Positions 1 through 14,646 of a stretch of DNA of 14,646 nt are shown piece by piece. The translations under genes and the position numbers were made by a program. Positions within the stretch are counted from its first letter, which is position 1. Every line of letters begins with the position of its first letter. The stretch comes from Candidatus Nealsonbacteria bacterium (GTDB lineage Bacteria > Patescibacteriota > Minisyncoccia > Minisyncoccales > MHMH01). The notes beneath the pieces are model-generated. The model saw only the letters and a list, made by a program, of their open reading frames with translations, had not been told where the DNA came from and searched no databases. Location: positions 1-14,646 of the forward strand of contig JAUYKD010000019.1 of assembly GCA_030700195.1 (NCBI GenBank), read 5' to 3'.

Positions 1-264
1 ATTCATATTAACGGCATATCTTTAATAGAACCGAAGTGGACAGAGAAGGGAATTAAAAATATAGAAAAAGCAATCAAATTCTTGGAAAACTATAAATGGT
101 CAAGCTACCCAGACTATATTGGAAAGAAGAATTTTCCTTCAATAACCAAACGAGATTTTCTTTTAAGAATAACGAACGGAGGAAGCGGATATAAAGAAGT
201 TATTGAGGGCCGAATGAAAGATAAAGAAAATAAACATTTTAACGATATAGAGGCGGAATTATAA
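1..264 (+). CDS. 3' end (87 codons) of an IS200/IS605-type Y1 transposase-like / RAYT-like protein; the 5' part lies left of the window
   Basis: Frame 1 is open from base 1 (IHINGISLIEPKWTEKGIKN...) to TAA at 262-264. The track start at 82 is only an internal TTG. The tail motif FLENYKWSSYPDYIGKKNFPS resembles, from memory, the conserved C-terminal W-SSY-DY region of Y1_Tnp-like proteins common in Parcubacteria. The catalytic HUH/Tyr part is outside the window, so the family call is tentative. Confidence 0.5.
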   Translation: MHINGISLIEPKWTEKGIKNIEKAIKFLENYKWSSYPDYIGKKNFPSITKRDFLLRITNGGSGYKEVIEGRMKDKENKHFNDIEAEL

Positions 265-273
265 TAAAAAAGG

Positions 274-310
274 CGCGGAGAACTGTTCTCCGCGGAGCTA
301 TTTTTATTTT
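274..310 (+). terminator. putative intrinsic terminator after the transposase-like CDS
   Basis: 9-bp stem CGCGGAGAA (274-282) / TTCTCCGCG (286-294) with loop CTG, followed by GAGCTA and a T-rich run from 301. The T-run is 6 nt from the stem, so it is not fully canonical. Confidence 0.5.
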
Positions 311-320
311 ATTTTGTTTC

Positions 321-329
321 TGGTATGAT
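321..329 (+). promoter_or_regulatory. extended -10 promoter element (TGgTATGAT) positioned for a leaderless ctpA mRNA
   Basis: TG at 321-322 and TATGAT at 324-329. Only 6 nt (AAAACA) separate the -10 from ATG 336, and there is no GGAGG-like motif upstream of the ATG. Confidence 0.4.
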
Positions 330-335
330 AAAACA

Positions 336-1538
336 ATGAGAAAAAAGGGCTTATTTTTATTTTTTCCGTTGATTGTTATTTTAATCGCTTTCGGGCTCGG
401 TTTTTACGTTGGTAAGCTTCAAGTGCCTCCGGCCCCGATAGAAGGCGTTTGCAATCAAACCGTGGGAGAACCGCAAGATGTTGACTTTTCTCTTTTCTGG
501 GATGCCTGGAGGGTTTTAGAACAAAACTTTTTTGACTCGGAAAAAATAAACTATCAGGATATGATTTATGGGGCGATTTCGGGCATGGTTAAATCTTTAA
601 AAGACCCTTATACGGTTTATATGCCGCCCGAAGACGCCAAGATTTTTAAGGATGATGTTTCAGGCGAGTTCCAGGGCGTTGGCATGGAAATAGGCATCAG
701 GCAAGGGACATTAACAGTCATCGCTCCTTTAGAGGGTACGCCAGCCCAAAGGGCTGGGTTAAGGCCCGGGGATAAAATTATTAAAGTGGACGATGTTTAC
801 GTAGCTGACATTACGGTTGATGAGGCGGTTAAGCTTATTAGAGGGGAAAAGGGGACAAAGGTTGTTTTAACGATTATGCGAGACACTTTTGATCAGGTAA
901 AGGATTTTGAGATTATCAGAGAGGTTATTGAGATACCTTCCATTAAATGGGAAGTAAAAGAAGAAGACATTGCTTATATCAAGCTTTATAATTTTTCTGA
1001 AGCCGGAGGTAATGCTTTTAAACAAGTAGGCATGGAAATAATGAAAAGCCCGACTAAGAAAATAATCTTTGACTTGAGAAATAATCCCGGCGGCTACCTT
1101 GAGGTGGCCCAGGATATTACGGGCTGGTTTTTAGAAAAAGGACAAGTTGTAACTATAGAGGATTTTGGCGGCAAAAAAGACAATAAAGAATACAAGGCCA
1201 ATGGTTCGGGGCAGTTTGTTTCTTATCCAATAGTTATTTTAATTAACCAGGGTTCAGCTTCCGCTTCCGAAATATTAGCCGGAGCATTAAGAGACCAAAG
1301 AGAAGTTCAGCTTATTGGCGCAAAATCATTCGGCAAAGGTTCGGTTCAAACTCTGGAAGAATTGAAAAGCGGTTCGTTAAAGATTACGGTGGCTAAATGG
1401 CTGACTCCTAACGGGCAGACAATTGATGGAGAAGGGCTGGTGCCGGATATTGAGATTGAATTGAGCGAAGAAGACTATAATAACGAGAGAGATCCGCAAC
1501 TGGAGAAAGCTATTGAAATAATAAGAGAGATGAGATAA
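336..1538 (+). CDS. ctpA: carboxyl-terminal processing protease (peptidase S41) with PDZ domain and N-terminal membrane anchor
   Basis: 400-aa ORF. Hydrophobic N-terminus GLFLFFPLIVILIAFGLGFYVG. PDZ-type segment GVGMEIG...APLEGTPAQRAGLRPGDKIIKVD. S41 catalytic Ser motif NQGSASASEILAGAL and Lys motif FGKGSVQ. Confidence 0.92.
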   Translation: MRKKGLFLFFPLIVILIAFGLGFYVGKLQVPPAPIEGVCNQTVGEPQDVDFSLFWDAWRVLEQNFFDSEKINYQDMIYGAISGMVKSLKDPYTVYMPPEDAKIFKDDVSGEFQGVGMEIGIRQGTLTVIAPLEGTPAQRAGLRPGDKIIKVDDVYVADITVDEAVKLIRGEKGTKVVLTIMRDTFDQVKDFEIIREVIEIPSIKWEVKEEDIAYIKLYNFSEAGGNAFKQVGMEIMKSPTKKIIFDLRNNPGGYLEVAQDITGWFLEKGQVVTIEDFGGKKDNKEYKANGSGQFVSYPIVILINQGSASASEILAGALRDQREVQLIGAKSFGKGSVQTLEELKSGSLKITVAKWLTPNGQTIDGEGLVPDIEIELSEEDYNNERDPQLEKAIEIIREMR

Positions 1539-1553
1539 TATAAAAAAGCAGGC

Positions 1554-1600
1554 GAAGAGAACTTTGTTCTCTTCTTAATCTTCGTCCCGCGAAGCGGGAC
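1554..1600 (+). terminator. two tandem hairpins between ctpA and rplI (possible terminator/attenuator)
   Basis: Hairpin A: GAAGAGAAC (1554-1562) / GTTCTCTTC (1566-1574), loop TTT, tail TTAATCTTC. Hairpin B: GTCCCGC (1584-1590) / GCGGGAC (1594-1600), GAA triloop, ending 7 nt before the rplI ATG. Confidence 0.4.
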
Positions 1601-1607
1601 TCGATTT

Positions 1608-2054
1608 ATGAAGATAATTTTATTACAAGACGTTGATAAAATCGGGAAAAAATACGAAGTCAAAAACGTAGCCGACGGCTACGGCCGGAATTTTTTATTG
1701 GCCAAAGGTTTGGCAAAAATTGCCGACGAGGAATCCTTGAAATTGATTGAAAAGCAGAAAGAGGAATTAAGAGTAAAAGCTGAAGAAGAATTAGGTAAAA
1801 TTCAGCAATTCGCTTCAACCTTGGACGGATTTGAGCTTACTATTCCTTTCAAACTAGGGGATAAAGACCAATTATTTGAGTCGGTTACTTCCCAGAAGGT
1901 GGCTGAAAAACTGAAAGAGCAGGGGTTTGATATAAAAAAGACGCAGATTATTTTGCCCGAGCCGATTAAAGAGATGGGTGAATTTCCAGTTAAAATACAA
2001 TTAGGCCACAATTTGGAAGTAGAAATAAAATTAATAATTATTGAAGAAAAATAA
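1608..2054 (+). CDS. rplI: 50S ribosomal protein L9
   Basis: 148 aa. The N-terminal domain MKIILLQDVDKIGKKYEVKNVADGYGRNFLLAKGLA matches the canonical L9 N-terminus, followed by a long charged helix and a C-terminal domain. Confidence 0.93.
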   Translation: MKIILLQDVDKIGKKYEVKNVADGYGRNFLLAKGLAKIADEESLKLIEKQKEELRVKAEEELGKIQQFASTLDGFELTIPFKLGDKDQLFESVTSQKVAEKLKEQGFDIKKTQIILPEPIKEMGEFPVKIQLGHNLEVEIKLIIIEEK

Positions 2055-3685
2055 TGACGCGCTATATTTTCGTAGCTGGCGGAGTTATGTCGGGCATAGG
2101 CAAAGGAGTGGCTGTGGCGGGAATCGGCAAGATTTTAAAGAGCTATGGTTTCAGGGTCACTGCCATAAAAATAGATCCTTACGTCAATGTTGACGCAGGT
2201 ACTATGAATCCGATTGAGCATGGAGAAATTTTTGTAACGGCTGACGGGACAGAATGCGACCAGGATTTAGGCAACTACGAAAGATTTATTGACGAGGATT
2301 TAAGCACTCTCAACTATATAACAACCGGCCGGGTTTATCAGGCGGTTATTGAAAGAGAAAGAAACTTAGGGTATGGAGGCAAGTGCGTGGAAGTTGTGCC
2401 TCATATCCCGGAAGAAGTTATTCTTAGAATAAAAAAAGCGGCCAGAGCAACCAGGGCCGATTTTGTTTTAATAGAAATCGGAGGGACGGTCGGAGAATAC
2501 CAAAACTCGCTCTTTTTGGAAGCAGCCCGGATGATGAAAATGAATATGTCCGGCAATCTGCTGTTTATTTTGATCAGCTATTTGCCTGTTCCTAGAATGG
2601 TCGGGGAAATGAAAACCAAACCGACTCAGCAGGCGGTCAGATGGCTCAATATGGCCGGCATTCAGCCGGATATGATTCTAGCCAGGTCAGTTGTTCCTTT
2701 AGACAAGCCGAGAAAAAGAAAGATATCCGTTTTTTGCAACGTTTCAAAGGAAGATGTCATTTCAGCTCCGGATGTTAAATCAATTTATGAAATTCCCCTT
2801 AACTTTGAGAAAGACAGAATGGGGGATAGGATATTAAAGAAATTCGGTTTGAGGCCTAAGAAAAAAGGAAATATGAGAGATTGGAAAAAACTGGTCAATA
2901 TTATCAGAACAGCCAAAAAACCGGTTAAAATAGGCATTGTCGGCAAATACTTTGAAACAGGCAATTTCACTTTGACTGACTCTTATATTTCCATCATTGA
3001 AGCGATCAAGCATGCCAGCTGGTCTTTTAAAAGAAAACCAGAAATCTATTGGCTTTCTTCGGAGGATTACGAGAAAAATCCCCGCTTGTTAAAGGGATTA
3101 AAAGAGTACGATGGAATAATTGTACCCGGTGGTTTTGGAGTAAGAGGGATTGAAGGTAAAATAAAAACCATCCAATTCTGCAGAAAAAACAAAATACCTT
3201 ATTTTGGCTTATGCCTTGGTATGCAGTTGGCTGTTATTGAGTTTGCCAGGAATGTTTGCGGGTTAAGGAGGGCTAATTCAGCCGAGTTTAACTCAAAGTG
3301 CAAAGAAAACGTGATTGATGTCATGCCAGATCAAAACATCCTTTTGAAAGAGAAAAGGTATGGAGGCACCATGAGATTGGGGGATTACAAATGCCGGATA
3401 AAGCCGGGCACTATAAGCCATAAAGCCTATAAATCCTCAAATATTTTTGAAAGACACAGGCATCGGTACGAAGTAAATAACGCTTTCAGGAGTATTTTGG
3501 AAAAAAGAGGAATAGTTGTGGCCGGAGTTAATCCGGAAAGAGATTTGGTTGAGATAATTGAAATTAAGGGTCATCCTTTTTTCGTGGCTACCCAGTTTCA
3601 TCCGGAGTTTAAATCACGTCCGACAAAACCTCATCCGCTGTTTCGTGAATTTATCAGAGCTTGTTCTCGCCGGCAATCACATTGA
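2054..3685 (+). CDS. pyrG: CTP synthase
   Basis: 543 aa. N-terminal [15 protein letters not shown]. Glutamine amidotransferase motifs GLCLGMQ (Cys nucleophile), HRHRYEVN and QFHPEF. The start overlaps the rplI stop by 1 nt (TAATG). Confidence 0.97.
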
Positions 3686-3944
3686 CAACCTTGGCTAATC
3701 TTTGAGAATTATTGAATAATATTTTTCTTTTTATTGAAAACTTAACAAGGCCGCTGGCCATAGCGTAGAGAGTGTCGTCTTTCCCTCGTTTTACGTTTTT
3801 TCCGGGGAGGAATTTAGTGCCCCGCTGGCGGATAATGATTTGACCGGGTTTGACTTTTTCGCCATCGTACTTTTTAACTCCCAGGTACTTAGGCAAAGAA
3901 TCACGTCCCAGCTTTGATGCGCCAGTTGCTTTAGTTGTAGCCAT
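3654..3944 (-). CDS. rpmA: 50S ribosomal protein L27
   Basis: [69 protein letters not shown] is a canonical L27 core. I place the start at ATG 3944. The track start at 3962 is a TTG adding 6 non-conserved residues. The 3' end overlaps the pyrG 3' end by 32 nt. Confidence 0.93.
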
Positions 3945-3981
3945 ATAATATGAGCTTATCAAAAATCAGAGAATTTGTAAA

Positions 3982-4066
3982 CCCCGTTAGAAATCTATGA
4001 AAAATATGCTAAGCAATATAAATCGAAAGAAAATCTTGGATTTATGGCCAAAGATTTCTAACGGGG
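3982..4066. repeat. 15-bp perfect inverted repeat with a 55-nt spacer
   Basis: CCCCGTTAGAAATCT at 3982-3996 and its exact reverse complement AGATTTCTAACGGGG at 4052-4066. The left arm abuts ATG 3997. Confidence 0.9.
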
Positions 4067-4242
4067 CAAGAACTCATCAAGCGGATATCGTGCTGGTTAT
4101 TGGAGTTATCCTTATTTCTTTGCTTTCTTTTGCTCTGGGCTATATAACTGCTAAAACTCAGGAAAAACAACCTATTAAATTTGAAATACATGAAAATAGC
4201 TATAATTGGAGCGGGAATAGTCGGACTTTATTTATCTCTTAA
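3997..4242 (+). CDS. hypothetical small single-pass membrane protein (81 aa)
   Basis: An 81-codon ORF is long for an AT-rich sequence. It has a basic N-terminus (NINRKKILDLWPK) then one hydrophobic helix IVLVIGVILISLLSFALGYI, consistent with positive-inside topology. Against it: no SD, its start region is clamped by the 15-bp inverted repeat, and its last 53 nt overlap the next CDS out of frame. Confidence 0.4.
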   Translation: MKNMLSNINRKKILDLWPKISNGARTHQADIVLVIGVILISLLSFALGYITAKTQEKQPIKFEIHENSYNWSGNSRTLFIS

Positions 4243-5113
4243 TCTTTCAAGAAAAGGGCATAAAGTCGTTGTTTTTGAAAAGAAGGCTAAGATTGGGAAA
4301 TCAGCTTGTTCCGGGCTTTTTTCTGAAAGGATTCTTCAGTTTATTCCTGAAGCTGAAAGTTTGACGCAAAATAAAATAAAGAGCGTTTTAATACATTTTC
4401 CCGGAAAAACCCTGAAAATAGAATTTTCTAAACCCTTCTTAGTTATGAATCATGCTCAGTTGGATATGCTGGTGGCTGATTTGGCCAAAAAAGCCGGAGC
4501 AGAAATAAAGCTTAATTATAATTGGTCAAGCAATAATGAATTTGACAGAGTTATCGGATGTGACGGCGCTCAATCATTTATCAGAAAAAGCTTAAAAGAG
4601 AAAGAGCCGAAATACCGCTTGGGCATCATTGGTTTTACTGCTCAAAAAGACGGTTCCGATTATGTTGAGACTTGGCCGGTTAAAAACGGCTTTATCTGGA
4701 GGATTCCTCGCGGAGATGAGACAGAATATGGTATAATTGCTGAATCAAGAGAAGCTAAAAAACTTTTCGACGATTTCCTTAAGAAAAACAATATTTTTCT
4801 TTCAAATATTACTTCAGCTTTGATCCCCCAAGGTTTAATAATTCCTAAAAATAACAATATCACTCTTTGCGGAGACGCGGCTGGGCTAACTAAGCCGTGG
4901 AGTGGGGGAGGAGTAATTTTTGGACTAATAGCTGCCCAAATACTTCTTGCCACTTTTTCAGACTTTTTAAAATACAGACAAAACAGCATTAGATATTTTT
5001 ATTCCAGAATGTTTTTTTATAAGATAATCACTAAAATAGTTTATTTCTTGGGATTTAACTTTCCTTGGATTTTACCTAAAAATATTAAAATAGAAGGCGA
5101 TTTTTTACTTTAA
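4190..5113 (+). CDS. FAD-dependent oxidoreductase of the geranylgeranyl reductase family
   Basis: Rossmann dinucleotide motif IAIIGAGIVGLYLSLNLSRKGHKVVVFEK. The GCDGAQSFIRK and LCGDAAGLTKPWSGGGV (GDAAG) motifs are typical of geranylgeranyl reductase-like flavoproteins. Start placed at ATG 4190 (MKIAIIGAG); the track start at 4181 is a TTG. Confidence 0.75.
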   Translation: MKIAIIGAGIVGLYLSLNLSRKGHKVVVFEKKAKIGKSACSGLFSERILQFIPEAESLTQNKIKSVLIHFPGKTLKIEFSKPFLVMNHAQLDMLVADLAKKAGAEIKLNYNWSSNNEFDRVIGCDGAQSFIRKSLKEKEPKYRLGIIGFTAQKDGSDYVETWPVKNGFIWRIPRGDETEYGIIAESREAKKLFDDFLKKNNIFLSNITSALIPQGLIIPKNNNITLCGDAAGLTKPWSGGGVIFGLIAAQILLATFSDFLKYRQNSIRYFYSRMFFYKIITKIVYFLGFNFPWILPKNIKIEGDFLL

Positions 5114-5116
5114 ATT

Positions 5117-5818
5117 ATGACTGACCAGCTTAAAAAAATTCCTTATCATTTAGGCATTATTATGGACGGCAACCGGAGATGGGCCAAACAAAAAGGATTG
5201 CCTACGCTTGAAGGCCATTTTCGGGGATATAAAAAAATTGGAGAAGTAGGGGAATGGTGCAGAAAAAAAGGCATTAAGATTTTAACTCTCTGGACTTTTT
5301 CTACTGAAAACTGGCATAGGTCTCAAAAAGAGGTTGATTATTTAATGAAGCTTCTTGAGATGGCTTTGAGTAAAAGAGAAATTAATAAATTAAGCAAGAA
5401 AGGCATAAAGCTAAGAATTATTGGACAAAAAGAGCGTTTTTCAGAAAAACTGCAAAGATTAATAAAAGAAGCCGAAGAAGCTACTAAAAATAATAAAGAG
5501 GCTACCTTGGTTTTAGCTATGAGTTATGGAGGCAGAGCGGAAATAATTGAAGCTGTCCAAAAAATCATAAACAAAAAAAATACGGTTGGCAAAATTACAG
5601 AAGAGACAATTAATGAAAACCTTTGGACAGCGGGTTTGCCGGACCCGGATTTAATCCTTAGAACAGGAGAAGAATTAAGGGTTTCCGGATTTTTAACTTG
5701 GCAATCAGTCTATGCCGAGTTATATTTTCTAAAAAAATATTGGCCGGAGTTCAGTGAGAAAGATTTAGATATAATTTTGGCTGATTATGCTAATCGCGAA
5801 AGAAGGTGGGGGAGATAA
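5117..5818 (+). CDS. uppS: undecaprenyl-diphosphate synthase (cis-prenyltransferase)
   Basis: 233 aa. HLGIIMDGNRRWAK, FSTENW and C-terminal YANRERRWG are signatures of the UppS family. The start is 3 nt after the preceding stop. Confidence 0.95.
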   Translation: MTDQLKKIPYHLGIIMDGNRRWAKQKGLPTLEGHFRGYKKIGEVGEWCRKKGIKILTLWTFSTENWHRSQKEVDYLMKLLEMALSKREINKLSKKGIKLRIIGQKERFSEKLQRLIKEAEEATKNNKEATLVLAMSYGGRAEIIEAVQKIINKKNTVGKITEETINENLWTAGLPDPDLILRTGEELRVSGFLTWQSVYAELYFLKKYWPEFSEKDLDIILADYANRERRWGR

Positions 5819-5819
5819 T

Positions 5820-6497
5820 ATGCAAATATTTCCGACCATTACCACTAAGACCAAGTCAGGCTGGAAAAGCAAGGTTGAAGAGGTAAGGATTCTTAAACTG
5901 AAAGAGGTCTCTGTTTTTCTTAGTTGTTTATTACCCCAAGAGAGAAAAGAGCTCTATCAGGCGCTGAAAAAGACAAAGGTTCAGAAAATACCTTTGGTTC
6001 ATTTAAGAGACGATGTTGAATTGTGGGAATTAGATTATTTGAGAGAGCATTACCAAACTGCGATTTTTAACACCCATAGCGGCAGAGAATTTCCTTTTAA
6101 GAATAATTTGGATAAATATAAAAAGGAAATTTACATTGAAAACGCTTACTATTCGTTTGACGAAGAAGAGCTCAAAGAGTTTGCCGGGATTTGTCTGGAT
6201 TTTTCCCATTTGGAAAACGACCGGCTTTTGCGTCCTGAAATTTATCAGCAAGATATCAAGCTCATAGAAAAATATCCTCTTGGCTGCGGGCACATTTCAG
6301 CCATTAACTCAATGACCAATATGGATAAAGAGGGGAGCGCGTGGCGCTGTTCTCATTTTTTTGAAAACTTATTCGAGTTTGATTATTTGAAAAGATATCC
6401 GCTAAAATATTTTCCGTCCATTATAGCTATTGAGCTTGAAAATAGTATAAAAGATCAGCTTAAAGTCAAAGAATATATTTTGAATCTCTTAGCTTAA
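5820..6497 (+). CDS. hypothetical protein, probably a xylose-isomerase-like / AP-endonuclease-2-type TIM-barrel metal-binding fold
   Basis: Start placed at ATG 5820 (MQIFPTI), 8 nt after GGGGGAG and 1 nt after the uppS stop. The track start at 5787 lies inside uppS. Alternating strand-end motifs IFPTI, PLVHLRDD, IFNTHSG, IYIEN, ICLDFSH, GHISAI and IIAIELEN resemble the H/E/D..H/H/E ligand pattern of that superfamily. The function call is from memory only. Confidence 0.6.
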   Translation: MQIFPTITTKTKSGWKSKVEEVRILKLKEVSVFLSCLLPQERKELYQALKKTKVQKIPLVHLRDDVELWELDYLREHYQTAIFNTHSGREFPFKNNLDKYKKEIYIENAYYSFDEEELKEFAGICLDFSHLENDRLLRPEIYQQDIKLIEKYPLGCGHISAINSMTNMDKEGSAWRCSHFFENLFEFDYLKRYPLKYFPSIIAIELENSIKDQLKVKEYILNLLA

Positions 6498-6498
6498 C

Positions 6499-6527
6499 TT
6501 GACAGATTTTATTGTTCATAATAATAT
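6499..6527 (+). promoter_or_regulatory. putative sigma-70-type promoter of an orphan small transcription unit
   Basis: TTGACA (6499-6504), 17-nt spacer, TAATAT (6522-6527), immediately after the stop of the preceding CDS. Confidence 0.4.
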
Positions 6528-6544
6528 TATATAATAAATAAAAG

Positions 6545-6633
6545 AAGGAGGTGATAATTTATGAATGGTACCTGACAGACCGACTGACCAGCCAATTGAG
6601 ACGACATTTTTTATTCACAGGTGAAGCCTCCTC
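6545..6633. other. mirror-image Shine-Dalgarno plus mini-ORF pair (function unknown)
   Basis: Plus strand: AAGGAGGTGA 6545-6554. ATG 6561 gives MNGT-stop. ATG 6565 gives the 19-aa MVPDRPTDQPIETTFFIHR (6565-6624). Minus strand: GAGGAGG (complement of 6627-6633), then GTG at 6618 gives the 19-aa MNKKCRLNWLVSRSVRYHS (6559-6618). Confidence 0.35.
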
Positions 6634-6650
6634 TATAAATAGAAAGTCTT

Positions 6651-7841
6651 TTAAACAATTTTAACAGTTTTAAGAAAAGAAGTTTTATAATACAAGATAA
6701 CCAAAGTAAGTAATATTAAAACTCCAGTAAGGACAAAAGGAAGAAAATAAGCCAAAGTAAACAGCACGCCTGCTAATAATGGCCCTGCCATCCTGCCTAA
6801 GCTTTCAAAAGCGCCTGCAATCCCCATGGTTAACCCCTGTCCTTTTTCTGTTTTTTCAGAGAGGAGAGAAGTGCTTACCGGTCTGATTAACGAAGAGCCA
6901 AAGCTGATTATAGAAGCTGTGATATATAAAATAAATAATGACGGCGAAAACGGCAAAAGGATGAAAAAGCAGGCCATTATCATAAGTCCGATCATTATGC
7001 CTTTTCTTTTGCCTGTTTTATTGATGATTAAGGATACGATGAAGAATTGAACGATTGCTGATACTACGCCAGTGATAAGAAAAAGTAATCCAATGCCCCC
7101 GCTTCCCAGGTTGAATTTTTCAATACCGAGTAAAGGAATGGAAACTTGTCTGTTGGACATAGAGAATGACCATAGAAGAGAAATAAAGAAAAGAGGGGCA
7201 AGGGAAGATTTTATGCCTTTTGGAATAGCAAACAAGTTTTCACTGAAAACCCGGGAAAGATTTATTAATCTTGTATCTTTTACTTTTAGAGATTCTGGAA
7301 GAAATCTAAAAACAAAGATGGAATTAAAAAGGCAAGCTGCGCCAGCTATTAAAAATGGCAGAGTGGTACTATGTTCTGCTAGAATGCCTCCAAAAGCAGG
7401 ACCTAATATTATGCCCATTGCAGAAAAAGCTCCGAATCTGCCCAATGCTTTTAAGCGTTCTTGCTTTGTTGTTATGTCAGCTACGTAAGCTTTGGCCGAT
7501 GGCACAACCGCTCCGGAAAATACTCCTTGGATTAACCTGGAAATAAAAAGAGCCGGAAGATTGTTTATAAAAGCAAAAAACAAAAAGCTTACTGTCATGC
7601 CTAATAATCCGCCTCCAATAAGAGTTTTTCTGCCAAAACGGTCAGAAAGCATTCCCCAGAAAGGGGACAAGAAAAACTGGGTTATGGCGAAGGAAGCTCC
7701 CAAAAGCCCGATTGTCGCATTGCTTGCTTGGAATGTCTTAGCATATACGGGTAGTAGGGGAAAGATCATTGAAAAAGCCACCATATTAATGAATACGGCA
7801 AAATAAAGTAGAAAAAACGGAGAATTTAAGAATTTAAACAC
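6651..7841 (-). CDS. MFS transporter (DHA1-like drug/H+ antiporter type)
   Basis: 396 aa, about 12 hydrophobic segments. MFS motif A WGMLSDRFGRKTLIGG lies between TM2 and TM3. GTG start with no SD. Confidence 0.9.
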   Translation of the reverse strand: MFKFLNSPFFLLYFAVFINMVAFSMIFPLLPVYAKTFQASNATIGLLGASFAITQFFLSPFWGMLSDRFGRKTLIGGGLLGMTVSFLFFAFINNLPALFISRLIQGVFSGAVVPSAKAYVADITTKQERLKALGRFGAFSAMGIILGPAFGGILAEHSTTLPFLIAGAACLFNSIFVFRFLPESLKVKDTRLINLSRVFSENLFAIPKGIKSSLAPLFFISLLWSFSMSNRQVSIPLLGIEKFNLGSGGIGLLFLITGVVSAIVQFFIVSLIINKTGKRKGIMIGLMIMACFFILLPFSPSLFILYITASIISFGSSLIRPVSTSLLSEKTEKGQGLTMGIAGAFESLGRMAGPLLAGVLFTLAYFLPFVLTGVLILLTLVILYYKTSFLKTVKIV

Positions 7842-7850
7842 AACAGTTTT

Positions 7851-7878
7851 ATTATATAGAAAAATTTAGAAAAATCAA
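7851..7878 (-). promoter_or_regulatory. putative promoter of the MFS transporter gene
   Basis: On the minus strand: TTGATT (complement of 7873-7878), 16-nt spacer, TATAAT (complement of 7851-7856), only 9 nt upstream of GTG 7841. Confidence 0.4.
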
Positions 7879-7925
7879 GAGAAAATAGGGTAACGGTTAA
7901 TATTGTGCGACATTTAATTACAAAG

Positions 7926-7957
7926 AAAGAGGACTCTTTTTAGGGAGTCCTTTTTTT
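7926..7957. terminator. bidirectional intrinsic terminator downstream of the 74-aa ORF
   Basis: Stem AGGACTC (7930-7936) / GAGTCCT (7945-7951), extendable by A-T pairs. It is flanked by an A-rich stretch (AAAGAAAGA) on the left and a T-run on the right, so a U-tail exists in both orientations. Confidence 0.55.
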
Positions 7958-7972
7958 AGAGGAAGAATGAAT

Positions 7973-8197
7973 TTATTCTGGTTGTTCTTGCAAAAATTGC
8001 AAAAATTCTTCGGTTAGTTCTACCGGGACAAATTGCTGACTCAAATTAAGCGGGAAAAGAGAGAAAGGTATTCCGTGTTTCTCCAGGATACGATTGACAG
8101 GCAGGAAGTGTCGAGTAATATGCGGATCTTTCTGTGATATTTCCTTTATTTGTTCTACGCTGAAAATTATTCCTTCTGGCAATTTGTGGTGATCCAT
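7973..8197 (-). CDS. hypothetical acidic 74-aa protein
   Basis: ORF MDHHKLPEGIIFSVEQIKE...FLQFLQEQPE, preceded by GGAGGT 3 nt upstream of the ATG and followed by a hairpin terminator. I recognise no family. Confidence 0.6.
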   Translation of the reverse strand: MDHHKLPEGIIFSVEQIKEISQKDPHITRHFLPVNRILEKHGIPFSLFPLNLSQQFVPVELTEEFLQFLQEQPE

Positions 8198-8272
8198 TCT
8201 ACCTCCGTTTTTAAAATTTTATATTTATACTGTATTATAAGAGATGGTCACTGTCAAGAGGATAACTCAAAC

Positions 8273-8300
8273 TTGATTTTTCATTAATAATATTTATAAT
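8273..8300 (+). promoter_or_regulatory. putative promoter of the HEAT-repeat ORF
   Basis: TTGATT (8273-8278), 16-nt spacer, TATAAT (8295-8300), followed by AGGAGG (8308-8313) and ATG 8321. Confidence 0.55.
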
Positions 8301-8320
8301 AAAAAAAGGAGGAAAATACA

Positions 8321-8608
8321 ATGATTACGCAGCAAGTTAAGAGTCAACTTTCTTTGTTTAAAATTGCTGAAAACAGTAGTGAAAGCCCGGAAGCCAGAAT
8401 TGAGGCGGTGAAAGGTCTTTCAGACCAAAACTATCTTTCCCTAATTGCCAAGAGTTCCGACGATTGGAGGATTCGGAGAGTGGCTGTTAATTGTCTCGTT
8501 CTCCCGGCAATTTTAAGAAAGATCATCAGGAAAGATGAAAACGAAGAAGTGAAACGCGCGGCTCAAAAAAGATTAAAAGAGCTAAAAAATACGGTCTTGA
8601 AAAATTAA
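8321..8608 (+). CDS. small HEAT-repeat (PBS-lyase HEAT-like) protein, 95 aa
   Basis: Strong SD AGGAGG 7 nt upstream. Repeats of the HEAT_PBS type: ESPEARIEAVKGLSD, SSDDWRIRRVAVNCL and DENEEVKRAAQKRL. Confidence 0.65.
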   Translation: MITQQVKSQLSLFKIAENSSESPEARIEAVKGLSDQNYLSLIAKSSDDWRIRRVAVNCLVLPAILRKIIRKDENEEVKRAAQKRLKELKNTVLKN

Positions 8609-8627
8609 GGCCGTATTTTCATTTTTT
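8586..8627. terminator. possible bidirectional terminator spanning the 10-nt gap between the convergent HEAT ORF and recombinase gene
   Basis: AAAATACGG (8586-8594) pairs with CCGTATTTT (8611-8619), 16-nt loop, T-runs on both strands. Only 3 G-C pairs, so it is weak. Confidence 0.35.
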
Positions 8628-9575
8628 AAGGTTTTTACCGCTGTGGAATTGGCGGTGAATATCTCTAAGGCGCTTATTAGTGACATGGGTATAAATCTGG
8701 GTGCTCATTATACTGCGGTGGCCCAAAAACTCTTGGATGGTTCTTAAATCAACCCCTTGATTCAATAGGTCGGTTGCCATACTGTGGCGCAGAGTATGAG
8801 GAGTGGTGAAAATAGGCGCGCCGGCGGTCAGAGCGTACTTTTTAATGATTCTTTCTATGGAACGGCCGGTTAAGCGGCCGTCAGCGTCTTTTCTTGATTT
8901 ATAGTTTATGAACAAGGCCTTTTCTTTATCTTGGCGGGTTGTTAAATACTTTTTAATCCATAAAAGAGCTCTCTCTGAAAAGTAAACAGTTCTGGGATGA
9001 TTGCCTTTGCCGATAACTCCCAGCTCAAGATCTTTTTTATCTTTTAAATTAATAAACTGTTCTTTATTTAGAGCCACCAGTTCGGCTATTCTTAAGCCAG
9101 TGGAAAAAAGAGACTCTAAAATAGCCTTATCTCTAAGCCCCGGAATGGTTTTTTGGTCCGGAGCCAGTAAAAGCTTCTCAATCTGGTCTAAATTAAGGAA
9201 CTTGACGGTTTTCTGGCCTTTCACGTCTTTTGGCAGAGTTATTTTGCCTGGGGGGATAGATTGTATGTCTTTGGCTACAAAATAGCCCAAAAGGGCTCTT
9301 AAAGCGACAAGATAGTAGTTCTGGGTGCTTCGCTTGAGAACCTGGCCCTTATCGTTCTGAGAACGGGACAAAAACAGCCGGTAAGCCCAAATGTCATCCG
9401 GAGTAAGTTCGCCAGGTGTGATGTCTTGTTTGTGCGTTTTTGTCAGCCAGGAAACAAATTTATCTAAATATCTTTTATAGTTTTCCTGAGTTTTATCAGC
9501 TAAGCCTTTCTCAACTTCACAATAATCAAGGAAGTCGGGAATATGTTTAATAATAGGGGCGTTCGGTTTCTCCAT
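8619..9575 (-). CDS. tyrosine recombinase / integrase, XerC/XerD-like
   Basis: 318 aa. N-terminal SAM-like core-binding domain (DFLDYCEVEKGLADKTQENYKRYLDKFVSWL). Catalytic motifs GLRIAEL (Arg), HTLRHSMAT (His-x-x-Arg) and LGHRSIMSTQIYTHV (His and Tyr nucleophile). Confidence 0.9.
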   Translation of the reverse strand: MEKPNAPIIKHIPDFLDYCEVEKGLADKTQENYKRYLDKFVSWLTKTHKQDITPGELTPDDIWAYRLFLSRSQNDKGQVLKRSTQNYYLVALRALLGYFVAKDIQSIPPGKITLPKDVKGQKTVKFLNLDQIEKLLLAPDQKTIPGLRDKAILESLFSTGLRIAELVALNKEQFINLKDKKDLELGVIGKGNHPRTVYFSERALLWIKKYLTTRQDKEKALFINYKSRKDADGRLTGRSIERIIKKYALTAGAPIFTTPHTLRHSMATDLLNQGVDLRTIQEFLGHRSIMSTQIYTHVTNKRLRDIHRQFHSGKNLKK

Positions 9576-9627
9576 ATATTATAAATCGCTTTACTAACAT
9601 TGTGCGACCTTGTCTATATCTATAATA

Positions 9628-9701
9628 ACACCGCCAAAGGCGGTGTCAATCATCGAACCCGCAAAGCGGGTGAAGGTAAAGATGAGGGTGAAGCCCTCAT
9701 C
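9628..9701 (-). terminator. array of three GC-rich triloop hairpins downstream of the gltX / secreted-protein operon
   Basis: ACACCGCC-AAA-GGCGGTGT (9628-9646), ACCCGC-AAA-GCGGGT (9657-9671) and GATGAGGG-TGAAG-CCCTCATC (9681-9701). Read on the minus strand, the first and last are followed by U-rich tails (UUUACCUUC and UAUUAUAGAUAU). Confidence 0.5.
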
Positions 9702-9729
9702 GCCCCTCCCCTGCCCTAAATATAATCCT

Positions 9730-10104
9730 TTAATTCAATAAATCCTTAAACCTTTCCCAAAGATCTTTTTCCATCTCTTTTTTCTCTTTTTGGAATTCTT
9801 GGTTTATATCCGGCATTTCTTTGCCCAGCGCTTTAAGAAGCTTTTGCCACCACGTTTCAACTATGTTTCCAAGAGTGCTGTCCCAAAAGCCCTTGACCCA
9901 GCCCCACATCTTAAGAAAAAACGGCAAACCCTCATTGTCCCAGACGTCTTTTACTGCCCTGGGCAGCTGTTTTAGTGCTTCCAGGCCCAGCGTTTTGACA
10001 TCATTTATGGTTTCCGGAGCTTGGATTTGGGCAGAAGTTTGATAGATTGGCAAGCCGAGGAAGAAGATATTTATTATTAAAATAGAAACAATGTATTTTT
10101 TCAT
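9730..10104 (-). CDS. hypothetical secreted Trp-rich protein (124 aa)
   Basis: Signal-peptide-like N-terminus MKKYIVSILIINIFFLGLPIYQTSAQ. The mature part has 8 Trp (VWDNEG...MWGWVKGFWDS...ETWWQKLL). Its ATG overlaps the gltX stop (ATGA), indicating translational coupling. Confidence 0.7.
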   Translation of the reverse strand: MKKYIVSILIINIFFLGLPIYQTSAQIQAPETINDVKTLGLEALKQLPRAVKDVWDNEGLPFFLKMWGWVKGFWDSTLGNIVETWWQKLLKALGKEMPDINQEFQKEKKEMEKDLWERFKDLLN

Positions 10105-11534
10105 AATATTAATTCTTTAGCTTGTTTAATTCTGATTAAAGTTTCTTCTTTCCCCAGAGCCTCGGCTATCTCAAAAGGGCCGGCCGACGCTTTTTTACCG
10201 CTTAAAGCAACTCTAAAAGGCCATAAAAGTATTCCTCTATCCCCCGTTTGTTCCGCCTCTACCATTAAAACATTTTCAATCTCTGCTTTATCCCACCTCT
10301 TTATTTTAAATAATAATTTCTCTAAAATATCAAGAGATTGTTTGATTTGTTCATCATCCGCTTTTTTCCATCTTAAAAGTTCTTTACTATACTGCGGTTG
10401 TTTAAAGAAAAAATCAGTCAATTCCTTTATTTCCGAAAGCTTTTTTAACCGTTCTTTGTGCATAGCAATTATTTGTTGAAGTTTTTGCTTGTCGATTTTT
10501 GGCCCGCCTGCCGGCGAGGCAGGCAGATACGGTTGACAAAGCTCCGTCAGTTCGTCAATTGATTTCTGCCTGATATAAAAGCCGTTTAAGTAGTCCAGCC
10601 GCTGGATGTTGAATATGGCCCCTGACTTCTGCACTTTTTCCAGGGAAAATTCTTTTATTAAAGAATCCATAGAGAAAATCTCTTTTTCCGTACCTGGATT
10701 CCATCCTAAAAAAGCCATGAAATTAATTACTGATTCAGCCAGATACCCTTGTTTTCTATATTCAGCTATAGATTGAGTTCCATGCCTTTTGCTCAGCTTG
10801 CTTTTATCAGGACCGAGAATTAAAGGCAAATGGCCGTATTTTGGTTGGGGCAAATTCAGGGCTTCTTGCAGAAGGATTTGTTTTGGCGTGTTTGGGATAT
10901 GGTCTTCTCCCCTGATGACATGAGATATTTTCATTTCAAAATCATCCACCACTAAAGCAAAATTGTATAAGGGAGTAGATAAGTCCTTGGCTATAACAAA
11001 GTCCCCCAGCAAAGAAGACTCAAACTCTATTTTCCCCCGGATAATGTCGTTAAAACTCACTTTTTTTTCTGGAATCTTGAATCTAATGACTGACGGTTTG
11101 CCTTGAGAAAGATATTTTTTAATTTCTTCTTCAGAAAGGTTATGGCACTTGCCGTTATATTTGGCTGGCACTCCCCTGCTCATTTGCTCCTGCTTTTTTC
11201 CTTCCAATTCTTCTTGCGTACAAAAGCAATAATAAGCCAGGCCGTCTTTTACAAGCTTATCCAGATATTTAATATAGATTGAAGTTCTTTCGCTTTGCAA
11301 AAAAGGACCTTCATCCCAGATGATGCCCAGCCACTTTAAATTATCAATAATGTCTTTTTCAAACGCTTTATCAGATCTTTCAATATCAGTGTCTTCTATC
11401 CTTAAAATAAGCTTACCTCCACTATGTTTAGTAAAAAGGTAGTTGAAAAGCGCTGTTCTGGCATTGCCGAAATGTAAAAGTCCGGTTGGCGAAGGAGCCA
11501 TTCTTACTCTGATTTCTTTTGATTTAAGCGCCAT
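10101..11534 (-). CDS. gltX: glutamyl-tRNA synthetase
   Basis: 477 aa. Class I HIGH region PSPTGLLHFGNARTALFNYLF and KMSKS-type KLSKRHG, with a C-terminal anticodon-binding domain. Confidence 0.96.
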   Translation of the reverse strand: MALKSKEIRVRMAPSPTGLLHFGNARTALFNYLFTKHSGGKLILRIEDTDIERSDKAFEKDIIDNLKWLGIIWDEGPFLQSERTSIYIKYLDKLVKDGLAYYCFCTQEELEGKKQEQMSRGVPAKYNGKCHNLSEEEIKKYLSQGKPSVIRFKIPEKKVSFNDIIRGKIEFESSLLGDFVIAKDLSTPLYNFALVVDDFEMKISHVIRGEDHIPNTPKQILLQEALNLPQPKYGHLPLILGPDKSKLSKRHGTQSIAEYRKQGYLAESVINFMAFLGWNPGTEKEIFSMDSLIKEFSLEKVQKSGAIFNIQRLDYLNGFYIRQKSIDELTELCQPYLPASPAGGPKIDKQKLQQIIAMHKERLKKLSEIKELTDFFFKQPQYSKELLRWKKADDEQIKQSLDILEKLLFKIKRWDKAEIENVLMVEAEQTGDRGILLWPFRVALSGKKASAGPFEIAEALGKEETLIRIKQAKELIL

Positions 11535-11537
11535 AAT

Positions 11538-12662
11538 TTATTTTCTTAAATATTTAACAAGGTATTCGGCAATTATCTTACCAGCCTCCGGCCTGGAAAA
11601 ATCTTTAGCCCTTTGAGACATTTTTTGCAGGATTTCCGGTTGAGAAAATAAATATTTAAGTTTTTCTAAAAAGAAATGAGGGGTTAAGTTTGCTTCTTCA
11701 AGCACTAAAGCGGCTCCGGCTTCCTCGCAAGAGTAAGCGTTTTTCAATTGATGGTCTTGGGCTGAAGTTGGTAAGGGGATAAGAATGCTTGGTTTTTGGC
11801 AGGCGGTTATTTCAAAGATACTTCCCGAGCCTGCTCGGCTGATAACCAGCCAACAGGCCTTTAGGGCATGCTTTAACTCAACCTCCGTCAAAAAAGCAAT
11901 TGGATGGTAGTATTTTTCTAAATCTTTATTAATAACGACTTTTGCTTCTTCTTTAACCTGCTGAATGTTTTTTTCTCCTGTTTGGTGGATCAGCTCAAAA
12001 TCAGTTAATATTCCCGACAATATTGATAAAATCATATCGTTTATCTTTTGGGCGCCCTGCGAACCTCCTAAAATCAAAAGGAGCGGCTTTTCATCACTTA
12101 GCCTAAAGAGCTCTTTCGCTTTTTCTTTATTTCCGTTCAGCAATTCTTTTCTGATGGGATTGCCGGCAAAAATCATTTTCTTTTCAGAAAAGTATTCTGT
12201 TTGGTTGATCGGGAAAGAAATAAAAACTTTTGGAGTGAATTTACTTAAGAATCTGTTGGCCAGCCCGGGACTTATGTCTGATTCGTGCAAAAGAACGGGC
12301 ACTTGCAGGATTTGGCCGGCTATAACCGGAGAGATTGAGCCATATCCTCCTTTACTGAAAATAAGGTCGGGAGCCAGCAGAAAAACATAAAAGAAAGATT
12401 GAAAAAAGCCGATGGGCATTTTAAACAGAATATCAACGATATTTTGAAGAAAGCTTTGCCAAGCAAAGTACCTTCTTATTTTGCCGGCCATAATCCATTT
12501 CATTTTAATTCCTTCTTGGGAAAGAAAAACAGAGCCGAATTCGTCTTTCGGGCCGAGATAAAAGAAATCAGCCTTAAATCCAATTTTCCTAAGTTCTCTG
12601 ACAACGGCGATTATTGGGAAGATGTGTCCGGCGGTGCCCCCGCCGGTAAAAAGTATCTTCAT
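11538..12662 (-). CDS. murG: UDP-N-acetylglucosamine--N-acetylmuramyl-(pentapeptide)-pyrophosphoryl-undecaprenol GlcNAc transferase
   Basis: 374 aa. N-terminal G-loop MKILFTGGGTAGHIFP, C-terminal GT28 domain (ILGGSQGA...SRAGSGSIFE). It sits between ftsW and gltX. Confidence 0.95.
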   Translation of the reverse strand: MKILFTGGGTAGHIFPIIAVVRELRKIGFKADFFYLGPKDEFGSVFLSQEGIKMKWIMAGKIRRYFAWQSFLQNIVDILFKMPIGFFQSFFYVFLLAPDLIFSKGGYGSISPVIAGQILQVPVLLHESDISPGLANRFLSKFTPKVFISFPINQTEYFSEKKMIFAGNPIRKELLNGNKEKAKELFRLSDEKPLLLILGGSQGAQKINDMILSILSGILTDFELIHQTGEKNIQQVKEEAKVVINKDLEKYYHPIAFLTEVELKHALKACWLVISRAGSGSIFEITACQKPSILIPLPTSAQDHQLKNAYSCEEAGAALVLEEANLTPHFFLEKLKYLFSQPEILQKMSQRAKDFSRPEAGKIIAEYLVKYLRK

Positions 12663-12708
12663 ATATCGAATTTTTTAATTTATTAAGTCAAAAAGATAAA
12701 TCTTTTTT

Positions 12709-12741
12709 CCACCTTCACTATCGTTCGGTAATCGAAGATGG
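12709..12741. repeat. imperfect 33-nt palindrome in the ftsW-murG spacer
   Basis: CCACCTTC (12709-12716) pairs with GAAGATGG (12734-12741) with 1 mismatch. There is an inner TATC/GGTA stem around GTTC. The adjacent homopolymer run is on the wrong side for a canonical minus-strand terminator. Confidence 0.3.
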
Positions 12742-12757
12742 AAATGAATTCTCAAAT

Positions 12758-13846
12758 TCATTGACGTTTGGAAATATTAAGCAGAATTCCTATGCCGATA
12801 AGCTCTGTGACTAAAGCCGATCCGCCATAGCTGATAAAAGGCAGAGGAACGCCGGTTAGAGGAAGAAGACCGACCATTGAACCAATATTAACAAAAGTTT
12901 GCAAAGCGAGCCATCCGGTTATCCCCAAGGCCGTTAGCTTTAAAAAATTATCTTTAGCTTTTTTAGCAATGGAAAAACCAAGCCAAACGAAAATCAGAAA
13001 GAAAGAAATCATGGTTAAGCTTCCCAAAAATCCGGTTTCTTCAGCAAACGAGGCAAAAATAGAATCAGCCATGGGTTGAGGTAAAAAGCCGAATCTCTGA
13101 ACGCTCATGCCAAGTCCTGTTCCTAATATCCCTCCAGAGCCAATAGCAATAAAGGCCTGCTTTATCTGATAGCTTATGCCCATCGGGTCAATATCAGGGT
13201 TAATAAAGCTTAAGAATCTATTTAATCGGTATGGAGCAAGTTTAATAAGGGCTGTTAAGCCGGCCAAGGCAACCAAAACAATAAAGCCGGCGTGCTTGAG
13301 AGGAGTTCCAGCTAAAAAATACATTAAAAGACCGGTAGACATTATAATTCCCAAGGTGCCTATATCCGGCTGTAGAATTAAGAGCAGGGCTATTAATGAC
13401 ATTATAGCTGAAAAGGCCAAGAGAGTTTCGTTAAACTCTTTTTTAGTTTTTTCCATTCTAGATGAAAGCCAAGAGGCCAGATAAAGTATGAAAATAAGTT
13501 TTAAGGCTTCTGATGGCTGGAAGGAAGTTATGCCTAAGTTTATCCAGCTGCTGGCTCCTCCCAGAGTTATGCCGATTATCGGGACAAAAACCAAAACCAG
13601 TAAAAACAAATTTAAAAAGAGCAGGGCCGGTATCCACTTCTTTAACAAAGAAAGCTTTATTTTATAAGCCAGAAATCCAAGAATAACTCCGGGCAGCAGG
13701 CCGAAGAGAAGATGATGGAAAAGAAAAGTATTGGGCGAGCCGAGCTTTTCCTGCGATAAAGCGGCTGAAACGCTGGTTATAACAACAACGCCCAGCAATA
13801 ACAAAACAGCCACCGCTGAGATTAAGAAATAATCGGCTTTCTTCAT
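12758..13846 (-). CDS. ftsW: SEDS-family peptidoglycan glycosyltransferase; FtsW by dcw context
   Basis: 362 aa polytopic membrane protein with SEDS motifs FQPSEALKL and PLPFISYGGSAL. It is located between murD and murG. Confidence 0.9.
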   Translation of the reverse strand: MKKADYFLISAVAVLLLLGVVVITSVSAALSQEKLGSPNTFLFHHLLFGLLPGVILGFLAYKIKLSLLKKWIPALLFLNLFLLVLVFVPIIGITLGGASSWINLGITSFQPSEALKLIFILYLASWLSSRMEKTKKEFNETLLAFSAIMSLIALLLILQPDIGTLGIIMSTGLLMYFLAGTPLKHAGFIVLVALAGLTALIKLAPYRLNRFLSFINPDIDPMGISYQIKQAFIAIGSGGILGTGLGMSVQRFGFLPQPMADSIFASFAEETGFLGSLTMISFFLIFVWLGFSIAKKAKDNFLKLTALGITGWLALQTFVNIGSMVGLLPLTGVPLPFISYGGSALVTELIGIGILLNISKRQ

Positions 13847-13909
13847 ATATTATTTATTTTAACTTTCCCTTTCCTTTTTTTGTTAAACTTTTTTTATTTA
13901 GTATTTTAT

Positions 13910-13937
13910 ATTTTATTCCTTTTTATCAAAAAGTCAA
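13910..13937 (-). promoter_or_regulatory. putative internal promoter for ftsW
   Basis: On the minus strand: TTGACT (complement of 13932-13937), 16-nt spacer, TAAAAT (complement of 13910-13915), about 60 nt upstream of ATG 13846. Confidence 0.45.
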
Positions 13938-13962
13938 GCACCGAGCGAGGCGAAGCCGAGCA

Positions 13963-13987
13963 AAGGTAAAGATGACCGAAGGTCATC
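13963..13987 (-). terminator. hairpin terminator module downstream of murD
   Basis: GATGACC-GAA-GGTCATC (13971-13987). On the minus strand it is followed by CUUUACCUUUG. It shares the 13-nt string AAGGTAAAGATGA with the 9674-9686 module. Confidence 0.5.
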
Positions 13988-14001
13988 GACTGACGAACGG
14001 G

Positions 14002-14646
14002 TTAAGCTTTAACGAACTTTTTAAATAAATCCCCCCGTTCCTCGTAATCTTTAAAAACACCAAAGCTGGGAGAAGCCGGAGATAACAAACAAATCTTATT
14101 TTTGTTCGTATGTTTAAAAGCCAGTCTGACCGCGTTTTCCATATCATTCACAAAAAAGGAGCCGAGCTCTTTTTTTTGAAAAGAGCTAAGTTCCTTCCAA
14201 CTCCGTTCACCGGTGGTCGGGAACAAAATTAAGGTTTTAACTTTGCTTTTTTTGATTCTTTCTCCTAATTTTTTAAAGTTCAGTTCCCTATCGTACCCGC
14301 CTAAAATCAATGTCTGTACTTTATTTCCCAAATAATCCAACGCTTCAATCGTTGTTTGGGGAATAGTTGAAAGAGAATCATTGTAAAACTCAATCCCTTT
14401 AAATTTGCCGACAAACTCCAAACGGTGAGGCAGAAGCTTGAACTTTTTTAATTCAGGAACTTTGAATAATTTAGCAACTTTTTTTGTTGCCTCAACGTTC
14501 AATTGATAATACTTGCCTTTTATGGGGATTTTCTTTGCTTTTGATTCCCGGGCTATTTTACTAATAAGAGGATCTTGAGAATTGTATATTAAATAATCAT
14601 TTTTCGTTTGGTATTTAGCAATATTGGCTTTAGCTAAAACATATTC
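14002..14646 (-). CDS. murD: UDP-N-acetylmuramoylalanine--D-glutamate ligase, C-terminal 214 codons; the 5' part lies right of the window
   Basis: The minus frame is open from base 14646 (EYVLAKANIAKYQTKNDYLIYNSQDP...) to TAA at 14002-14004. The track start at 14502 is an internal TTG. Mur ligase C-domain motifs LPHRLEFV, NDSLSTIP and LILGGYDRE. dcw context. Confidence 0.9.
   Translation of the reverse strand, partial: EYVLAKANIAKYQTKNDYLIYNSQDPLISKIARESKAKKIPIKGKYYQLNVEATKKVAKLFKVPELKKFKLLPHRLEFVGKFKGIEFYNDSLSTIPQTTIEALDYLGNKVQTLILGGYDRELNFKKLGERIKKSKVKTLILFPTTGERSWKELSSFQKKELGSFFVNDMENAVRLAFKHTNKNKICLLSPASPSFGVFKDYEERGDLFKKFVKA

Follow-up and report, generated by a model that had tools for sequence, protein, structure and literature searches.

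A probable orphaned promoter and 5' leader of a DksA/TraR-type gene in a convergent gene gap of a Candidatus Nealsonbacteria bacterium

Results

The gap and its flanking genes

The window analysed here is the whole 14,646-nt stretch of contig JAUYKD010000019.1 from a Candidatus Nealsonbacteria bacterium (assembly GCA_030700195.1), in which two convergent gene ends enclose a gap of 153 bp (6498-6650). On the upstream side, a conserved 236-aa hypothetical gene on the plus strand (5787-6497), which has no Pfam family and serves as a syntenic anchor, ends with its stop at 6497. On the downstream side, an MFS (DHA1-like) transporter gene on the minus strand (6651-7841) runs towards it and stops at 6651. 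As had been proposed earlier, the cassette of expression signals within the gap has no downstream gene of its own, the convergent MFS gene being what follows.

Each flank protein has one match at 100%, annotated Candidatus Nealsonbacteria, and an exact-sequence look-up of the two yielded no record. The next-closest proteins are 62% identical for the 236-aa gene and 55% identical for the MFS transporter, indicating that a close strain is absent from the collections. Relatives of the MFS gene, at no more than 55% identity, have other neighbours and tight 3' gaps, and are thus uninformative for the gap. We retrieved 80 loci, each encoding a relative of the 236-aa gene. Against these loci, the nucleotide sequence of the gap yielded AT-rich chance words only (blastn-short, nhmmer), and its six-frame peptides gave no tblastn match with E < 0.01. 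The core 22-mer of the gap had no match in the metagenome collection, and an 18-mer had nine matches in viral contigs, all of them chance coding matches to LTDRLT with random flanks. A tRNA/tmRNA scan of the gap returned nothing, and no convincing att-like repeats were found around it.

Promoter and SD motif

A sigma-70-like promoter on the plus strand (6499-6527) can be read directly, with a -35 hexamer TTGACA at 6499-6504, a 17-nt spacer and a -10 hexamer TAATAT at 6522-6527. It begins 2 nt past the stop of the 236-aa gene, scores 10/12 in the promoter scan and has a predicted TSS near 6534-6536. Direct reading also reveals an alternative, perfect -10 hexamer TATAAT on the same strand (6530-6535), lacking a good -35, located 9 nt before the SD motif and uncalled by the promoter scan. 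This second hexamer was absent from the original prediction. Promoter-like sites scoring at least 9/12 number 52 in the window compared with 32 in shuffles, and at the same threshold the scan found none on the minus strand within the gap.

Further downstream on the plus strand lies a hyper-SD motif, AGAAGGAGGTGATA (6543-6556), an 11-nt perfect complement of the canonical 16S 3' tail at its core, which constitutes the conserved element of the cassette. Inside this motif, AAGGAGGTGA sits at 6545-6554 (read directly), and the 11-mer AAGGAGGTGAT (6545-6555) forms the strongest anti-SD duplex on both strands of the window, at -19.9 kcal/mol versus -13.7 kcal/mol for the next best, energies computed against an assumed canonical 16S tail, GAUCACCUCCUUUCU, with the host MAG's own 16S lying outside the window. 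The sequence AAGGAGGT occurs a single time in the window. These values agree with the earlier claim that the gap holds the longest SD match of the window, and the housekeeping genes are SD-poor as had been stated, a strong SD (duplex of -11 kcal/mol or better) being present at only 3 of the 17 gene starts.

Related DNA amounting to 642 kb contains five exact copies of the 11-mer AAGGAGGTGAT, where about 0.28 are expected according to our own composition estimate (1.28 Mb counting both strands). The five sites comprise the DksA/TraR leaders of two relatives, L002 and L100, a similar leader in L056, one true RBS and the window itself. In Parcubacteria, an anti-SD motif has been detected in only 48% of 16S genes (PMC9297842). 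Every motif of the original prediction (promoter, SD, ORFs, TGAs and minus-strand SD) was found by direct reading in the place assigned to it, and among them only the SD and the promoter just upstream exceed chance. The two represent a genuine, non-random expression signal, the SD being exceptional both in duplex energy and in 11-mer count.

Mini-ORFs, phased TGAs and the minus-strand SD

Several short ORFs follow the motif. The first, ATG-AAT-GGT-ACC-TGA (MNGT-stop, 6561-6575, plus strand), has its ATG 9 nt downstream of GGAGG and could in principle be translated, but is not conserved. A 19-codon ORF, MVPDRPTDQPIETTFFIHR, opens at ATG 6565 on the plus strand and ends with the stop at 6622-6624 (6565-6624), and a second ORF of 19 codons, MNKKCRLNWLVSRSVRYHS, lies on the minus strand (6559-6618), opening at GTG 6618, which is preceded by GAGGAGG (6633-6627) and 8 nt, and closing with the stop at 6559-6561. 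Neither is conserved. The longest ORF in the gap, missed in the first reading, encodes 37 aa on the plus strand (6551-6664), starts at GTG 6551 or ATT 6557 and overlaps the 3' end of the MFS gene by 14 nt. An exhaustive phmmer search with this ORF against 1.84 billion protein representatives found no homologue, its three weak matches being tandem-repeat artefacts.

TGA triplets occur at 6573, 6585 and 6597. Their 12-nt phasing is partly due to the tetranucleotide run GACA-GACC-GACT-GACC (6574-6589), which is the source of two of the three. Of the dinucleotide shuffles made from the gap, 9% contain phased stop triples of one kind or another and 2.7% contain TGA triples, whatever the period. TGA recoding under code 25 or code 4 is ruled out, TGA terminating at least five normal genes in the window.

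These features had led to the proposal of an independent sense/antisense micropeptide or sRNA locus, possibly a type-I-TA-like pair, or of a UGA/RF2-sensing mini-ORF, and the two overlapping 19-codon ORFs, the SDs at usable spacing and the three in-frame TGAs 12 nt apart do fit such a picture. Among 80 or more related loci, however, neither 19-codon peptide is conserved, and the TGA phasing and the minus-strand SD recur in no related locus, which weighs against dual-coded micropeptides. The independent locus finds no Rfam match and no significant fold either. Type I toxins are typically hydrophobic, membrane-helix peptides. While the gap resembles type I toxin-antitoxin loci in carrying small overlapping ORFs on opposite strands, it differs from them in having no hydrophobic peptide (MVPDRPTDQPIETTFFIHR, MNKKCRLNWLVSRSVRYHS and the 37-aa ORF all read as polar or charged), no antisense promoter-like site reaching 9/12, no conservation and no family match. 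As for release-factor sensing, an RF2 (prfB)-type sensor requires an internal SD together with CUU-UGA, as well as a long +1 frame. The mini-ORF has neither a CUU-UGA slippery site nor a long +1 frame after it, its stop context being ACC-TGA-C and its +1 frame merely the 19-codon ORF, and TGA is an ordinary stop here whose phasing is statistically weak. We regard the whole proposal as barely credible, and we read the pair of overlapping 19-codon ORFs, like the TGA phasing and the SD on the minus strand, as incidental.

Folding, RNA families and termination signals

An inverted copy of the SD core, CCTCCTC, is found at 6627-6633, which in relatives is about the place of the RBS and start belonging to the gene itself. 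This copy is able to pair with 6546-6552, and AGGAGG (6546-6551) is complementary to CCTCCT (6627-6632), so that the earlier suggestion of mutually pairing SD arms stands as far as complementarity goes. The hairpin itself is no more stable than shuffled sequence, the fold energies of the gap on both strands yielding z-scores of -0.5 to +0.2, that is, about 0. Rfam returned no match in the gap at the gathering score and only noise at a relaxed E of 10 or less, with GibS as the best, scoring 16 bits where its gathering score is 115. Across seven leaders, no consensus RNA secondary structure was detected.

The same arms could in principle belong to a terminator, in which GGAGG/CCTCC would close a long imperfect hairpin (6546-6633) and the U-rich tract on the minus strand (6545-6530) would end the MFS mRNA. 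RNAfold pairs 6546-6552 with 6626-6633 on both strands, the minus strand runs on as CUUUUAUUUAUU, and in L004 the sequence AAGGAGGCGA looks by eye like the 3' arm of a stem-loop with a T run behind it. Against this reading stand not only the fold energies equal to those of shuffles but also the terminator scan, which found none in 6498-6650, although canonical short GC hairpins with T runs lie at the ends of other genes here, those of the second convergent pair (8586-8619) among them. Besides, the CCTCC arm is missing in L001, L002, L094 and L100 despite a conserved SD motif. A terminator is thus quite improbable.

Synteny with relatives and the missing gene

A 20-kb view of L102, a 414-kb relative with about 60% amino-acid identity, shows collinearity with the window to the left and to the right of the gap. 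The left block (336-6497 in the window, 3783-10672 in L102) comprises ctpA, rplI, pyrG, rpmA (minus strand), an FAD-oxidoreductase gene, uppS and the 236-aa gene, and the right block (8619-12662 in the window, 16726-20674 in L102) comprises a tyrosine recombinase (integrase) gene on the minus strand, a 124-aa gene, gltX and murG. Between the blocks, L102 carries about 6 kb with genes for DegV, DksA/TraR, SIMPL, acylphosphatase, C39 peptidase and others, and the window about 2.1 kb that, besides the cassette, contain just the MFS gene and two small ones.

The gene order in the nearest relatives is uppS, 236-aa gene, promoter/leader and dksA/traR, with DegV before the promoter in one. The DksA/TraR gene adjoins the 236-aa gene directly in L001, L002 and L094, and a single DegV gene stands between them in a fourth locus, L092/L102. 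In the window, no DksA/TraR gene or remnant was found, relaxed tblastn included, and the MFS gene fills the position held in relatives by DksA/TraR and the genes that follow it. The collinear blocks, combined with the absence of DksA/TraR, place the cassette on the left-hand border of a variable segment that has been replaced, and its position is where the promoter and leader of the DksA/TraR gene lie in relatives. A dksA/traR gene may exist elsewhere in the genome, off the contig.

Leaders of DksA/TraR genes

The DksA/TraR genes of L092, L094, L099 and L100 are all called as PF01258; in L001 and L002, the two closest genome relatives, the match is weak for the former (0.003) and reaches 2e-12 for the latter. 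A search with a two-sequence DksA alignment yielded only three related loci. In L001 and L002, an A-rich stretch and then GGAGGTGAT or GGGGGTGAC appear 13-17 nt past the stop of the 236-aa gene, and the DksA/TraR start lies 72-75 nt beyond the motif, the listed start being the first possible one after an in-frame stop. More generally, an SD-like motif stands 64-75 nt upstream of the start in all six DksA/TraR genes examined (L001, L002, L092, L094, L099 and L100), each of which has its own purine-rich RBS, read by eye. The distance of 64-75 nt and the presence of a proper RBS indicate that the motif is not the RBS of those genes.

The anti-SD duplex energies of the six leaders range from -12.7 to -20.8 kcal/mol. 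Scored for anti-SD pairing in the -120 to -20 region against a background of 596 other genes from the same genome set, all six fall in the top 5%, and three lie beyond all 596. In L092, the order DegV, terminator hairpin (by eye), promoter, motif associates the motif with the DksA/TraR gene and not with the 236-aa gene. The promoter of L100 is a perfect TTGACA-17-TATAAT ending 17 nt before its GGAGG, a geometry like that of the window, where TTGACA-17-TAATAT ends 19 nt before GGAGG.

What the leaders conserve is the motif alone, a very long SD-like AAAGGAGG(T)GAT that would lie close to where the transcript is predicted to begin; in some of them it is extended by a short GATGC-N-ATAAG. No conserved mini-ORF was found among them. 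The leader of the window cannot be aligned with those of relatives outside the motif, and homology therefore rests on position, motif and geometry. The expectation of conservation in orthologous gaps held for the SD and, in some relatives, for the promoter just upstream of it, and failed for the mini-ORFs, the TGA phasing and the minus-strand SD. Where the SD and promoter are conserved, they form the 5' leader of a DksA/TraR gene.

The same data bear on pure chance, by which AT-rich spacer DNA would carry consensus-like motifs by accident. The frequency of promoter-like sites speaks for it, and short ORFs and phased stops are unremarkable. Yet an exact 11-nt complement of the 16S tail, expected some 0.3 times in 1.28 Mb by our own composition estimate, occupies the syntenic position of the same motif in relatives, and chance is a very improbable source of the cassette.

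A further alternative is a live mini-ORF, or "start-stop" element, in which the hyper-SD loads ribosomes on a tiny ORF and the act of translating, not the peptide, regulates the mRNA, the unit in the window being an independent micro-cistron. The resemblance to upstream mini-ORFs lies in a strong SD followed by a 4-codon ORF that encodes nothing conserved. The window ATG 9 nt after GGAGG favours this reading, as do the five of eight motif loci in which an ATG is embedded in GGAGG(T)GATG and opens an ORF of 4-9 codons, and similar intergenic units are found elsewhere, such as SD, MKTKFPKK* and terminator at L021 1341. The peptides vary, however (MPIS*, MLIS*, MRISTFLI*, MSVKPKRT*), and L001, with ACG, and L092 have no start codon, and no mini-ORF, at the motif. 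In relatives, the ATG comes only 1-2 nt after GGAGG, an SD-start spacing too short for efficient initiation, compared with 9 nt in the window, and the ATG of the window is offset unlike theirs. Unlike the known sites, the ORF and its spacing vary among relatives, and the window has no downstream cistron. We therefore consider a live mini-ORF unlikely, though less so than a terminator or an accident of composition. A leader-peptide attenuator is ruled out, as the window has no downstream gene to control.

Discussion

The gap probably holds a promoter and 5' leader orphaned when a DksA/TraR-type zinc-finger gene was lost or displaced. Synteny, the conservation of the motif, its strength and the absence of the gene from the contig are direct observations. 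The original observation is confirmed and its first interpretation largely replaced. According to the orphaned-leader reading, a variable segment starting with dksA/traR would have been replaced by the convergent MFS transporter and small genes, after which the promoter and the hyper-SD leader would no longer have had a gene to serve. If still transcribed, the relic may yield a short 30S-binding RNA that may translate MNGT and would read in antisense over the MFS 3' end.

The locus resembles gene-loss relics in that conserved blocks flank a replaced segment and the upstream signals of the first lost gene are left at its edge. Orphaned promoter and 5' UTR relics usually decay. Here, in contrast, the SD (11/11) and the -35 (6/6) are intact, and no coding remnant is detectable. 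This intactness, with the gene gone and the nearest relative distant, counts against an orphaned leader: an intact promoter and a perfect SD would be unexpected after an ancient loss, so the element could still have a function here. Either the loss is recent or the element is still active, for instance in antisense transcription into the MFS 3' end. With an ATG 9 nt after GGAGG, a spacing that would permit initiation, the motif of the window could also serve as a functional RBS.

In the intact loci, the leader motif invites comparison with the STAB-SD of cry3A in Bacillus thuringiensis, reportedly described by Agaisse and Lereclus in 1996 and by Mathy et al. in 2007. The cry3A element, an SD-like stretch close to the start of a long 5' UTR, binds 30S but does not initiate translation, and it keeps RNase J1 from degrading the mRNA in the 5'-3' direction (PMC4113751). 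The likeness extends to a perfect SD-like sequence that would lie in the 5' UTR, close to where the transcript is predicted to begin, and far from the real start (64-75 nt in relatives, about 125 nt in cry3A), and, in the relatives, to complementarity with the 16S 3' end in a motif that is not the RBS of the downstream gene. The host lineage also keeps RNase J, the rnj gene being retained in CPR genomes (PMC12641178). By analogy, the motif may be of STAB-SD type, pairing with a 30S subunit that does not initiate productively and that would shield the 5' end of the mRNA from RNase J, thereby acting as a 30S-binding mRNA stabiliser. The differences are that the motif of the window has no downstream gene and would be at most the relic of such an element, and that it is longer (11-12 nt) and has an ATG at initiation-competent spacing.

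In model bacteria, the DksA/TraR family damps rRNA transcription. A more ambitious proposal is that the hyper-SD leader is a conserved sensor of free 30S for DksA/TraR regulators in Parcubacteria, the window copy surviving by its own action. Idle 30S would bind the 5' motif, stabilise the mRNA and raise the DksA/TraR regulator, closing a feedback loop, and the window copy would act either as a small RNA that binds 30S or serves as a decoy, or as a promoter working by antisense or interference against the MFS gene. We give this sensor only a slim chance.

Taken as an orphaned leader, the cassette is a remnant of regulatory DNA bordering a variable segment, and a tempting micropeptide or toxin-antitoxin lead is removed. 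Post-transcriptional control in the Candidate Phyla Radiation is, to our knowledge, essentially unexplored. In this SD-poor clade, DksA/TraR-type genes nevertheless consistently bear, at a long distance before their start, 8-12 nt complementary to the 16S tail, which makes their leaders candidates for a STAB-SD-like or ribosome-sensing leader in the Candidate Phyla Radiation. A strong SD without a gene can, in genomes of this type, be the sign of a recent gene loss, which is of use in MAG annotation.

A hyper-SD leader shared by DksA/TraR-type genes

In this Parcubacteria clade, a hyper-SD, that is, a very long complement of the 16S rRNA tail, reading AAAGGAGG(T)GAT, lies 64-75 nt upstream of the start codon in all six of six DksA/TraR-type zinc-finger regulator genes, the copies being located in related loci at L001 4741, L002 4702, L092 3676, L094 2746, L099 about 1421 and L100 2430. 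Several of these six leaders additionally share the extension GATGC-N-ATAAG(T). At L100 (1702-2869), the genes ahead of the DksA/TraR gene encode the ribosome hibernation factor Ribosomal_S30AE and a 97-aa protein, a gene order consistent with this regulator having a ribosome-related role.

The identical 11-mer, AAGGAGGTGAT, was also found at positions 7488-7498 of a further related locus, L056, where it precedes by 65 nt a 265-aa gene belonging to no Pfam family. Because the exact motif precedes this gene, the leader type appears to extend beyond DksA/TraR genes.

Orphan SD motifs at gene ends

Among the related loci, SD motifs are also present as orphans located at gene ends rather than starts. 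AGGAGG lies directly upstream of a stem-loop in a 3' UTR at L059 3888, and about 25 nt upstream of another 3' UTR stem-loop at L001 5279, both structures being terminator-like by eye. A compact unit occupies a gap facing a gene end at L021 1341-1420, in which AAAAAGGAGGT is followed, after 5 nt, by an ATG opening the peptide MKTKFPKK-stop, and then by an inverted repeat with a T run, AATCCCTTAAT...ATTAAGGGATTTTTT, again terminator-like by eye; as a whole, it looks like a self-contained mini-cistron.

Terminators, repeats and gene starts elsewhere in the window

A 15-bp hairpin at window positions 8586-8619 covers the stop codons of both genes in the convergent pair 8321-8608 (+) and 8619-9575 (-), and is a canonical bidirectional terminator, unlike the gap at 6498-6650. 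A 17-nt direct repeat with 88% identity between its copies, TAATATTGTGCGACATT (7898-7914) and TAACATTGTGCGACCTT (9595-9611), flanks a 74-aa gene, a 95-aa HEAT-repeat gene and a tyrosine recombinase. Since the recombinase is itself syntenic in L102, a 414-kb relative, the repeat may have arisen by chance and not represent att sites.

The gene for ribosomal protein L27 (rpmA; PF01016, 5e-32) was assigned to 3654-3962 on the minus strand. On the plus strand, the ORF at 3997-4242 matches the L102 region upstream of the FAD-oxidoreductase gene, and the true start of that gene may therefore lie further upstream than the listed TTG at 4181.

The 236-aa gene flanking the gap

The 236-aa gene (5787-6497) and its homologues (P0001-P0120) constitute a large Patescibacteria family without a Pfam model. 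The coding region of the 236-aa gene contains, about 150 nt before the stop codon, a hairpin that resembles a terminator and carries a T run (6333-6354; GGGAGCGCGTGGCGCTGTTCTC ATTTTTTT).

Across the family alignment, H72, D76, E118, D138, H141, E143, H169 and H190 are invariant, and uppS adjoins or is near the 236-aa gene in the loci with gene calls seen. The family may comprise uncharacterised metal-dependent enzymes tied to polyprenyl metabolism.
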